Shown: positions 1 to 61,803, counted from the stretch's first letter. The stretch is DNA of 61,803 nt from Dehalococcoidia bacterium (GCA_041494685.1 JBGQBE010000014.1:1-61803), one strand, 5' to 3'. Numbers and translations: made by a program. Notes: generated by a model not told the origin, from the sequence alone.

Positions 1-234
1 AAGTTGCAGTACAAGCTGGCGGCGATGGTGCTGAAGCCAGCGCTGATGGCGATGCGCGACCGGATGGACCCGGGGACGTACGGCGGCGTGCCGCTACTGG
101 GCGTCAACGGATTCGTGATGATCGCGCACGGCGCGTCGGACGCACGCGCGATCAAGAATGCGCTACGCGCCGCGAGCGAGGGCGCACAGTCCGGCATGGT
201 CGACGCGATCCGCGCCGTCCAGGGGCGGCACTGA
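1..234 (+). CDS. plsX: Phosphate acyltransferase PlsX, C-terminal part (runs off window start)
   Basis: MDP..YGGVPLLGVNG.VMIAHGASDARAIKNAL is the PlsX C-terminal signature. Confidence 0.9.
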   Translation, partial: KLQYKLAAMVLKPALMAMRDRMDPGTYGGVPLLGVNGFVMIAHGASDARAIKNALRAASEGAQSGMVDAIRAVQGRH

Positions 235-273
235 GCCGGCCGGGCGTTCCGTCCGCCGATCGCTCCAGGCAAC

Positions 274-792
274 CTAGAATGGCAACCCCTTGAGCCCGTG
301 CACACCCTTGAGCGCGGCGATCTCGCCGGCGTGTTGCGGGACGTGCGTCGCGATGATGTTAGCGAGCAGGAATCCGACGGTGTACGTGCCGGTCTGTCCC
401 TTGAGCTCGCGCGCGATCTCCGCGTCCGGGAGCGCCGCAAGATAGGCATCAGTCGCGACGAACACGGTGCCGGCGTACTCCTGAAACGCGGGCAGTTGCA
501 GCTTCATCGCCGCCGCCCACTCGGCCGAGAGCGCAGGCGGCATACCCGGATACGACACGCCCGTCCGAGAGGCCCAGCCTTGCGCCTCAAAGATGCTGGG
601 CGTCTCCCGAAGCCGTTCCTGGACGAACGCGTCTTCCGCGATGACGGCGTGACAGTAGATCGAAGCGATCGATGTGATCTGCGCACCGGGGAAGCTCTTG
701 TTCAGTACGTCGGATGGGCAGTCCGCAACGATCTGCCCGAGGATACGGTGCCAGAATTCCAGCTGCTGCCGGACGGCCGTCTGCACGTTCAT
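274..792 (-). CDS. DinB-superfamily protein
   Basis: SIASIYCHAVIAED and H...HAGEIAALKG His pattern of DinB fold. Confidence 0.75.
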   Translation of the reverse strand: MNVQTAVRQQLEFWHRILGQIVADCPSDVLNKSFPGAQITSIASIYCHAVIAEDAFVQERLRETPSIFEAQGWASRTGVSYPGMPPALSAEWAAAMKLQLPAFQEYAGTVFVATDAYLAALPDAEIARELKGQTGTYTVGFLLANIIATHVPQHAGEIAALKGVHGLKGLPF

Positions 793-836
793 AGGATCGC
801 GTCTCCGCGGTCATACCGACGATACGCTGCCCGCGC

Positions 837-1376
837 CTACGGCGTGGCGAGGAGTTTGCGGACGAGCGGCGGCATCAGCGCCGCGAGCGGCGATGGCGGC
901 TCGGAGATGTCGTTGACCTCGAATCCGCGCGGCGTGGTGCGCCAGGTGCGGTAGCCCTCGACCTTGATCTTGAGCTTCTTGCAGATGCGCTTGGCGGCCG
1001 CGCCCTGCCCCACCGGGACGTAGAGGTAGAAGGCGGCGTCGGGGATCGCGGCGTAGCGCGACCACGCGCGCTGTGCCTCGCCCTCGTTGACCAGCTCGGT
1101 GGTGGCGACGGCGGCGGTCATCGCCAGTTTCGACTCGCCGGTGCTCAGCTTCTCGATGACGACGATGTCCGGGGCAAGCTGCTCGCGGCCGATCTTGACG
1201 GACATGGTGACGTCGGGGACGTTGGCGTGGGCGCGGTAGCCCGGGTGTTCGGGCGTCGGGAACTTGAAGCGGAGTGCAAGGATCTCACGCACGGCCATGG
1301 CAAGCTGTTCGTCCTGCGTGCGTGCGGTGCGAGTGAGCAGTTGGTCGACGTCTTCCCAGCGGGTATCGAGGCTCAA
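837..1376 (-). CDS. Hypothetical protein, possible degenerate PD-(D/E)XK-like fold
   Basis: Clean 179-aa ORF with host codon usage; APDIVV motif. Confidence 0.6.
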   Translation of the reverse strand: MSLDTRWEDVDQLLTRTARTQDEQLAMAVREILALRFKFPTPEHPGYRAHANVPDVTMSVKIGREQLAPDIVVIEKLSTGESKLAMTAAVATTELVNEGEAQRAWSRYAAIPDAAFYLYVPVGQGAAAKRICKKLKIKVEGYRTWRTTPRGFEVNDISEPPSPLAALMPPLVRKLLATP

Positions 1377-1456
1377 GGCGCCCTCCGGTGCGTGTGTTCG
1401 GGAGTCTGGCTCAGGTTAGTGCAACGGCTCACGAAGCTCAAGCGAGCGGCGAGCGG

Positions 1457-1546
1457 TGGCGGAGGGGGTGGGATTCGAACCCACGGGGCGCTTGCACGCC
1501 CAACCGTTTTCAAGACGGTCTCCATCGGCCGCTCGGACACCCCTCC
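1457..1546 (-). tRNA. tRNA-Ser(TGA)
   Basis: Reverse complement GGAGGGGTGTCCGAGCGG...ACCGT-CTTGAAA-ACGGT, long variable arm, GGTTCGAATCC, ends GCCA; TACAAT -10 upstream. Confidence 0.97.
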
Positions 1547-1645
1547 GCGGCGCCCACATTGTAGCGAAGCGGCCGTCCCCTTCGCGGCGGCGCAACGTTC
1601 GCCCGCCGGAGGCCCCTCCGGTACGATGTGGCGACCGCGGCCCGC

Positions 1646-1673
1646 TACGAACTGCACACTACGGACTACCCAC
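1646..1673 (+). repeat. Heptamer array TACNNAC x4 immediately before GT4 start codon
   Basis: tacgaac tgcacac tacggac tacccac, then tcg ATG at 1677. Confidence 0.75.
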
Positions 1674-1676
1674 TCG

Positions 1677-2966
1677 ATGAAGATCTGCTTCCTCATGTAC
1701 CAGGGCAACATGTACTCGGGCGGGCAGGGCGTGTACCTGTACTACCTGACGCGCGAGCTGGCCCGCATGGGACACGACGTCCACGTCATCGCCGGGCCGC
1801 CGTACCCCACGCTGGACGAGGCGGTGACGGCGCACAACATCCGCGACTACAGCTACTGGACGTATCACCACATGAAGCAGGACTTCATCTTCAACCGGCC
1901 TCCGGCCAGCTACTTCCACCCGTGGAACTTCTACGAATTCGCCTCGACACGGGTCAACCTGTCGTCTTTGCTGGCGAACTTCAGCATCCGCGCCTACTTC
2001 AAGCTGCGGGAGCTGTCGAAGGAGCACCGCTTCGACGTGGTGCACGACAACCAGACGTTGAGCTACGGCGTCTGGGCGATCCACAAGAGCGGCTTCCCGC
2101 TGGTGGCGACGATCCACCATCCGCTGAAGTACGACCTGCGGAACGCGCTGCGCCAGGCGCGGAGCACGTACGAGAAGGCGCGCCGCATCCTCTGGTCGCC
2201 GTGGATGATGCAGGAGTGGGCCGCCAAGGGCGTCGACCGCGTGATCGTGGTGTCGGAGACGTCGCGGGTCGACGTCGAAGAGGCGTTCCAGCTGCCACCG
2301 GAGCGCGTGCGCACGGTGTACAACGGCATCGACACGGAGACCTTTCGCCCGCTGCCGGGCGTGGAGCGGCAGCCCAACAAGCTGCTCTACGTCGGCAACT
2401 CCGAGGACCGGAACAAGGGCGCACGGTTCTTCATCGAAGCGCTGAACCTGCTCAAGGACGATCTCGACTTCCACGTCACGTTCGTGGACAACGAGAAGTG
2501 GATGCTGAAGCTGGTGCCACCCCTGGTCGACAAGTACGGGCTGAACTCCCGCATCGAGTTCACTGGGCGCGTCCCTACCGCGGAGCTTGTGCAGCACTAC
2601 AACGAGGCGAAGCTGCTCGTCACGTCGTCGGTGCACGAGGGCTTCGGCCTGCCGCTGGCGGAGGCGATGGCGTGCGGCACGCCCACCGTGGCCACGGAGA
2701 TCGGCGCGTACAAGGAGATCGTGGAGCACGGCGTAAGCGGTTGGCTGGTGCCGCCGTCGAACCCGCAGGCACTTGCGGAGGCGATCCGGATGATGTGGAA
2801 TGACGCATCGTTGCGCCAGCGGCTGTCGGCGGGCGGCCGCCAGCGGATCGAGCAGAAGTTCAACTGGCGCAAGGCGGCGGAAGAGACGCTGGCGGTGTAC
2901 GAAGAGATCGTGCCGCCGCGGCGCCGGACGTTCACGGCGGCTGGCGCCTCCAAGCCCGGAGCATAG
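1677..2966 (+). CDS. Glycosyltransferase family 4 (GT-B)
   Basis: N-terminal YSGGQGVY motif, EGFGLPLAEAMACG motif; start set by alignment with paralogue at 5780. Confidence 0.92.
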   Translation: MKICFLMYQGNMYSGGQGVYLYYLTRELARMGHDVHVIAGPPYPTLDEAVTAHNIRDYSYWTYHHMKQDFIFNRPPASYFHPWNFYEFASTRVNLSSLLANFSIRAYFKLRELSKEHRFDVVHDNQTLSYGVWAIHKSGFPLVATIHHPLKYDLRNALRQARSTYEKARRILWSPWMMQEWAAKGVDRVIVVSETSRVDVEEAFQLPPERVRTVYNGIDTETFRPLPGVERQPNKLLYVGNSEDRNKGARFFIEALNLLKDDLDFHVTFVDNEKWMLKLVPPLVDKYGLNSRIEFTGRVPTAELVQHYNEAKLLVTSSVHEGFGLPLAEAMACGTPTVATEIGAYKEIVEHGVSGWLVPPSNPQALAEAIRMMWNDASLRQRLSAGGRQRIEQKFNWRKAAEETLAVYEEIVPPRRRTFTAAGASKPGA

Positions 2967-2980
2967 ACGCCACGGCGTCC

Positions 2981-3022
2981 GTTCTGAGTATCCCGAGACA
3001 GGTTCTGAGTTCTAGGTTCTAA
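2981..3022 (+). repeat. Heptamer array GTTCTRN before methyltransferase start
   Basis: gttctga ... gttctga gttctag gttctaa c GTG; units in 7-nt register. Confidence 0.7.
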
Positions 3023-3023
3023 C

Positions 3024-3815
3024 GTGCCAGACAACATCGTCAACATCGATTTCAAGCGCCACTTCCACATCCAGCCGGGCGATCGCGTGCTCGATCTCGG
3101 CTGTGGCAACGGGCGCCACACGATGGAGGCCGCGCGATACCCCGGCCGCATCGTTGGCCTCGACTTTTCGCGCGACGATCTGGTCGCCGCGAAGTTCATG
3201 TACGCCGACCTCGTGCGCCAGGGCAAGCTGAGGGGGCGTGCCGACTTCATCGTCGGAGACGCGCAGAACCTGCCGTTCAAGGACGGCGCCTTCGACAAGT
3301 CGCTCTGCACCGAGGTCTTCGAACACATCCCGGACGACCGCCGCGGCATCGCCGAGTTCATCCGCGTCACGAAGCCGGGCGCGCAGACCGCCGTCAGCGT
3401 GCCCGCGTATTGGCCCGAACGCGCCTACTGGGCGCTGAGCTGGCACTACTGGCACTCGCCCGGCGGCCACGTCCGCTGGTACCGCCAGGGCGAGATGCGC
3501 CGCATCCTGGAAGAGAGCGGCATGCAGGTGGAGTTCGAGCGACGGCGCCACGCGTCGCAGAGCGTCTACTGGTTCCTGCGCTGCATCCACGGCCTGCCGA
3601 ACGAGAACTTCCCGCCGGTGCGCCTCACGTGGAAACTGATCAACGTCCACCACAACCGGCGCTTCAAGCTGCTCGAGTACCTGGAGACGGTCGCGAACCT
3701 CGTCATCGGCAAGGATCTCATCCACTACGGGCGCAAGCGCGCGCTGCCGGTGGCCGCGGCCTCGCGAAACGGGGCAGGCGCGGCGACACCCGCCCACAGC
3801 GCCGGCGAGGGCTAG
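3024..3815 (+). CDS. Class I SAM-dependent methyltransferase
   Basis: VLDLGCGNGRH, GDAQNLPFKDGAFD, EVFEHI motifs. Confidence 0.92.
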   Translation: MPDNIVNIDFKRHFHIQPGDRVLDLGCGNGRHTMEAARYPGRIVGLDFSRDDLVAAKFMYADLVRQGKLRGRADFIVGDAQNLPFKDGAFDKSLCTEVFEHIPDDRRGIAEFIRVTKPGAQTAVSVPAYWPERAYWALSWHYWHSPGGHVRWYRQGEMRRILEESGMQVEFERRRHASQSVYWFLRCIHGLPNENFPPVRLTWKLINVHHNRRFKLLEYLETVANLVIGKDLIHYGRKRALPVAAASRNGAGAATPAHSAGEG

Positions 3816-3820
3816 GCGTC

Positions 3821-5260
3821 ATGCCGCTCGACCGCTTCCAGTCGATCGACCCCGCGCTGCTGGATGTCCGCGCGACGGACCGCGTCATCGACCTGGGGTG
3901 CGGCACGGGGCGGCACGTGCTGGAGCTGGCGAAGTCACCCGGCATCATTCTCGGAGCGGACCTCTCCCGCCACGACCTGCGCGTCGGCCGCTTCTTGCTG
4001 GAGATCATGCGGCGCGACGGCGACGTGCGCGCGAAAGTGCACTGGATGCAGACGGCCGGCGAGCGCCTGCCGTTCGTGGACGGCGCGTTCGACCGCGTGA
4101 TCTGCACCGAGACGCTGGAGCACGTCGACGACGATGCGGTGCTGGCGCGGGAACTCGTGCGCGTGCTGAAGCCGGGAGGCATCCTGGCGGTCAGCGTGCC
4201 GGACCAATATTCCGAGAACGTCTTCTGGAAGCTCTCCAAGAACTACCGCACGCACGCCGGCGGGCACGTGCGCATCTACGGCCGCGGTCAGATCGTGCAG
4301 CTGCTGCGCAATGCGGGGCTGCGGCCCTACGCGGTGCGCTACCGCCACGCGCTGGAGACGGTGTACTGGCTGAGCCACGTCGCGTTCTGGAGCGACTGGG
4401 GCAAGCAAGGGCCGATCACGCGCACGTTCCGGCGGCTGTTGGACTCGCAGAAGGCGCGGCGGTCGCGCATCGTCACGGCGATCGACGACATCGGCAACCG
4501 CATCCTGCCGAAGAGCATCGTGGTGTACAGCCGCAAGCCGCTCGACGCGGGCGCCGCGGCCGGCGAGCATCAGGCGGCCGCCCCGCACACCAACGGTCAC
4601 GCCGCGATGGAGGACGAACGCGCGGCGATCGAGGTGCGTGCGATCCCGGCGCCGTTCGAGATTGATCCCGGGGTACCGGACGCCGCCCGCCAGCCGCACG
4701 CGCCGCCGCTCTCGCTCGACGACGAGCTGCGGATCGCGCTGAAGCTGCCACCGGACGAGCAGAAGGGGCGGCTGATCGAGATCCTGCGGTCGTGCCGCTT
4801 CGCGATGATGCGCGAGGTGCAGCAGTTCTCCGGCGAGCAGGCGTCGACGCCGTGGACGGCTGATGGCCGCACGCTGAAGGAGATCGTCGGGCACATCACG
4901 GGCTGGGAGCGTTGGGTCGTGGCGGCGATTGACGAGATCGCTGCCGGCGTCGCGGAGCCGGCGATCATGTCGCTGGCCGGCTATCCGGACGCACCGAGCC
5001 GATTCGAGAGCGTCGACGCGTTCAACGCGTCGCGGATGAGCGAGGCGCGCGAGCAACCGTGGGCGGACGTGCTGTCGCAGTCCGACGCGGCGTTCGACGC
5101 GCTGATCGCGGCCGCCGAGCGCGTGTCCGCGACGGCGTTCAGTTCGACGGCGCAGTTCTTCTGGCCCGATCTCGGCGGCACCGTCCCGTGCGGCGTCTAC
5201 TTGCTGATGGTGTCGGCGCACCACTACCAGGAGGAGCATCTGCCGGAGATGAGACGGTAG
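3821..5260 (+). CDS. Class I SAM methyltransferase fused to C-terminal DinB/ClbS-like domain
   Basis: VIDLGCGTGRH and ETLEHV in the N-half; TLKEIVGHITGWE...HHYQEEH in the C-half. Confidence 0.85.
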   Translation: MPLDRFQSIDPALLDVRATDRVIDLGCGTGRHVLELAKSPGIILGADLSRHDLRVGRFLLEIMRRDGDVRAKVHWMQTAGERLPFVDGAFDRVICTETLEHVDDDAVLARELVRVLKPGGILAVSVPDQYSENVFWKLSKNYRTHAGGHVRIYGRGQIVQLLRNAGLRPYAVRYRHALETVYWLSHVAFWSDWGKQGPITRTFRRLLDSQKARRSRIVTAIDDIGNRILPKSIVVYSRKPLDAGAAAGEHQAAAPHTNGHAAMEDERAAIEVRAIPAPFEIDPGVPDAARQPHAPPLSLDDELRIALKLPPDEQKGRLIEILRSCRFAMMREVQQFSGEQASTPWTADGRTLKEIVGHITGWERWVVAAIDEIAAGVAEPAIMSLAGYPDAPSRFESVDAFNASRMSEAREQPWADVLSQSDAAFDALIAAAERVSATAFSSTAQFFWPDLGGTVPCGVYLLMVSAHHYQEEHLPEMRR

Positions 5261-5315
5261 TAGGTAGTTTGTAGTGGATGGTGGATGGTCGGTAGTCGCT
5301 AGTTGGTAGTTGGTG
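5253..5315 (+). repeat. Left heptamer array GTNNNTR x8-9 (5' arm of four-helix-bundle cassette)
   Basis: gacggta gtaggta gtttgta gtggatg gtggatg gtcggta gtcgcta gttggta gttggtg. Confidence 0.9.
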
Positions 5316-5316
5316 G

Positions 5317-5676
5317 ATGCAGGACTTTCGTCAGCTCAAGGCGTGGGAGAAGGGGCACGCGCTCGCGCTCGCCGTCTATGGCGCGACGCGGAACTTCCCG
5401 CCGCACGAGCTGTACGGACTTACGGGCCAGATGTGTCGATCGTCGGCCTCAGTTCCGACGAATATCGCCGAGGGCTGCGGGCGCAGCTCGATCGCCGACT
5501 TCCGCAAGTTCCTCGACTACGCCATGGGCTCGGCAAAGGAACTGGAGTACCAGCTACTGTTATCCCGCGATCTGGGCTACCTTCCAGCTGGAGACCACGA
5601 ACGCATGCTGCTGGATGTGGCGGAGGTCCAGCGGATGCTGGCGGGCTTCATGACGAGATTGCGACCAGCACAGTGA
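5317..5676 (+). CDS. Four helix bundle protein (23S rRNA IVS-protein / bAvd-like family)
   Basis: MQDFRQLKAWEKGHAL...FPPHELYGLTGQMCRSSASVPTNIAEGCGR...AMGSAKELEYQL family signature. Confidence 0.95.
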   Translation: MQDFRQLKAWEKGHALALAVYGATRNFPPHELYGLTGQMCRSSASVPTNIAEGCGRSSIADFRKFLDYAMGSAKELEYQLLLSRDLGYLPAGDHERMLLDVAEVQRMLAGFMTRLRPAQ

Positions 5677-5713
5677 CAACGTTCCGACCCGTTTCCAACC
5701 GCCCGTCTCCCCC

Positions 5714-5776
5714 TACGCACTCCCAACTACGCACTCCCGACTACCAGCTACCAACTACCCACTCCCGGCTCTCGTC
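5714..5776 (+). repeat. Right heptamer array TMCNNRC x9 (3' arm, reverse complement type of left array)
   Basis: tacgcac tcccaac tacgcac tcccgac taccagc taccaac tacccac tcccggc tctcgtc. Confidence 0.9.
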
Positions 5777-5779
5777 CCT

Positions 5780-7054
5780 ATGAAAATCGCCTTCATCATG
5801 TACCAAGGCAACATGTACTCCGGGGGGCAGGGCGTCTACCTCCACTACATGACACGCGAGCTGGTGCGCGCGGGGCACGAGGTACACGTCATCTCGGGGC
5901 GGCCGTATCCGCGACTGTCGGAAGGCGTGATGCACCACAAGCTGCACACTTACAGCTTCTGGGCGTTCCTGAACGGCCGCGACGAGCACGCGTACGACCA
6001 CGCGCACAACCCGGCGGAGTTCTTCCACCCGTGGAACTTCTACGAGTTCGCCTCGACGCGGGCGTCGCTGGCGGCGCTGTTCTTCACGTTCAGCGTGCGC
6101 GCGTACAAGAAGCTGGCAGAGATCGAGGCCACGTACGGGCCCTTCGACCTGGTGCACGACAACCAGACGCTGGGCTACGGCATCCTGGCGATGAAGCAGT
6201 TTATGGGGAAGCCGGTCGTCGCCAGCCTGCACCACCCGCTGGCGATCGACAAGGCGAACAACATGCGCGAGGCGAAAACCGTGATCTCGCGCGTGCAGAA
6301 GGAGCTGTGGTTCCCCTGGAAGATGCAGTCGTACGTGGCGAACCGCATCGACATGGTGCTGACCGGGTCGCAGAACTCCGCGCACAGCGTCAGCGCATCG
6401 ATGGACATCCCGCTGTCGCACATCCGCCAGACGCCGTATGGCGTCGACCAAGAAGTGATGCGGCCGATCCCGGGCGTGGCGCGGCAGCCAGGCACGATCC
6501 TCTTCGTCGGCGACTCGGAGGATCGCAACAAGGGCGCGCGCTTCCTGATCGAAGCGTGCGCGCGGCTGCAACACGAGATGGACTTCCGCCTGCTCTTCAA
6601 GGACAAGAAAGAGCAGGACATGAAGGTCGTGCCGCCGCTGGTATGGAAGTACGGCCTGCAACGCTTCGTCGAGTACATCCCGCGGCTCGAGGTCGACGAG
6701 CTGCTGCGGCTCTACAACAGCGCCCAGATCGTCGTGTCGCCGTCGCTGTACGAGGGGTTCGGCCTGCCGGCGGCGGAGGCGATGGCGTGCGGCACGCCCG
6801 TGATCGCGACGACGGCGGGCGCGTTCCCCGAGTTCATCGAGGACGGTCGCACGGGCATCCTGGTGCCGCCGGGCGACCCGGACGCGCTGGCCGCCGCCAT
6901 CAAGTCGCTGCTGTCCGACCCGGAGCGCTGCGCGCGCATGGGCGCGGCCGCGAGCGAGCACATCCGCACGAACTTCACGTGGAAGCGCACGGCCGACATC
7001 ACGCTGGATCTGTACGGCGAAGTGCTGGGCCGCGCGAAGGCGCCGGCCGCGTAG
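5780..7054 (+). CDS. Glycosyltransferase family 4, paralogue of 1677..2966
   Basis: MYQGNMYSGGQGVYL, FHPWNFYEFASTR and SEDRNKGARF shared with first copy; EGFGLPAAEAMACG. Confidence 0.92.
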   Translation: MKIAFIMYQGNMYSGGQGVYLHYMTRELVRAGHEVHVISGRPYPRLSEGVMHHKLHTYSFWAFLNGRDEHAYDHAHNPAEFFHPWNFYEFASTRASLAALFFTFSVRAYKKLAEIEATYGPFDLVHDNQTLGYGILAMKQFMGKPVVASLHHPLAIDKANNMREAKTVISRVQKELWFPWKMQSYVANRIDMVLTGSQNSAHSVSASMDIPLSHIRQTPYGVDQEVMRPIPGVARQPGTILFVGDSEDRNKGARFLIEACARLQHEMDFRLLFKDKKEQDMKVVPPLVWKYGLQRFVEYIPRLEVDELLRLYNSAQIVVSPSLYEGFGLPAAEAMACGTPVIATTAGAFPEFIEDGRTGILVPPGDPDALAAAIKSLLSDPERCARMGAAASEHIRTNFTWKRTADITLDLYGEVLGRAKAPAA

Positions 7055-7116
7055 CGGGATGGCCTCATCCGGGCCGCTGTTCCATCGTCATTCGAGACAA
7101 GGTCGCCGCGTGGCCG

Positions 7117-7713
7117 TCAGTCGACGTCCGACCACTCGTCCGGCGTGAGGTCCAGCGGCAGCTCTGCGCCGTCGGCGGGCTCACCGAGCGCGGCCGCTGC
7201 CGGCTCGGCTTCGAGCGACGCGGCAGGCGCCTCCGCAGCGGGTGCTGACCGGCGAACGGACGCCGGCTTCTGTCTGCCCGGCTTCGGCGCGGGCTCGGGC
7301 GCAGGTTCGTCACGCAGCACCTGCACGAGCTGGACGCTGAGGCCATGCGTCGCGGCCATGGTGACGAACGCGGAGCGCAGGCCCGGCTGCGCTTCCACGG
7401 GCTCGCTGACGCGCACGCCGCGCGATGTCAGCTCGGCGACGGCCGCGCCGAGATCCTCGACTTCCAGCGCCAGCGTGTAGAAGCCCTCGCCTTTGCGCTC
7501 CAGGAATCGCATGACAGGGTTATCGGGCTCCGCCGGCGCCACCAGTTCCAGCACGCTGTCGCCCAGCGCCAGCTCGACCGCACGCACGCCGAATGCCGGC
7601 ACCGGCGCAGCGCCGTCGAGCGCCTGCGCGCCGAAGAGTTGCTCGAACGTGCCGCGCGCGGCGTCGACGTCGCGGACGGCGATAGTCAGATGGTGGACGC
7701 GGGTGATCTTCAT
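7117..7713 (-). CDS. VOC-family protein (methylmalonyl-CoA epimerase-like) with low-complexity tail
   Basis: VHHLTIAVRD, LELVAP, RFLERKGEGFYTLALEV motifs. Confidence 0.8.
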   Translation of the reverse strand: MKITRVHHLTIAVRDVDAARGTFEQLFGAQALDGAAPVPAFGVRAVELALGDSVLELVAPAEPDNPVMRFLERKGEGFYTLALEVEDLGAAVAELTSRGVRVSEPVEAQPGLRSAFVTMAATHGLSVQLVQVLRDEPAPEPAPKPGRQKPASVRRSAPAAEAPAASLEAEPAAAALGEPADGAELPLDLTPDEWSDVD

Positions 7714-7778
7714 GGGCGCTCCGCCCCATGCTATCGCGGCAACACCACGGGAAGGAAGGCGGCGTTTCCGCGACCGGA

Positions 7779-9083
7779 TCAGGGCGTCGTCTCGTGGCAC
7801 ACACCCACGTCGTCATCTTCGTTGCCGTAGACCGTGTTGCCGCTCGCCATGACGGTACCCGCGTGATAGATGCAGATCGCCGAGCCGCGGTTCTCATAGA
7901 TCGTATTGCCGTCGACGCTGCCGAGCGACGTGTTCACGTACGAGACGCCGATGCCGCGATTGTGGTAGATCCGCGAGTTCGAGACGTCGAGGTTCGCGCC
8001 CTGCCCCAGCACGCCGCCACCCAGGGTACGAGTCTGCGGCAGCACGACGGTGTCGTGGATATCGGCGTTGTTGATGCGGCCGACGGCCCGTACGGGAAAG
8101 CGGGTGCCGACCTTGCCGTATTTCAGCGGGTCAGGGTACGCGCGAAACTCGATGGCGTGCTCCTCGTTGGCCGCGAACTCATCACCCTCGGAGGAGATGG
8201 TGGCGCCCCAGACAAACAGCCCGGTCAGTTCATTGCGCCAGATGTGGTTGCGGTGAAATGTGCCAATGGTGCCTGGGAACATGACGATGCCCGTGCTGCC
8301 GCTGGCCTGCACGACGTTCCCATCCAGGATGATGTTGGCGGAGCCGACGTAGGCCGCCAGGTTCGTGAGATAGCAGTCTGGCACTTCCACGAAGCCCGGC
8401 GGCAGCAGCGCGCAGGGCGTCTGCCCGGCGAAGACGCCCGGGCCCTTGTTGTCCGAGATGATGTTGCGTGTGATCGTCGTTGTGGCGGTCTCGCCCACGG
8501 TGGAGACGCCGACGCCGCCGTTGTTGAACACCCAGTTCCGCTCGACCGTCACGTTGGATTTGCGACGGATGAGGATGCCATCGCCGTCCATCGCGTACAC
8601 GAACGAGTCGCTGACGCGACCGGTGCTGCCGACATCGTAGTGGATGCCCAGCGCGCCGCCACCGACGTCCATCGCGCGGAAGTCGATCTCGGTACTTAGC
8701 CAGATGTAGGCGTTGCTGGGATGGCCGTAGAACAGGGTGAAGTCCTGGAACGTCAGGTTGCTGCTCTTGAAGACGAGCAAGGAGTCGTGGCTGCCGCCCG
8801 CCACGATCGAGACGTGTGTGCCGGCACCCTTGAGTGTGATGTTGTGCTTGTCCTGGAACGTCACGGAGCCGACGTAAACACCCGGCGCCATGCAGATGAC
8901 GTCGCCGTCCGCGGCGGAGTCGATGATGCTCTGCAGGCTACCCGGCGCCGCCGCGCGCGTGCAGTCGACATTCGCGGCACTCGCGCGCGGCGCGGCCGAC
9001 AGCGGAGCGCGGGGCGCAAGCATCATCGCGCACGATGCGATCAGCAGCAACAGCAGTGAGAAGAGGCGTCGCGTACCCGTCAT
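7779..9083 (-). CDS. Secreted right-handed parallel beta-helix protein
   Basis: Signal peptide, LQSIIDSAADGDVICMAPGVY, repeated N(I/V)..N...G(I/V) units. Confidence 0.8.
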   Translation of the reverse strand: MTGTRRLFSLLLLLIASCAMMLAPRAPLSAAPRASAANVDCTRAAAPGSLQSIIDSAADGDVICMAPGVYVGSVTFQDKHNITLKGAGTHVSIVAGGSHDSLLVFKSSNLTFQDFTLFYGHPSNAYIWLSTEIDFRAMDVGGGALGIHYDVGSTGRVSDSFVYAMDGDGILIRRKSNVTVERNWVFNNGGVGVSTVGETATTTITRNIISDNKGPGVFAGQTPCALLPPGFVEVPDCYLTNLAAYVGSANIILDGNVVQASGSTGIVMFPGTIGTFHRNHIWRNELTGLFVWGATISSEGDEFAANEEHAIEFRAYPDPLKYGKVGTRFPVRAVGRINNADIHDTVVLPQTRTLGGGVLGQGANLDVSNSRIYHNRGIGVSYVNTSLGSVDGNTIYENRGSAICIYHAGTVMASGNTVYGNEDDDVGVCHETTP

Positions 9084-9379
9084 CCTTGACCTCCCTGCAT
9101 CCCCCCAGGCGCGAAGCGGTGCCCCGATCCTACCCGGAGTGCGGCAGCCTACTCAAGCGAGGTAGCAGGGAGAGCATCGCCGGCGGCACATGGTACAAGC
9201 GGCAACGTCGCGTCTCGCCGCCGACACATGAAGCCATGAGCGGGCCTCACGGCTGTTTCAGCATGGTTGGAGAATAATCACGGGTATCGCGAGACCGCCA
9301 TCTCGCGCCCGAAGCACGCCGATGGGCGCGCACAAGCGGGCCCTCCTCGCGGGCGAACGCATCACGGGATGGACCGGGG

Positions 9380-11077
9380 TCATCCGAGCAGCGAGCGGGC
9401 GGCAGCGGCAGCGCCGCTGAGCGGCACGACCTGCGCGTCCTTCTCGGTGCGGCGCTTCACCTCCGCGCCGCCATTCTCGATGCTGCGCGGGCTGACGGTG
9501 ACGCGCACGGGCATGCCCAGGAGGTCGGCGTCGTTGAACTTCACGCCGGCCGAGCCTTCCTCGCGGTCGTCGTACAGCACTTCGAGACCGGCATCGACGA
9601 GCTGCTGGTACACCTGTTCGGCACTCTCGCGCACGCCTGGTTTGTCGAATCCGAGACCGACGAGGTGCACGTCGTACGGGGTCAACTCGCGCGGCCAGGT
9701 GATGCCGCGCTCGTCATGGTTCGCCTGGATGGCGGCGGCGAACACGCGGCCGACGCCGATGCCGTAGCAGCCCATGATCGCGGACTTAAGCTCGCCCGCT
9801 TCGTCGGAGAACGCGGCTCCCAACCGGTCGGTGTACACGGTGCCGAGCTTGAACACGTGCCCCATCTCCATGCCACGCTTCGTCTCGAGCATGCCGCCGC
9901 AGCGCGCGCAGCCGTCGCCGGCGCGCGCGACCGAGATGTCGGTGATGAGGTCGGCCTGCCAATCGCGGCCGTGGTTGACGTTGCGGTAGTGCACGTCCGG
10001 CTTGTTCGCACCGGCGACCAGGTTAGGCGACGTGAGCACGGAATCGTCCGCGACAACCTTGATGCCCTTCAGCCCCACGGGCGATGCGGAGCCGGCGACG
10101 AGCCCGTGCGTACGCACGCCCTGGTCGTCCAGCAGCGCAAGGTCCACCGCCTTGAGCGCGTTGCGAAGTTTCGACTCGTTCACCTCGAGGTCGCCGCGGA
10201 TGGCGACGAAGACGGGCGCGCCGCCGGCCTCGTAGAACACGGCCTTGAGCGTGCGCTCGTGAGGGATGCCGAGGAAGCGCACCAGGTCGTCGATCGTCTT
10301 CTGACCGGGGGTGGAGACCTCTTCGAGGGGCAGCGGGGCGTCGGCGTGGCCGGGGCGCTTGCGGTGATCGGCCTTCTCCTCGTTTGCCGCGTAGCCGCAG
10401 GTGTCGCAAAGCAGGATCGTGTCCTCGCCGACTTCGGTAAGGTACATGAACTCCTCGCTCTCCTTGCCACCGATGGCGCCTGAGTCCGCCAGCACGGGGA
10501 TAGTGGGGACGCCGCAGCGCTCGAAGATGCGCGCGTAGGCGTCGCGCGCGGCGTGGTAGCTCCGGTCCAGCGCGTCCCAGTCGGTGTCGAAGCTGTAGGC
10601 GTCCTTCATGGTGAACTCGCGAACGCGCATGAGGCCGCCGCGCGGACGCGCTTCGTCCCGCATCTTGGTCTGGATCTGGTAGATCATCAGGGGCATGTCG
10701 CGGTAGCTCTGCACCTGCTTCTTGAACAGGTCCACGACCACTTCCTCGTGCGTGGGCCCCAGCACCAGGTCGCGGTCACGGCGATCCCTCAGGTGGAACA
10801 GCACGTCGCCCATGGTGGCTATGCGGCCGGACGCCTCCCAGAGCTCGGCCGGTTGCAGCGCGGGCATCACGACTTCCTGCCCGCCGGCACGGTCCATCTC
10901 CTCGCGGATGATCTGCTCGATCTTGCGGATGACGCGCCAGCCGATCGGCAGGTAGCTGTAGACGCCGGCCACGAGCTGCTGCACCAGCGCGGCGCGGAGC
11001 ATGAGCTGATGGTTCGCGGTGTCCGCGTCCGCCGGGGCGTTCCGCAGCGTCTTCCCGAAGAGTCGCGACATGCGCAT
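9380..11077 (-). CDS. proS: Proline--tRNA ligase
   Basis: MRMSRLFGKTLR, LGPTHEE, RPRGGLMRVREFTMKDAYSF, MGCYGIGV. Confidence 0.98.
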   Translation of the reverse strand: MRMSRLFGKTLRNAPADADTANHQLMLRAALVQQLVAGVYSYLPIGWRVIRKIEQIIREEMDRAGGQEVVMPALQPAELWEASGRIATMGDVLFHLRDRRDRDLVLGPTHEEVVVDLFKKQVQSYRDMPLMIYQIQTKMRDEARPRGGLMRVREFTMKDAYSFDTDWDALDRSYHAARDAYARIFERCGVPTIPVLADSGAIGGKESEEFMYLTEVGEDTILLCDTCGYAANEEKADHRKRPGHADAPLPLEEVSTPGQKTIDDLVRFLGIPHERTLKAVFYEAGGAPVFVAIRGDLEVNESKLRNALKAVDLALLDDQGVRTHGLVAGSASPVGLKGIKVVADDSVLTSPNLVAGANKPDVHYRNVNHGRDWQADLITDISVARAGDGCARCGGMLETKRGMEMGHVFKLGTVYTDRLGAAFSDEAGELKSAIMGCYGIGVGRVFAAAIQANHDERGITWPRELTPYDVHLVGLGFDKPGVRESAEQVYQQLVDAGLEVLYDDREEGSAGVKFNDADLLGMPVRVTVSPRSIENGGAEVKRRTEKDAQVVPLSGAAAAARSLLG

Positions 11078-11256
11078 GGCACGTTCCTGTCTGCCGTACG
11101 GGCCTGATGATGGCCGATTCTAGCGAACCCGGAGCGAGAGGACGAACGGCGCGATTCGACACCGATGACGGTCCGGAGCGCCTCAGAATGGGCTAACGAA
11201 GCCGTGACCCAGATTCGGGGCAAGGGAAGATCGGGTCAGAAATGAGGCGAATGCCT

Positions 11257-11283
11257 TAAGGGCCGCCGTCGAAACGTCGATGA
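11257..11283 (+). promoter_or_regulatory. Sigma28 (FliA/WhiG)-like promoter
   Basis: TAAG-N15-GTCGATGA versus consensus TAAA-N15-GCCGATAA, 9 nt before the HD-GYP ATG. Confidence 0.55.
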
Positions 11284-11292
11284 TTCACCAGA

Positions 11293-13062
11293 ATGAGTGT
11301 ACCCGGGGGAACACGATCCTGGCCCGCGCGGGCCCTGCTGTATCCGGCGCGGCATATCCGGTGGCGTATCATCGCGCCCTACGCCGTGCTGACGATGATC
11401 CTCGCCGTCGCAGGCACCTACCTGGTCACGCAGCTGGTCACAGACTCGTTCCAAGAGCGCTTCAACAACCAGCTTGCGGAGGCAAGCCGCGTAGCATCCG
11501 ACTCACTGGCGCGGCGCGAGCGCAAACACCTGGAGACGGTGCGCAGCGTCGCGTTCACGCAGGGCGTCGCCGCGGCGGCGGAATCGAGTGATGCCGCGGC
11601 GCTGGCGCGGCTCGTCGGACCGATCGCCGCGAACGACAAGGCCGACGACCTCGAGATCCTGGACGCGCTCGGCAAGCGTGTGTACGGCACGCGGCTGGCC
11701 GACGCCGACAAGCTGACGTACGCGGACACGACCGACACGGACAACCGCGCGACGTGGCCGCTGGTCCGGAAGGTGCTGGACCACCAGCGCGACGCCCAGG
11801 GCGACAAGTTCTCCGACATCGCGAGCACGGACAGCGGGTACGGGCTCTTCACGGCCGGGCCGATCTACGACGGCGAGCACTTCGCCGGCGTCGTCCTCGT
11901 CGGCTCGCCGCTTACGTCGCTGCTGCCGCAGGCGAAGGCCGACTCTCTGGCCGACGTCAGCATCTACGACCTCGCCGGCACGCCGCTCGGATCGACGTTC
12001 GGCCTGGGCGACAAGGACGCCAACGTGCAACCGGACGCGTCGGTGGTCTCCGCGACCGGCGTCGCCGCGCCGGTGCGCGAGCACAAGACACTCTTCGGGC
12101 GCGACTTCGACATGCTCTACGGCAACCTGGTCGTGCGCGGCCAGACGGTAGGCGTGTACTCGGTGGCGCTGCCCTCATCGTTCCTGCTCAACGCCGGCGC
12201 GGCCACGCGCCTGCAGATCGGCCTGCTCTTCACGGTCGCGACGGTGGCGGTGCTGTTGTCGGGCTGGTTCGTCGGACGATCCATCACCGATCCCGTGTTC
12301 AAGCTGGTAACGGCGACCCGGCGCGTCGCCGCGGGCGACCTGTCGACGCGGTCGGGCGTCGGCGGCGAGGACGAGATCGGCACCCTGGGCGCGGCGTTCG
12401 ATGCGATGACGGAGCGGCTGCAGCGCCAGAACCTGGCGACGATCCGCGCGCTCACCTCCGCGATCGACGCGCGCGACCCGTACACGATGGGCCACTCGCT
12501 GCGCGTCGGGCAGCTGGCGTTGGAGATCGGCCGGGAGCTGGGGCTGGATGACAAGAAGCTGCAGCACCTGGAGATCGGCGGCTACCTGCACGACATCGGG
12601 AAGATCGGCGTGCGTGATGCGGTGCTGCTCAAGCCGGGCGCGCTGGACCCGGAAGAGCGCGAGGCGATCGAGCGGCATCCGAGCATCGGCCTGGACATCC
12701 TGGCGCACGTGGAGCTGCCGCCGGAGGTGATCGAGTTCGTGGGCAGCCACCATGAGAAGCTCAACGGCAGCGGCTACCCCGCCCACCTGCACGCAGAGCA
12801 GATCAGCGTGGTGCCGCGCATCGCGGCCGTGGCGGACATCTACGACGCGCTGACGACCGATCGCCCGTACCGCCCCGGCATGGGCATCCCGAAGGCATTG
12901 TCGATCCTGGGCGAGGAAGCAGACCAGGGCAAACTCGACCACAGCGTCGTGGCGGCGCTGGAGCGGGTGATCCCGCGCTGGCAGTCGCGCCTGAAGGCTG
13001 AGCCGGACCTCAAGGGCTTCAGCATCGGCGATAGCCCGCCCCACCAGAGGCGCGCCGCCTGA
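11293..13062 (+). CDS. Membrane-bound HAMP + HD-GYP cyclic-dinucleotide phosphodiesterase
   Basis: Two TM segments, HAMP (DEIGTLGAAFDAM), RDPYTMGHS, HDIGKIG, HHEKLNGSGYP, DALTTDRPYR. Confidence 0.93.
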   Translation: MSVPGGTRSWPARALLYPARHIRWRIIAPYAVLTMILAVAGTYLVTQLVTDSFQERFNNQLAEASRVASDSLARRERKHLETVRSVAFTQGVAAAAESSDAAALARLVGPIAANDKADDLEILDALGKRVYGTRLADADKLTYADTTDTDNRATWPLVRKVLDHQRDAQGDKFSDIASTDSGYGLFTAGPIYDGEHFAGVVLVGSPLTSLLPQAKADSLADVSIYDLAGTPLGSTFGLGDKDANVQPDASVVSATGVAAPVREHKTLFGRDFDMLYGNLVVRGQTVGVYSVALPSSFLLNAGAATRLQIGLLFTVATVAVLLSGWFVGRSITDPVFKLVTATRRVAAGDLSTRSGVGGEDEIGTLGAAFDAMTERLQRQNLATIRALTSAIDARDPYTMGHSLRVGQLALEIGRELGLDDKKLQHLEIGGYLHDIGKIGVRDAVLLKPGALDPEEREAIERHPSIGLDILAHVELPPEVIEFVGSHHEKLNGSGYPAHLHAEQISVVPRIAAVADIYDALTTDRPYRPGMGIPKALSILGEEADQGKLDHSVVAALERVIPRWQSRLKAEPDLKGFSIGDSPPHQRRAA

Positions 13063-13727
13063 TGCTGCGGCACCTCCGTGCGGCGGCGATCGTCGGGGGG
13101 CTCGCCTGCGCGTGCTTCGCGTTCACGTACGCCGGCTCCGCGCTGGCGCTCGACCGGCCGCGGCTGCAGGAACTGCACACGGATATCAGCTCGCGCCTCG
13201 CTGTGGACTATTCCGCCGACGCGCCGCGCGCGGCGCTGCTGCCGCTCTCGCCCGCGCTGATCAAGGACGCGGCGACCGACAATGCGCCGCCACCCGCACC
13301 AACGTCAGGGCGCGGGCGCGCCGGCGCGGCGGCGCCCGTCACGGCGCCATCCGGCACGCCGACACCGGCCTCGTCCGCAACGACGACGCCGCCGGACGCA
13401 CCGACCGAGGCCGCGCCAACCGAGACGCCCGCACCGCGGCCGACGTACACGCCCCCGCCGATCTCGTCCAGCACGCCGACGGCAGTGCCGACCGCGACGC
13501 ACACGCCCTTGCCGTCGCCGACGGCGACGCAGGAGCCGACGTGTGTGATCAAGATCCTGCCGGGCGGGAGCCGTACGTGCGTGACTCCCGTCGCGACAGC
13601 CACACCCGCGCCGCCCACGGCGACGCCTGTACCGACAAACACGCCGGTACCGCCGACGCCGACGACACCGTTGCCCACGGACACACCCGCCCCGGGTGGC
13701 GGGTCATCGGGCGGCACGCCCGGTTAG
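13062..13727 (+). CDS. Secreted Pro/Thr-rich protein
   Basis: Signal peptide, PT repeats, TGATG overlap with upstream gene. Confidence 0.65.
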   Translation: MLRHLRAAAIVGGLACACFAFTYAGSALALDRPRLQELHTDISSRLAVDYSADAPRAALLPLSPALIKDAATDNAPPPAPTSGRGRAGAAAPVTAPSGTPTPASSATTTPPDAPTEAAPTETPAPRPTYTPPPISSSTPTAVPTATHTPLPSPTATQEPTCVIKILPGGSRTCVTPVATATPAPPTATPVPTNTPVPPTPTTPLPTDTPAPGGGSSGGTPG

Positions 13728-13792
13728 GCAGTGAGCACGCCCTGTACGCTGGTGAACCGATAGAAGTGGCCTGGTGAACCGGCGCTGTGGCG

Positions 13793-14884
13793 CTACGCCC
13801 AGCCCATCTCGCGCTCGATCGCGCCGAGGTCGTTGGCGACGTGGTGGATCGGCGGTTCGGTCTTGAGCGCGGTCTCGGGATCCTTCAGGCCGTTGCCGGT
13901 GATGACGCAGACGATGGTCTGCCCGGCGAAGCTCGTGCCCGCGGCCTTCTTCTTGAGCACACCCGCGACGGACGCTGCCGAGGCCGGCTCGCCGAAGATG
14001 CCCTCTTCGCGGCCGAGGCGGTTGTACGCCAGCAGGATCTCCTCGTCCGTCACGGCGTCGATGACGCCGCCCGACTCGTCGCGCGCGGCGATCGCGGACT
14101 TCCACGATGCCGGGTTGCCGATGCGGATCGCCGAAGCGATGGTCTGCGGTTCGGCGACGGGCGCGCCGTGTACCAGGGGCGCCGCGCCGGCGGCCTGGAA
14201 GCCGAGCATGGCCGGACGGCGGCTGGTGCGCTCCATCCGCTGGTACTCCACGAAGCCTTTCCAGTAGGCGGTGATGTTGCCCGCGTTGCCGACGGGGAGC
14301 GCCAGCACGTGCGGCGCGTCGCCCAGCACGTCCGAGATTTCGAACGCCGCCGTCTTCTGGCCTTCGATGCGGTGGGGGTTGACGGAGTTCACGAGCGCGA
14401 TCGGGTGCTTCGCCGTGATCGCGCGCGCCATGCGCAGCGCGTCGTCGAAGTTGCCCTGCACGGCGATGATCTCCGCGCCGTAGACGGCGCTCTGCGCCAG
14501 CTTGCCGCGCGCGATCTTGCCGTCCGGCACGATCACGTAGACGGCGAGGCCGTAGCGACCGGCGTACGCGGCCGCGGACGCGCTGGTGTTGCCTGTGGAA
14601 GCGCACATGATCGCTTTCGCGCCGTCCTCCATCGCCTTGGCGACGGCGACGACCATGCCACGATCCTTGAACGAGCCGGTGGGGTTGCAGCTTTCGAGCT
14701 TGAAGAAGAGCGCTTCGCACCCCAGTTCACGCTCGATCGACGTGGAGCGCACGAGCGGCGTGTCGCCCTCGCCCAGCGAGATCATGGGCGTGCGGTCGGT
14801 GACGGGGAGGTGCTCGGTGTAGCGGTGCAGGACGCCGCGATGCGGGGCGTCGGGGGAGAGCGCCGGAGCCGGGTGGGGGGTCAT
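13793..14884 (-). CDS. thrC: Threonine synthase
   Basis: SLGEGDTPL, NPTGSFKDRG, CASTGNTSAS, LPVGNAGNI. Confidence 0.96.
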   Translation of the reverse strand: MTPHPAPALSPDAPHRGVLHRYTEHLPVTDRTPMISLGEGDTPLVRSTSIERELGCEALFFKLESCNPTGSFKDRGMVVAVAKAMEDGAKAIMCASTGNTSASAAAYAGRYGLAVYVIVPDGKIARGKLAQSAVYGAEIIAVQGNFDDALRMARAITAKHPIALVNSVNPHRIEGQKTAAFEISDVLGDAPHVLALPVGNAGNITAYWKGFVEYQRMERTSRRPAMLGFQAAGAAPLVHGAPVAEPQTIASAIRIGNPASWKSAIAARDESGGVIDAVTDEEILLAYNRLGREEGIFGEPASAASVAGVLKKKAAGTSFAGQTIVCVITGNGLKDPETALKTEPPIHHVANDLGAIEREMGWA

Positions 14885-15900
14885 TCGTCCTCGTTCTTGA
14901 GCTGCGTCGACTGCACGCGCAGCTCCTTCGCCTGGCGTTCCAGCTCCTCGACCTGGCGGCGCTTCATGCGCTCGAGCATCTGATTCAGCTTCAGTAGCTG
15001 GTCGCTGAGGTTGCGGCGGTACTCCAACGTCGACGTGTGCACGTGGTCGATGCGGCCATCGTGCGCCTTGATGCGCACGTCCATCTGGCCCGCGATGTCC
15101 TCCTGCCGCTCCAGCCGCACGCGCGCGTCGTCCAGCGACTCCTCGGCGCGGGAGGTGCGGTCCTCGAGGCGCTGGCGCTCCGCGCGCAACAACTCGACGC
15201 GCTCGGAGAGCAGCGGCAACTGGCGGAACTCCTCCTGCTGGGCGTGCAGCTCCGATTCCAGCCGGGACGCTACTTCGTGGGCCAGGCGCGCACGCTCGGC
15301 GAGCACGTCGTCGTCCCGCCGCAGGGCGCGGATGGCGGCTTCGACCTCGGACAGCGTCTGCTCTACACGTGTGACCGCGTCCAGGTTGCGGCTGGTGCGT
15401 GTCTCCACGGTCTCCAGGCGCCCGTCCATCCCCTGGTACTGCAGGTGGGAACGCGACACTTCCTCCTGGAAGCGCCGGTTCATGTCATCGACGGTCGCCT
15501 GGCGCTCTGCCAACCCTTCGACGCGACGCTCCAGGTCCTGCACGCGGCGGTAGAGGTCGTTCTTCTCGGACTGGTCGCGCGTCCGCTCCTCGCCGTTGAG
15601 GCGCTCCATCTGCTCGAACTTCGTATCGATCAGGACCTCTGCGTCCTGGATGCGCTCCAGAAGGCCGGCAACCTGACGTAGCTGCTCCTGCATCGTAGGT
15701 AGGCCGATGGTGCGCGCACCCAGCTCTCGCAGGCGGCCTTCGGCATCGCGCAGCTTCTCGTTCACGTCAAGCAGCGCCGCCTGCATCTGGTCGTTCTGCT
15801 GCTGCATGCGGCCGGCCTGGGTCTTCAGGACGCTGACCTGGTCCTGTAGCCAGTGCACGGCATCCGGCGCGGCATCGCTTTGAGGATCGTGCATCGTCAT
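14881..15900 (-). CDS. Long coiled-coil protein
   Basis: E/Q/R/L-rich heptad-type sequence over nearly the whole length; ATGA overlaps at both ends. Confidence 0.8.
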   Translation of the reverse strand: MTMHDPQSDAAPDAVHWLQDQVSVLKTQAGRMQQQNDQMQAALLDVNEKLRDAEGRLRELGARTIGLPTMQEQLRQVAGLLERIQDAEVLIDTKFEQMERLNGEERTRDQSEKNDLYRRVQDLERRVEGLAERQATVDDMNRRFQEEVSRSHLQYQGMDGRLETVETRTSRNLDAVTRVEQTLSEVEAAIRALRRDDDVLAERARLAHEVASRLESELHAQQEEFRQLPLLSERVELLRAERQRLEDRTSRAEESLDDARVRLERQEDIAGQMDVRIKAHDGRIDHVHTSTLEYRRNLSDQLLKLNQMLERMKRRQVEELERQAKELRVQSTQLKNEDE

Positions 15901-17195
15901 GGCATCACCCGCAGCATCTGCTCTATGCCGTTCACTCCCTTGAGTCCGGCGATCTCCTGAAGCGCCCGCTGCATATCCGCCTCACGGGCATCGTGCGTCA
16001 TGATGACGATTTCCGCCACACCTTCGCCATCCACTTCTTTCTGGATGACGGAGCGGATGCTGATCGCGCGCTCGCTGAGCGCGCCCGCGACGCGCGCGAG
16101 GACGCCTGGCTGGTCGGCGACGCCGATACGCAGGTAGTAGCGCGACACGGCATCATCCATAGGCAGCGCGCGCAGCCCCGTTTCGCGGCGGAACGAGTGC
16201 GGCCAGTAGACATGGTTGCTGATGCTCACGGCGGCGTCCAGCGCGTCGGCGACGACGGCGGATGTCGTGGGCAGCGAGCCGGCGCCGGGGCCCTGGAACA
16301 GGACGCGGCTCATCAAGTCACCTTGTATCTCCACGGCGTTGAGCACGCCATCTACGCTGGCGAGCAGTTGGTCCTGCGAGACGAGCGCCGGATGCACGCG
16401 GAGCTGCACGCCGTCCCCGGTCTTGCGTCCGATCGCCAGCAGCTTGATGGCGTAGCCGAGTTCGTGCGCGTACTGGAAGTCGCGCGCGCCTAGCCTGGTG
16501 ATGCCTTCGCGGTGGATGTTGCCGGGGTTCACGTCCATGTGGAAGGCCAGCGTCGCCAGGATCGACAGCTTGTATGCCGCATCGATTCCCTCCACGTCGT
16601 TGGTAGGGTCGGCCTCGGCATAGCCAAGCCGCTGCGCCGCGGCAAGCGCATCGGCGAAGCTGCCGCCGCCCTTGCTCATGGAGGTGAGTATGTAGTTCGT
16701 GGTGCCGTTGATGATGGCCGTGACGCCGACGATGTCGTTCGCCAGCAGGTCGCGCTTGAGCGGGGCGATGATCGGGATGCCGCCGCCGACGCTGGCCTCG
16801 TAGAGCAGGTCGACGTTGTGCTCGCGCGCGAGCGCGAGCAGTTCGGCGCCGTGCTTGGCCATCACTTCCTTGTTGCCGGTGACGACGAACTTGTTCGCGC
16901 TGAGGGCTTCGCGCAGATAGCCGTAGGCCGGCTGCTCGCCGCCCATCACCTCGATGATCATTTCGATCGCCGGGTCGTTCAGGAGGTCGGCGGGATCCGT
17001 CGTGATCAGCGCGGGATCGATCCGGAAGTCGCGCTCCTTGGCGGGATCGCGCACCAGCACGCGCCGAATCTCCAGGGCGCAACCGATCTGGCGCGCGTAC
17101 ACGTCGGCCTTCTCGTGCAGGATGCGGGCGACGCCGCTGCCGACGACGCCGAGGCCCATCAGGCCGATGCCGATGGCGCGCCGATCACTGGCCAT
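15897..17195 (-). CDS. hom: Homoserine dehydrogenase with ACT domain
   Basis: GLMGLGVVGSG, YEASVGGGIP, NGTTNYIL, GYAEADPTNDVEG. Confidence 0.97.
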   Translation of the reverse strand: MASDRRAIGIGLMGLGVVGSGVARILHEKADVYARQIGCALEIRRVLVRDPAKERDFRIDPALITTDPADLLNDPAIEMIIEVMGGEQPAYGYLREALSANKFVVTGNKEVMAKHGAELLALAREHNVDLLYEASVGGGIPIIAPLKRDLLANDIVGVTAIINGTTNYILTSMSKGGGSFADALAAAQRLGYAEADPTNDVEGIDAAYKLSILATLAFHMDVNPGNIHREGITRLGARDFQYAHELGYAIKLLAIGRKTGDGVQLRVHPALVSQDQLLASVDGVLNAVEIQGDLMSRVLFQGPGAGSLPTTSAVVADALDAAVSISNHVYWPHSFRRETGLRALPMDDAVSRYYLRIGVADQPGVLARVAGALSERAISIRSVIQKEVDGEGVAEIVIMTHDAREADMQRALQEIAGLKGVNGIEQMLRVMP

Positions 17196-18399
17196 TGCCG
17201 CTGCCGGGCTGGGCGGGCACGCTGGGCGCCGGCGAACCGCCCTGGTCGGACGGATTGGCGGCAGGCGGCGCCGGCGTCGGGTTGGCGTCGGCCGGGCGCG
17301 CCGCTGCGGTCTGCTGTGCCGATAGCTGTTGCTGCTGTTGCAGTTGCTGCTGCCGCTGTACGGCCTGGAACCGCGACAGCATGCTGTTCAGCGCGTCGTT
17401 CTCGGCTTGCGGCGTCCAGTCGCGCACGATCGTCATCTGCTCCTGCCGGGCGTTGAGCCAGTCGTTGTACTTCTTGTCGACGAGCTTCGGCTTCTGAGCC
17501 TCGGTGACGGGCTTGTCCTGCAGGTCCAGCACCTGGACGATGAAGAACTGCCCCGAGGTCGACGGCAGCGGGTCGCTGATATCACCCGGCTTGGCGGAGA
17601 ACACCCAGCTGTCGTACGCGGCGTTGAAGCTCGTGCCTTCGGGAGCATAGTCGTGCACGCCGCCCGTCGTGGCCACGTCCCCCTCTATGGAGACTGCCTT
17701 GGCAACGGTCGCCCAGTCTTCGCCGGCTTTCACGCGCGCCAGCGCCTTCGCCGCGTCGTCCTGCGAGTTCAGCGCCATGACCTGGACGCGCGCCTGCGGG
17801 ACGTTGGCGGGAAGGTCCGTATTGAACTTGCCTTTGATCTTGGACGTCAGCAACTCGGCGCGGACCATGCGCCGGTACTCATCCTCGTGCAGGCCGGTGA
17901 CATCGAGCTGGCGGCGCAGCGCGTCGGCGAATTGCTGCTGATTCGCCTCCTTGGCGACGCCCACTTTGGCGCGGAGCTTGTCGTCGTACTCCTGCGCCGT
18001 CGCGGCGACCTGCAGATCGGACTCCGCCTGCGTCACAACGACAATCTCATCCAGCAGCGCGACGTACGACGCTTCCGGCAACAGGCTAGGCTGCTGCAGA
18101 TAGCTGGCGTTCTGGACGAGTTCGTATCCCATGCGGCGCTTCATGGCCACGTACGACACCTTGATGCCGCCCGCCTCCAGGACCGTGCGATTGCGGGGCT
18201 TCACGACGGTCTCGTAATAACCGAACCCGATGAACCCCGCAGCGACGATGAGAATCAGCACGACCGTGCCAATCAGCAGAGAGCGGGACGACTGCTCCGA
18301 GTCCATGCTGAAGCCATCGCGCCACGATCGGCGGCGCGCGCCATGCGACGCAGGCTTCTGCGCGGGTGCCTGGCGGCGGGACTTGCTCTCGTTCGTCAT
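17185..18399 (-). CDS. Membrane-anchored SurA/PrsA-like peptidyl-prolyl isomerase
   Basis: N-terminal TM, SurA-like helical region, parvulin-like GEDWATVAKAVS...GDISDP; Gln-rich tail. Confidence 0.75.
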   Translation of the reverse strand: MTNESKSRRQAPAQKPASHGARRRSWRDGFSMDSEQSSRSLLIGTVVLILIVAAGFIGFGYYETVVKPRNRTVLEAGGIKVSYVAMKRRMGYELVQNASYLQQPSLLPEASYVALLDEIVVVTQAESDLQVAATAQEYDDKLRAKVGVAKEANQQQFADALRRQLDVTGLHEDEYRRMVRAELLTSKIKGKFNTDLPANVPQARVQVMALNSQDDAAKALARVKAGEDWATVAKAVSIEGDVATTGGVHDYAPEGTSFNAAYDSWVFSAKPGDISDPLPSTSGQFFIVQVLDLQDKPVTEAQKPKLVDKKYNDWLNARQEQMTIVRDWTPQAENDALNSMLSRFQAVQRQQQLQQQQQLSAQQTAAARPADANPTPAPPAANPSDQGGSPAPSVPAQPGSGNGQ

Positions 18400-18477
18400 C
18401 GATTCACCACCTGTGGCGCCTCTTGTCGGAGACGCTGACGCACGGTCCGTGCGACGCCGCGGGGCCGCCCGGTCCGC

Positions 18478-18864
18478 CTAGCGGAAGGAACTGGTAGAGC
18501 GGATGTGGTCCGCGGTATACGGCAACAGCGCCAGGTGGCGCGCACGCTTGATCGCGAGCGTGAGCCGGCGCTGGTGTCGCGCGCAGGTACCGGTCTTGCG
18601 GCGCGGTTCGATCTTGCCGCGCTCGGAGATGTACCGGCGCAGCTTAACCGCATCCTTGTAGTCGATGATGTCGATCTTGTCGACGCAGTAGGCGCACACC
18701 TTGCGGCGTGATCCGAACCGCCCCCTGCCGCCGCCGCCACCGCCCGGCCGGCGGCCGCCAAATGATCGCTCCTCGGTCCGGCCTTCAAACCGGGGCGACG
18801 CACCTTCCGCCGGTGCCTGCGTCGCCGGAGCGCTCTGCTCGCTCTCGCTCACGTCCGTGGTCAA
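18478..18864 (-). CDS. rpsR: 30S ribosomal protein S18 (Zn-binding form, N-terminal extension)
   Basis: RRKVCAYC...IDYKD...[20 protein letters not shown]...[13 protein letters not shown]. Confidence 0.97.
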
Positions 18865-18878
18865 GTCCTGTCCTCCGT

Positions 18879-19298
18879 TTACTCGAACGGCAGGTCGTCC
18901 GGGTCTACCCCGGCGCCGACCGCACCGCCATCTTCAAACCGATCCACCCGCGCGGCGCCACCGCCGCCGCCGCTATCCAGGAAGAGCACCGTCTGCGCGA
19001 CCACTTCGGTGCGGTAGCGCTTCTGGCCGTCCTGCCCCTCCCACGAGCGCGTGTGGAGGCGGCCCTCCACGTACGCCTTGCGTCCCTTCTGCAGGAACTG
19101 GCTGCACTGTTCGGCCAGCTTCTCCCACGTCACGATGTCGAACCAGTCGGTCTCCTCGCGCCGCTCGCCGTCGTTTCCGCTGAAGGAACGGCTGCACGCA
19201 AGAGAGAACGTCGTCACGGCCTTGCCGTTGGCCGTGTACCGCATCTCGGGATCTTTGCCGAGATTGCCGATCAGCATCACCTTGTTCAAACCGGCCAT
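18879..19298 (-). CDS. ssb: Single-stranded DNA-binding protein
   Basis: [19 protein letters not shown], acidic DDLPF tail. Confidence 0.98.
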
Positions 19299-19350
19299 CT
19301 GATCTCCCTCTCGTCGTTACGCGGGTCCACCCGGTACCGGTAGGCGTCCG

Positions 19351-19641
19351 CTAGTCCTCGTCCTTGCGGATGAGGAGGTGGCGGAGGATCTCCTCCGTGA
19401 TCTTGAATCCGCTCTCGAGTTCGTGCGCGCGCGCCGGGTCGAGGCGGATCTGCGAGACCACGTAGTTCCCTTCGTTGTGGCGGCTGATGGGGTACGCGAG
19501 CTTGCGCCGGCCCCACGGCGACACCTCGGTCACCTCGCCGCCGCGGCTGGTCACCGCCGTGGAGACGCGCTCGATCGCGGCGGGCACGTCCTCCTCCGGG
19601 ATGTCCGGGCTCATCACTACCACCAGTTCGTACTCGTGCAA
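19351..19641 (-). CDS. rpsF: 30S ribosomal protein S6 (TTG start)
   Basis: HEYELVVVMSP...WGRRKLAYPI...ILRHLLIR; GGAGG 5 nt before TTG. Confidence 0.96.
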   Translation of the reverse strand: MHEYELVVVMSPDIPEEDVPAAIERVSTAVTSRGGEVTEVSPWGRRKLAYPISRHNEGNYVVSQIRLDPARAHELESGFKITEEILRHLLIRKDED

Positions 19642-19756
19642 GGTCACCTCCCGAGCGCCTGTCAAAGAAAAGATCGCCCGGCGCACTCCACGCTCTCGCT
19701 CGGAGGCCGGGCTGAAGCAACAGCTATCGCTGGCCGCAGTCATGGCAGCGGTAGGA

Positions 19757-19786
19757 ATTATAGGAACGGCCGGGCCGCGAAGTCAA
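19757..19786 (-). promoter_or_regulatory. Sigma70-type promoter of rpsF operon
   Basis: TTGACT-N18-TATAAT on the minus strand. Confidence 0.8.
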
Positions 19787-19939
19787 CGTAAGCGCCGCCG
19801 GTTCGACAACCCGCCGAGCCACCCGATGGGCGCCGTCCGGCCGGATCGGCGCCCCGGCCGGCTGTAACATCGCGCCCGGAGCGTGTAGGCTATGCGCTGT
19901 AATCCGTTGTCGAAGCACGATCCAACCGAGGTGCAGCAG

Positions 19940-20137
19940 ATGCGCAAAGACTTGATGGAGATCCTCGCATGCCCCATGTGCAAGGGCGAGTTGACGTTGA
20001 CAATCGACCAGGAACAGGACGACGAGGTCATCCGGGGCACGCTCTTCTGCGCGAAGTGCAACGAGCGCTACCCGATCGAGGACAGCATCCCGAACCTGCT
20101 GCCGCCCGATCTGCGAAAGGCCGCGAGCGGCGCATAG
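19940..20137 (+). CDS. Trm112-family protein
   Basis: LMEILACPMCKGEL...C..C.ERYPIEDSIPNLL. Confidence 0.9.
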   Translation: MRKDLMEILACPMCKGELTLTIDQEQDDEVIRGTLFCAKCNERYPIEDSIPNLLPPDLRKAASGA

Positions 20138-20158
20138 TATCCGCGCGGAGGGACTAGT

Positions 20159-20389
20159 ATGGGACGCTCGCGACAACTCGGCATGTTCATCGTCATCGGC
20201 GCCAGCCTCCAGATGCTGATCATGGTGCTCGGTACGCTGCGGCGCAGCTATCTGGTGATCGCCCTGCCGGTGCTGGCGGCGACCGGCGTGGTGAGCGCGC
20301 TGGCGTTCTGGGTGGGCTGGACGATGATGAACACGGAACCGGAGCTGGCCGACCTGGAAGAAGCTGAGTCGATTCCGGCGGCGATGTAA
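20159..20389 (+). CDS. Small two-TM membrane protein
   Basis: GGAGG RBS, two hydrophobic helices. Confidence 0.7.
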   Translation: MGRSRQLGMFIVIGASLQMLIMVLGTLRRSYLVIALPVLAATGVVSALAFWVGWTMMNTEPELADLEEAESIPAAM

Positions 20390-20541
20390 AGGCCTGCGGC
20401 CGCGTCAGGGTCCAGAGCACACATAAGACGGTACCGGGGGGCGCGCAGCGCCCCTTCGCCGCGTGGTCCGGCCTGAGTACAAAGACGCCCGGGCTATGCG
20501 CCCGGGCGTCTGAAGCAGTGTGTACGTGAGGGGATCCGCCC

Positions 20542-20748
20542 CTAGAGGCGGAGTTTGCCGTGCGACGGCTGGCGGCGGCGCTGCCGCGGGTGGCCTTCTT
20601 CTTCCTCCAGCAGTTCGATCGGCAGCGCCGAGACCGCTTCGTGGACGTAGCCGCAGCAGAGGCAGGTGCTGTAGGCGCCGTACCAATCGCGCTCTACGAT
20701 CATCGAACCTCGGCAGCGTGGGCAGGTGCGGGGAAGGGCGGTGTTCAT
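20542..20748 (-). CDS. Small Cys-rich zinc-ribbon protein (68 aa)
   Basis: CPRC...CLCCG, GGAGG RBS before ATG at 20748, basic C-terminus. Confidence 0.8.
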   Translation of the reverse strand: MNTALPRTCPRCRGSMIVERDWYGAYSTCLCCGYVHEAVSALPIELLEEEEGHPRQRRRQPSHGKLRL

Positions 20749-20831
20749 CAAGGCAGTCCTCCCAAGGCCGTCGGGCCGCAACCCCTGCGCGCCGCAGGGG
20801 AGTCTCAGCTACCGGTCGTCCGAACCACGGG

Positions 20832-20990
20832 CCTTCCGAATGCCTACGAGGTTAGCTGCGGGTTCGGGCTGAAAGGCTGCCCTACGCGTCGGCGCGCCGT
20901 TTCCGGGTCGCCGCACGATTCACCCCGTCCGCTAGGGGCGGACTACTGGTTCCCCCGTCTCCGCGATATCTGCGAAGTTCGGCTTCGCCC
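20832..20990 (-). ncRNA. Cyclic di-AMP (ydaO/yuaA) riboswitch
   Basis: Minus strand in order: GCCGAA...GGAGACGGGGGAACC...GGGGTGAAT...GTAGGG...CCCGAACCCGCAGCTAACCTCGTAGGC, the conserved ydaO blocks. Confidence 0.92.
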
Positions 20991-21049
20991 GCATCCTGCG
21001 GGCACGGCTCCGAAACCCACTATCGGAAGCCGTTTGTGATTTCCGGTAC

Positions 21050-21078
21050 ATGTTACGCCGACCGCCCGAAGCTGTCAA
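21050..21078 (-). promoter_or_regulatory. Sigma70 promoter for riboswitch/zinc-ribbon transcript
   Basis: TTGACA-N17-TAACAT. Confidence 0.85.
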
Positions 21079-21382
21079 CGGGTTCTTCACAAGATTGTAC
21101 GATTTCGGTAACGAAATCCGTCCGATCCACTGAAAAGTGGAACAAAGGTGCGATCACGCTGCGTTCAGATCAACGCGCACCGCAGCCTCGCGAGCCCTTA
21201 TGTAGAGCAGAAACGGCGATTTGAGCAGGTGCCGCGACCCATACGGGAGGGTGCCGGGCCAGCAAGGAGTTGAACAAGTCAGACGACGACGTTCACCGGC
21301 CGGTTTCGGACGCGGTGCCGAATCCGGGCACGCGGGCTAAGAGCCCGCGCCACGGAGCCCATCGCTCACCGCTAAACCGCGG

Positions 21383-22063
21383 TCAGTTGCCGCACTTGCG
21401 GTTGACGCCGTCGAGGAACGTCCTTGCGACGTCCGTCATGTAGGGCGTGAGGAACGGCTCGCCCGGCTGCGGCGCGGGGCCGAAGAAGAGTTGCACATCG
21501 ATCACCAGACCCCTGCAGGCGATCGTCGCGGCGAGCGCGCGACCATTGCCGCCGGTCAGGCGCATCAGTTGGCTGCTGGCATCCGCCGCCGGCTTGCCGA
21601 CCGACTCCATCAGCACGACAGTCGGGCCTGTGATGCCGCCGATGGCCGTATCGCTCATGGAGTAGCCGATGCGGCCGACCCGAGCGCCCTGATCGTCGGG
21701 CAGCGTGATGGCGAGCGAGAGGTCGCTCTTCGTTGTGTCCGGCAACTGCTTCGGGATGAAGGGCTTGAAGCCGAGGACCGCCTCGAACTCGCCCGGGTCC
21801 TTGACACGCTGGAGCGCGATGACGCCGCCCGGCAGGCCCAGATCCGCCTGCGTCGGGATGTGCTCGGCGCCGGCGACCTCGCTCACGCGGTGGATGGCCC
21901 GCTGGTCCTGCACGATGTAGACGACCGAGAAGGCGGCCGCCGCGACGATCGAGAAGAACACCACGCTCGCGCAGAGCACGCCGGCAAGGCGCGGGGGACT
22001 GTTGGGCCGCGATACCGAGGCGATCACACCAGATCGAACGGCCTGGGTACCTGCCTGTATCAC
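21383..22063 (-). CDS. Hypothetical single-TM protein (start uncertain)
   Basis: N-terminal hydrophobic helix, host-like codon usage. Confidence 0.65.
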   Translation of the reverse strand: MIQAGTQAVRSGVIASVSRPNSPPRLAGVLCASVVFFSIVAAAAFSVVYIVQDQRAIHRVSEVAGAEHIPTQADLGLPGGVIALQRVKDPGEFEAVLGFKPFIPKQLPDTTKSDLSLAITLPDDQGARVGRIGYSMSDTAIGGITGPTVVLMESVGKPAADASSQLMRLTGGNGRALAATIACRGLVIDVQLFFGPAPQPGEPFLTPYMTDVARTFLDGVNRKCGN

Positions 22064-22249
22064 TCCCTATCTGCCTCTCCGGTCAAGCAGCCACGGGGGT
22101 GATCCGCGCCGCTTGGAGTTCGCCCGCCTGCTGCGCGATCGTACGAAACATCAGCGCGCCAGGCGAGGGCACTGTCAAGTCCCGGAGCGGGAGCGGCTTC
22201 GACGCGGACCGCCCGCCGAACCACTGAGGCGCAGCCAGGGACGGATCCC

Positions 22250-22891
22250 ATGGCCGCTAACATCGCCGCCATCCGCACGAGCGTGCGCAAGGACCTGCAC
22301 GACGAGGACGCCGCGGCCTACGTCTGGACGGACGCCGTGCTCGACCGCCACATCGGGCGCGCCGTCACCGATTACAGCATCGCCGACCCGCTCGAAGTGA
22401 AGAGCACGCTGACCACCACGGCCGCGTCGCGCGACCTCGCCATCGCCTCGCTGACGCCGCTCGTCGCGGTCGAGGCGGTCGAGTGGCCGGTGGGCGAGTT
22501 CCCGCCGCGGCGCGTCGGCTTCAGCGTCTGGGCAACGACGCTGACCATGGACGTCGTCGCGGCGCCCGCCGGCGTCGAGAACGTCAACGTCTACTGGCTG
22601 CAGCAGCACACGCTCGACGCGAGCAGCAGCACCGTCCCGCCGGCGGACGACGACCTCATCGCGCTGGGCGCGGCCGGCTACGCCGCGCTCGACCGCGCGG
22701 TCTACGCGGTCAACAAAATCAACACGGGCGGCGCCGATGTCTGGGCGCGCTACAACGCCTTCGGCGACGGCGCGCTGCGCCAGTTCCGCGACGAGCTGCG
22801 GCGGCGCGGCCGCAACGCGACGGTCCGCAGCCGCCGCATGTTCAGCACCGACGCGCCGTCCGTGTTCGAGCAGAGCCGGGTGAAGTACTAG
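22250..22891 (+). CDS. Putative phage head-tail adaptor-like protein
   Basis: IRTSVRKDLHDED...WTDAVLDRHIGRAV resembles adaptor/neck N-termini; first of three coupled genes. Confidence 0.6.
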   Translation: MAANIAAIRTSVRKDLHDEDAAAYVWTDAVLDRHIGRAVTDYSIADPLEVKSTLTTTAASRDLAIASLTPLVAVEAVEWPVGEFPPRRVGFSVWATTLTMDVVAAPAGVENVNVYWLQQHTLDASSSTVPPADDDLIALGAAGYAALDRAVYAVNKINTGGADVWARYNAFGDGALRQFRDELRRRGRNATVRSRRMFSTDAPSVFEQSRVKY

Positions 22892-22893
22892 CC

Positions 22894-24870
22894 GTGCGCA
22901 CGCTCTCCTCCGCGCTCACCACGGCGCAGCAGGCCGCGTCGAGAGAGCCGTACGTCGCCGTCACCGTCGAGAACCTCATCGGCAGCCTGCGGCGGCTCGA
23001 CTTCACGCAGCTCGACAACTCGGGCTCCAGCCTCGGCCGGCACGGCGTGGCCGTCGCCGGCGACGGCAGCGTGACGCGCGTGGCCGGCAACGGCGCGGGC
23101 CGCATCGACATCCAGCACATCGCCAACCCGGGCGCCGGCAGCAGCTGGGGGAGCTGGGGCGTCCTCGCCAGCGGCAAGGGCAACCAGCTCGCCGTCGCGG
23201 CGTGCGGCGCGCACGTCGTCGTCGTCTACAACGACGCCGCCGGCACCGGCATCTACTACGTCGAGAGCACGGACTACGGCGCGTCGTACGGCGCGGAGAC
23301 GGCCGTCACGACGGCCGCGGCCGCGGTGCTCGGCCTCGCCGTCGCGCTCAAGAACACGGGCGGCGACCTCGCCGTCGCCTGGCTCACCGCCGCCACGCTC
23401 AACATCATCAAGCGGACGGCCGGCGCCTTCGGCGCGGCGAGCGGCGCCGGCATCTCGACCGCCAGCCTCAACGGCGTCGCCATGTGCTACGGCGCGGACT
23501 GGGACATCGCGGTGACGGGCGAGGAGGTCACGACGAACAAGCGCACGCTGTGGACCATCGCCTACGGCGACGGCTTCGACCTCGCCCCCAACACGTGGGG
23601 CGTGCTGAACGCGCAGCAGCAGGCGGAGAGCGACAGCGGCGTCGCGCTCATCGCGCCGGCGATCGTCTACACCGACGGCTACCACCTCGACTACGTCGAG
23701 CAGGCGACGTACGGCGGCGGCAAGACGCGCGCGTACCGCACGACGCTGCACCAGCTGCAGTCCTACGTCGCCGGCGCCAACATCATGAGCACGCCCGTGC
23801 CGACGAGCTACTTCGGCGTCAACGGCCTCGCGCTCGCGGCCGACGTGAGCGGCACCGGCTGGTACTACGAGACCGCCGCCAACCTCGTCACGCGCGCGCC
23901 GCAGGCGCAGTCGCTGACGACCCTCACGGCCGACGTGCTGGCGGTGGCCATCGACGAGCGGGGCGACGCGACGCGCGGCTACGTCGAGCTCGACAACGCG
24001 GGCGGCGCCTACGCCGGCCCGCCGGCGCCCATCGCCCTGGGCAACCGCGTCAACCTCTCGTGGGGCTACCGCACGGCCAGCGGCCTGCAGTCGTCGCAGA
24101 TGGCCGGCCTCTCCATCGCGTCGTACGAGTACCGCCGCGCCGGCGGCGTCTCCACGCTGCGGCTGCAGGTCGAGGGCGGCTGGGAGCTGCTGCGGCGCAA
24201 CCGGCAGCGGGCGCAGGTCGTGCAGACGTCGGGCGTGTCGTGGTTTCAGCTGTTGTCGCGCGTCATGTCGCGCGCCGGCCTCAACCTCACCAGCTCGGGC
24301 GCGTCGGCGCGCGCGACGGGGACGACGCCGCAGTTCACCATCGACCCGCAGACCTCGGGCTTCGACGCCGTGCAGCAGGCGCTGGCGTTCCTCGCGGACC
24401 GCATCCGCATGAACGTGCTGGGCGGCGTCCTGACGGAGCGGCTGGCCGGCGCGGCGAGCACGTACACGTACGGCGGCGCGCACCCGCTGCGCGAGGCGCG
24501 GCTGGTCGGCGCGCCGCCGCCGGTGAGCGACGTGCAGGTCCACGGACTGCTGGCCATCGGCGAGGACATCGACTACGCGAGCGCGGCGGTCGGGCTCGGC
24601 GCCAGGGAGCTGGCGCGCGACCTCAACGCCATCAGCGGCGCCAACGCCACCACGAGCGCGGCGGCGCGGCGGCGCCAGCGCGCGCTCGACGCGCCCGCGG
24701 GCGCGCTCGTCGTGCCGCCGAACTGCGGGCAGGAAGTGCTGGACCTGGTGGACTTCACGGACGCGGCGATATCGGCGTCGGCGGTGAAGCGCCGCGTCGC
24801 CGGCATCGACTGGCGCTACGAGCGCCGCCGCGGCGTCTACGAACAGACGCTGCACCTGGGGGCCGCATGA
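22894..24870 (+). CDS. Putative virion structural protein (Asp-box beta-propeller + tail hub-like C-terminus)
   Basis: STDYGASY Asp-box, beta-rich G/T/A/S composition, C-terminal VPPNCGQEVLDLVDFTD...RRVAGIDWRY hub-like pattern. Confidence 0.6.
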   Translation: MRTLSSALTTAQQAASREPYVAVTVENLIGSLRRLDFTQLDNSGSSLGRHGVAVAGDGSVTRVAGNGAGRIDIQHIANPGAGSSWGSWGVLASGKGNQLAVAACGAHVVVVYNDAAGTGIYYVESTDYGASYGAETAVTTAAAAVLGLAVALKNTGGDLAVAWLTAATLNIIKRTAGAFGAASGAGISTASLNGVAMCYGADWDIAVTGEEVTTNKRTLWTIAYGDGFDLAPNTWGVLNAQQQAESDSGVALIAPAIVYTDGYHLDYVEQATYGGGKTRAYRTTLHQLQSYVAGANIMSTPVPTSYFGVNGLALAADVSGTGWYYETAANLVTRAPQAQSLTTLTADVLAVAIDERGDATRGYVELDNAGGAYAGPPAPIALGNRVNLSWGYRTASGLQSSQMAGLSIASYEYRRAGGVSTLRLQVEGGWELLRRNRQRAQVVQTSGVSWFQLLSRVMSRAGLNLTSSGASARATGTTPQFTIDPQTSGFDAVQQALAFLADRIRMNVLGGVLTERLAGAASTYTYGGAHPLREARLVGAPPPVSDVQVHGLLAIGEDIDYASAAVGLGARELARDLNAISGANATTSAAARRRQRALDAPAGALVVPPNCGQEVLDLVDFTDAAISASAVKRRVAGIDWRYERRRGVYEQTLHLGAA

Positions 24871-25091
24871 CGACGCGCAGCATCATCCGCCCGGCCATCC
24901 TCAAGGTCTGGGACAACGTGAACTGGCTGGCCGACGTGCAGGTCGTCGGCAGCCTGCACGTCTGGTTGAAGGCCGTGCCGGTGGCGCGGAACATCGCCAG
25001 CGTCGAGATGGTGGTCGGGCGCAAGGTGGCCGTCGCCATCTTCGACGAGACCAACCCGACAGACGCCGCCGTCATCGCCGTCTGGACCTAG
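24867..25091 (+). CDS. Small all-beta protein, putative gp5/gpV-type OB-fold
   Basis: ATGA overlap; MTTRSIIRPAILKVWD...ADVQVVGS...VPVARNI...GRKVAVAIFD..NP.DAAVIAVW. Confidence 0.6.
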   Translation: MTTRSIIRPAILKVWDNVNWLADVQVVGSLHVWLKAVPVARNIASVEMVVGRKVAVAIFDETNPTDAAVIAVWT

Positions 25092-25097
25092 CCCGGC

Positions 25098-26285
25098 TCA
25101 GCGCGCTCCGCGGAAGTCGGCCCTGATGGCGTCCAGCAGCTCGGGCTCCAGCGCTACGTCGATGCCGGTCATCGCCAGCGCCTTCGCCGCCCGCAGCATG
25201 CCGGCGTGCGCGGCGTCGGTCGCCGAGACGGCGGTAAACGCGGCGGAGTGCGTGAAGACGGGCGAGCCGACGCTGAAGTTGGGGTGGATCGACGGCACCA
25301 CCTGGCTGACATTACCCATATCGCTGCTGCCGGTCGAGAGGTCCTTCAACTCGATGAACCGCATGCCGTTGGCCTCGCCGTTGCGGCGGTAGGCCTCCAC
25401 CATCGGGCCGTTGTTCTTCATTGGGGCGTACTCCGCGGCCTCGTGCCAGTCGACCGTCATCTCGCAGCCGGTCGCCAGCGCGCCCGCCTCGAAGCAGTGC
25501 TGCACCCGCTGCTTGAGCTGCTCCAGGTACCACGGCTTGAGCGCACGCACGTAGAAGGCGCCGCGCGTGTAATCCGGCACGACGTTCGCGGCGTCGCCGC
25601 CGTGCGTGATGATGCCGTGCAGGCGCGCGTCGCGCCGGATGTGCTGCCGGAGCTGCGCGATCGACTGGTAGGCCGTGACGAGCGCGTCGAGCGCGTTCAC
25701 GCCCTGCTCCGGGAACACGGAGGCGTGCACGGCCTTGCCGCGGTACTCGACGTCCACGTGCGCGACGCCGAACATCGGCGCTTCAGCGATGTCGGCAGGG
25801 GCCGCGTGCGCCATCATCGCGACATCCACGTCGTCGAACGCGTGCCCGCGCACCATCACGATCTTGCCGCCCTGCCCTTCCTCCGCCGGCGTGCCCAGCA
25901 CGACGATCCGGGCGTCGGCTGGATCGAGCGACTTGATCAGCGCGACGGCCGCGCCGACGCCGGCCGTGGCGATCAGGTTATGTCCGCAGGCATGGCCGAT
26001 CTCCGGCAGCGCGTCGTATTCGCTGCAGACGGCGATGGTGACGGGGCCGTGGCCCCAGACACCGCGAAAGGCCGTTTCCATGCCATACGCGGGTTGCTCC
26101 ACCTCGAACCCCTGCTCACGCAAGAACGGCACGAGCTGCTGGCAGGCATAGCGCTCCTGGAATGAGAGTTCGGGGTGCGCGTGGATCTCGCGCGAGATGC
26201 GGATGAGATCGCCGGCGACGGCATCGACCGCGTCTTGTGCGCGCTGCTTCTTCGTGGCGATCGTGTCGGAGATGCTGGTGCTCAT
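25098..26285 (-). CDS. M20-family amidohydrolase
   Basis: IHAHPELSFQE, EYDALPEIGHACGHNLI, GTPAEEG, GSSDMGNVS. Confidence 0.93.
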   Translation of the reverse strand: MSTSISDTIATKKQRAQDAVDAVAGDLIRISREIHAHPELSFQERYACQQLVPFLREQGFEVEQPAYGMETAFRGVWGHGPVTIAVCSEYDALPEIGHACGHNLIATAGVGAAVALIKSLDPADARIVVLGTPAEEGQGGKIVMVRGHAFDDVDVAMMAHAAPADIAEAPMFGVAHVDVEYRGKAVHASVFPEQGVNALDALVTAYQSIAQLRQHIRRDARLHGIITHGGDAANVVPDYTRGAFYVRALKPWYLEQLKQRVQHCFEAGALATGCEMTVDWHEAAEYAPMKNNGPMVEAYRRNGEANGMRFIELKDLSTGSSDMGNVSQVVPSIHPNFSVGSPVFTHSAAFTAVSATDAAHAGMLRAAKALAMTGIDVALEPELLDAIRADFRGAR

Positions 26286-26535
26286 CGCGTCCGCCTTTCG
26301 TGTAGCGCGATCTTACACCCGCGCGCCACCTGGTCGGTAGCGACAGGCGATCGCCTAACCCACGCCGGGGTTGGGTGCCTGCGCCCGCGCCCGGGCGCGG
26401 GTAGGTGCTGCCACCGCCGCCTCCTCCCGCATGCGGGTGCGGTCGAAACCCGCATTTTTCCCGTGCGGGCGTTCGTGAACACGTCGCGCGGCCGATAACC
26501 AACTCGGAACATCACTGCAGTACTGAGGAGAAGTC

Positions 26536-27195
26536 ATGCCCCCTACCGAGAACATCCCCGGCCTGGAGCAAGAACTGACACAGGCCCTGGGTGCGCTGGA
26601 GAGCGCACTCCAGAGCGCCGCTGATTCGGTCGCGTCGATCCGCGCGATGGTCCCGCGACTGGCAGCCACCGGATCCGTGCTGCAGGAGATTGAGGCGCTG
26701 GTGCTGACCGGGCGCCAGCAGGACACGTCGCACAGCGCCGCGCCGGCGGGCCGCGGCTACGCGCGGCCAACGCTTGTGGTACCGAGTGCAAAGCCGCACA
26801 CCGTGCCGGTGCTGAAGACGCCCGCGGCCAGCACCCCTGCCGCGTCGCTGCCGGAAGCCCCGTTGGCGCCCGAGCGCCAGCAACCACCGATCGAGGAGGA
26901 GCGGCCACGCTTCCCCGTGCCGGGCAGCGAGCCGGGCACGACGTCCTTCCGCCTCGAGTTCGAGAGCAACCCCGGACCGCTGGACTTGCGCGCGGTGGAC
27001 GACGCCGTGAGCGAGCATCCGGCCGTGCGCGACGTGGCCCTGCTGGACTACGACGGGCGCCGCGCGACGCTGAAGGTCTGGATCGCGGCCGGCACCAGCC
27101 CGGCGAGCGTGCAGGAAGCGCTCAAGGCGCGCGCCGGCGAGCTGTTCCCCGCAGGCCACACCGTAAGCATCGTGGCGCTGGAAGACGCCGCGTAG
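26536..27195 (+). CDS. Hypothetical protein (coiled N-terminus, Pro-rich linker, small C-terminal domain)
   Basis: GAGGAG RBS, clean ORF. Confidence 0.75.
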   Translation: MPPTENIPGLEQELTQALGALESALQSAADSVASIRAMVPRLAATGSVLQEIEALVLTGRQQDTSHSAAPAGRGYARPTLVVPSAKPHTVPVLKTPAASTPAASLPEAPLAPERQQPPIEEERPRFPVPGSEPGTTSFRLEFESNPGPLDLRAVDDAVSEHPAVRDVALLDYDGRRATLKVWIAAGTSPASVQEALKARAGELFPAGHTVSIVALEDAA

Positions 27196-27230
27196 GACAC
27201 GTATCGACCGGCACGCCCACACCAAATGAG

Positions 27231-27258
27231 GAAGCCCCCTCGACGAGGGGGCTTCTTT
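27231..27258. terminator. Intrinsic terminator-like hairpin between convergent genes
   Basis: GAAGCCCCCTC-gac-GAGGGGGCTTC followed by TTT. Confidence 0.75.
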
Positions 27259-27305
27259 ACTTCACCATCCGGCGGCACACCGCCGCTCTCGGGCGATCGG
27301 TCGTG

Positions 27306-28355
27306 CTACGCGACCTGCTCCGACGGATCGTACATGCGGCGCTCGGCGGCAGCGAAGAGGGCGTCGCTCGTCACACCGTCGCTGGGGCAGGAGCCCCAGC
27401 CGACGACGAGGTGCAGTTCCAGGCCCGGCACGTCGTCCGCACCCAGGCTGGCGCTCTGTGCCGCCGTGAGCATGCGCCGCGCCGCGGTGGCCGCGCCGGC
27501 GTGCGAGGCTTCGGTGAGCACCATCGTGTAGCCGCTCTCCTTATACGCGCCGATGACATCGATGTCGCGCGCGCCCTGCGCCAGGGCGCTGCCGAGGTTT
27601 TCGAGCAGCCGATCCGTGAGGAACCGGCCGTACTTGTCTCGCAGCAGACGCAGGTTCGTCGCCTCGATCACGGCGATGGAGACCTCGCGCTTGTAGCGGA
27701 CCGCACGCGCCAGCTCCTTCTGCAGCTCCGCCTCCAGCTTCCGCGCGTCGAACACGGAGCGGACGACATCGATCGCTCCCTGATCACTCGCCGCGTGCGA
27801 GCGGCGCAGGTTCACGGCGGCGATCGCGACGTGGTCGGCGAACGCTCGCAGGCGGTCGGGCTGCGGCTGCTCGACCAGCATCAGCAGCAGCGCCCCGACG
27901 CGCTCTCCGTTCGACACCAGCGGCACGGCGGCAAGCGACTGCACGCCCAGCGCCTTCTGCGCGGCGGCGGCCTCGCTCTCGCCGATCAGGCCGCGGAAGA
28001 GGTCCGACGCGGGTGCCGGGGACGGCGCCGACCGCGCGAGCGCGTCGGTGAGCGCCGGGGCTGACCGGGCGTCGATGCGCGCGGGCGGCACGGCCTTGCC
28101 GAACGCGTCCAACGCGCGATGCAACGCGCGGCGGCGCAGATCGGATGCGGGCGACTTGCGCTCCAGGCCGCCGTTGGCGTCATCGAGGTAGACGAACGTG
28201 TACGAGGCGTTGAGCGTCCCCTCGGCCGCGGTGCAGGTCGCATCGACGAGCCAGTCGAGCGTGCTGGCGGTGTGCAGCGGCAGGAGAGCCGCGATGACGC
28301 CAGTGGTAGCGTCGGGCTGCGGAGTGCGCGGCTGCTCGGAGCGTCGTGCGGACAT
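27306..28355 (-). CDS. GAF + degenerate GGDEF-domain protein
   Basis: AVPLVSNGERVGAL GAF motif; ELARAVRYKREVSIAVI and DALFAAAERRMY GGDEF frame, catalytic motif replaced by YKESG. Confidence 0.8.
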   Translation of the reverse strand: MSARRSEQPRTPQPDATTGVIAALLPLHTASTLDWLVDATCTAAEGTLNASYTFVYLDDANGGLERKSPASDLRRRALHRALDAFGKAVPPARIDARSAPALTDALARSAPSPAPASDLFRGLIGESEAAAAQKALGVQSLAAVPLVSNGERVGALLLMLVEQPQPDRLRAFADHVAIAAVNLRRSHAASDQGAIDVVRSVFDARKLEAELQKELARAVRYKREVSIAVIEATNLRLLRDKYGRFLTDRLLENLGSALAQGARDIDVIGAYKESGYTMVLTEASHAGAATAARRMLTAAQSASLGADDVPGLELHLVVGWGSCPSDGVTSDALFAAAERRMYDPSEQVA

Positions 28356-28367
28356 AGCGTCGTACCT

Positions 28368-28823
28368 CTACCGTCGTTGGCTCAGTCCGGCCACGGCGGC
28401 CGAGACACGGGTCAGCTGCTCTTCCAGGCGCTTGATCGCGCCCTCGAGTTCCTGCAGGTGCTGGCTGGAGTCCTCGCTGCGCAGGACGCCGGCCTCGACG
28501 AGGTGGCGCACGGCATCTTGCAAGCGCGACTGCTGCTCGATCAGCGCGTCAGCTTGCGATCGGATGTTTGCCAGCGCGCCGGCGGCCTCGCGGACGCTGG
28601 CGGCCGGGGCGGCGGCGTTCATCGATTCGCGCGACGCCAGGTAGCGGGCGAGGTCCTGCACGACCATGCTTGCTTTCGTGGCCTCCGCCGCGGCGCGGCT
28701 GGCGCGATCGAAGACCCGCCACGTGCCGAACGTGCCGATCAGCGTGAACAGCAGCAATCCGCTGAGCCCCATCGAAACGGCGGCGACGGCGGCGGCGAAC
28801 TCCCAGTTGGCGGTGTCGCCCAC
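28368..28823 (-). CDS. Membrane-anchored coiled-coil hypothetical protein
   Basis: GGAGG RBS before GTG, N-terminal TM, helical tail. Confidence 0.7.
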   Translation of the reverse strand: MGDTANWEFAAAVAAVSMGLSGLLLFTLIGTFGTWRVFDRASRAAAEATKASMVVQDLARYLASRESMNAAAPAASVREAAGALANIRSQADALIEQQSRLQDAVRHLVEAGVLRSEDSSQHLQELEGAIKRLEEQLTRVSAAVAGLSQRR

Positions 28824-28866
28824 AGTACCTCCCGCCGGGCCGCGGTACGGCCCTGACGCTAGAGAA

Positions 28867-28893
28867 TGATCGGCCGGGCCACAGGGCGGCTAA
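28867..28893 (-). promoter_or_regulatory. Sigma28-like promoter
   Basis: TTAG-N15-GCCGATCA upstream of the 28823/28355 operon. Confidence 0.5.
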
Positions 28894-28916
28894 ATACGGC
28901 AACGAGGGATATTCCC

Positions 28917-29795
28917 CTAGGGATACGCCCGGTACGCCTCGAGCCACGCGGCCAGCCGCGGATTCACGATGTCCGGCCGCTCCTGTTGCGTCCAGTGGCC
29001 GCAGCCGGGCACGGCCTCATACGTGAGATTCTTCACCCATGTGCCGAGGCGCTTGTTTCCTTCCGGCCTTAGCACGGGGTCGTCCTCGCCCCAGAGCACG
29101 AGCGTCGGCACGAGCACCGGCCCGCGCGGCAGGGCGGACCACCCCTGGCGCACCGCCTGCCGGTAGTAGGCGAGCGTGCAGCGGGCCGCGCCGGGGCGCA
29201 GGAACGCCTCGCGGTAGGCGTCGAGATCGGCGTCGCTGAACACGTCCGGGCGCGACGCGCTGCGGCGAAACGCACCAGCGATGGCGGCCGCACGGTTGCG
29301 AGTCAACAGCCACTCGGGCAGGCGCGGGAGCTGGAAGAACAGCATGTACGTGCTGCGCAGCATCTGGGCCGGACTGGTGCGGACGTAGCGGGCAAAGGCG
29401 GACGGATGCGGCGCGTTCATGATCGTGAGCGTGCGTACGGACTCTGGCCGCCGCGACGCCACCTGCCACGCGACGACGCCGCCCCAGTCGTGTCCGACCA
29501 GGTGCATCCGCTCCTCTCCGAGCGCGCGGGCAAGCGCGGCCACGTCCTCGACCAGCGACTCGATGTCGTAGCCGGTACGGGGCTTGTCGGTGAGGTTGTA
29601 GCCGCGCATATCCGGCGCGACCGCGCGGAAGCCAGCCGCGGCGAGCGCGGGCAGTGTCTTCCGCCACGAATACCAGCACTCGGGGAAGCCGTGCAGCAGC
29701 AGCACGAGCGGGCCGGAACCCTGCTCCACGTAGTGGAAGCGGATGCCGTTGGCCTCGATGAAACGGTGCTGGAAGTCGGAAGCAGCGTCTTCCAT
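28917..29795 (-). CDS. Alpha/beta hydrolase (epoxide hydrolase-like)
   Basis: LLHGFPECWYSWR, APDMRGY, VGHDWGG, GHWTQQE. Confidence 0.93.
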   Translation of the reverse strand: MEDAASDFQHRFIEANGIRFHYVEQGSGPLVLLLHGFPECWYSWRKTLPALAAAGFRAVAPDMRGYNLTDKPRTGYDIESLVEDVAALARALGEERMHLVGHDWGGVVAWQVASRRPESVRTLTIMNAPHPSAFARYVRTSPAQMLRSTYMLFFQLPRLPEWLLTRNRAAAIAGAFRRSASRPDVFSDADLDAYREAFLRPGAARCTLAYYRQAVRQGWSALPRGPVLVPTLVLWGEDDPVLRPEGNKRLGTWVKNLTYEAVPGCGHWTQQERPDIVNPRLAAWLEAYRAYP

Positions 29796-29855
29796 GCGGA
29801 CAGCGTAGGTGGAATCCCGTACCCGCGCACGCCGTCAAGCTGCCGATACTTCCGT

Positions 29856-31088
29856 ATGCCCGGTACGGACTCCCGCCGCCGCGCCAGCTACACGACGACG
29901 CTCGCCGTCATGGCCGGCGTCGTGCTGCTGCTGCACGCCATGGTCGCGGCGCTGGTGTTGCTGACGGTATGGCGCGGCGACGGCATCGGGGACTGGGCGT
30001 CGTTCTACGCGGCGGGCTGGATGGTGCGGACGGGGGACGGGGCGCACCTGTACGACTTCGCGCGGCAGGGCGCGGCGCAACGCGCGTTCTTCGGCGACGC
30101 GCTGCAGCCGAACGCCTACCCGCTGCCCGCCTTCGTCGCGATCGCGTTGTCGCCGTTGACGCGCCTCTCGTTCACGTCGAGCTTCTTCGCGTGGGCCGGC
30201 GTGAACCTGGCGATGCTGGCCGGACTGGCGTACGCCTGCTGGCGCTCACTGTCCGGCGTGCCGCGCGGGCTGCGTGCCGTCTACACGGCATGCGCCGCGC
30301 TCTCGACGCCGGCGATCTACACCGTGCTGCTGGGCCAGGTGGACCTGTTTGTGCTGGCGGGACTGGCGTCGTGCTACGCGCTGCTGCACCGCGGGCGGCC
30401 GTACGCCGCGGGCGCGGCGCTGGCGCTGGCGCTGGCGAAGCCGCACATGCTCGGAGGCGTCGTCCTGCTGCTGGTGATGCAGCGCCAGTGGCGCACCCTC
30501 GCTGCGCTGGCAGCCGTGGGCGCGCCGCTGCTGCTCGGACCGGCGCTGATCTTCGGCCCCGGCACGCTGGCGGACCAGGCGCGGCTGATCGCGTCGTATC
30601 CCGGATCGTCGACGGACCACAGCGTCGCCGCGGCGATGATGATCAACGTGCGCGGCACAATCACGAGCCTGACCGGCGCATCGAATCCCTGGCTGTGGGC
30701 GCCGCCGCTGGTGCTGATCGCCGCGGCAAGCGTGTACGCGGCGGCGCGTACCTGGGCGGCGCGGCCGCTCCTGCACGCGCAGTCCTGGGCGCTGGCCTTC
30801 GCGCTGCCGCTCATGTATTCGCCGCACCTTCACCTGCAGAGCATGGTGCTGCTGCTGCCCGCCGGCGCGCTATTCGTGCGCGCGGGCGCGGCGGCCGGGC
30901 GGCCGATCGCGGTGGACACGGTGCTGCTGGCCTTCTGCACCCTCGCGGTCGTCTGGCTGCTGGGCCTGTTCGGACTGGCGCTGATGTGCGTGCCGATCGC
31001 GGCGGCGTTCTGGCTGATCGCGGCGCGCTGGCCGGAGCCGGCAGCAGCGGACGCGCTCGCGGCGCCGGAGCCGCGCCTCGCGGCCTGA
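29856..31088 (+). CDS. GT87-family (GT-C) membrane glycosyltransferase
   Basis: DWASFYAAG, YPLPAF, LGQVD, KPH motifs; many TM helices. Confidence 0.8.
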   Translation: MPGTDSRRRASYTTTLAVMAGVVLLLHAMVAALVLLTVWRGDGIGDWASFYAAGWMVRTGDGAHLYDFARQGAAQRAFFGDALQPNAYPLPAFVAIALSPLTRLSFTSSFFAWAGVNLAMLAGLAYACWRSLSGVPRGLRAVYTACAALSTPAIYTVLLGQVDLFVLAGLASCYALLHRGRPYAAGAALALALAKPHMLGGVVLLLVMQRQWRTLAALAAVGAPLLLGPALIFGPGTLADQARLIASYPGSSTDHSVAAAMMINVRGTITSLTGASNPWLWAPPLVLIAAASVYAAARTWAARPLLHAQSWALAFALPLMYSPHLHLQSMVLLLPAGALFVRAGAAAGRPIAVDTVLLAFCTLAVVWLLGLFGLALMCVPIAAAFWLIAARWPEPAAADALAAPEPRLAA

Positions 31089-31236
31089 TCCGGATTCGAG
31101 GCAGGTTCCAGGTCCACGGATCTCCGTAGCCGCGGAGTGGAAAGCTCCGTACTTCCCACGAGCCCATGCGGGGCCGCCTGTGCGAACATACCGTCAGAAG
31201 GCCGCGCCGCGGCCGCGAACGAGTGGACGGGACGGT

Positions 31237-31764
31237 ATGGCACAGACACGCGATATCAAGACGGCGACGGAGCGGAACATCCGCGTGATGCGGCTCAAGC
31301 CGGCGACGGCCCTGAGCACCGCGCGCACGGTCGTGACGCTGCGGTCGGGCACGACGGCGTGCGAGATCGAGGACGGACCGTGGCGGCTCGTGGCCGACCT
31401 GGCGAAGGGCATGGGCGGCGACGAGACGGCGCCGGACGCCGGCGTCTTCGGCCGGGGCGCCGTCGGCTCGTGCCTCGTGATGGGGTACCTGCTGTGGGCG
31501 GCCCGCCTGGGCGTGCGGGTCGACGACGCGCGCGTGACGATCGAGACGGACTTCAACGCCAAGGGCATGTACGCCGTGGATGACACGGTGTCGCCGGGGT
31601 GGCAGGCGCTGCGCTACACGGTGGAGATCACCAGCCCGGAGCCGGAGGGGCGCGTGCGCGAAGTGATCGAGCAGGCCGACCGACACAGCCCGCTGCTCGA
31701 CGACGTGCGGCGGCCCGTGCCGGTGACGTGCAGCGTGCGCATCGCACGGCCAGCGAAGGAGTAG
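31237..31764 (+). CDS. OsmC-family protein
   Basis: ADLAKGMGG..TAP..G...GAVGSCL, HSPLLD. Confidence 0.8.
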   Translation: MAQTRDIKTATERNIRVMRLKPATALSTARTVVTLRSGTTACEIEDGPWRLVADLAKGMGGDETAPDAGVFGRGAVGSCLVMGYLLWAARLGVRVDDARVTIETDFNAKGMYAVDDTVSPGWQALRYTVEITSPEPEGRVREVIEQADRHSPLLDDVRRPVPVTCSVRIARPAKE

Positions 31765-31768
31765 CGCG

Positions 31769-32590
31769 ATGGAACCGAAGCTGCACCGCCGCGTCCAGCG
31801 TTACGGCTGGGATCTCGCCGTCGCCGACTACGACCGGCACTGGGTGCCGGTGCTGCGCACCTGCTCCGAGCGTGTCCTGGCACTCTGCGAGCCGCGCCCG
31901 GGCGAGCGGGTGATCGACCTCGCCACGGGCACCGGCGTCGCCGCGTTCCTCGCCGCGGAGCGGGTGGGCGACGCCGGCCGCGTCACCGCCACGGACCTCT
32001 CCGAGCGGATGGTGGACGCGGTGCGCGCCGAAGCGGCACGGCGCGGCGCCGCGAACATCGAGGCGGAGCGGGTGGACGCGGAAGAACTGGCGTACGCCGG
32101 CGGGTCGTTCGACGTCGCGACGTGCGTGCTGGGGCTCATGTACCCCGCCGACCCGCAGCGCGCGATCGAGCAGATGTACCGAGTGCTGGCGCCGGGCGGA
32201 CGGGCTGGCGTCTGCGTGTGGGGCCGCCGCGACCGCTGCGGCTGGCGGGAGATCTTTCCGATCGTCGATGCGATCGTGCAATCCGACGTGTGCCCGATGT
32301 TCTTCTCGCTGGGCGGGCCGCAGGCGCTGGACTATGCGTTCGAACGCGCCGGCTTCGTGGAACGACGCGAGGAACGGCTGGCGCAGACGCTGCACTGGCC
32401 GGACGCGCGGACGGCGTGCGCGGCGATGTTCGGGGGCGGGCCGGTGGCGCTGGCGTACTCGAAGATGACGCCCGAAGTGCGCGGCCGCGTGGAGCGGGCG
32501 TTCATCGACAGCATCGCACCGTACCGGAACGCCGACGGCTCGTACGACGTGGAGGGCGAGTTCGTCTTCATGCTGGGCACGAAGGCGTAG
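31769..32590 (+). CDS. Class I SAM methyltransferase (UbiE-like)
   Basis: VIDLATGTG, DAEEL...GSFD, RVLAPGGR. Confidence 0.9.
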   Translation: MEPKLHRRVQRYGWDLAVADYDRHWVPVLRTCSERVLALCEPRPGERVIDLATGTGVAAFLAAERVGDAGRVTATDLSERMVDAVRAEAARRGAANIEAERVDAEELAYAGGSFDVATCVLGLMYPADPQRAIEQMYRVLAPGGRAGVCVWGRRDRCGWREIFPIVDAIVQSDVCPMFFSLGGPQALDYAFERAGFVERREERLAQTLHWPDARTACAAMFGGGPVALAYSKMTPEVRGRVERAFIDSIAPYRNADGSYDVEGEFVFMLGTKA

Positions 32591-32623
32591 CGCGCCGGTG
32601 AGCGCGCTCGCTACACTCGGAGC

Positions 32624-33520
32624 GTGCTGAAGCGACTGCTCTACACGACCGCCGCGCTCTCCGCGCCGGGATTGGCGCTCACCGTCGCGACGGAGCGGCT
32701 CATCCGCTCGCGGCTGTTCTACACGGGCGAGTGGCACGCCGCGCCGCCGGACGACGTCCTGTGGCCGTACGAGGAGGCGGCGTTCGTCGCCGCTGACGGT
32801 GTCGAGCTGCAGGGATGGTTCTTCAAGGCGCAGCGCGCGGACGCGCCGACGCTGCTCTTCTGCCACGGCACCAGCTACAACGCCAGCGACATGTGGGTGA
32901 CTGAGGAGCGCGCTAGGGCGCTGCACGACTTCCTGCGCGGCGTCGGCTGCAACTTCTTCGTGTTCGACTACCGAGGGTACGGGCGCAACAGCCACCTCGG
33001 CACGACGGAGGAGGGCACGTACCTCGATGGCGCGGCGGCCTTGGCCTGGCTGCACGTCCGCGCCGACGTCGATCCCGCATCGATCTTCTTCTACGGCTTC
33101 TCGCTGGGGACGGGCATCGCCACGGAGCTGGCGCTGCGCGAGCCAGCCGCGGGGCTAATCCTGCGCGCGCCGTTCACGTCGATCCGCGCGATGATGGTCG
33201 ACTTCGTCCCGCGGCTGCGTCCGCTGCTTTCAGTGACGCCCTGGCTGCCGCTGACGAACTACGACAACCTGGCAAAGGCGCGCCGCCTCCAGGCGCCGCT
33301 GCTGGTCATGCACGGGGACGCAGACGAGACGGTGCCGCACCACATGGGCCGTCGCATCTTCGACGCGGCGCCGGACCCCAAACAGTTCGCCACGCTGACA
33401 GGCTCCGGGCACCGCGACTTCGCCACGGACCTCATCGTGCCCGCGATCGGGCGCTTCGTGGACGACGTGCTGAGCGGGCGCTTGACGCGCACCACACCGG
33501 CGGCCGCGGCGACAGCCTGA
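32624..33520 (+). CDS. Alpha/beta hydrolase
   Basis: FDYRGYG, YGFSLGTG, VMHGDADETVP, GH. Confidence 0.9.
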   Translation: MLKRLLYTTAALSAPGLALTVATERLIRSRLFYTGEWHAAPPDDVLWPYEEAAFVAADGVELQGWFFKAQRADAPTLLFCHGTSYNASDMWVTEERARALHDFLRGVGCNFFVFDYRGYGRNSHLGTTEEGTYLDGAAALAWLHVRADVDPASIFFYGFSLGTGIATELALREPAAGLILRAPFTSIRAMMVDFVPRLRPLLSVTPWLPLTNYDNLAKARRLQAPLLVMHGDADETVPHHMGRRIFDAAPDPKQFATLTGSGHRDFATDLIVPAIGRFVDDVLSGRLTRTTPAAAATA

Positions 33521-33561
33521 CGTCCGCTGGGACGGCCGTGCGCGAATCGCTACGCTGGGGC

Positions 33562-34128
33562 GTGACCACCGACATCCAGCAGCAGCTTGCCGAACGCGTC
33601 GAAGAGGCCGCCGGGGCGCGTCACCGGCGCGTACAGAGCGACCCGGAGTACCGCGCGCTGAGGAAGCTGGCGGGGCGCAACCGCAAGCACCCTCCGAAGA
33701 CGCCGCTGGACGCCCTCCAGCACGTGGTGGACGTGGCGCGCGAGCTGACGCACGGCACCTTCGGAGCACTCGCCGTCACCGGCGTCAACGACTACGTGGA
33801 GGGGTTCATCGTCAGCGGCATGGACGCGAACGCGCTCGACTCCCTCAAGGGGCCGCCGCAAGGGCACGGCCCGCTCGGCACGATGCGTCAGGACGGCATG
33901 CCGGTACGGATCAGCGACGTCGCCCGGCACGCGAAGGCGTTCGGCTTCCCGCCGAGGCATCCGAACATGAAGGAGCTCCTGGGCGTACCGATCTTTGCGG
34001 GCAGCGACGTGCGCGGCGCGCTGTACGTCACCGACCGCCGCCGCGGCACATTCACCGATGAGGACGAACAGATGCTGAACGTATTGAGCCGCCACGCGGG
34101 CCTGATCATCGAAGCGAGCTGGTACTAG
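33562..34128 (+). CDS. Stand-alone GAF-domain protein (DosS/DevS-like GAF)
   Basis: FGFPPRHPNMKELLGVPI...GALYVTDR...FTDEDE. Confidence 0.85.
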   Translation: MTTDIQQQLAERVEEAAGARHRRVQSDPEYRALRKLAGRNRKHPPKTPLDALQHVVDVARELTHGTFGALAVTGVNDYVEGFIVSGMDANALDSLKGPPQGHGPLGTMRQDGMPVRISDVARHAKAFGFPPRHPNMKELLGVPIFAGSDVRGALYVTDRRRGTFTDEDEQMLNVLSRHAGLIIEASWY

Positions 34129-34129
34129 C

Positions 34130-34993
34130 ATGCGGATAGCGACGTACGCCGAATCACAGGCGCCGGGCGCGGCGTCGCACGTGGGCGTGGTGCTGGGCGA
34201 GCGCATCGTGCGCGTGCCGGGCGTTGCGGACATGCTCGACTTCATCGCGCAGGGCGCCGCGGCGCGCGCGGCGGCGGCACGGCTCGACGCCGCGGCGGGC
34301 GTGGCGCTCGACTCCGTGCGGCTGCTGGCGCCGATCCCCGCGCCGCGGCGAAACCTGATGTGCGTGGGGCTGAACTACGCCGACCACATCGCGGAGTCGA
34401 AGTCGGTCGCCGGTGCCGATGCGCCGAAGTTCCCGACGTTCTTCTCCAAGCCGCCCTCCACGGTCATCGGCCCCGGCGACGAGATCCCGTGGCACGGCCA
34501 CGTCACGAAGGCCGTCGACTGGGAAGTAGAGCTTGCGGTGGTGATCGGCCGGCCGGGCCGCGACATCACCGAGGCCGACGCGCTGTCGCACGTCTTCGGG
34601 TACACCATCGCGAACGACGTGACCGCGCGCGACTTGCAGCAACGGCATGGGCAGTGGTTCAAGGGCAAAGGGCTCGATGGCTTCTGCCCGCTCGGCCCGG
34701 TGATCGTCACGGCCGACGAGATCGGCGACCCGGGCACGCTCGACCTGTCACTGCGCGTGAACGGCGTCGAGAAGCAGCGCTCGAACACGCGGCACCTGAT
34801 CTTCAGCCTGCCGCGGCTGATCGCGGACCTGTCGGCGGGCATGACGCTGCTGCCCGGCGACCTTCTGCTGACGGGCACCCCGTCCGGCACGGGTATCGGC
34901 CAGACGCCGCCGGAGTTCCTGCGCCCGGGAGATATCGTGGAGGCGGAGATCCCTCGCATCGGCCTGCTGCGCAACGCCGTCGCCGCCGGCTAA
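34130..34993 (+). CDS. Fumarylacetoacetate hydrolase family protein
   Basis: CVGLNYADH, DWEVELAVVIG, NDVTARDLQ, LTGTPSG. Confidence 0.95.
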   Translation: MRIATYAESQAPGAASHVGVVLGERIVRVPGVADMLDFIAQGAAARAAAARLDAAAGVALDSVRLLAPIPAPRRNLMCVGLNYADHIAESKSVAGADAPKFPTFFSKPPSTVIGPGDEIPWHGHVTKAVDWEVELAVVIGRPGRDITEADALSHVFGYTIANDVTARDLQQRHGQWFKGKGLDGFCPLGPVIVTADEIGDPGTLDLSLRVNGVEKQRSNTRHLIFSLPRLIADLSAGMTLLPGDLLLTGTPSGTGIGQTPPEFLRPGDIVEAEIPRIGLLRNAVAAG

Positions 34994-35003
34994 TCCGCCG
35001 GCA

Positions 35004-35999
35004 TCAGGGAGCGACGTCGGCGAAGGTCCAGTAGACCGCGTCCACATTTTCACCGCCCACGACGAGTTCCCAGTGCAGGTGCGGGCCTGTCGCCAGGCCG
35101 GTATGGCCGACGAGGCCCACGATCTGGCCCTGCGCGATCGCGTCGCCCTGCGCGACATCGATCCGTGAAAGGTGGTGGTACGCGGTGAAGACGCCGAGGC
35201 CGTGATCGATGATCACGGAGTTGCCGCGCGTCGCCAGCGTGCCCGTCCATGCGACGCGGCCCGCCGCCGCCGCACGCACGGGTGTGCCCTCGTCCGCGGC
35301 GAAGTCGGTGCCGCTGTGGTGGGTCGAGAGGGGCCCGCCGTTGTAGCTGCGGGCGGTGCCGAATGCGGTACTGATCGGCGCGTCCACCGGCAGGATGAAC
35401 GCCCCGCTCCACAGCTTGAGCGGCGTGACCTGCGCGTAGATGGCGGCGCGCGTGTTCGCCTCGGCCTGCACGGCGTCGGGCGGCTGCAGCCCGTTGGGTC
35501 CGTCGGGCGGCACCTGCAGGTACTCGACGGGGAAGTCGGTCGCGGCGACGCGGACGGTCGAGCTGAGCGCGCGTAGCAGCGCGCCGCCGGCGTCGAGCAG
35601 GTTGATGGTGAGTTTGTAATCGCCCGGCTTCACGTCCGGGCTCGCGCCGACGGGAATCCAGAACTCGTCGCCGCCTAACGCCATCGGGTACTGACGGCCG
35701 CGGAAGATCGCGGTCGCGCCGGACGCGCTTCCACGCGGCGCGCGCACGACGATCGTGCGTCCCTGTGCGAGCACCTGCGGCGGTTCCGGCGTGGGTGTGT
35801 CGGTCGGCAGCGGCGTTGGCGTCGCGGTAGGCGTCGGCGTCGGCGTGACGGTGGGCGTGGCGGTGGCGGTCGGGGTGTCGGTCGGTGTTGGCGTGCGGGT
35901 GGGCGACGACGCGCCGATCACACCGCAGCCGCTGAGCACGACGCAGCCCAGCGTCGAGCAGAGCACGGAAACAGCGATGCGCACAGGGTGACCAGGCAC
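35004..35999 (-). CDS. M23 metallopeptidase, putative lipoprotein with PT-rich linker
   Basis: LSGC lipobox, HSGTD, IIDHGLG, GPHLHWE. Confidence 0.9.
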   Translation of the reverse strand: MPGHPVRIAVSVLCSTLGCVVLSGCGVIGASSPTRTPTPTDTPTATATPTVTPTPTPTATPTPLPTDTPTPEPPQVLAQGRTIVVRAPRGSASGATAIFRGRQYPMALGGDEFWIPVGASPDVKPGDYKLTINLLDAGGALLRALSSTVRVAATDFPVEYLQVPPDGPNGLQPPDAVQAEANTRAAIYAQVTPLKLWSGAFILPVDAPISTAFGTARSYNGGPLSTHHSGTDFAADEGTPVRAAAAGRVAWTGTLATRGNSVIIDHGLGVFTAYHHLSRIDVAQGDAIAQGQIVGLVGHTGLATGPHLHWELVVGGENVDAVYWTFADVAP

Positions 36000-36142
36000 G
36001 GACGTAGTCTACCGTCTGCGGCAAGCGCTGCGCTGAACACGCCAGCGCAGCGTTTGCCGCCGCTTCCGGGCGATCTCCGCGCGACAAGAAGGCCCGCCGT
36101 GCAGCGAGCCTTGCTGAATCGATCTGGTGCCGAACTGAGGGA

Positions 36143-36244
36143 CTACTCGTCGCCGTCGTCGTCGTGGCGCACGGAGAGGCCGATGCTGAGGCGGCTGATT
36201 AGCAGCACGACCGCCAGGAACAGCGTCTCGGGAGTGAACGGCAT
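36143..36244 (-). CDS. Putative small single-TM protein (33 aa; 39 aa if started at 36262)
   Basis: MPFTPETLFLAVVLLISRLSIGLSVRHDDDGDE; GC-rich third positions; below ORF-track cutoff. Confidence 0.45.
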   Translation of the reverse strand: MPFTPETLFLAVVLLISRLSIGLSVRHDDDGDE

Positions 36245-36315
36245 GTACGGTATCGTCGGCATCGATTCCCGCTACCCAGAATCTTCTCTTCACCGAGCGG
36301 CCGGGACCGGCAGCG

Positions 36316-37578
36316 CTACGCTTCGACTACCACTGGCACCAATGCGCCGGCGATCTCGGAGCTTCCGCGTCGACGGCGGCGCGATTGGGTGTGCTGGTGC
36401 CCGACGATCAGCGCCAGCGCGACCATCAGGAGCAGCGACGCCAGCTTGAATGGGGCCAGCGGCCCCCAGACGCCGCCGATCGCGCCGCCCATCGCCTGCC
36501 CGGCCGCGACGCCGAGCCCCTGCACCGCGCTCAACGCCCCGAGCCACAGACCGCGGCTTCCCACGTCCGTTGCGTCCAGTGCGGCGGCGCCCCATGCCGG
36601 GATGCTGATGGCGTACGCGAGACCGGCGAGCACCACCAGGTTGACGACAAGGATCGGACTCCGCGTCAGCGTCAGCGCGAAGATGCAGAGCGCCGCGACG
36701 AACAGGCCCGCGATGAGCGGCACCTGGCGGCCGAAGTGATCGGCCAGTTTCCCGAACCGCCACAACGCTATCCCCGCCAAGGCGGCGGGCACGGGAAAGA
36801 GCAGCGCCATGTACGACATCTTCACGCGGAGGACGTCGTGCGTGTAGGCGCCGATCATCGGCGTGTGCAAGCTGGTGCCCAGCGTAAGCAGCAGGACGAT
36901 GACGGCGAGCATCGCGATGCCCGGCGTCCAGCCGGCGGCGTCGGCGGCGCGCTCCACGTCGGCGACCGGGTCCGCATGGGAGCGGCCGTCCGCGTCGTCC
37001 ACGCTGCGCAGGACCATGAGCATCGCCAGCAGACTGAAGCCGATGCACACCCAGAACGCCGCGCCGTAGGTGACGAAGTCCACCATCAGGACGCCCGCCA
37101 GCGTACCGATACCGATGCCGCCCATCTGCGCGATGTTCAACGCCGACATGGTGCCGGTGCGGCGGCCACGCGGCGTCGTGTCGCCGACGTGCGCCATGAA
37201 CGCGGGCCACATCGTCGCCGCGCCGATGCCCAGCACCGCCGAGAACGCGAGGAAGGCGCGCTCGTCGGGCACCATCATCATCAGCGCCAGGACGGGGGCG
37301 CTCAGCGCCATGCCGGCGATCATCGTGGCACGGCGGCCGGCGCGGTCAGCGATCCACCCGGCGACGGGTTGCCAGGCAAACTTCGCGACGCCGTACGACG
37401 CCATGGCGTAGCCCGGATAGGCGAGCCCCGTGTGGAGCGCCTGCGGCAGGTATTGCTGTACCAGCGAGAGAAAGTAGATGCCAACTGCCGCCTGCCAGAG
37501 GAAGACGACGGCGGCCAGTTCAAGCACCCGCAGGCGCTCGTTACGGACCGTATTGGCCACCTGTCGGACGTGGATCAT
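36316..37578 (-). CDS. MFS transporter
   Basis: GWIADRAGRR and GKLADHFGR motifs, about 12 TM. Confidence 0.9.
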   Translation of the reverse strand: MIHVRQVANTVRNERLRVLELAAVVFLWQAAVGIYFLSLVQQYLPQALHTGLAYPGYAMASYGVAKFAWQPVAGWIADRAGRRATMIAGMALSAPVLALMMMVPDERAFLAFSAVLGIGAATMWPAFMAHVGDTTPRGRRTGTMSALNIAQMGGIGIGTLAGVLMVDFVTYGAAFWVCIGFSLLAMLMVLRSVDDADGRSHADPVADVERAADAAGWTPGIAMLAVIVLLLTLGTSLHTPMIGAYTHDVLRVKMSYMALLFPVPAALAGIALWRFGKLADHFGRQVPLIAGLFVAALCIFALTLTRSPILVVNLVVLAGLAYAISIPAWGAAALDATDVGSRGLWLGALSAVQGLGVAAGQAMGGAIGGVWGPLAPFKLASLLLMVALALIVGHQHTQSRRRRRGSSEIAGALVPVVVEA

Positions 37579-37690
37579 GACCCCTCAACCCCACCTGAGA
37601 ACGGTTCTCGCCAAACCGTGGCGCCCGAAAGAGGATCTGCTCACCCTTAGTATCGGCAGTGCGACTCACTATCCCAGCGCCAAGGGGTGG

Positions 37691-38671
37691 CTAGATCGTC
37701 CCCTTCCTGTCACGATTTCGTGCGACGGCGATCGCGCCGAGCGCACCGGCCCGTTCCCCCAACTCCCCCTCCACAATCCGGACGTCCGCGAAGGACTGCG
37801 CGAAGCTCCGTGCCCGGGCGACTTCGACCGCCGGACGCAGGAGCGCGTCCCCCATGTTCGTCAGCCCACCCCCCAGCACGATGGCCTGGGGGTTGAACGC
37901 ATTGATCAGGCTGGCCAGCCCCAATCCCAGGTAGCGGCCGGCCTCGGCGATGATCGCCTCCGCTTCGGCCTCGCCCTGTTCTCCGGCGAGGAACACCGTC
38001 TGCGCCGACAGCGGCGGATCGTGCTCCGCCAGCCGCGCCGTCCGCACCAGCCCCCCGGCGGCGATCTGCTCTCTCGCGCGCGCCGCGATGGCAGTGCCGG
38101 ACGCGAACGCCTCGAGGCAGCCGACGTGGCCCGCGCCGCAGGCCGGGCCCTCGGCGGCGACGATGATGTGCCCGAACTCGCCCGCGGCGCCGGAGGCGCC
38201 GGCGTACAGTTCGTCATCGATGATGATACCGCCGCCAATACCCGTGCTCAGGGTAACAAAAAGCACGTGGCGGTAGCCGCGCCCGGCGCCGAACTGGTGC
38301 TCGGCTACGCCCTGGCAGTTGGCATCGTTCTCCAGGATCGCGGGGATGCCCAGCCGCTCGTGGAGGATCTTGGCCAGCGGCACGTTGTGCCAGCCGGGCA
38401 GGTTGGGCGGGTCCGTGATCACGCCCGCCGCCGCATCGATGGGACCAGGGGCGGAGATGCCCGCGGCGCGCAGGACGCTCACGTCGATGCCCGAGTCCGA
38501 AGCCGCGCCGCGCACGGCGTCGACGATGCGGCCGATGACGGCTTCGGGGCCCTGGCTGGCATATGTCGGCACGCGCTCACTGCCGATGACACGGCCGCCG
38601 GCGTCGGCCACGAGCGCCAGAATCTTCGTCCCGCCGAGGTCGATGCCGGCGTAGACGGTATCCGCGCTCAT
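37691..38671 (-). CDS. ROK-family sugar kinase (glucokinase-like)
   Basis: GIDLGGTKI, ENDAN, GEFGH, CGAGHVGCLE. Confidence 0.92.
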   Translation of the reverse strand: MSADTVYAGIDLGGTKILALVADAGGRVIGSERVPTYASQGPEAVIGRIVDAVRGAASDSGIDVSVLRAAGISAPGPIDAAAGVITDPPNLPGWHNVPLAKILHERLGIPAILENDANCQGVAEHQFGAGRGYRHVLFVTLSTGIGGGIIIDDELYAGASGAAGEFGHIIVAAEGPACGAGHVGCLEAFASGTAIAARAREQIAAGGLVRTARLAEHDPPLSAQTVFLAGEQGEAEAEAIIAEAGRYLGLGLASLINAFNPQAIVLGGGLTNMGDALLRPAVEVARARSFAQSFADVRIVEGELGERAGALGAIAVARNRDRKGTI

Positions 38672-40128
38672 GACGTGGGGGCGCGCGCCGCGGCACGGTC
38701 AGCCCGCGCCGCCGCGTAGAGCTCGATGTACTTGCCCGCGGCCCGCCCCCACGACCAGTCCTGGCGCATGCCGCGCTCCTGCAGCGAGCGCCAGCCGCCC
38801 GGATTCTCGAAAGCGGCCAGGGCGCGTTCGGCGGCGTGCTCCAGCTCATGCGCGTCCGCCGCGTCGAAGACGAAGCCCGTGCCGGAGCGGAGCGGCACGT
38901 CGGCATCCTGCACGGTGTCAGCCAGGCCGCCGGTACGCCGCACGAGTGGCACCGCGCCGTAGCGCAGCGAGATCAGCTGGCCGAGGCCGCAGGGCTCGTA
39001 CCGCGATGGCATGACGAAGACGTCGCAGCCGCCGTAGATCTCCTGACCGAGCGGCGGGTTGAAGTCGAGCCAGATCTTCACCTTCTGCGGGTACTTCTCC
39101 TGCAGTTGCAGGAGCATCCGGTGCACCTCTTCGTCGCCGGTGCCGAGTACGACGAGCTGCATGTCACGAGCGGCTAGCATCGCGTCGAAGGCCGCGGCGA
39201 CGAGGTCGATGCCCTTCTGCGCCCAGAGGCGCGTCACGACGCCGAACACCAGCGAGCGCTCGCTCTGCGGCAACCCCGCCTTCGCCTGGAGCGCTCGCTT
39301 GTTCTCGGCGCGGGCGTCCAGCGTGTCGACGCTATAGCGCCGCGCGAGCGCGGCGTCCGTCGCCGGGTCGAACTCCTCGTAGTCGATGCCGTTGACGATG
39401 CCGGAGACGACGGCCGCGCGGGCGCGCAGCAGGCCATCCAGGCCGGCGCCGTACTCCGGCGTCATGATCTCCTCCGCGTAGGTCTCGCTGACCGTGTTCA
39501 CGCGGTCCGCGTGCAGGATGCCCTGCGCCATGGCACTGTAGGCGATCTCGTGCGGCACGTCCGCAGGCATCGCAAGCGACGAGACACCGATGCCGAAGTG
39601 CGCCGCGAATCCGGCTTCGAAGCTGCCCTGCAGCGCCAGGTTGTGGATGGTGTAGACGCGCCCCGCTCCCGCCCAGAGGTGCGCGCGGTCGGCATCGAGT
39701 CGCGTGAACAGAAGCGCGGTGTGCCAGTCCTGCGCGTGGACCACGTCGGGTGCGAAGCCCAGGTGCGGCGCGGCGGCGAGCAGGGCGTCGCAGAAGAAGA
39801 GGAAGCGGTCCTTGTCGTCGTCGAAGCCGTAGACGTTGGCCCGCTTGAAGTAGCGTCCATTCTCCAGGAGATAGACGGGCACGCCGCGCACGTCCGCCTG
39901 CCAGACGTCCACCCGCTGCTCGCCGTCGGGCCAGGGCACGCGTACGTCCTGGAGCAGGTGGCGCAGGCCCGGCAGCGTCGTGCGCTCGATGGAGCCATGC
40001 ATCGGCATGGCGACCCGCACGTCCGCGCCGCCGGCGCGCAACGCGCGGGGCAGCGAGCCGACGACGTCGCCCAGGCCGCCGACCTTCGCCAGCGGGCTCA
40101 TCTCAACAGCGGCGAAGAGGACGTTCAA
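38668..40128 (-). CDS. glgA: Glycogen synthase
   Basis: KVGGLGDV, HAQDWH, TIHNL, PSRYEPCGL, TGGLADTV. Confidence 0.96.
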   Translation of the reverse strand: MNVLFAAVEMSPLAKVGGLGDVVGSLPRALRAGGADVRVAMPMHGSIERTTLPGLRHLLQDVRVPWPDGEQRVDVWQADVRGVPVYLLENGRYFKRANVYGFDDDKDRFLFFCDALLAAAPHLGFAPDVVHAQDWHTALLFTRLDADRAHLWAGAGRVYTIHNLALQGSFEAGFAAHFGIGVSSLAMPADVPHEIAYSAMAQGILHADRVNTVSETYAEEIMTPEYGAGLDGLLRARAAVVSGIVNGIDYEEFDPATDAALARRYSVDTLDARAENKRALQAKAGLPQSERSLVFGVVTRLWAQKGIDLVAAAFDAMLAARDMQLVVLGTGDEEVHRMLLQLQEKYPQKVKIWLDFNPPLGQEIYGGCDVFVMPSRYEPCGLGQLISLRYGAVPLVRRTGGLADTVQDADVPLRSGTGFVFDAADAHELEHAAERALAAFENPGGWRSLQERGMRQDWSWGRAAGKYIELYAAARADRAAARAPTS

Positions 40129-40464
40129 TGCGGATCCCTGAGAGGTAACGGGTGACGGCTATGTCTATCGGATCGGCCGGGGCGCGGCAACCTGAGAGCG
40201 TTGCGATCGGGTGACGCGTGAACGGGGGATGCTGTGCGTGCACGGGTGACGCGGCCTGGCTCCGCTGACCGGCGCGGGCGATACCCCCGAAACAAAACGA
40301 GGGCGGCATTGCTGCCGCGCCCCGCTCGTTGTCGAAGGCCCCGCCTCCTTCGACACACACTAGAACGGCCCCTCCCCTGCGACGTTACAATGTTCCGATC
40401 CGCGTAAACTTGACGTGCGGGCCGAAGCCGCGTAGACCGCGGCGCCGCCGATATACTGCCGCCC

Positions 40465-41175
40465 ATGCCCTCACCATCGCGCAGGTCGGAGTTTCTCGCG
40501 GGCGTGCGCGCCCAGGCGCCGCTCCTGCTCGGCGTCTCGCCATTCGGCATGGCCTACGGCGCCTACGCCGTGAAGTCGGGCCTGTCCTCTGGCCTCGCGC
40601 AGGCGATGTCGGCGATCATCTTCGGTGGCGCAAGCCAGCTGGTGGCGTCGCGGCTGATCGCGCAGAGTGTGCCCGGCGCGGTCATCGTGCTGACGGTGCT
40701 GCTGGTGAACCTGCGCCACATGCTGTACAGCGCCGCGCTCGCGCCGCACGTCGAGCATCTGGAGCGGCGCTGGCGCTGGCTGCTGGCGTACCTGTTGACC
40801 GACGAGGCGTACGCGACGGCGATCACGCGCTACCGCCGGCGCGACGCGGCGGCCTACAGCCACTGGTTCTTCCTCGGAACGGGGCTCGCGCTGTGGACGG
40901 CATGGCAGATCAGCACGGCGATCGGCGTCTTCGTGGGCGCGGCGGTGCCCGATAGCTGGTCGCTGGACTTCGCGCTGCCGCTGACGTTCATCGCGCTGCT
41001 CGTGCCCGCGCTGACGAGCCGTCCGGCGGTCCTCGCGGCGGCCGTGGCTGGATTCGTGGCGGTGCTGGGCTATCACTGGCCGTACGGCACCGGGCTGCTC
41101 TCCGCCGCGGTCGCCGGCATGCTGGCCGGGATGGCAGCGGACCGCGCGCTCGGCGCCGAAGCGGAGGCACCGTGA
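40465..41175 (+). CDS. azlC: AzlC-family amino acid exporter permease
   Basis: GGASQL, VNLRHMLYS, LTDEAYA. Confidence 0.9.
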   Translation: MPSPSRRSEFLAGVRAQAPLLLGVSPFGMAYGAYAVKSGLSSGLAQAMSAIIFGGASQLVASRLIAQSVPGAVIVLTVLLVNLRHMLYSAALAPHVEHLERRWRWLLAYLLTDEAYATAITRYRRRDAAAYSHWFFLGTGLALWTAWQISTAIGVFVGAAVPDSWSLDFALPLTFIALLVPALTSRPAVLAAAVAGFVAVLGYHWPYGTGLLSAAVAGMLAGMAADRALGAEAEAP

Positions 41176-41492
41176 CGCTCTGGCTGATCGTCGCGGCCGC
41201 CGGCATCGGCACGTACGGCATCCGGCTGTCGGTGATGGTGTTCGTGCACCACTCGCTGCTGCCGCGTGCGGCGCGCGACGCCCTGCGATTCGTCACGCCC
41301 GCGGTGCTGCTGGCGATCATCTTGCCGGCCGTGCTCTATACGGGCGAGCCGGTGGCGTTCGACGCCGGCCCGGGCAACGAGCGCCTGGTAGCCGCTCTGG
41401 CCGCCGTCGCCGTGGCGTGGGCGGCAAAGAACGCCTGGCTGACCATCGGCAGCGGCATGGCGATGCTGTGGCTGTTGCGCTGGGCCGGCTGA
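41172..41492 (+). CDS. azlD: AzlD-family protein
   Basis: GTYGIRLS...LRFVTPAVL; GTGA overlap with azlC. Confidence 0.85.
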   Translation: MTLWLIVAAAGIGTYGIRLSVMVFVHHSLLPRAARDALRFVTPAVLLAIILPAVLYTGEPVAFDAGPGNERLVAALAAVAVAWAAKNAWLTIGSGMAMLWLLRWAG

Positions 41493-41508
41493 AGCTTCGC
41501 TTCAGCCG
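41486..41508. terminator. Perfect hairpin at azlD end
   Basis: CGGCTGAAGC-ttc-GCTTCAGCCG; no clear U-tract. Confidence 0.5.
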
Positions 41509-41585
41509 AACAGACAACAGAAGGGTGCGCCCACGAATCTGTTGTCTGTTGTTCGTCTCTGTTGTCTGCTCTCTGCTGTCTGTTC
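41508..41585. repeat. Inverted heptamer cassette CAACAGA / TCTGTTG
   Basis: gaacaga caacaga ... tctgttg tctgttg .. tctgttg tctgctc tctgctg tctgttc. Confidence 0.85.
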
Positions 41586-41600
41586 TACACTTCCGGCACC

Positions 41601-42872
41601 ATGACCACCACGGCATCCGAGATCGAAGTCAAGGCACGCGAGGCGAAGGCCGCGGCGCGGAAGCTCGCCACGCTTTCGACGCAGGTGAAGAACGCCGCGC
41701 TGAACGGCCTGGCCGACGCGCTGATGGGGCACATGGACGAGGTACTGGCGGCGAACGCGCTGGACCTCGACCGCGCACGCGCGGACGGGCTCTCGTCGGC
41801 GGTGATCGACCGGCTGACGCTGACGGCGGAACGCCTGGCGGCCATCGCGAAGGACGTGCGCAACGTGGCGTCGCTGCCGGACCCGGTGGGCGAGTCGCTG
41901 GAGATGCGCACGCTGCCCAACGGCATGATCGTCGGCAAGATGCGCGTGCCGTTCGGCGTCATTGGCGCGATCTACGAGAACCGCCCCAACGTCACCGTGG
42001 ACATCGCCTCGCTCTGCCTGAAGGCGGGCAGCGCGACGATCCTGCGCGGCGGCAAGGAAGCGCTGCAGTCGAACATCGTGCTCGGCCGGATCATCGGCGG
42101 CGCGCTGCAGGCCGCGGGCGTGCCGGCCGGCGCGGTGCAGATCATCGAGTCGAGCGACCGCGCCATCGTCTCCGAGATGCTGGCGATGAAGGAGTACATC
42201 GACCTGATGGTGCCGCGCGGCGGCGAAGAGCTGATCCGCTTCGTCGAGAAGAACGCGACGATGCCGGTGCTGATCGGCGGCATCGGCGTCTGTCACACCT
42301 ACGTGGACCGCGACGCCGACCTCGCGAAGGCGCGCGACATCGTGGTAAACGCGAAGACGCGGCGGTACAGCGTCTGCAACGCGCTCGACACCCTGATCGT
42401 GCACGCCGATGCGGCGCCGCGCTTCCTGCCGGAGATCGCGGCGGCGCTGGCAGAGAAGGGCGTCGAGCTGCGCTGCGATGAGCGCGCGTACGCCGCGCTC
42501 GAAGGAAAACCGAGGGTCGTGCGCGCGACCGACGCGGACTTCGGCAAGGAGTTCCTGGCGCTCGTCGCGTCGGTGAAGGTCGTGGACTCGTACGAGGACG
42601 CGGTGGACTTCATCTATCGCTACAGCAGCGGCCACTCCGACGCGATCGTGACGGAGAACTACACGACGGCGATGCGCTTCCTGCGCGAAGTCGACACGGC
42701 CGTCTGCTACGTGAACGCGAGCACGCAGTTCACCGACGGCGCCCAGTTCGGCATGGGCGCCGAGATCATCGACGCGACGCAGAAGTCGCACGCGCGCGGC
42801 CCGGTGGGACTGAAGGAGATCTGCACGTACAAGTGGATCGTCTTCGGCAGCGGGCAGACGCGGCCGGCGTAG
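41601..42872 (+). CDS. proA: Glutamate-5-semialdehyde dehydrogenase
   Basis: VPFGVIGAIYENRPNVT, ILRGGKEA, VCNALDT, NASTQFTDG, HARGPVGL. Confidence 0.96.
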   Translation: MTTTASEIEVKAREAKAAARKLATLSTQVKNAALNGLADALMGHMDEVLAANALDLDRARADGLSSAVIDRLTLTAERLAAIAKDVRNVASLPDPVGESLEMRTLPNGMIVGKMRVPFGVIGAIYENRPNVTVDIASLCLKAGSATILRGGKEALQSNIVLGRIIGGALQAAGVPAGAVQIIESSDRAIVSEMLAMKEYIDLMVPRGGEELIRFVEKNATMPVLIGGIGVCHTYVDRDADLAKARDIVVNAKTRRYSVCNALDTLIVHADAAPRFLPEIAAALAEKGVELRCDERAYAALEGKPRVVRATDADFGKEFLALVASVKVVDSYEDAVDFIYRYSSGHSDAIVTENYTTAMRFLREVDTAVCYVNASTQFTDGAQFGMGAEIIDATQKSHARGPVGLKEICTYKWIVFGSGQTRPA

Positions 42873-42934
42873 CTTCCAGGCGGGCGAGTGACAGTGACGG
42901 TAGCTGGTCGCGTAAACCGATATTGCCGTTTGCG

Positions 42935-42958
42935 GTAGGGGCGCAGCCTGCTGCGCCC
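42935..42958 (+). repeat. GTAG-type REP-like palindrome
   Basis: GTAG-GGGCGCAGC-CT-GCTGCGCCC. Confidence 0.7.
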
Positions 42959-43010
42959 GAATTGCCGGGCCGATAGCCCGATGAAGTTGGCGCGCGATAA
43001 TATTGCTGTC

Positions 43011-43355
43011 ATGACGATCCCGGAACTAACCCAACGAGGCGCCGAGCGGCTACTCGAACAGTTCATCGAGCGACGCGTCTCGCCGCGGATCCGCCACAAG
43101 GTGCGGATGTCTGTTGAGACACGCGGCAACAACGTGACACTCTTCGAGCACCGACCAGTCTTCCACATGCTCGGCAAATGGACGAACAGCAAGGTCGCGC
43201 AGTTTCGCTACGATCCGGACTCGGATCGCTGGACGCTCTACTGCAGCGACCGACATGATCGGTGGCATCGCTACACGCAGAAGCAGCCAGCTACTGCTAT
43301 CGCGGCTCTCCTCCGCGAGGTCGATCAGGATCCCACGGGCATCTTCTGGGGCTAA
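43011..43355 (+). CDS. DUF3024-like protein
   Basis: VAQFRY...WTLYCSDRHDRWHRY...EVDQDPTGIFWG; lower GC than neighbours. Confidence 0.85.
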   Translation: MTIPELTQRGAERLLEQFIERRVSPRIRHKVRMSVETRGNNVTLFEHRPVFHMLGKWTNSKVAQFRYDPDSDRWTLYCSDRHDRWHRYTQKQPATAIAALLREVDQDPTGIFWG

Positions 43356-43435
43356 TTCGCACCTATGGTCGCGCGATACCGCTCGCTTCAGCGACGGGCT
43401 CGTGAGGTCGAGTTCGGAAACAGGCCCACGTAGTG

Positions 43436-44185
43436 TCAGACGCGGCGGGGCGGGCGCGTGCGCAGCGTCTTCACGCCGTCGTCGTCGTAGAGCACCGGCA
43501 CGGCCTCGGAGATATCGACCTGGCCCGCCTGGCGCAGATCGCCGTCGAAGCCGATGCGCGCCAGGCGGCGGCCGTGCGCCGACTCGCGGAACATGCGGTT
43601 CGTGTCGCCCTCGTACCACTGCCAGAGGTGCATCGCCGCGAACGCCTCATCGGTCGGCCGGATACCGCCCTCCGCCTCGCACACCGCCTCGACGATCGCG
43701 CCGGCAGCGGCGGTGTCTTCGAGGCTGAACGCGACGCCCGCGTTCACACCGGCGCAGACGACCGCGATATCGAGGTCGCGCGACGCGGCCTCGGCGAGCA
43801 GGCGCCGCGCCGCCGCGTGGCGGTTCACCAGCGCCGCCGCGATCACGACGGGCGCCTGGGCGGCGGCGTGGATCGCGCGCGTGCCGTTGGTCGTGTAGAG
43901 CACCGCCGACTTGCCCTTGAACGACAGCCCGGCGAACTCCGCCGGCGAGTTGCCGTAGTCGAATCCGTCAGGGGGCACGGCGTCGACTTCGCCGCAGAGC
44001 AGTGCGAAGTTGCGCCGCGCCAGTTCGTGCGCCTGGACGACGTTCTCGCTGATCATCGCGCGCAGCAGCCCGCCCTCGAACATTGTGACGAGCGAGGTGG
44101 TGGCGCGCAGCACGTCGACGACGGCGACGGCGTGCCGTTGCGGCTCGCACAGGAGGCGCGGCGTCATGGCGACGGTGATCTTCAT
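43436..44185 (-). CDS. comB: 2-phosphosulfolactate phosphatase family protein
   Basis: VVDVLRATTS, GFDYGNSP, TTNGT, FSLED. Confidence 0.88.
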   Translation of the reverse strand: MKITVAMTPRLLCEPQRHAVAVVDVLRATTSLVTMFEGGLLRAMISENVVQAHELARRNFALLCGEVDAVPPDGFDYGNSPAEFAGLSFKGKSAVLYTTNGTRAIHAAAQAPVVIAAALVNRHAAARRLLAEAASRDLDIAVVCAGVNAGVAFSLEDTAAAGAIVEAVCEAEGGIRPTDEAFAAMHLWQWYEGDTNRMFRESAHGRRLARIGFDGDLRQAGQVDISEAVPVLYDDDGVKTLRTRPPRRV

Positions 44186-44323
44186 CTCCGCGAGCGTAGC
44201 CCCGGTGGCGGCGAGCGTCGATAGCGAAGCGTCAAGTTGAGGCCGGGAGATGCGCGCTATCACAAAGATGTGCGTCAACGGCGCACGGCCACGGCCGATC
44301 AGCGTCAAGGCGGCGTCAAGGGA

Positions 44324-45631
44324 CTACGCCGGCGGCTCGCCCAGGACACCCCATGCGTGCATGGCTTCGATGGCGTCGTCGGAGTAGCCGAGCTCGCGCA
44401 GGATCTCTTCGCTGTGCTGGCCAAGCGTAGGCGACGCGCCCTGAGGCTCAAGCGGCGTATCGCTCATCTGCAGCATCGGGCCGGCCATACGCACGGGGCC
44501 CATCAGCGGGTGATCGACCATGCTGATCAGCCCGTTCTCCAGCACCTGGGGGTCATCGAGCAACTCCTCGGTGAAGCGCACCTGCCCGGCCGGCACCCCC
44601 GCCGCATCGAAGAGCGCCAGCCACTCCTCCGTCGTCTTCGCGGCGAGCAGCGCTTCCGCGGCCGCGACGAGCCGGTCGCAGTAGGCGAGCACGTCGGGGT
44701 CGGTCGGGTCGACTTCGTCGGGGCGCTTGCCGATGCGCGAGTCCTCGAGGCGCAGCACGCCCAGCAGCTTCTTGCGCAGCGGGTTGCTCAGGCAACCCAC
44801 CGCGATGAAGCCGTCCGCCGTCTGAAAGCAGCGGTAGTAGATGTTGCCGATCACGGGCCGGACGCCGGCGATCACCTCGAGCTGATCGGCGTACGAGCCG
44901 CGGTTATGACGCAGTTCGTTGATCTTCGCGAGCGCGTCCTCACGCGCTTCGCTGTCCACCGCCTCGATCGACATCAGGCGGGTGTTCTGGATCGAGAGGG
45001 CGCTGCCCATGAGCGTGGTGCTGATGCACTGCCCCTTGCCCGTGCGCTCGCGCGAAAACAGCGCGGCGCAGATGCCCCAGGCGATCGCGATGCCGGTCGA
45101 GAGATCGGCGGCAGGCAGCGCGTTGAGGCGCGGCACGCCGCTCTGCTCCTGGCGGCCCTCCACCGTCATCAGCCCGGTGAGCGCCTGCGCGATCAGGTCG
45201 TAGCCGGGACGATGGGAGTACGGCCCCTTGCGGCCGAACGCGGTGTTGTCGCAGTAGATCAGCCGCGGGTTGAGGGCGGAGACCGTCTCGTAGTCGATGC
45301 CGAGCTTGGCGGCGACATCGGGGCGGTAGTTGATGATCACGACGTCCATCCGCGGCACGAGCCTGTGCACGACCTCGCGCCCCTGCGGCGTGTTGAGGTC
45401 GATCGCGAGGCCGCGCTTGCCGCGGTTGAGGGATATGTAGCCGCGGCCTTCGCGCAGACCGAGGGGCTGGAAGCCGCGCCACGGGTCGCCGGCCGGCGAC
45501 TCGACCTTGATGACGTCCGCGCCCATGTCGGACAGGAGCATGCCGCCGAACGGCGCGGCAATGATCTCGGAGAACTCCAGTACCTTGATCCCGGCCAGCG
45601 GGCCGGAGTGACCCTTCGCGCCCATCGCCAC
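44324..45631 (-). CDS. CaiB/BaiF family III CoA-transferase
   Basis: PLAGIKVLE, DMGADVIKVE, NRGKR, GYDLIAQA, PTLGQHS. Confidence 0.93.
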   Translation of the reverse strand: MAMGAKGHSGPLAGIKVLEFSEIIAAPFGGMLLSDMGADVIKVESPAGDPWRGFQPLGLREGRGYISLNRGKRGLAIDLNTPQGREVVHRLVPRMDVVIINYRPDVAAKLGIDYETVSALNPRLIYCDNTAFGRKGPYSHRPGYDLIAQALTGLMTVEGRQEQSGVPRLNALPAADLSTGIAIAWGICAALFSRERTGKGQCISTTLMGSALSIQNTRLMSIEAVDSEAREDALAKINELRHNRGSYADQLEVIAGVRPVIGNIYYRCFQTADGFIAVGCLSNPLRKKLLGVLRLEDSRIGKRPDEVDPTDPDVLAYCDRLVAAAEALLAAKTTEEWLALFDAAGVPAGQVRFTEELLDDPQVLENGLISMVDHPLMGPVRMAGPMLQMSDTPLEPQGASPTLGQHSEEILRELGYSDDAIEAMHAWGVLGEPPA

Positions 45632-45703
45632 CCCTGTTCCGAACTCGGTCGTCGCGGAAGTGGCGTTAGTATAGGGCCGGACGGCCCGTCCGTGAAGCGC
45701 GGG

Positions 45704-46129
45704 CTAGAGCCGCTTCTCCATGGCGATGTGGGGGATGCCCACTTCGTCGTAGACATCGCCGACGGGGGTGTAGCCGCAGCGGTCGTAGAAGCCCCGCGCG
45801 TAAAGCTGCGCGCTGAGCTTGAAGTGGCGGATGCCGCGCGACGCGCCCTCGCGCTCCAGCGCCTGCAGTACCAGCGCGCCGAGGCCGGTGCCGCGGTGCG
45901 GCGACAGCACGGCCATGCGGCCGATCTTCGCGTAGCCGTCCTCGACCAGCAGGCGGCCGGCAGCAACCGGAGCGCCGTCCATGTAGCCGACGCAATGCAC
46001 CGCCGTCGCGTCGGCGTCGTCCAACTCCTCGCTGCGCGGGATGCGCTGCTCGTCCACGAACACGGCGATGCGCACCGCGAAGGCGTCCTCGCGCTGCCCT
46101 GGCGTGGTCGCGACCAAGATCTCGCTCAC
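45704..46129 (-). CDS. GNAT acetyltransferase (ElaA/YjcF-like)
   Basis: VRIAVFVDEQ, KIGRMAV, LSAQ, EVGIPHIAM. Confidence 0.9.
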   Translation of the reverse strand: MSEILVATTPGQREDAFAVRIAVFVDEQRIPRSEELDDADATAVHCVGYMDGAPVAAGRLLVEDGYAKIGRMAVLSPHRGTGLGALVLQALEREGASRGIRHFKLSAQLYARGFYDRCGYTPVGDVYDEVGIPHIAMEKRL

Positions 46130-46770
46130 GGGCGCGCTGGCGCGCCCGGTGCGCGCGCGACGCCGAAGATCGCGGGCAGCTACGGGGCGAGCTTCAGCCG
46201 CTCGACGGGCGCGACCTCGAACCCCGCGGCGCGCAGCGCGTCCTCGGTGCGGCGGTTCGCGTGGCACCCGGCGGAGCACCAGCCCCACGCCGGCTGCATG
46301 AGGTCCTGCACGCGGCCGAGCATGCCGTCCGCTCGCACGTGCTCGAAGAAGCGCAACTCGCCACCGGGCCGCAGCACGCGGCGGATCTCGGCGAGCGAGC
46401 GCGTGACATCGCCGACGGTGCAGAGCACGAGCGTGGCGACGACCGCGTCGAACGAGGCGTCCGCGAACGGCAGCAGCTCCGCGGGCTCTTCGCGGACTTC
46501 AATGTTGGGGTGTGCGCCGGCGGCCAACTTGCGTCGCGCGCGCGCCGCCATGAACGGGTCCGGCTCCAGCGCGATGACGTGCGCTTCGGGCGGATAGTGG
46601 GCGAAGTTGGAGCCGGTGCCCGCGCCGATCTCCAGCACGTCGCCGCGCAGCCCGGCGAGCAGCCTGCCGCGGCGCGGCCCCAGCTTGCGCTCGGTGGCGC
46701 GCATCTGGAGATCGTAGAACGTGGCGAACCAGCGATGGCCCTTCTGTTCGGGGCGTGCGGGATCCGGCAT
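46126..46770 (-). CDS. Class I SAM methyltransferase interrupted by in-frame TAG at 46180-46182
   Basis: VLEIGAGTG, LVLCTV, FFEHV, GCHANR; frame continues LPAIFGVAR...TGA overlapping next GTG. Confidence 0.8.
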
Positions 46771-46894
46771 GGCGGCAACCTCCCTCCTCCGATGATCGGC
46801 CTCAACGAGCCAAGGCGCAATGCGCCATCGGTCACCGGGACAGTACGGGCACGCCGCGGCGTGCCCGTAGATTCGATGCGTCCGGCAGCTCCAG

Positions 46895-48385
46895 TCAGCT
46901 CAGCTTGATCTGGATGGCCTTCGTCTCCATGTACTCTTCCAGGCCCTCGTGCCCTAGCTCGCGTCCCAGGCCGCTCTGCTTGTAGCCGCCGTACGGCATG
47001 TATGGCAGGCCGGCGCTATGGTACGAGTTCACCCAGACGGTGCCGGCCTGGATGCCCTTCGCCATCTTGAAGGCGGTGTCGATGTCCCGCGTCCAGACTG
47101 CGGAGGCCAACCCGTAGATTGTGTCGTTCGCCAGCCGCAGCGCGTCGTCGGCGTCTTTGAACGTCATCACCGAAAGGACGGGGCCGAAGATCTCTTCCTG
47201 CGCGATCTTCATGTCGTTGCGCACACCGTCGAAGATCGTCGGCTGCACGAACAGGCCGGCATCGTAGCCTTCACCCTGCAGGCGTCCGCCGCCGCACACC
47301 ATCTGCGCACCCTCTTCCTGTCCGACGTGCACGTAGCGCACGACCTTCTCGAGCTGCGCTTCGTTGATCACGGGGCCCATCGTCACCGACGGATCCTCCG
47401 GGTTGCCGACCTTGATCGTGGATGTGAACGCCTTCAGCTTCGCCACGAACTCGTCCTTGATCGACTCCTGCAGAAGGAGCCGCGAGCCCGCCTGGCACAC
47501 CTGGCCGGTGTTCAGGTAGATGCCGAAGAACGAGCCGCCGACCGCCGCGTCGATGTTGGCGTCGGCGAAGACGACGTTCGGCGACTTGCCGCCGAGCTCC
47601 AGCGAGATCTTCTTCAGGTTGCCGGAGGCGGCCTGCATGATCGTCTTGCCGACGGCCGTCGAGCCGGTGAAGGCGACCTTGTCCACGCGGTCGCTCACGG
47701 CCAGCTCCGCGCCGACGACCGAGCCAGGGCCGGTGACGACGTTCATCACGCCGGCCGGCGCGCCGGCCTCGGTGATGATGCGCGCCAGCTCGAACGTCGT
47801 GCCGGCGGTGAACTCCGACGGCTTGGCGACGATCGTGCAGCCGGCGGCGAGCGCGGGGGCGAGCTTCCAGCTGATCAGCAGCACCGGGAAGTTCCACGGC
47901 GTGATCACGCCGACGACGCCGACCGGCTCGTGCACGGTCAGGCCGATCGCGTCCGGGACGTAGTTGGTGATGGAGTCGCCGCGGATGTCCAGCGCGAGGC
48001 CCGCGTAGTAGTCGTACACGTCGGCCGCCATCGCGACCTCTGCGATCGCCATGTTCGTGGGCTTGCCGACTTCCTTCGAGAGCAGCTGCGCCAGCGGCAG
48101 CAGCTCTCCGCGGACCTTCGCAGCGACGTTGCGCAGGACGGTCGCGCGCTGCGCCGCCGGCGCCTTCGACCACGTGCCGGCGTCGAAGGCCTTGCGCGCG
48201 GCGTCGATCGCCTTGCGCGCGTCCTCAACGCCGCCCCACGGGATCGTCTCGACGAGCGCGCCGGTGGCGGGGTTGCGGCGGTCGAAGGTCTCGCCCGTCG
48301 TCCCGGCAACCCAGCCGCCGTTGATGAACTGCTGGTAGTTGCGCGCCGCCGCCGTCGCGTTCGCGTCCCGTGTTTCCACCACCAT
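46895..48385 (-). CDS. Aldehyde dehydrogenase
   Basis: ITPWNFP, FTGST, LELGGKSP, GQVC, EEIFGPV; AGGAGG RBS. Confidence 0.96.
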   Translation of the reverse strand: MVVETRDANATAAARNYQQFINGGWVAGTTGETFDRRNPATGALVETIPWGGVEDARKAIDAARKAFDAGTWSKAPAAQRATVLRNVAAKVRGELLPLAQLLSKEVGKPTNMAIAEVAMAADVYDYYAGLALDIRGDSITNYVPDAIGLTVHEPVGVVGVITPWNFPVLLISWKLAPALAAGCTIVAKPSEFTAGTTFELARIITEAGAPAGVMNVVTGPGSVVGAELAVSDRVDKVAFTGSTAVGKTIMQAASGNLKKISLELGGKSPNVVFADANIDAAVGGSFFGIYLNTGQVCQAGSRLLLQESIKDEFVAKLKAFTSTIKVGNPEDPSVTMGPVINEAQLEKVVRYVHVGQEEGAQMVCGGGRLQGEGYDAGLFVQPTIFDGVRNDMKIAQEEIFGPVLSVMTFKDADDALRLANDTIYGLASAVWTRDIDTAFKMAKGIQAGTVWVNSYHSAGLPYMPYGGYKQSGLGRELGHEGLEEYMETKAIQIKLS

Positions 48386-48456
48386 CGCATGCCTCCTGAA
48401 CTGTGCTACGATCGATATGTCCGCACCAGCATAGCGCTGCCGGACGCTCAAGGTCT

Positions 48457-48476
48457 ACCTTAGTACGTGCTAAGGT
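48457..48476. promoter_or_regulatory. Near-perfect 20-bp palindrome, candidate operator
   Basis: ACCTTAGTACGTGCTAAGGT, one mismatched pair, upstream of the ALDH promoter. Confidence 0.55.
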
Positions 48477-48648
48477 GCGTGATCGTACGCGGCGATCGGC
48501 GCACCGTCAATGCACCGGCACGCCGGCGGGCGGCGCGGCGTCCGGACGCAGGCCGGACATTCGATGCGCGGCCGCGAGGTGCCTCCTGTCCCGAATGTCG
48601 CACCGAATGTCCCTGTAACGAGTCGGGGTTCGCCGGTACTCTGAGGCC

Positions 48649-49227
48649 ATGAAACTGACCATTCGCTCCCACAACACCACTGTCTTTCCCGGATTCGAAG
48701 AACACGCCGAGAAGCAGCTCGGACGGCTGGAGCGGCTGCTGCCACGCGTCGATGACGTGGTCGTAGAAGTTGGGCACGAGGAGACGCGCTCGGTGGCGCA
48801 CCGCTACGTGGTGCAGGTGACGGCGCACGCCGGCACCTCCATCCTGCGCGCGGAGGAGCGCGGCGCCGACCCGCGGGCGGCGCTGGACGTGGCGGCGGAC
48901 GTGCTGTCCCGGCAGGCGCGGCGCCACAAGAAGCGGCTGCACGACCGCCAGCACGCAACCGGCGCGAAGGAGACGGCCGCCGCCGCGCTGGCCGAGCCGC
49001 AGCCGGGCGACGGCGACGGCGACGAAGGCGACGAGTACCTGATCGGCAAGGTTGTGCGCGTGAAGCATTTCGAGGCGAAGCCGATGACGCAGGAAGAGGC
49101 GCTGGCGCAGATGGACCTCATCGGCCACGACTTCTTTCTGTTCCTGGACGCCACGACGAGCGACTACGCGCTGCTCTACAAGCGCGAAAACGGCGACTAC
49201 GGGCTGCTGGCGCCGCGCCGGGGGTAA
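48649..49227 (+). CDS. hpf: Ribosome hibernation factor (long HPF / RaiA family)
   Basis: ILRAEE, C-terminal KPMTQEEALAQMDLIGHDFFLF...YKRENGDYGL. Confidence 0.92.
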   Translation: MKLTIRSHNTTVFPGFEEHAEKQLGRLERLLPRVDDVVVEVGHEETRSVAHRYVVQVTAHAGTSILRAEERGADPRAALDVAADVLSRQARRHKKRLHDRQHATGAKETAAAALAEPQPGDGDGDEGDEYLIGKVVRVKHFEAKPMTQEEALAQMDLIGHDFFLFLDATTSDYALLYKRENGDYGLLAPRRG

Positions 49228-49351
49228 CAAGACTTGCCGCGTCGTCGGGGGCACGGTGCGGCCGCGCCCGATCCGCGCGCAGCGCGCCCCTACGTCAATC
49301 TGTGGCCATCTGTGTCATCTGTGGATCGTCGGGCGGCGCAGCGGGCTGCTC

Positions 49352-50110
49352 CTAGCGGAACATGTCGCGCTCGGCGGGGCGGATGAGCGCGCGGATCGAG
49401 GCTGTCTCTGACGGCTGGTACTCCGCGCCGCGGATGATCGCGACGGGGACGCGGGCGAGCTTGCCGTGCACCAGTTCGGCAGCGGCGGCCAGCTCATCGA
49501 TGACGGCCATCTGCGTGACGCGCAGCTCGTAACCGGCGGGGTCGCGCTGGCCCGCGTAGTTCACCAGCGGCTCGATGCCGGCGCAGCCGATGGCGAAGTT
49601 GACGATGCCCTCGCGCCAGGGACGGCCGAAGCTGTCCGAAACGATCACCGCGACGTCCACGCCGAGCGCGCCGCGCACGTGCGCGCGGATGCGCGACGCG
49701 GAGGCGTCGGAGTCGACCGGCAGCAGGCAAACGGTGCCGGTGTGCTCGACGTTTGAGGCATCGACGCCGGAATTGGCGCAGATGAAGCCGTGGTGGGTCT
49801 CAGTGATCAGCACGCCGTGCGCCATGCGCACGATCCGCTTCGACTCGTTGAGCACGACCTCGACCTGGCGGGCGTCCTTCTCGAACTCCGCCGCGAAGCG
49901 CTCAGCGAAGGGTGATGGCGTGACGCCGGCGAGATCGATGACCCGGCCTTCGGCCTTGGAGACGACCTTCTGCGTGACGACGAGCACGTCGCCGGCGGCG
50001 ATGGCAGCGCCCGCGGCGCGCGCCGCCGCGACGATCGTCGCCGGCAGGTCGTCGCCGGCGTGGACCTCCGGCATGCCTTCGAGTGCGATGACGCGGACTT
50101 CGCTGCTCAC
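49352..50110 (-). CDS. cofE: Coenzyme F420-0:L-glutamate ligase
   Basis: GMPEVHAGDDL, QKVVSKAEGR, ANSGVDASN, DSFGRPWREG. Confidence 0.95.
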   Translation of the reverse strand: MSSEVRVIALEGMPEVHAGDDLPATIVAAARAAGAAIAAGDVLVVTQKVVSKAEGRVIDLAGVTPSPFAERFAAEFEKDARQVEVVLNESKRIVRMAHGVLITETHHGFICANSGVDASNVEHTGTVCLLPVDSDASASRIRAHVRGALGVDVAVIVSDSFGRPWREGIVNFAIGCAGIEPLVNYAGQRDPAGYELRVTQMAVIDELAAAAELVHGKLARVPVAIIRGAEYQPSETASIRALIRPAERDMFR

Positions 50111-50754
50111 GCGATCCCCGCGATGCGGATGCCGGCCTGCGTCTTGTAGGCGCGGTTGACGCTCACCAGCAGCACGGTGATGCCCTCGACGATCTGCGCG
50201 TTGGCCAGCGCGCCGCCGTCGATGCCGCGCACGCCCTCGATAGCCGCGGCAAGCTCCATCACCTGGCGCTTGGCATCGGCGTCGTCGGCGCAGACGACCA
50301 CGTCGGCCTCCAGCGGGCCGCCCTTGAGCAGCTTCTTCGCGCTGAGGTTCTGGAACGCGGCGACCACGCGCGCGCCGGGCAGCAGCGCCTGTTCCTGCTC
50401 GGCGGCGGAGCCCTCCGGCACGCGCAACAACGACGCTTTGCCGCCCTCGAACGCCATGGGCACGACGGTGCTGACGACGATCTTGCCGGCGCAGGCGGCG
50501 GCGAGCGGCGGCAACGTGTCGGCCTGCGCGGCGTACGGCGTCGTGACGATCACGATGTCGCCGGCGGCCGCGGCATCGGCGTTGGTCGCGGCGGCCAAGT
50601 CGAGCGCCGGGTCTTTCTCGCGCAGCTCCGTGACGGAGGTCTGCGCCTTCTCGATGCTGCGCGAGCCGATGACGCAGGCGTGCCCCACCTTCGCGAAGCG
50701 GTACGCCAGCCCCATGCCCTCTTCGCCGGTCCCGCCGATAAACCCGATCCGCAT
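50107..50754 (-). CDS. npdG: NADPH-dependent F420 reductase
   Basis: IGGTGEEGMGLA, GSRS, EGSAAEQ, AFQNLSA, DGGALANA. Confidence 0.92.
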   Translation of the reverse strand: MRIGFIGGTGEEGMGLAYRFAKVGHACVIGSRSIEKAQTSVTELREKDPALDLAAATNADAAAAGDIVIVTTPYAAQADTLPPLAAACAGKIVVSTVVPMAFEGGKASLLRVPEGSAAEQEQALLPGARVVAAFQNLSAKKLLKGGPLEADVVVCADDADAKRQVMELAAAIEGVRGIDGGALANAQIVEGITVLLVSVNRAYKTQAGIRIAGIA

Positions 50755-50771
50755 GCGTACTTCCCTTCGGG

Positions 50772-50878
50772 AGAACCAAGAACTCAGAACCTGGAACCTG
50801 GGGGTTGGAACGAGTGAAGTTGGACGGTTAGGTTCTTGGTTCTAAGTTCTTGGTTCTTGGTCGTCGGTTCTTGGTTCT
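50772..50878. repeat. Inverted heptamer cassette AGAACCW / WGGTTCT
   Basis: agaacca agaactc agaacct ggaacct, 30-nt spacer, aggttct tggttct aagttct tggttct tggtcgt cggttct tggttct. Confidence 0.9.
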
Positions 50879-50894
50879 GGCGCGCGAAGCGCTC

Positions 50895-51677
50895 CTAGTG
50901 CATCTCCGTGCCGCCGTTGACGTTCAGCGCGATGCCTGTGATGTTCTCCGCCTTGCACAGGAACACGACCGCCTGGCCCATGTCCGCGGCTGTCTGCGGG
51001 CGACCCATCGGCACGCGCTGCTTGATGAACGCGTCAAAGGCTTCCGTGGCGGAGACGCCGCTGGCGGCGCCGATGGCCGGTGACAGCACGTCGCGCCACA
51101 TGTGCGTGTCGACCTCGCCGGGGCAGATGCAGTTCACCGTCACGTTGAACGACGCCATCTCCTGCGCGTGCGACTGCGTGAAGCCGATGACGCCGAACTT
51201 CGACGTGCTGTACGCCGACGTCATCGGGTTGCCGCGCTTGCCGGCGATCGACGACAGGTTGACGATGCGGCCCGCGCGCCGCCCCATCATGTGGCCCGAG
51301 ACCGCCTTCGAGCAGAGGAACGTGCCCTTCAGGTTGACGTCCAGAATCAGGTCCCAGTCTTCCTCGGCGAACGCGACGACGGGGCCGATCTTGATGACGC
51401 CGGCGTTGTTCACGAGGACATCGACCTGGCCCCACTTGTCGATCGCGGCCTGCACCATGGCCTGGCACTGCGATTCCTCGCGGACGTCGACATCGACGGC
51501 GATAGCGTCGCTGCCGAGGCGCTTGATCTCGGCGATGGTCTCGTCGCGGTCAGCGCTGACGGAAGGGAGATCGGCGACGGCTATGCGCACGCCCTCCTTC
51601 GCCAGCTCATACGCGATGCCGCGGCCGATGCCGCGCGCTCCTCCGGTGACGATCGCCACCGCGCCCTTGAGTTCCAT
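50895..51677 (-). CDS. SDR oxidoreductase
   Basis: TGGARGIG, NNAG, YSTSK. Confidence 0.95.
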   Translation of the reverse strand: MELKGAVAIVTGGARGIGRGIAYELAKEGVRIAVADLPSVSADRDETIAEIKRLGSDAIAVDVDVREESQCQAMVQAAIDKWGQVDVLVNNAGVIKIGPVVAFAEEDWDLILDVNLKGTFLCSKAVSGHMMGRRAGRIVNLSSIAGKRGNPMTSAYSTSKFGVIGFTQSHAQEMASFNVTVNCICPGEVDTHMWRDVLSPAIGAASGVSATEAFDAFIKQRVPMGRPQTAADMGQAVVFLCKAENITGIALNVNGGTEMH

Positions 51678-51817
51678 GATGAGCCGCCTTTCTCCGAGGT
51701 CATGGTCATTGTGGGGGAAGAGGCGGGTAGGATCGAGCCGTGCGGACGTTCAGTGGCGTGCCTCGCGCAGCGATGCTCCGCCGCGCGGGCTACGAGCACG
51801 CGGTCAATGGGCGGGAA

Positions 51818-51907
<90 letters not shown>

Positions 51908-51916
51908 ACTGGACGG

Positions 51917-51999
51917 AGAACCAAACCAAGAACCTAGAACCCAGAACCTAAGACCGGCGCTCTGTCGGCCCCGATCCTATGTCCTGGGTTCTGCGTTCG
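51917..51999. repeat. Degenerate AGAACCW / GGTTCT inverted heptamer cassette in tRNA spacer
   Basis: agaacca aacca agaacct agaaccc agaacct ... cgatcct atgtcct gggttct gcgttcg. Confidence 0.7.
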
Positions 52000-52002
52000 C
52001 GA

Positions 52003-52089
52003 TGGCGGAGAGGGCGGGATTCGAACCCGCGAGGCTCATCGCCTACCGCTTTTCGAGAGCGGCACCATCAACCACTCGGACACCTCTCC
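52003..52089 (-). tRNA. tRNA-Ser(CGA)
   Basis: GGAGAGGTGTCCGAGTGG...CCGCT-CTCGAAA-AGCGG, GGTTCGAATCC, ends GCCA; TATACT -10 just upstream. Confidence 0.97.
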
Positions 52090-52120
52090 GGGCGGAGTAT
52101 AGCAAGGCGATTCGCCACGC

Positions 52121-52741
52121 TCACCCCCCGTGGGTGAGGTCCTGGAAGCGGCGCTCCTGCTCGCGCTGCGCCTCACGCGAGGCCTGGCGGCCCGCGCGGA
52201 CCGCCTGGCGCAGGCGCGCGGCAATGCCCTGCGGCTGGCGGGCGACGGCGGGCTCGAGCTCCGGGTTGCGGAACTCGTCGGGCACCTGCTCCTGCTCCTC
52301 GGGGCCGGGGCGCGCGAAGAGCCAGATGGCGATGGCGACGGCGGCCGCGATGATGGTGAAGATCAGCAGGACCGTGAGCAGCGAGCCGCCGCGGCCGCCG
52401 CTCTTCTCACGCGCAGGCTTCGATGCCTGCTGCGCGGCCTTCTTCGCCGCTTTCGCGACCGCGAGGGCGGCGCTGGCTTCGGCCTTCTCGCGCTTGCGCT
52501 GGTCGCGCTTCGCCTTCGAGTCGGCCGGCTCCACCTCGAACTCGATCTTGCCGAACGGCGTCTCGAACTTCAGCTCGTAGTCGGCGTCGTCGTCCTCGTC
52601 GTGCTTCTTGCCTCGCTTCTTCTCCGCGTCCTCGACAGGCGCGGATGGCGCTTCGGCGCGCGGCGCATCATCGCGTTCAGGCTGCGGTTCGCGTTCGAGC
52701 ACGGCTGTGGCGGATCCGCTGGTGGTTTCGTCGTCTGCCAT
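52121..52741 (-). CDS. Hypothetical single-TM protein
   Basis: GGAGG RBS, charged N-terminus, central TM. Confidence 0.7.
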   Translation of the reverse strand: MADDETTSGSATAVLEREPQPERDDAPRAEAPSAPVEDAEKKRGKKHDEDDDADYELKFETPFGKIEFEVEPADSKAKRDQRKREKAEASAALAVAKAAKKAAQQASKPAREKSGGRGGSLLTVLLIFTIIAAAVAIAIWLFARPGPEEQEQVPDEFRNPELEPAVARQPQGIAARLRQAVRAGRQASREAQREQERRFQDLTHGG

Positions 52742-52832
52742 GACATCCCTCCGTGGCGTCCGGAATGTTTGCTGCGCCGCCGCGTGGCGGCGATTTCATA
52801 TCGCAGTGTTCGCTGATCAGCCCGGCGCGCTG

Positions 52833-53189
52833 CTACTTCTTGCCGGAGCGCGTGTCCGCACCGGTGAGACCGGCGATGACGCCGGCCGCGCGGCGGACGC
52901 CCGCGACGACGCCGTACGCGCGGATGATCGGCGTGACGGCGGCGTGCGAAACGTAGGCGGCGGTGCCCTTGACGTTGTCGGCGGTCTCTTTCGCCGAGCC
53001 GAGCAGCGGCTTCACGCTGTCGTCCATGAGGACGAGCGACTTTCTGAGCACGGTCCGCGTGAGCAGGCCCAGCACGATGGTCATGACGAGCGCGACGAAG
53101 AAAAACGCCGCGACGGCGATGCCCATGAAGATGATCACCCAGTCCCGGAAGGTGGCGACGAAGAGCGGGGAGACTGCGAACGCGTCCAC
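52833..53189 (-). CDS. Hypothetical membrane protein
   Basis: TM helix followed by amphipathic helices. Confidence 0.7.
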   Translation of the reverse strand: MDAFAVSPLFVATFRDWVIIFMGIAVAAFFFVALVMTIVLGLLTRTVLRKSLVLMDDSVKPLLGSAKETADNVKGTAAYVSHAAVTPIIRAYGVVAGVRRAAGVIAGLTGADTRSGKK

Positions 53190-53282
53190 GGCATGATCCT
53201 CGGTAGAAGCTGTGTGCCGCCAATCATAACACGGCCCACCGGGCAGGAAGAACAGGCCATGTCGCCCCTCGTTTACGCGCCC

Positions 53283-53891
53283 CTACGATGCCGTCGCCAT
53301 CCCGCGGAAGCGCACGAGGCGCCAGGCGACGGTGGCGTAGCTAAGGCCGCCGACCATCACCAGCGCCCACCAGCACTGGCCGATCGCCGCGCCGACGGCG
53401 AGCGCCAGCAAGCGGACGTCGCGCGAGGCGACGCCCAGCAGGCCCGAGGCGACGTCGCGGCCACCCTCCGTCTCGAGCCGGGCGCGGGAGTAGGAGACGA
53501 GCAGGAACCCCACGGCGGCGGCGAAGCCCACGGCGGCGGGCGCGGGCCAGCCTTCATGGCGGGACGCCCAGAGCGCCATGCCCGCCGCGATGGCGGCGTC
53601 GGCGTAGCGGTCCAGCACCGCGTCGAAGAGGCCGCCGAAGCGCGTCGCCATGCCCTTCGCGCGCGCCAGGTCGCCGTCCACGCCGTCGACGATCGACGAC
53701 GCCTGGATGAGCAGCGCGGCTTCGACGTTGCGGCCGGCCGCGAGCAGCAGCGCGGCGGCGCAGGCGACAAGCAGCGCGAGCACGGAGACCTCGTTGGGCG
53801 TGGCGGGCGTGCGGGCGAGCGCCGCGGCGACCGGCACGGAGACGCGACGGTTCAGGTAGCGGGATACGGGGCCGTCAAGCGACGCGGCCAT
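53283..53891 (-). CDS. CDP-alcohol phosphatidyltransferase (DIPPS-like)
   Basis: DGPVSRYLNRRVS, TPN, DGVDGDLARAKG...GGLFDAVLDRYAD. Confidence 0.9.
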   Translation of the reverse strand: MAASLDGPVSRYLNRRVSVPVAAALARTPATPNEVSVLALLVACAAALLLAAGRNVEAALLIQASSIVDGVDGDLARAKGMATRFGGLFDAVLDRYADAAIAAGMALWASRHEGWPAPAAVGFAAAVGFLLVSYSRARLETEGGRDVASGLLGVASRDVRLLALAVGAAIGQCWWALVMVGGLSYATVAWRLVRFRGMATAS

Positions 53892-54591
53892 GTGCGCCGA
53901 TGATCGCTTCCGCCGCGCGGAGGTCGTCCTTCGTATCGACGTCGATCCAGCGGCTGCCGGTGACGTCCACGGCATCGAGCTGGCCGGCGTGCGCCAGTGC
54001 TGCGAAGACTGCGCCGGCCTCGCCGTCGCGCAGATCGGGCGCCATTGCCTCGAAGAGGCGGGGCGTGCACCAGAAGAGGCCGGTGTCGAGCGCGTTCCAG
54101 TCACGCAGCCCCTTGCCGAGATCGAGCACGCGGCCGTCGCGGACGCGCGCGAGCGTGGCCTCATCGGCGCGCGGGTCCGTAGGCACCGCGCGCTCGACCG
54201 CGAGGCGGCAGCGGCCGCCGGCGCCGGCGGCGAGCGCCGCCACCATCGACGGCTCGACAAGGTGGTCGCCCATGGCGAGCACGAAGCCGGGTACGGCGGC
54301 GACGGCATGGCGCGCGGCCCAGATGGAGCGGGCGTTGCCAAGCAGGTAGTCCGGGTTCTCGGCGAAGGCGATGCGCACGCCGCACGGCGAGAGGTTGCCG
54401 AGCGCGCGCCGGATCTGCTCGCCGTGGTAGCCGACGACGACGGTGACATCGTCAACACCGCCGGCGAAGAGGGCGTCGAGCACGTGGTTGAGGATGGGGC
54501 GGCCGTGCAGCTTGAGCAGCGGCTTCGGGACGCCGGCGGTCAGCGGGTGCAGGCGGCCCCCGTCACCGGCGGCCAGGACGACAGCTTGCAT
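53875..54591 (-). CDS. Sugar-phosphate cytidylyltransferase (IPCT/LicC-like)
   Basis: VLAAGDGGRL...PKPLL, MGDH, DTGLF, WIDVDTKDD. Confidence 0.88.
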   Translation of the reverse strand: MQAVVLAAGDGGRLHPLTAGVPKPLLKLHGRPILNHVLDALFAGGVDDVTVVVGYHGEQIRRALGNLSPCGVRIAFAENPDYLLGNARSIWAARHAVAAVPGFVLAMGDHLVEPSMVAALAAGAGGRCRLAVERAVPTDPRADEATLARVRDGRVLDLGKGLRDWNALDTGLFWCTPRLFEAMAPDLRDGEAGAVFAALAHAGQLDAVDVTGSRWIDVDTKDDLRAAEAIIGAHGRVA

Positions 54592-54614
54592 GCGGGCTCC
54601 TTGAGCTGGGCGGC

Positions 54615-54695
54615 TGGAATCAGAAACCGGAAACTGGGACCCGGGCGTCTACGTGCCCCTGCCCCGAGTCTCCAGTCTCGAATTTCCAGTCTCCA
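54615..54695. repeat. Inverted heptamer cassette YGGARAC / GTYTCCA
   Basis: tggaat cagaaac cggaaac tgggacc ... gtctcca gtctcga atttcca gtctcca. Confidence 0.7.
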
Positions 54696-54708
54696 ATTGG
54701 GCCCCGGA

Positions 54709-55203
54709 CTAGAAGGGCAGGCCCTTGACGCCCTGGATGCCCTTGATCGCAGCCATGTCGCCGGTGTGCCCGACGCAGTGCATGGCGGCGAGCTGGATCA
54801 AGTACGCCACGGACTGGACGCCGAAGAACCGCGTCTCCAGCTGGCGGTCGAGGTCGGTGTCGTTGAGCGACGAGACGTATTCCAGCGCGGCCTGCTGTAC
54901 ACCCGCGCCGTACTCGTTCACCGCGTCCATCGAGACAGGACCAGTATAGCCCCAGATCTCGAGCGGGTTCCCCGGCAGCCCGTGCTTCGCGGCGAAGGCC
55001 GGCCAGCTCAACTCGCCACCCTTGGCCATGCCGATGATGAAGAAATCGAGCGACGTCAGGGCGTGGATGTGATTCTTGCCGATAGGGTTACAGGTGCCCG
55101 CGGGCTGGTAGACGTATTGCTCTTGGGTAGTCCCCGCCAGCGCCCCGTTCATCAGGTTCAGGCCGTGCTCCAACTGCATCTTCGCGAACTGACTTCCGTT
55201 CAT
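54709..55203 (-). CDS. DinB-superfamily protein
   Basis: AAGGAG RBS; H...HTGDMAAIKG.QGVKGLPF, paralogous to 274..792. Confidence 0.75.
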   Translation of the reverse strand: MNGSQFAKMQLEHGLNLMNGALAGTTQEQYVYQPAGTCNPIGKNHIHALTSLDFFIIGMAKGGELSWPAFAAKHGLPGNPLEIWGYTGPVSMDAVNEYGAGVQQAALEYVSSLNDTDLDRQLETRFFGVQSVAYLIQLAAMHCVGHTGDMAAIKGIQGVKGLPF

Positions 55204-55255
55204 GAAGTTACTCCTTTCACTATAGCGGTCAGCCTCGCATCCGGCGGGGCTTCGG

Positions 55256-56341
55256 TCAAGCGCGAAGTTCGGCCCGCAGGATGGCGCCGCCGCCGACGAC
55301 CTCGTCGCCATCGTAAAAGACGGCGGCCTGGCCGGGCGTAACGGCACGCTGCGGGGCATCGAACGCGACGCGCGCGCCGCCATCCGGCAGCGGCGTCACC
55401 GTCGCGGGCGCGGCAGCGGTGCGATAGCGGATCTTCGCATGCAGGCGGGTCGCGGCGGGCGGCGGCGCGCCGGCGAGCCAGTTCACGCGCTCCGCCAGGA
55501 GCCCGTTCGCGAGCAGGTCTTCCTCGCGGCCGACGGTGATGACGTTGAGCTCCGGATCGATGCCGGTGACGAAGCGCTTCTCGCCGGTGGCGACGCCCAG
55601 GCCGCGGCGCTGGCCGATGGTGTAGCCGGCGACGCCGTCGTGCTCGCCGACGACCGCGCCGTCGCCGTCGCGCACGACGCCGGCGGCCTGCGGCAAGCGG
55701 CGCCGCAGGAAGGCGCGGTGGTCGCCATCCGGTACGAAGCAGATGTCGGCGCTGTCGGGCTTGTCGGCGAGCGGGAGCCGCATCTCGCGGGCGATCTCGC
55801 GGATGCGCGGCTTGGCGCAGTCGCCGACGGGGAAGAGCGTGCGCGCAAGCTCGGCCTGGCCGAGCGTGTAGAGCACGTACGACTGGTCCTTCGCGTCGTC
55901 GACGGCGCGGCGCAGGCGGTGGCGTCCGGCATCGCGGTCGACGCGGGCGTAGTGGCCGGTTGCGAGGAAATCGGCGTCGAGCGCGACGGCGCGGTCGAGG
56001 AGGGCGCGGAACTTCACGTGCTCGTTGCAGGCGAGGCAGGGGTTGGGCGTGCGGCCGCGGGCGTACTCATCGACGAAGTAGCTGACGACGCGATCCTGGA
56101 ATTCGCGCTCCATGTTGAGGACGTAGTGGGGGATGCCGAGCACGTCGGCGGCGGCGCGGGCGTCCTCGGTGTCTTCGACGGAGCAGCAGCGCTTCTTGCC
56201 GGCGGGCGCGCCGGCGTCCTCGACCGTCCAGAGGCGCATAGTGATGCCGACGACGTCGTGGCCCTGGCGGACGAGCAAACCGGCCGCGACGGCGGAATCG
56301 ACGCCGCCGCTCATGGCGACGACGACGCGCTGCTTCTTCAT
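55256..56341 (-). CDS. mnmA: tRNA 2-thiouridine synthase
   Basis: AMSGGVDS, TPNPCLACN, ATGHYA, KDQSYVL, TIGQRRGLG, TPGQAAVFY. Confidence 0.97.
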   Translation of the reverse strand: MKKQRVVVAMSGGVDSAVAAGLLVRQGHDVVGITMRLWTVEDAGAPAGKKRCCSVEDTEDARAAADVLGIPHYVLNMEREFQDRVVSYFVDEYARGRTPNPCLACNEHVKFRALLDRAVALDADFLATGHYARVDRDAGRHRLRRAVDDAKDQSYVLYTLGQAELARTLFPVGDCAKPRIREIAREMRLPLADKPDSADICFVPDGDHRAFLRRRLPQAAGVVRDGDGAVVGEHDGVAGYTIGQRRGLGVATGEKRFVTGIDPELNVITVGREEDLLANGLLAERVNWLAGAPPPAATRLHAKIRYRTAAAPATVTPLPDGGARVAFDAPQRAVTPGQAAVFYDGDEVVGGGAILRAELRA

Positions 56342-56497
56342 GAGATCAAGCGTAGCAGGTGGGGTGATGGATGCGAGAAGACCGGAGACGGGCCGATCGG
56401 GACGGGCGGCGAGACAGGTTCGAGGGGGAGGGCAGGGCGGCCGATCCCGTATACTTCTCGTAATCCCCCTGAACGCAGAGAGCATCGGAGTCACCTA

Positions 56498-56839
56498 CTG
56501 GAGTCCGCAGACCTCGCACAGCGCATCGCAGACCTTCTCTCAGACCGCCAGGCGGAGGACATCGTGCTGATGGACATCAGCAAGGTGTCGTCGTTCACCG
56601 ACTACTTCGTCATCGCCACAGCGAACAACCCGCGCCAGATGAACGCGCTCATCGACTCGCTGGACCGCGACCTCCGGCCCGAGACACGCCCGCTGCGCAC
56701 GGAGGGCACGCCGGATTCGGGCTGGGTGCTGATCGATTTCGGCGATGCGATCGTGCACCTCTTTGCGCGGGAAGAGCGGGAGTACTACCGGATCGAGGAT
56801 CTCTGGGCGCAGGGCGTCTCGGTCGTGCACCTCCAGTAA
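56498..56839 (+). CDS. rsfS: Ribosome silencing factor (probable CTG start)
   Basis: AEDIVLMD...FTDYFVIAT...EG...GWVLIDFGDAIVHLF...REYYRIEDLW. Confidence 0.93.
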   Translation: MESADLAQRIADLLSDRQAEDIVLMDISKVSSFTDYFVIATANNPRQMNALIDSLDRDLRPETRPLRTEGTPDSGWVLIDFGDAIVHLFAREEREYYRIEDLWAQGVSVVHLQ

Positions 56840-56966
56840 CGTCGCCGTCCCTCGACATTTCTCGTTAACGTTTCGCGCAGAGATCGTGCCGCGCACGGCC
56901 CCGGCTTGCCGCTGCCGCGGGCCCGCCGATAGAGTCTGGCGCGAGCGTGATGCGACCGAACGCGAG

Positions 56967-57161
56967 GCGGGCATCGCCGACGTGCTGTTCGGGAAGAAGA
57001 TCGAGCACGCGTTGGATTCGGTGTCGTGGGCTGACTCGGCGCTGATCGGCTGCGCGCAGGCGATCGCGCTGGTCCCGGTGTCTCGCGCTCCACCGCGACG
57101 ATCCGCATACGGCTGTTCCGGGGGCATCGGATACGCGACGATCCGGCCACTGGCCGGCTTC
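56967..57161 (+). pseudogene. Internally deleted undecaprenyl-diphosphatase (uppP/bacA) remnant
   Basis: AGIADVLFGKKIE + SWADSALIGCAQAIALVP-VSR + GYATIR blocks match separated UppP motifs. Confidence 0.65.
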
Positions 57162-57191
57162 AATGCTGATCGGACAAGCTAAGATGCTGAC

Positions 57192-57860
57192 ATGGTCACG
57201 AACCTGATCGGGCAGTCACCGGCCGCGTTCCTTCTCGCATCGATCCTGATCATCCTTGCGCCCGGGCCGGACATGGCGCTGGTGGCGCGGAACACGATCG
57301 CGCGCGGGCGCGGGGCGGGATTCGTCACGGCAGGCGGGGCGATGGCGGGCGTGAGCGTGCACGTGACCGCGGCGGTCGCCGGGCTGTCGGCGCTGCTGAC
57401 GAGTTCGGCGTACGCGTTCTCGATCGTGAAGCTGGTGGGCGCCGCGTACTTGCTGTACCTGGGCGCGCGGACGCTCTTGGCGTCGCGGCACACCGCGCGG
57501 CACGACGACCTCAACACCGAGGCGGAGATCTTCGGTGAGACGTCGACCCGGCTAGTCCTGGCGCCGTCGTCGCCGGCGCTGCAGGGGATGCTCTCGGCGG
57601 TGCTGAACCCGAAGCTGGCCGTCTTCTTCCTGACGTTCCTGCCGCAGTTCGTCGACCCGTATCACGCGCCGGAGGCGAGCATGCTGGCGCACGGTGCCGT
57701 GTTCATCGCGATAGCGTGCATATGGATGACGGTGTGGGTGCTGACGCTCGACGGGCTGTCGGGCGTGTTCCGGCGGTCGCGGGTACGGGCGTGGATGGAG
57801 CGCGCGACGGGCGCGGTGCTGATCGGCATGGGCGTGCGACTGGCGCTGGCGCGGCGGTAG
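57192..57860 (+). CDS. LysE/RhtB-family translocator
   Basis: PGPDMALV, KLVGAAYLLYLG, LNPKLAVFF..FLPQF. Confidence 0.93.
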   Translation: MVTNLIGQSPAAFLLASILIILAPGPDMALVARNTIARGRGAGFVTAGGAMAGVSVHVTAAVAGLSALLTSSAYAFSIVKLVGAAYLLYLGARTLLASRHTARHDDLNTEAEIFGETSTRLVLAPSSPALQGMLSAVLNPKLAVFFLTFLPQFVDPYHAPEASMLAHGAVFIAIACIWMTVWVLTLDGLSGVFRRSRVRAWMERATGAVLIGMGVRLALARR

Positions 57861-57894
57861 TGGGCAGTCGGTAGTTCGTAGTGGGTAGTTTGTA
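57860..57894 (+). repeat. Heptamer array GTNNGTA x5 after LysE stop
   Basis: gtgggca gtcggta gttcgta gtgggta gtttgta. Confidence 0.85.
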
Positions 57895-57896
57895 GG

Positions 57897-59015
57897 TTAC
57901 GCGGGCCCGGGGGGCGGACCGGGGGGGCGCTGCGGCTGCGGAGCCTCGCCGCCACCCGCACTCTCGCCGCCCTCGGGGCTGCCGCCTTCGCGGCGGCGCT
58001 GCCGGCCGCCACGGCGGCCGCGGCGGCGCCGCTTCTGGCCATCGGGGCCGGCGGCGCCCTCTGCGGCGACAGCGGCCTCGGCGCCTTCGGCGGCTTCCGC
58101 TTCGCCCTCTGGTGCGGCGGCGCCCTCCGGCTGGGGCGCGCGCTCGCGCTTCAGCGGCTCCTCGATCTGGCGCACGAGTTCGACGGGGCGCACGGTGAGG
58201 CCGTACTGCATCTGCAGCTCGGTCACAGGCATCTCGACGACCTGCTTCTGCTCGGTCAGCCACAGGCGCACGGTCTTGCGCAGCACGTTGACGCTGTTGA
58301 TCTTCGCTTCGCCGGCGGGCGTGGAGACCATCGTGCCGACCTTCGGCATCTGGCCGCGCAGCTCGCGGTAGCCCTCGTACTCGAACGTCAGGCAGCAGTA
58401 GAGGCGGCCGCAGACCCCGGAGATCTTCTGGGGGTTTAGCGGCAGGTCCTGCTCCTTCGCCATCTTGATCGAGACGGAGGGGAAGGAGGTCTGCCACGAC
58501 GCGCAGCAGAGGCGCTGGCCGCAGACGTCGTAGCCATCGAGCAGCTTGGCGCGGTCACGCTCGCCCACCTGCAGGAACTGGACGCGCACGCCGAACGTGG
58601 ATGCGAGGTCGCGCTGGAGCGTGCGGAAGTCGGCGCGGTCGGCGGACGTGAAATAGAACGTGATCTGCGACCCCTCGAGGTCGTACTCGCCGGAGATGAT
58701 CTGCATGTCGAGGCCGTCTTCGGCGACGCGGTGCTTCGCCTCGCGCATCTCCTCGGCGGCCTGTCCGCGCAGCTCGTCGCGCTTGGCGAGATCCTCCGGC
58801 GTCGCGACGCGGGTGATGCGCTTCAGCGACTCCTTGATCTCGCTGACGAGCACCTGGTCGGGCGCGACGACGACGCGGCCGATCTCGAGCCCGTGCGACG
58901 TCTCGACGACGACGTAGCTGCCGACATCCAGGCTGGATTCGCCCGCGTCGAAGTAGTAGATCTTGCCGGCTTCCTTGAAGCGCACCCCGACGGGCACGCG
59001 CTGGCTGTCGCTCAT
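57897..59015 (-). CDS. ricT: PSP1-domain RicT/YaaT-family protein
   Basis: VGVRFKEAGKIYYF, FYFTSADRADFR, CGQRLCC, MAKEQDL.LNP.KISGVCGRL.CCL. Confidence 0.9.
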   Translation of the reverse strand: MSDSQRVPVGVRFKEAGKIYYFDAGESSLDVGSYVVVETSHGLEIGRVVVAPDQVLVSEIKESLKRITRVATPEDLAKRDELRGQAAEEMREAKHRVAEDGLDMQIISGEYDLEGSQITFYFTSADRADFRTLQRDLASTFGVRVQFLQVGERDRAKLLDGYDVCGQRLCCASWQTSFPSVSIKMAKEQDLPLNPQKISGVCGRLYCCLTFEYEGYRELRGQMPKVGTMVSTPAGEAKINSVNVLRKTVRLWLTEQKQVVEMPVTELQMQYGLTVRPVELVRQIEEPLKRERAPQPEGAAAPEGEAEAAEGAEAAVAAEGAAGPDGQKRRRRGRRGGRQRRREGGSPEGGESAGGGEAPQPQRPPGPPPGPA

Positions 59016-59059
59016 GGTTCCCGGCGGCGCACGTCTCGCGCGCCGCGTCCTTTCGTCTG

Positions 59060-60121
59060 CTATCGCCCGGCCAGCCGGCTGGAGACCGCGTTGGGGCGCA
59101 GCTCCGGCAGCGCCAGCATCATCGTCTCCAGCGCCAGCACCGGACTGGCGTTTTCGGCCAGGTGCTGACGGGCGTCGGATATCGCCCGCAGGGCCCGGAC
59201 CGCCGCGGTCACGCCGCATTGTGCCGCCAGCGGGCGTAGGCTGTCCAATCGCTCGCGGAAGACGGCCTGTTCCTCGCGTCCGGCGGCGATGAGCAGGATA
59301 TCGCGCCACCAGGCCTGCCACGCCTCCAGCGTCGCCTGGACGCCCGCGCGGTCCTTCGTGTAGCGTCCGCCGACTTCCGCGGCGAAGGCGAAGCGCTCGC
59401 TGAGCGGGGCGGCGGCCATGGACTGGGCGCGGTCGAGGGCTTCCGCGTGCTGCTCCAGCACGCGCTCATCGTGCAGGGCGGCGACCGCCCAGCCGAGGCG
59501 GCCGCCCGAGAGGCGCGCCAATTCCGACGCGCGCGACGGATCGACGTCCCAGCGGGTGCGGAGCGTGCGCTCGATGACGGGCGCGGGCAGGCCGCCGAAG
59601 GCGACGCGGCGCGCGCGCGAGCGGATCGTCGGCAGCAGCGCCTCTTCCTTATCCGTAACGAGGACGATGACGACGTTGTCGGGCGGTTCTTCGAGCGTCT
59701 TCAGCAGAGCGTTGGACGCGACGGCCTCGAGCGCGTCTGCCGGCTCGACGATGAAGACGCGGTTGCGGCCTTCGAACGCGCCGCGCGTGACGAGGTGCTG
59801 GATGCGGCGCACCTGGCACACGCGAATGCTGCGCGAGTCATCGGCGGAGTGCTTGTGCTCCTGCTCGTCGCACATGCCGCCGATGCCGACCATCTCGACA
59901 TCCGGGTGGGCGGCGGCGGCGATGCGGTCGCAGGCGCGGCAGCGGCCGCAGGGCGGCTCGTCGCCGGTGCAGTTCAGGAGCTGCGCGAACTGGAGCGCGG
60001 CGACGGTCTTGCCGACGTGCGCCGGCCCGGCGAAGAGGTACGCGTGTGCGACGCGGCCCTCCGCGACGGCGCGGGTCAGCACGCCTACCACCTGCTCCTG
60101 TCCGACCAGCGTCCACGTCAT
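59060..60121 (-). CDS. holB: DNA polymerase III delta' subunit
   Basis: HAYLFAGPAHVGK, C...PCGRCRAC, HPDV, NALLKTLEEPP, LPTIRSR. Confidence 0.93.
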   Translation of the reverse strand: MTWTLVGQEQVVGVLTRAVAEGRVAHAYLFAGPAHVGKTVAALQFAQLLNCTGDEPPCGRCRACDRIAAAAHPDVEMVGIGGMCDEQEHKHSADDSRSIRVCQVRRIQHLVTRGAFEGRNRVFIVEPADALEAVASNALLKTLEEPPDNVVIVLVTDKEEALLPTIRSRARRVAFGGLPAPVIERTLRTRWDVDPSRASELARLSGGRLGWAVAALHDERVLEQHAEALDRAQSMAAAPLSERFAFAAEVGGRYTKDRAGVQATLEAWQAWWRDILLIAAGREEQAVFRERLDSLRPLAAQCGVTAAVRALRAISDARQHLAENASPVLALETMMLALPELRPNAVSSRLAGR

Positions 60122-60164
60122 CGGCGACCCTGCGTCGTGCGCTGTCCGGTGCTTGGCATCGTCA

Positions 60165-60899
60165 TCACTGTCCCAGCGCGAGCCGTTCGATGAGCCACGG
60201 GTGGAGGTCGCGGTCGCGCATCTTCCGCTGCGTGGCGGCGATGTCGTAGTCGACCCTGCGCCACGTGACCGTGGCGGCGGCATCATCGTACAGCATGTAC
60301 GAGGCACGCGGGTCGCCGTCACGGGGCTGGCCGGTGCTTCCGGGGTTGAGGATCAGCCGCGCGCCGCCAAGCGCCAGCGCATCGCCGCCGTTCGCGCGCC
60401 GGATCTCCGGCGCAGCGCCGGGACGCTCCTCGATCCAGAACGGCAGGTGCGAATGGCCGACGATGCTGTAGGGCGTGACCTGCATGCTGAACTGCACGAG
60501 CGCCTGCTCCGCCGTCAACAGGTATTCCCACTCCGGATGGGCGAGGCTGCCGTGGACGATGGTGAATGCGTCCACGATGAGCGTTGGCGGAAGGCCGGCG
60601 AGGAAGGCGCGCTCGTCACCGGAGAGTTGCTCGCGCGTCCAGAGGGCGGCGCGGGCGGCGGCCGGGTTGAATTCGCCCACGTCCATGCGCCCGCAGGCGG
60701 CGAGATCGTGGTTGCCGGCGACGAGCGCAAGGGGGTGCGCGCGGAGCGCCGAGATGACGGTGGCGGGCTCCGGGCCGTAGCCGACGATGTCGCCGGCGCA
60801 CCACACGGCGTCGAGGGTGCCACCGGAGGCGGCGTGGTCCAGGCAGGCGGCCAGGCCCTCGGCGTTGGAGTGGCAGTCAGAGACGATCGCGACACGCAC
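60165..60899 (-). CDS. Metallophosphoesterase
   Basis: SDCHSN, GDIVGYG, GNHD, HGS, GHSH, NPGSTGQPRDGDPRA. Confidence 0.93.
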   Translation of the reverse strand: MRVAIVSDCHSNAEGLAACLDHAASGGTLDAVWCAGDIVGYGPEPATVISALRAHPLALVAGNHDLAACGRMDVGEFNPAAARAALWTREQLSGDERAFLAGLPPTLIVDAFTIVHGSLAHPEWEYLLTAEQALVQFSMQVTPYSIVGHSHLPFWIEERPGAAPEIRRANGGDALALGGARLILNPGSTGQPRDGDPRASYMLYDDAAATVTWRRVDYDIAATQRKMRDRDLHPWLIERLALGQ

Positions 60900-60955
60900 G
60901 TCGCATCGTACCAGCGGACGCGGATGCAGGCCGCGCGAGCCGGTACCCTGTGCCT

Positions 60956-61803
60956 ATGGACGTGAGCGGACCGGGCGAATTCGGACTAATCGAGCGGCTG
61001 CGGCGCGGACTGCCGGCGGCCGACGCGCGGCTGGCGATCGGCATCGGCGACGACGCGGCGGTATGGCGCGCGGGTGCCGCGTTCACGCTGGCGACCACGG
61101 ATACGCTGGTGGCGGGCGTCCACTTCCTGCCGGGGCGCGTGACGTGGCGCGACGTAGGCTGGAAGGCGCTGGCGGTGAACCTGAGCGACATCGCCGCGAT
61201 GGGCGGGCGCCCGACGTTCGCGCTGGTGACGCTGGCGCTGCCGCCCGACACGTCGGTGGAGCAGATCGACGAGATGTACGCGGGGCTGGGCGCGTGCGCG
61301 CAGCAGTACGGCGTGTCGATCGCGGGCGGCGACATCGTCGCGTCGCCGGTGCTGGCGATCACGGTCGCGCTGGCGGGCGAGGCGGACGGCGCGCCGGACG
61401 TCCTGCGCCGCGACGCGGCGCGCCCCGGCGACGCCATCGCGGTGACGGGGCCGCTGGGCGGCTCCGCCGCCGGCCTGTACGTGCTGCAACACGATCTGGA
61501 CGCGGCGCTGGCGGACGTGCGCGACGCTATCGCGCGGCACGCGCGCCCGCAGCCGCGCATCGCGGAGGGACTGGCGGCGCTGGCGGCCGGCGTGCGCTGC
61601 GGGATCGACGTGAGCGACGGGCTGGTGCAGGACCTCGGCCACGTCTGCGAGGCGAGCGGCTGCGGCGCGGAGCTGTACGACGTGCCGCTCGACCCGACGC
61701 TGGCGGGACTGGTGGCGCGCGGCGCCATCGACGCGGAGCGGGCCTTCACGATGGCGGCGGGCGGCGGCGAAGACTACGAGTTGCTGCTGATCGCGACGGA
61801 CGC
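60956..61803 (+). CDS. thiL: Thiamine-monophosphate kinase (runs off window end; absent from ORF track)
   Basis: GEFGLI...GIGDDAA...TTDTLVAGVHF...GWKALAVNLSDIAAMG...GGD...DVSDGL...GGEDYELL. Confidence 0.95.
   Translation, partial: MDVSGPGEFGLIERLRRGLPAADARLAIGIGDDAAVWRAGAAFTLATTDTLVAGVHFLPGRVTWRDVGWKALAVNLSDIAAMGGRPTFALVTLALPPDTSVEQIDEMYAGLGACAQQYGVSIAGGDIVASPVLAITVALAGEADGAPDVLRRDAARPGDAIAVTGPLGGSAAGLYVLQHDLDAALADVRDAIARHARPQPRIAEGLAALAAGVRCGIDVSDGLVQDLGHVCEASGCGAELYDVPLDPTLAGLVARGAIDAERAFTMAAGGGEDYELLLIATD

Follow-up and report, generated by a model that had tools for sequence, protein, structure and literature searches.

Why should a small gene, lodged between two protein-coding genes of a Dehalococcoidia bacterium, be enclosed by two inverted arrays of a seven-nucleotide repeat? 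The stretch of DNA analysed here (the window; 61,803 nucleotides, GCA_041494685.1 JBGQBE010000014.1:1-61803) carries on its plus strand a methyltransferase gene fused to a DinB/DUF1706-like domain (3821..5260 in our own gene model, with an approximate start), a four-helix-bundle gene of 119 codons (5317..5676) and a family-4 glycosyltransferase gene (GT4; 5780..7054). The 5′ arm (5253..5315, plus strand) consists of nine phased heptamer units with the AG-type strand on the plus strand and the consensus GTAGTTG, written in the family phase NN-A-G-NNN; the methyltransferase stop codon TAG (5258-5260) falls within its first units, and the ATG of the four-helix-bundle gene at 5317 follows its end at 5315. 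A spacer (5677..5713, plus strand), aperiodic except for its last 7 nt, leads from the stop codon of this gene to the 3′ arm (5714..5776), nine phased heptamers that form the inverse complement of the 5′ arm, have their AG-type strand on the minus strand and end 3 nt before the GT4 ATG (5780). A sequence-only reading of the locus had already described both arrays. Its nine TMCNNRC-type units from 5714 to 3 nt before the GT4 ATG are confirmed (8/9 fit the pattern), and so are the phased units at 5253-5315, although its description of the latter as mostly GTNGNTA was slightly generous (4/9 are exact, while 8/9 fit GTNNNTR).

The cassette sits between two protein genes and not inside an rRNA gene: positions 1-10000 of the window gave no rRNA match, in an assembly that lacks 23S rRNA, and scans with Rfam and with promoter and terminator models found no match at the arms. 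Two further arrays of the GTAGT unit are present in the window, namely a lone 3′-type arm (1644..1675, minus strand) directly before a paralogous GT4 gene (ATG at 1677), and a dispersed array without a gene (57856..57898, plus strand) between two converging genes.

The enclosed ORF belongs to a well-populated protein family, matching PF05635 (E 4.5e-35, 120.5 bits against a cut-off of 33.8) and TIGR02436 (E 8.9e-34, 116 bits against a cut-off of 24). Its predicted structure (pLDDT 96) comprises four helices and superimposes closely on Xcc0516 (2GSC; TM 0.95, rmsd 1.1); it also matches BT_0352 (2RLD) and Avd, the accessory protein of diversity-generating retroelements (DGRs; 4DWL, 8UB7), the latter with a TM of 0.78 at 13% identity. 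The solved relatives 2GSC and 2RLD contain five chains each and by analogy point to a homopentamer; a four-copy complex prediction scored 0.34 against a mark of 0.42. The protein has no known catalytic motif, and no partner enzyme was identified: among 7,998 scored candidates, the 12 longer homologues were sporadic fusions only, none of them recurrent. Six polar residues, Q38, S45, N49, E52, S72 and E75, are nearly invariant in the family and may point to a site for a partner or for catalysis. The genome (97.6% complete) contains no match to the reverse transcriptase model RVT_1 or to Y1_Tnp (PF01797), these being the two families searched for, and for them the result agrees with the earlier remark that the window lacks a reverse transcriptase and a transposase.

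The two arms are able to pair with each other, as had been proposed. Between 5000 and 6100 the longest inverted repeat is that of arm against arm (41 nt, 73%), and the arm–arm duplex (-60.5 kcal/mol) is stronger than that of dinucleotide shuffles (-47.7 +/- 4.8 kcal/mol), only 2/500 of which equalled it; the pair probability is split among three registers spaced 7 nt apart. The fold of the entire region (5245-5785; -227 kcal/mol, z -2.28) was equalled by 1/100 shuffles.

Comparison with related genomes identifies the cassette as a discrete and optional insert. Among the 23 family genomes with an orthologous GT4 gene, the full gene with its arms is found at the orthologous site in eight (G000, G002, G006, G007, G010, G019, G023 and G021); a short 5′ gene fragment remains between the arms in two (G001, and G017, where another gene lies upstream); the methyltransferase gene is adjacent and the cassette gene absent in three; a short clean junction is seen in two (G008 and the outgroup G022); and a different upstream gene without a cassette is present in the other eight. 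In three other families the methyltransferase and GT4 genes abut at 6/7 loci, and G024, a relative, has a full cassette at the paralogous GT4 junction, where the window has its lone arm. The empty site that the sequence-only reading had proposed looking for thus exists and the gene is not fixed there, with the proviso that empty and filled alleles are too diverged for the ends of the cassette to be defined. The arm unit at the site varies between genomes, being of the GTAGT type in six and of the ACAGTT type in G006 and G021; within each genome the left and right arms agree, both switching unit together. In G007, G010 and G023 the GT4 gene has no ATG, and the 3′ arm lies in frame from an upstream GTG, so that it appears to be translated as the start of the GT4 protein. 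It is important to point out that G021 is unpublished; it contributes one of the eight full site copies, counts of 23 (GTAGT) and 15 (ACAGTT) in the array survey below and at most six of the 360 genes of the family-wide sample, and no conclusion depends on it.

Where it is present, the gene appears to be inherited vertically, under purifying selection, and is lost by truncation or deletion. In close pairs its dN/dS is 0.04-0.10 (dN 0.042 and dS 1.11 for G010/G023; 0.088 and 0.84 for G019/G002), with a dS above that of its neighbours and a lower GC3, and the best tree places seven of the site copies in a single clade, a grouping without support (20/88). The gene is patchy in its distribution (found in 26/41 relatives).

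Inverted arms are common among the sampled members of the gene family. All three PF05635 genes of this genome have them, each with a unit of its own, and the other copies are ~32% identical to that of the window. A wider collection of 431 loci yielded 419 HMM hits and, with 24 partial, 23 short-flank and 12 duplicate entries dropped, 360 usable genes, a sample biased toward relatives and best hits; period-7 arrays flank the gene on both sides in 243/360, at a score (>=8) reached by 2% of shuffled flanks and by 12/502 distant windows. This strong enrichment bears out the expectation of inverted 7-mer arms genome-wide and in homologues. A reversed-pattern control was discarded, since GA recurs at period 7 in the arrays as well and robs it of independence. 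Compared as inverse complements, the left and right arms of one element agree at 5.73 of 7 positions, against 3.63 for mismatched pairs. When 238 elements with matched arms were selected, their unit fell into the phase NN-A-G-NNN (G 94%, A 74%), and the two arms had medians of 4.4 and 4.6 units; the 122 left-out elements include 41 with period-8 arrays on both sides, 39 with one heptamer arm and 17 with neither. The sequence-only reading had itself named three outcomes that would count against it, and for each the opposite was found: the arms fold better than shuffled controls, homologues are enriched for them and some relatives lack the gene at this site.

Does the protein read the repeat? 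Co-variation between gene and unit indicates that it probably does, as had been surmised. Residue 103 and unit position 3 form the top co-varying pair (APC-corrected, z 8.4): A occupies position 3 in 153/155 elements whose protein has Glu103, as in the window, and in 40/83 of those without Glu; Xcc0516 has Leu at the equivalent place. Counted over tree-independent pairs on all branches (trait, A fraction; threshold 0.15), the association holds in 24 and is reversed in 1 of 37, making it the strongest of 6,328 residue–base tests; on well-supported branches only, with the residue-103 column removed from the tree, the count over 14 pairs is 5.0 against 0.2 (median p 0.0625), and the 15 other residue–base pairs tested there all stay well short of significance. 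Since the genomes are related to each other, p values overstate the strength of such associations. The dependence is equal in each arm (0.92 vs 0.49 and 0.90 vs 0.43). Adenine can donate its N6 amine to a carboxylate, and guanine O6 is repelled by it; this fits a glutamate that excludes G on the AG strand and not on its complement. Weaker signals at helix-4 residues 99, 105, 106 and 110, and at residues 2, 59 and 62, close to an end of the bundle, may serve as leads only. A code linking residue 2 to unit position 5 (Q-T, K/R-C, E-G and Y-A), drawn from 31 close relatives, failed in the wider set and on well-supported branches, with only Q2-T5 reappearing weakly (z 4.4); candidate specificity residues 12, 14, 34, 59, 70, 74, 105, 107 and 8 were likewise unsupported on well-supported branches.

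One aspect overlooked in the sequence-only reading is that the arm unit belongs to a genome-wide repeat family tied to the gene. Dispersed heptamer repeats are known from bacteria, the cyanobacterial STRR being an example. This genome contains 163 oriented arrays, compared with 8-11 in shuffled genomes, and 153/163 are intergenic according to our own gene calls, where they occupy 125 gaps. A single orientation is found in 108/125 of these gaps, and those with both orientations have them in cassette order (17/17); arrays prefer convergent to divergent gaps (30 vs 14), and 68 of them have their start no more than 30 nt from a stop codon. Typing of 153 arrays gave ACAGACA (21), TGGTGA/TGGTCG (20), GTAGT (18) and AGAAC (17), with 55 unclassified. 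The three commonest named types are the units beside the three PF05635 genes of the genome; no cognate gene was found in this genome for the AGAAC type.

The same correspondence is seen between genomes. Across 25 family genomes, three-unit matches to GTAGT number 12-40 in each of the six that have a gene with GTAGT arms; of the 19 others, 18 have 0-8 and only G021, with 23, has 12 or more. A test of four patterns in five genomes across phyla, in other groups, returned zero in 16/16 off-diagonal cells and 168, 20, 6 and 153 on the diagonal, where five of the six matches in G324 lie in its own cassette and one outside. Array load in the family follows PF05635 gene number (rho 0.71, n 25). There are exceptions in either direction: G008 has 42 matches to the TCAGC type with no PF05635 gene found, the same type is abundant without a known cognate gene in G001 (55) and G006 (37), as is the ACAGTT type in G007 (32), and G016 has no strict ACAGACA match although its gene has ACAGACA arms. 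Overall, the scattering of a unit through genomes that hold the matching version of the gene suggests that the protein recognises the repeats and helps to spread them.

The explanation that best accommodates these observations, to which we give a little less than an even chance, is a self-recognising pairing of gene and repeat, akin to REP/RAYT systems, with a non-catalytic ring protein. An Avd-like pentamer would bind some 4-5 units on the AG-type strand, one per subunit, with Glu103 on helix 4 selecting A3; the co-variation and the fold together make this step quite probable. The strand symmetry described below tips the balance slightly toward both arms being binding sites on opposite DNA strands, probably single-stranded, and not a site and its antisense in mRNA. 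The distribution of the arrays, with a similarly narrow leaning, favours a resident protein that brings about or stabilises the transfer of copies of its own unit to further gene boundaries by host repair or recombination enzymes, the likelihoods of these three steps not being independent of each other. Such copying would hold the two arms in agreement and supply the genome with cognate arrays, which would decay after loss of the gene.

The arms might instead act in RNA. According to this alternative, which we consider unlikely, the cassette is an intervening sequence of the mRNA whose arms pair and loop the gene out, with RNase III cutting the stem and the ring binding the RNA of the 5′ arm, as TRAP would, to regulate its own or downstream translation. 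The TRAP attenuation protein is a ring that holds one short purine-core repeat per subunit at a 5-nt period and regulates RNA in response to a metabolite ligand; its likeness to the PF05635 protein would lie in ring and repeat, the fold is different, and the comparison is an analogy only. Besides the stability of the arm duplex, the RNA reading can draw on the position of the elements, given that 98/159 with long flanks lie between co-oriented genes and that the upstream stop codon is a median of 0.5 nt from the start of the arm. RNase III is encoded in the genome, and a precedent exists in Coxiella burnetii's 23S helix-45 intervening sequence (IVS), where, according to PMC4990558, tandem heptamers stand ahead of a gene from this family and the first of the repeats is where RNase III cleaves. 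Avd, too, is an RNA binder, sequence-specific and with flipped bases held between all five protomers, as described in the available parts of bioRxiv 10.1101/2023.10.23.563531 and PMC6182149.

The pattern of substitutions speaks against this reading. On the mRNA sense strand of the arms G·U pairs show no excess over A·C (283 vs 270), the bias that an mRNA stem would leave being absent, and the sense and antisense duplexes have equal energies. With each arm read on the strand opposite to the other's, profile, degree of motif conservation and dependence on Glu103 are the same for both. At the AG core, departures from the motif go the other way from what RNA pairing predicts: the 3′ arm is not richer in G4-to-A changes (10/1307 vs 20/1234), and it is richer in A3-to-G changes (108/1067 vs 72/1037, p 0.01). 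The G·U comparison has its own caveats: with multiple registers, selection on any one wobble pair might be weaker, conversion could hide it, and the set comprises no rRNA-located copies that could act as positive control; the order of units agrees slightly between the arms (96 vs 72, p 0.02), which fits pairing or conversion alike. The in-frame 3′ arm of GT4 in G007, G010 and G023 also sits poorly with a role in RNA, and the dispersed arrays that occupy their gaps in one orientation, without a partner, are left unexplained by it. The earlier idea of arms maintained so as to pair in the mRNA is therefore not upheld; under the REP/RAYT-like reading an mRNA stem can still form and may be cut by RNase III as a by-product.

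A more doubtful alternative treats the whole cassette as the mobile unit, inserting gene and arms at new junctions by host recombination without a transposase, with the dispersed arrays as scars of gene deletion. Some gene-less sites are indeed true scars: gene fragments survive in G001, G017 and G000:C2, those of G001 and G017 between intact arms, and one junction retains a C-terminal remnant of the gene together with an arm. The invariable cassette order of two-orientation gaps and the clustering of copies at paralogous junctions point the same way. The gene does reach new places, if slowly, as both flanks are common to 17/20 homologue pairs with at least 80% identity (neither flank in 1/20) and neither is shared in 31/64 pairs at 70-80%. 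Near-identical copies at different sites were, however, not encountered in the sample, those of G017 being 66-72% identical, which speaks against recent whole-gene transposition. Among the GTAGT sites listed for G019 and G010, a subset of 20 per genome showed no gene remnant (0/40); 36 could be mapped onto this genome, where none met the GTAGT rule, nine had another or a mixed array and 27 had no array. G019 and G010 share only 2/20 of their sites, and lineage-specific arrays coexist with a gene fixed at one site. About 7/14 unfilled orthologous junctions in this genome are clean, and at two loci (L460, L462) the arms enclose a host hairpin that is kept in a genome without those arms. Of the mobile cassette proposed earlier, the discrete and optional element stands, in empty, truncated and full states, and the ready mobility does not, given its apparent inheritance at fixed sites under purifying selection.

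That the heptamers are an independent, host-made family and the protein a host-beneficial binder, such as a translation or nucleoid factor, which co-evolves with the common unit and regulates itself via the flanking copies, is improbable: the long purifying selection on the gene in place and the persistence of arrays in genomes without a detected gene agree with it, but three genes with three different matched arm pairs in one genome, the patchiness of the gene, the correlation of array load with gene number and the turnover of array sites between lineages do not.

Several components of this picture are already in print, namely the occurrence of the protein in rRNA IVSs, the heptamers of the Coxiella IVS, the homology to Avd and dispersed heptamers without a binder, and the comparisons that follow draw on parts of the sources cited. 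The cassette resembles the ORF-bearing IVSs of 23S rRNA (Coxiella burnetii; Leptospira as cited in PMC4990558) in its PF05635-family gene, terminal inverted repeats and heptamers before the start codon, as well as in its patchy distribution and ORF decay (PMC4990558). It differs in its location at a junction of protein genes, in the DNA-level symmetry of its arms and in the membership of its unit in a genome-wide family, whereas the accessible text of PMC4990558 mentions heptamers at the 5′ end only and no dispersed copies. With REP/REPIN-RAYT systems (bioRxiv 10.1101/2021.07.10.451892) it has in common a low-copy extragenic gene, here apparently inherited vertically at a fixed site, flanked by its cognate repeat, and a dispersed extragenic repeat population, often in inverted doublets, that decays without the gene, with several gene–repeat pairs per genome. 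Unlike those systems, it has no HUH/tyrosine transposase (PF01797 was not found in the genome), its units are tandem non-palindromic 7-mers instead of palindromes, the doublets of this genome have, by inspection, no shared spacers, as REPINs would, and, in contrast to RAYT, the PF05635 gene reaches new sites over long times. DGR Avd has the same fold and, as a pentameric barrel, binds nucleic acid sequence-specifically with bases between protomers; it shares only 13% identity, acts beside a reverse transcriptase of which this genome has none (RVT_1) and binds one stem-loop, compared with tandem heptamers here. Insertion sequences and MITEs differ in having near-identical copies at several sites. 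The cassette thus lies outside the IVS, REP/RAYT and DGR families, being built like an IVS and distributed like REP/RAYT.

The dispersed heptamers GGGAATC of Xanthomonas and GGGGAYT of Nostoc (Rehm 2015, PMC4692102) and TAACTGA of Beggiatoaceae (MacGregor 2015, PMC4679880) are likewise 7-nt tandem intergenic units with about four per array, occur in inverted pairs and are rare between divergent genes. They also share the polarity seen here, with the purine-rich strand as the coding strand after stops or the non-coding strand before starts. The origin and binder of those repeats were left open in the parts of PMC4692102 and PMC4679880 consulted, the main texts of which do not contain the term 'helix bundle', whereas the unit of the window is tied to a resident PF05635 gene. 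The homology of PF05635-type proteins to Avd has been noted (PMC10053308), and stray copies of the gene occur inside cas operons (PMC3936711); a link from gene to heptamer does not appear in the available parts of bioRxiv 10.1101/2024.02.27.582315 or PMC8700078. Full-text searches, with subscription journals mostly outside their range and supplements excluded, returned no paper that links a PF05635 gene to flanking or dispersed heptamers.

These comparisons join two old questions, the role of the very common '23S rRNA intervening-sequence protein' and the source of bacterial 7-base repeats. Tentatively, and with rather less than even confidence, PF05635 proteins may be sequence-specific rings that define and propagate the dispersed heptamers of many bacteria (STRR-like, GGGAATC, TAACTGA), amounting to a replicator without a transposase, nuclease or reverse transcriptase of its own and with a partly readable residue-to-base code; rRNA IVSs would then be a particular instance in which the element came to lie in rRNA, and Avd of DGRs a family member that was co-opted. 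If the protein does drive the spreading, repeats would have a new way to multiply and to rewrite the ends and starts of genes. The system offers a 119-residue protein, a candidate ligand of 30-60 nt, a candidate specificity residue (Glu103) with its base (A3) and natural swap pairs. As to the capture of other cargo between arrays, 20 neighbouring array pairs 150-2500 nt apart were of mixed orientation (7 RR, 5 RF, 5 FR, 3 FF) and the idea was set aside; three inward pairs have a common unit, two of them around PF05635 genes and one around two unrelated genes.

The operon that holds the cassette (1677-7054) encodes two GT4 glycosyltransferases and two methyltransferases, one of the latter fused to a DinB/DUF1706 domain, and lies directly downstream of a tRNA-Ser(TGA) gene on the minus strand (1457-1546). 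Close homologues of this operon occur in four of the five families of the order.

Two further PF05635 copies are present in the same genome. The second (L002, contig C2, 87118-87435), which carries an in-frame TAG, is located in a tandem run of genes that resemble acyl-CoA dehydrogenases, as named from a reading of the flanks; in relatives, such runs contain up to four PF05635 copies. At a junction near L002, just a C-terminal remnant of the gene and one arm are left. The third copy (L003, contig C57, 11154-11471) precedes a gene that we take, from its N-terminus, to be trpS-like, and relatives from several families carry related copies at this junction, with differing units. One small cluster of eight members (P0011) joins PF05635 to an HNH domain (PF13391).

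Heptamer arrays also occur without the gene. Within the window, such arrays with other units were found at 41505-41600, 50768-50885, 51915-51965 and 54620-54700, comprising an ACAGACA doublet, which precedes a start codon, an AGAAC doublet and single, and a GGAGAC type. In a family relative (G008), long TCAGC arms are present, and a PF05635 gene was not detected in the genome. At L433, L434 and L443, other palindromic repeats, REP-like in appearance, lie between gene-less arms. A terminator-like hairpin is conserved across genomes when loci L460 and L462 are compared with contigs C5 and C29 of the window's genome, and the arrays on either side of it are of another type or missing in that comparison.

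Ten arrays in the window's genome lie inside called genes (our own gene calls; contigs C7, C8, C9 and C20); these are mostly of the ACAGACA type and apparently in frame or close to gene ends. A TAG lying upstream nevertheless keeps the phase of the AG core (family phase NN-A-G-NNN) in 21 of 39 cases in which the unit itself contains no stop codon, against about six expected. Finally, of the 122 genes without called heptamer arms, which lie outside the 238 elements chosen for matched arms, 41 (L045, L060 and L062 among them) are flanked on either side by period-8 arrays; the length of the arm unit can therefore shift.

What the first reader, a model, noticed from the sequence alone, without database searches (positions are those of the whole stretch)
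22250..25091. Orphan three-gene virion module with host-like codons: candidate domesticated (GTA-like) particle genes
Seen: three intact, tightly coupled genes (2-nt gap, ATGA overlap) with almost purely G/C third positions, flanked by ordinary host genes. No integrase, att repeats, terminase, capsid, tail tube, tape measure or lysis genes are nearby. Inference from motifs: a head-tail adaptor, an Asp-box propeller fused to a tail-hub-like domain, and a stand-alone OB-fold like the gp5/gpV spike base, which together would give a minimal nearly tailless attachment device. From memory, unverified, similar trios occur in Dehalococcoidia chromosomes. Known: GTAs are often split over several loci and ameliorated to host composition.
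Basis: partly seen in the sequence, partly recalled or inferred. Interest (0 to 1): 0.8.

Follow-up and report, generated by a model that had tools for sequence, protein, structure and literature searches.

The report
Tail-tip genes of a tamed phage
These three genes encode the neck adaptor and receptor-binding tip of a virus-like particle whose other genes lie elsewhere in the genome. Dehalococcoidia bacteria have inherited the whole set like ordinary genes, so it is a candidate new gene-transfer-agent-like system.

Summary
There are three intact, tightly coupled genes: g1 (22250-22891), g2 (22894-24870) and g3 (24867-25091). Their GC3 is 0.97-1.00 and host genes flank them.

Predicted folds identify g1 as a head-to-tail adaptor. 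g2 is a gp27/gp44/VgrG-type central hub with a six-bladed lectin/sialidase-like propeller inserted at residues ~42-340. The OB-fold assignment for g3 is inconclusive.

The trio is not an orphan. The same genome holds a packaging operon with TerL, an HTH protein and an SPP1-type portal on contig C37, and a scaffold plus HK97 capsid pair on contig C1.

- **Distribution in the order:** all parts are single-copy in 39-41 of 41 genomes.
- **Distribution in the class:** portal and g2 co-occur in 110 of 201 genomes sampled.
- **Selection:** dN/dS is 0.09-0.19.
- **Ancestral layout:** other orders hold everything in one ~14-kb locus.
- **Regulation:** a 23-nt promoter-like motif occurs only twice in the genome, before g1 and before the scaffold gene. 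The packaging operon has a LexA-type box in 12 of 12 genomes checked.

My best reading is that this is the tail-tip module of an ancient, SOS-linked, domesticated phage particle system that is probably GTA-like. Particle formation and DNA transfer are untested.

This scan has already noted the same system on other Dehalococcoidia DNA. I found no paper describing it.

The parts
22101..22123 (+). Promoter-like control motif (GATCC-N-CGCCGCTTGGAG-N-TCGC), 127 nt upstream of the g1 start. An identical copy lies upstream of the scaffold-capsid operon on contig C1.
   Evidence: The motif has exactly 2 zero-mismatch hits in the 3.29-Mb genome, here and at C1:122917(-). The next best hits have 4 mismatches. 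It is partly conserved upstream of the g1 operon in relatives L013, L014, L018 and L027.
22250..22891 (+). g1, 213 aa: head-to-tail adaptor (portal-binding neck protein).
   Evidence: AF2 model pLDDT 84. Foldseek matches adaptors of KHP30 (E 2e-6, TMt 0.60), P1, crAss001, Pa223, A4, GP4, SU10, T7 gp11 and RcGTA 6tba_2A. PHROG phrog_399 'structural protein' matches at E 0.008. There is no Pfam hit. Conserved in 20 of 20 loci. dN/dS is 0.10-0.16.
22894..24870 (+). g2, 658 aa: central tail hub of the gp27 / Mu gp44 / VgrG / Tal-N type, carrying an inserted beta-propeller.
   Evidence: AF2 pLDDT 91.8. Foldseek PDB matches 7aef_q at E 2e-14 and 1wru at TMt 0.68. BFVD hits are 'Tail protein', gpD and gpP. 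VIA-align matches 9gtr_q at Z 25.1, 6j0m_A at 24.1, 9ki1_G at 23.0 and 7q5p_A at 23.1. These hub matches span model residues 11-658 with about 300-319 aligned.
23017..23913 (+). Six-bladed beta-propeller (residues ~42-340 of g2), lectin/sialidase-like, inserted in the hub. Putative glycan or receptor-binding module.
   Evidence: VIA-align matches fucose lectins AFL 4d52_C (Z 24.8), AAL 1ofz_A (24.4), RSL (24.3) and sialidases (Z 23), all over model range 42-340. One Asp-box-like S-x-D-x-G motif lies at residues 125-129; S125 is invariant and D127 and G129 are at least 90% conserved.
24867..25091 (+). g3, 74 aa: small all-beta-looking protein, translationally coupled to the hub gene. Possibly an OB-fold plug like the N-terminus of gpV/gp5.
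   Evidence: Conserved after g2 in 20 of 20 loci. dN/dS is 0.09-0.15. The Atlas gives a lead to a PF04717-bearing cluster at score 0.93. hhalign against P2 gpV aligns in register with gpV residues 17-47, but at probability 1.2% and E 0.044. No Pfam, PHROG or PDB sequence hit.
21383..22063 (-). up226: divergently transcribed 226-aa protein of unknown function with an N-terminal hydrophobic stretch. It is a conserved neighbour of the g1 operon within this family; whether it belongs to the system is uncertain.
   Evidence: tblastn finds it beside the trio in 8 of 20 relatives' loci, all of family f1 (L013, L015, L018, L019, L027, L031, L032). No Pfam or PHROG hit.

Best explanation
The trio is the distal (neck and tail-tip) module of an ancient phage-derived particle system. 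The class Dehalococcoidia inherits this system vertically, and in this genome it is split over three loci.

Shown:
- g1 has the fold of a head-to-tail adaptor.
- g2 has the fold of a trimeric central tail hub with an inserted lectin-like propeller.
- g3 is a conserved 74-aa partner.
- Contig C37 carries an operon: three or four small proteins (two look membrane-bound), then a large terminase with intact ATPase and nuclease motifs, a small HTH protein and an SPP1-type portal.
- Contig C1 carries a coiled-coil scaffold-like gene and an HK97 capsid gene.

Inferred mechanism:
1. DNA damage removes LexA from the operator that overlaps the packaging-operon promoter.
2. The head operon and the adaptor-hub operon fire together through their shared promoter element. 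The HTH protein of the packaging operon may drive this.
3. Scaffold, capsid and portal build a prohead, and the terminase fills it with DNA.
4. The adaptor closes the portal. The hub, plugged by g3, forms a very short tail whose propellers bind a surface glycan on a recipient cell.

The genes sit at least ~107 kb apart and no integrase or replication genes accompany them. The particle therefore cannot carry its own full gene set, so it would act like a gene transfer agent.
For: **Folds.**
- g1 matches adaptors.
- g2 matches hubs and a propeller.

**Other loci in the same genome.**
- Capsid: phrog_212 at 8e-74, PF05065 at 1.6e-13, and ~40% identity to siphophage capsids.
- Portal: PF05133 at 2e-19, phrog_64 at 2e-28.
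- TerL: Terminase_6C at 3.9e-5. Its motifs are conserved in 13 of 13 aligned sequences.

**Vertical inheritance in the order (41 genomes).**
- g2 in 40 of 41, portal in 41 of 41, TerL in 40 of 41, capsid in 39 of 41.
- Single copy, with identity falling with kinship.
- G040 lacks g2, TerL and capsid together, and keeps only portal scraps.

**Distribution in the class (201 genomes).**
- Portal in 127, g2 in 117.
- Both in 110, portal only in 17, g2 only in 7, neither in 67.

**One-locus arrangement elsewhere.** Found in G037, G221 and G064.

**Selection.** dN/dS is 0.09-0.19 for the trio and capsid. Host PMT is 0.18-0.26 and dnaN is 0.015-0.03, with similar dS.

**Co-divergence.** g2 against portal gives Mantel r 0.64, p 1e-4, from 11 genomes.

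**Shared motif.** The 23-nt motif has 2 of 2 genome hits, before g1 and before the scaffold gene.

**SOS link.**
- A LexA-type box lies between -35 and -10 of the packaging operon in 12 of 12 genomes. 7 are perfect and 5 have one mismatch.
- The only other perfect TAGAAC-N4-GTTCTA box in this genome heads an imuB-like/dnaE2-like operon.

**Not a prophage.** No att-like repeats. No integrase among the ORFs scanned.
Against: - There is no evidence of expression, particles or packaged DNA. No RNA run could be listed.
- I identified no tail tube, tape measure, endolysin or small terminase. The holin-like reading of the first operon gene rests on my reading of hydrophobic stretches only.
- Genes c15, c22 and c14, which sit in the cluster in other lineages, were not found in this genome by tblastn. 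The set here may be incomplete.
- Several relatives show genes in pieces (G015, G020, G030, G033, G036). This could be decay or assembly error.
- 24 of 201 class genomes have only one of portal or g2.
- The TerL Walker A motif reads GKN, not GKS/T, in all 13 sequences.
- The g2-portal divergence correlation is only moderate.
- The g1 and scaffold promoters in this genome carry no LexA box. The proposed LexA-to-HTH-to-late-promoter cascade is my inference.
- The g3 fold is unresolved.
Confidence: 0.7

Rival explanations
1. The particle is made but does something other than gene transfer. It could be an SOS-induced killing or lysis particle (bacteriocin-like), a device for DNA export or eDNA release, or a means of disposing of damaged DNA.
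For: SOS-type control is typical of bacteriocins, tailocins and prophages as well as some GTAs. A lectin-bearing hub would suit any cell-targeting device. No transfer data exist.
Against: A complete packaging motor with conserved ATPase and nuclease motifs, plus a portal, is kept everywhere. This argues that DNA-filled heads are the selected product. No sheath, tube or toxin domain was seen in the ORFs scanned.
Confidence: 0.17
2. It is still a self-propagating virus: a 'grounded' or very stable prophage of a small short-tailed phage family that co-speciates with its hosts.
For: In some genomes all genes lie within about 14 kb. IMG/VR lists 35 contigs with the capsid. 22 of these have at least 50% capsid identity, and 19 of those 22 also carry one or more other genes of the set. 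Compact contigs such as L086 look phage-like.
Against: - In this genome the three loci lie on different contigs. The capsid genes are at least ~85 kb from a contig end and the trio at least 22 kb, so the two are at least ~107 kb apart.
- Host genes interrupt even the compact versions: cupin, glycosyltransferase and a defence island.
- No integrase, replication or repressor genes were seen.
- The genes are single-copy, with order- and class-wide presence and host-like dS.
Confidence: 0.07
3. It is a decaying prophage remnant with no function.
For: Fragmented copies occur in a few genomes (G030, G033, G036) and G040 has lost the set. Tail and lysis genes are missing.
Against: Reading frames are intact in most genomes across a class. 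dN/dS is 0.09-0.19. Catalytic motifs are conserved. Promoter elements are conserved.
Confidence: 0.03
4. The trio has been exapted for a capsid-independent role, such as a surface lectin complex.
For: In this genome the trio stands alone with its own promoter. 7 of 201 class genomes have g2 without a detected portal.
Against: 110 of 117 g2-positive genomes also have the portal. The adaptor fold only makes sense on a portal. The promoter motif is shared only with the scaffold-capsid operon. G040 lost the parts together.
Confidence: 0.03

Closest known systems
RcGTA-type gene transfer agents of Alphaproteobacteria (Rhodobacter capsulatus GTA; structure 6tba/6toa)
   Same: - Phage-derived head, packaging and attachment genes kept by vertical descent over a large clade.
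- The genes are under purifying selection, host-regulated and spread over several loci.
- There is no integrase.
- The RcGTA adaptor is among the fold matches of g1.
   Different: - Independent origin: the capsid is nearest to siphophage capsids at ~40% identity.
- The portal is SPP1-type and no HK97-type portal was found. PF04860 gave no hit over cut-off in 5 genomes.
- No tail tube or tape measure was found. A hub with an inserted propeller sits directly after the adaptor.
- A LexA-type operator is present. From recall, RcGTA is instead controlled by CtrA/GafA and quorum sensing.
- Function is untested here.
FpGTA of Faecalibacterium prausnitzii (PMC12946183; I read passages only)
   Same: According to the passages read, FpGTA is a podovirus-like, short-tailed GTA-like element. 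It is encoded by two operons ~125 kb apart and lies outside the Alphaproteobacteria.
   Different: FpGTA has experimental support from particles, proteomics and packaged 4.6-8.9 kb host DNA. It is in a different phylum. I made no sequence comparison with it here.
Central baseplate hubs: T4 gp27, Mu gp44, P2 gpD, VgrG, eCIS Afp8/Pvc8, siphophage Tal N-terminal domain
   Same: The g2 hub part superposes on these at Z 22.7-25.1 with ~300-319 aligned residues. Foldseek E values are 2e-14 to 2e-9.
   Different: - Identity is 8-15%.
- There is no Pfam hit.
- A 300-residue six-bladed propeller is inserted after the first ~40 residues.
- No fused gp5-like needle is present. g3 is a separate 74-aa gene.
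- No sheath, tube or wedge genes lie nearby.
Head-to-tail adaptors of short-tailed phages (T7 gp11, SU10, KHP30, crAss001)
   Same: g1 matches in size (~200 aa) and fold, with TM 0.5-0.6.
   Different: Identity is 8-16% and there is no Pfam membership. In those phages the adaptor is followed by a nozzle, not by a gp27-type hub.
Fucose-binding propeller lectins (AAL, AFL, RSL) and GH33 sialidases
   Same: The six-bladed propeller fold matches at Z 23-25 over residues 42-340. One Asp-box-like motif is conserved.
   Different: Identity is 9-14%. I did not examine sugar-binding or catalytic residues, so the ligand is unknown.

Membership tests
Gene transfer agent (viriform) | Phage-derived structural and packaging genes inherited vertically by the host lineage and kept under purifying selection | tested here: met
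   The parts occur in 39-41 of 41 genomes of the order. Portal is in 127 and g2 in 117 of 201 class genomes. dN/dS is 0.09-0.19.
Gene transfer agent (viriform) | Not self-transmissible: no integration or replication genes, and the genes are too dispersed to be packaged together | tested here: inconclusive
   The three loci lie on three contigs, with the capsid and the trio at least ~107 kb apart. No integrase was seen among the scanned ORFs. Capsid capacity is unknown, and I did not scan the whole genome for integrases.
Gene transfer agent (viriform) | Particles package more or less random host DNA | not testable with these tools
   This needs sequencing of DNase-protected DNA from particles.
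Gene transfer agent (viriform) | Particles deliver DNA to recipient cells | not testable with these tools
   All carriers found are uncultured MAGs.
Gene transfer agent (viriform) | Production under host regulatory control | tested here: met
   This is met at sequence level only. A LexA-type box lies in the packaging-operon promoter in 12 of 12 genomes. The same box heads the imuB/dnaE2-like operon. Binding was not tested.
Head-to-tail adaptor (g1) | Adaptor fold (helical bundle plus beta domain) of ~200 aa, encoded between head and tail genes | tested here: met
   14 Foldseek matches have E <= 0.001, all among the listed neck or adaptor chains. In one-locus relatives the gene lies between the capsid-side genes and the hub.
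Head-to-tail adaptor (g1) | Sequence membership in a curated adaptor family | tested here: not met
   There is no Pfam hit at E <= 1. The only PHROG hit is phrog_399 at E 0.008.
gp27/gp44/VgrG-type central hub (g2) | Hub fold of two tube-like beta-barrel domains plus connecting domains | tested here: met
   Z is 22.7-25.1 to CIS, PVC, Mu gp44 and VgrG. Foldseek probability is 1.00.
gp27/gp44/VgrG-type central hub (g2) | Sequence membership (Phage_GPD or related Pfam families) | tested here: not met
   There are no Pfam or PHROG hits. The PDB profile search gave nothing below E 0.5.
gp27/gp44/VgrG-type central hub (g2) | Trimer that caps a tube or neck and carries a spike or plug | not tested
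   The complex-prediction tool never accepted the job.
gpV/gp5 OB-fold spike base (g3) | OB-fold domain of PF04717 type | tested here: inconclusive
   The Atlas lead scores 0.93 to a cluster in which 24% of members carry PF04717. hhalign against P2 gpV gives E 0.044 and probability 1.2%. There is no Pfam hit at E <= 1.
BNR/Asp-box sialidase or fucose-lectin propeller (g2 residues 42-340) | Six-bladed propeller fold | tested here: met
   Z is 24.8 to AFL, 24.4 to AAL and 23-24 to sialidases.
BNR/Asp-box sialidase or fucose-lectin propeller (g2 residues 42-340) | Catalytic or sugar-binding residues | not tested
   I noted only one conserved S-x-D-x-G motif.
Integrated prophage | Integrase, att repeats, and contiguous lifecycle plus structural genes | tested here: not met
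   There are no att-like repeats and no tRNA nearby. Host genes abut both sides. The structural genes are split over three contigs.

The most novel reading that the evidence does not exclude
Dehalococcoidia, a major uncultured class of soil, aquifer and marine bacteria, carry their own independently evolved gene transfer agent. It would be a head with a tail reduced to an adaptor plus a lectin-bearing hub. It would be switched on by DNA damage through a two-step circuit: LexA releases a packaging operon, and that operon's small HTH protein then fires the dispersed head and tail-tip operons through a dedicated promoter element. If so, SOS-coupled DNA exchange is a built-in, class-wide trait of these organisms.
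Probability: 0.4. Interest if true: 0.9.

Novelty: new variant of a known kind. Interest (0 to 1): 0.78.

Why it matters
Few gene transfer agents are known, and most are in Alphaproteobacteria. A class-wide, selected, SOS-linked particle system in Dehalococcoidia would add an independent origin in a phylum with no genetic tools and few cultures. It would also offer a mechanism for gene flow and DNA repair in slow-growing subsurface communities. The set is a minimal particle with a seven-gene core, which could be rebuilt in a tractable host. The hub with an inserted lectin propeller is an unusual way to combine tail tip and receptor binding in one protein. For annotation, it explains why virus-detection pipelines flag these host fragments as viral.

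Tried and rejected
- **Family and sequence searches.** Pfam and PHROGs on g2 and g3 gave nothing. PDB sequence-profile searches gave only E >= 0.5 for g2. For g3 the best hit was 4jiw_D at E 0.89, which from recall is a PAAR-repeat entry; it is not significant.
- **Cultured phages.** tblastn of g2 against 50,697 phage records found no match. Clostridium phage FA70, the best capsid match, shares only the capsid (40.6%) and weakly the portal (24%, E 1e-4); no g1, g2 or g3.
- **Other portal and terminase families.** Portal PF04860 gave no hit over cut-off in 5 genomes. Terminase_6N PF03237 gave 0 of 5.
- **Upstream genes of relatives.** tblastn of c4, c5, c20, c15, c22 and c14 against this genome found nothing. 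These are either not core or too diverged.
- **IMG/VR with the g2 alignment.** The search for related loci could not run on it because it has no conserved stretch. I used the capsid protein instead.
- **RNA evidence.** No RNA holder was listed.
- **att sites.** Only imperfect GC-rich repeats were found.
- **Encapsulin reading of the capsid.** I considered this and dropped it, because portal, terminase and adaptor co-occur with the capsid.
- **Literature.**
  - 'gene transfer agent' with Chloroflexi returned 36 papers; I judged the 15 listed from titles and abstract starts and none was relevant.
  - With Dehalococcoidia it returned 2 papers, with the same result.
  - With 'new' and Chloroflexota from 2022 it returned 11 papers, with the same result.
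  - Dehalococcoidia with terminase, portal and capsid returned 0 papers.
  - A five-term search on Chloroflexota, portal, capsid, conserved and domesticated returned 23 papers, none describing this system.
  - Subscription journals and supplements were not searched.
Full report
**1. Observation**

| Gene | Coordinates | Length | Junction |
|---|---|---|---|
| g1 | 22250-22891 | 213 aa | starts at ATG |
| g2 | 22894-24870 | 658 aa | GTG start, 2-nt gap after g1 |
| g3 | 24867-25091 | 74 aa | ATGA overlap with g2 |

GC3 in the coding frame is 0.91-1.00. That is at or above the top of the range of the other window genes, 0.82-0.97.

The neighbours are ordinary host genes. rpsF-ssb-rpsR lies upstream and an M20 peptidase immediately downstream. 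Further out are signalling, hydrolase and methyltransferase genes. These results cover the 26 ORFs between 9.4 and 37.6 kb. No tRNA is near, and no att-like direct repeats flank the trio.

**2. What the three proteins are**

None of the three has a Pfam hit at E <= 1. The only PHROG hit is phrog_399, 'structural protein', on the g1 N-terminus at E 0.008.

*g2.* An alignment of 28 sequences gave an AlphaFold2 model with pLDDT 91.8.
- Foldseek against the PDB matched central baseplate hubs. These included an Algoriphagus eCIS at E 2e-14, Mu gp44 at TMt 0.68, PVC, AFP, diffocin, pyocin, T4 gp27, VgrG and the phage 80alpha baseplate.
- Against BFVD it matched 'tail protein', gpD and gpP entries.
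- VIA-align showed that the hub matches run from model residue ~11-19 to 657-658 with only ~300-319 aligned residues. Examples are 9gtr_q at Z 25.1, 6j0m_A at 24.1, 9ki1_G at 23.0, 7q5p_A at 23.1 and 1wru at 22.7.
- Residues 42-340 match six-bladed propellers. These are fucose lectins AFL (Z 24.8), AAL (24.4) and RSL (24.3), and sialidases (Z ~23).
- The propeller is therefore an insertion within the hub, not a simple N-terminal fusion.
- One Asp-box-like S-x-D-x-G motif (S125, D127, G129) is conserved.

*g1.* A 16-sequence alignment gave a model with pLDDT 84. It matches head-to-tail adaptors: KHP30 at E 2e-6, the P1 connector, crAss001, Pa223, A4, GP4, SU10, N4, T7 gp11 and the RcGTA virion chain 6tba_2A.

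The evidence is weak:
- The protein atlas places it with Chloroflexota clusters. At rank 17 (score 0.93) it points to a viral cluster in which 24% of members carry PF04717.
- hhalign against P2 gpV aligns it in register with gpV residues 17-47, but at probability 1.2%.
- A PDB profile search gave nothing significant.

The OB-fold idea remains a lead only.

**3. The trio is not an orphan**

In relatives, tblastn found g1-g2-g3 in the same order in 20 of 20 fetched loci. It also showed co-directional upstream genes. In family f3 these include a Pfam Phage_capsid protein.

Searching the window's own genome with those proteins found a capsid gene at C1:121364-122248. It matches phrog_212 at 8e-74 and PF05065 at 1.6e-13. 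A 185-aa coiled-coil, scaffold-like gene precedes it, and chemotaxis and monooxygenase genes flank the pair.

A family search found an SPP1-type portal at C37:24931-26280 (PF05133 at 2e-19, phrog_64 at 2e-28). Upstream of it lies a 474-aa large terminase (Terminase_6C at 3.9e-5).

The packaging operon reads, in order:
- a 107-aa protein with three hydrophobic stretches
- two or three small proteins
- TerL
- a 127-aa protein whose G037 counterpart has an HTH (HTH_23 at 1e-5)
- the portal

An alignment of 13 TerL sequences keeps the motifs ARQxGKNELS, LLEVDEAQ, YGTxW, AGxDxxG, VDxTGxG and GHDD. I read these, from general knowledge of terminases, as Walker A, Walker B, the coupling motif and the three nuclease acidic sites. 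The GKN in Walker A is unusual.

**4. Distribution and inheritance**

Among 41 genomes of the order:

| Component | Genomes with it |
|---|---|
| g2 | 40 of 41 |
| portal | 41 of 41 |
| TerL | 40 of 41 |
| capsid | 39 of 41 |

These tallies include the unpublished genome G021. Without it they are 39/40, 40/40, 39/40 and 38/40.

The genes are nearly always single copy. Identity falls with kinship:

| Component | Within family | Other families of the order |
|---|---|---|
| capsid | 71-91% | 55-80% |
| portal | 75-86% | 66-74% |
| TerL | 66-78% | 55-68% |
| g2 | 44-62% | 32-35% |

G040 lacks g2, TerL and capsid and retains only portal scraps with a stop codon. That is a joint loss. G033, G036, G030, G015 and G020 show several genes in pieces, which could be decay or assembly error.

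Across 201 genomes sampled from the class, portal is found in 127 and g2 in 117 (profile search). Both occur in 110, portal only in 17, g2 only in 7 and neither in 67. Whole families lack both, for example f26 at 0 of 9 and f28 at 0 of 5. Related genomes are not independent, so I do not quote the Fisher test as a probability.

All 74 genome-contig loci found with the portal come from MAGs. Their titles are Dehalococcoidia, Dehalococcoidales, Chloroflexota/Chloroflexi/Chloroflexia, one Thermomicrobiales and one 'uncultured bacterium'.

In G037, and in two genomes of other orders (G221, G064), all parts lie in one ~14-kb stretch. The order is small ORFs, TerL, HTH, portal, a gap, scaffold, capsid, c15, a gap, then g1-g2-g3. 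This is probably the ancestral layout. The gap after the portal is variable. It holds cupin and glycosyltransferase genes in G037 and a low-GC3 ABC-3C defence island in this genome.

In this genome, the contig positions put the capsid pair and the trio at least ~107 kb apart.

**5. Selection**

Nei-Gojobori estimates come from my own script. GC3 saturation makes dS rough. Within genus g21 (three genomes):

| Gene | dN/dS |
|---|---|
| g1 | 0.10-0.16 |
| g2 | 0.16-0.18 |
| g3 | 0.10-0.15 |
| capsid | 0.11-0.19 |
| scaffold | 0.18-0.25 |
| host glycosyltransferase | 0.18-0.26 |
| dnaN | 0.015-0.03 |

dS values are similar across these genes. Within genus g11 (G010 against G023), g1 is 0.10, g2 is 0.135 and g3 is 0.094.

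Pairwise identities of g2 and portal over 11 genomes (55 pairs) correlate, with Mantel r 0.64 and p 1e-4.

**6. Regulation**

The packaging operon of this genome starts behind TTGACT-17 nt-TAGTAT, with a perfect TAGAAC-N4-GTTCTA palindrome between the hexamers. The same arrangement, GAAC-N4-GTTC with 0 or 1 mismatch, lies upstream of the first operon gene in 12 of 12 genomes checked. 7 are perfect and 5 have one mismatch.

AGAAC-N4-GTTCT occurs 3 times in this genome against 0.7 expected from composition. The only other TAGAAC-N4-GTTCTA copy sits in the promoter of an IMS-family (imuB-like) plus DNA-polymerase-III-alpha (dnaE2-like) operon. lexA and recA have one-mismatch boxes upstream. That this palindrome is the Gram-positive-type LexA box is my recollection and was not tested.

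The g1 promoter region carries a different element. The 23-nt motif at 22101-22123 recurs only once in the genome, upstream of the scaffold gene. Both are zero-mismatch hits, and the next best hits have 4 mismatches. A looser pattern has a third hit, before an unknown 290-aa gene on C37. The element looks like a promoter, with TTGGAG at -35 and a GATCGT or TAGTGT type -10. It is partly conserved before the g1 operon in four relatives.

In family f3, by contrast, the scaffold promoter itself carries a one-mismatch LexA-like box. My proposal that the operon's HTH protein activates this element is inference.

**7. Relation to known phages and to the literature**

The capsid is ~40% identical to capsids of cultured siphophages: Clostridium phage FA70, Pseudomonas Ab18-like phages and Gordonia phages. 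g2 has no tblastn match in 50,697 phage records. FA70 shares only the capsid and, weakly, the portal.

IMG/VR holds 35 loci with the capsid. 22 have at least 50% capsid identity, and 19 of those also carry one or more of g1, g2, g3 or the portal. The three that do not are L079-L081. The 13 loci at 29-38% identity carry only the capsid. So the close ones may be host fragments flagged as viral, but I did not examine their flanks.

I found no paper describing this system. The closest published analogue I saw is FpGTA, a podovirus-like GTA-like element in two operons ~125 kb apart (PMC12946183, passages read).

Earlier notes of this scan describe what appears to be the same system in other Dehalococcoidia genomes. 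They are AI notes, and I used them only as leads.

**8. Verdict**

The trio is the adaptor-hub-plug module of a dispersed, vertically inherited, selected and apparently SOS-linked phage-derived particle system.

It is a new, independent variant of the GTA kind as far as sequence evidence can show.

Particle formation, DNA content and transfer remain untested. Lysis, small-terminase and any tube functions remain unidentified.

Noticed in passing
G000 contig C37:21948-24866 (L048 7948-10866), next to the portal gene: Two minus-strand genes with clearly lower GC3 (0.6-0.75) encode ABC-3C-type defence proteins (DUF2326, CTD10, AAA_23). They occupy the slot after the portal, where other genomes have the scaffold-capsid genes. 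This looks like an acquired defence island at the break point of the old cluster.
   Followed up: partly
G000 contig C37:32548 (+), upstream of a 290-aa gene at C37:32613-33485 (P0083): A third, looser copy of the g1/scaffold promoter element (TGATC-N8-TTGGAG-N-T-N-GC, 3 hits in the genome) precedes a gene of unknown function. That gene has no family hit and no homologue in the relatives' loci I searched.
   Followed up: partly
window 21383-22063 (-): A 226-aa protein of unknown function with an N-terminal hydrophobic stretch is divergently transcribed from the g1 promoter region. It is conserved beside the trio in family f1 only. In relatives, 1.3-1.6 kb of extra co-directional genes (c5, c4 or c20) lie between it and g1, and these are missing here.
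   Followed up: partly
L070-L076 (IMG/VR contigs), just after the capsid gene: A small protein 38-40% identical to g3 follows the capsid gene in 6 contigs (L070, L071, L072, L074, L075, L076). A g3-like protein therefore occurs twice in some versions of the cluster.
   Followed up: no
G030:C1 617-646 kb (L021, L050, L051): In this complete genome the portal is in two pieces about 15 kb apart and TerL is in three frames, while the capsid and the trio stay intact. This looks like stepwise decay of the packaging half, or an insertion.
   Followed up: no
G030/G037 loci L021, L022: In family f3 the cluster ends about 1.5 kb from dnaN. In families f2 and f5 ruvB follows the trio. The chromosomal address differs between families although the gene order within the module is kept.
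   Followed up: no
window 51818-52089 and 1457-1546: There are three tRNA-Ser genes with different anticodons (gga, cga, tga), two of them adjacent. They are unrelated to the finding.
   Followed up: no
G000 contig C3:113002-114309 and 109560-113090 (L178): An imuB-like (IMS family) plus dnaE2-like operon lies behind a perfect LexA-type box with the same promoter layout as the packaging operon.
   Followed up: yes
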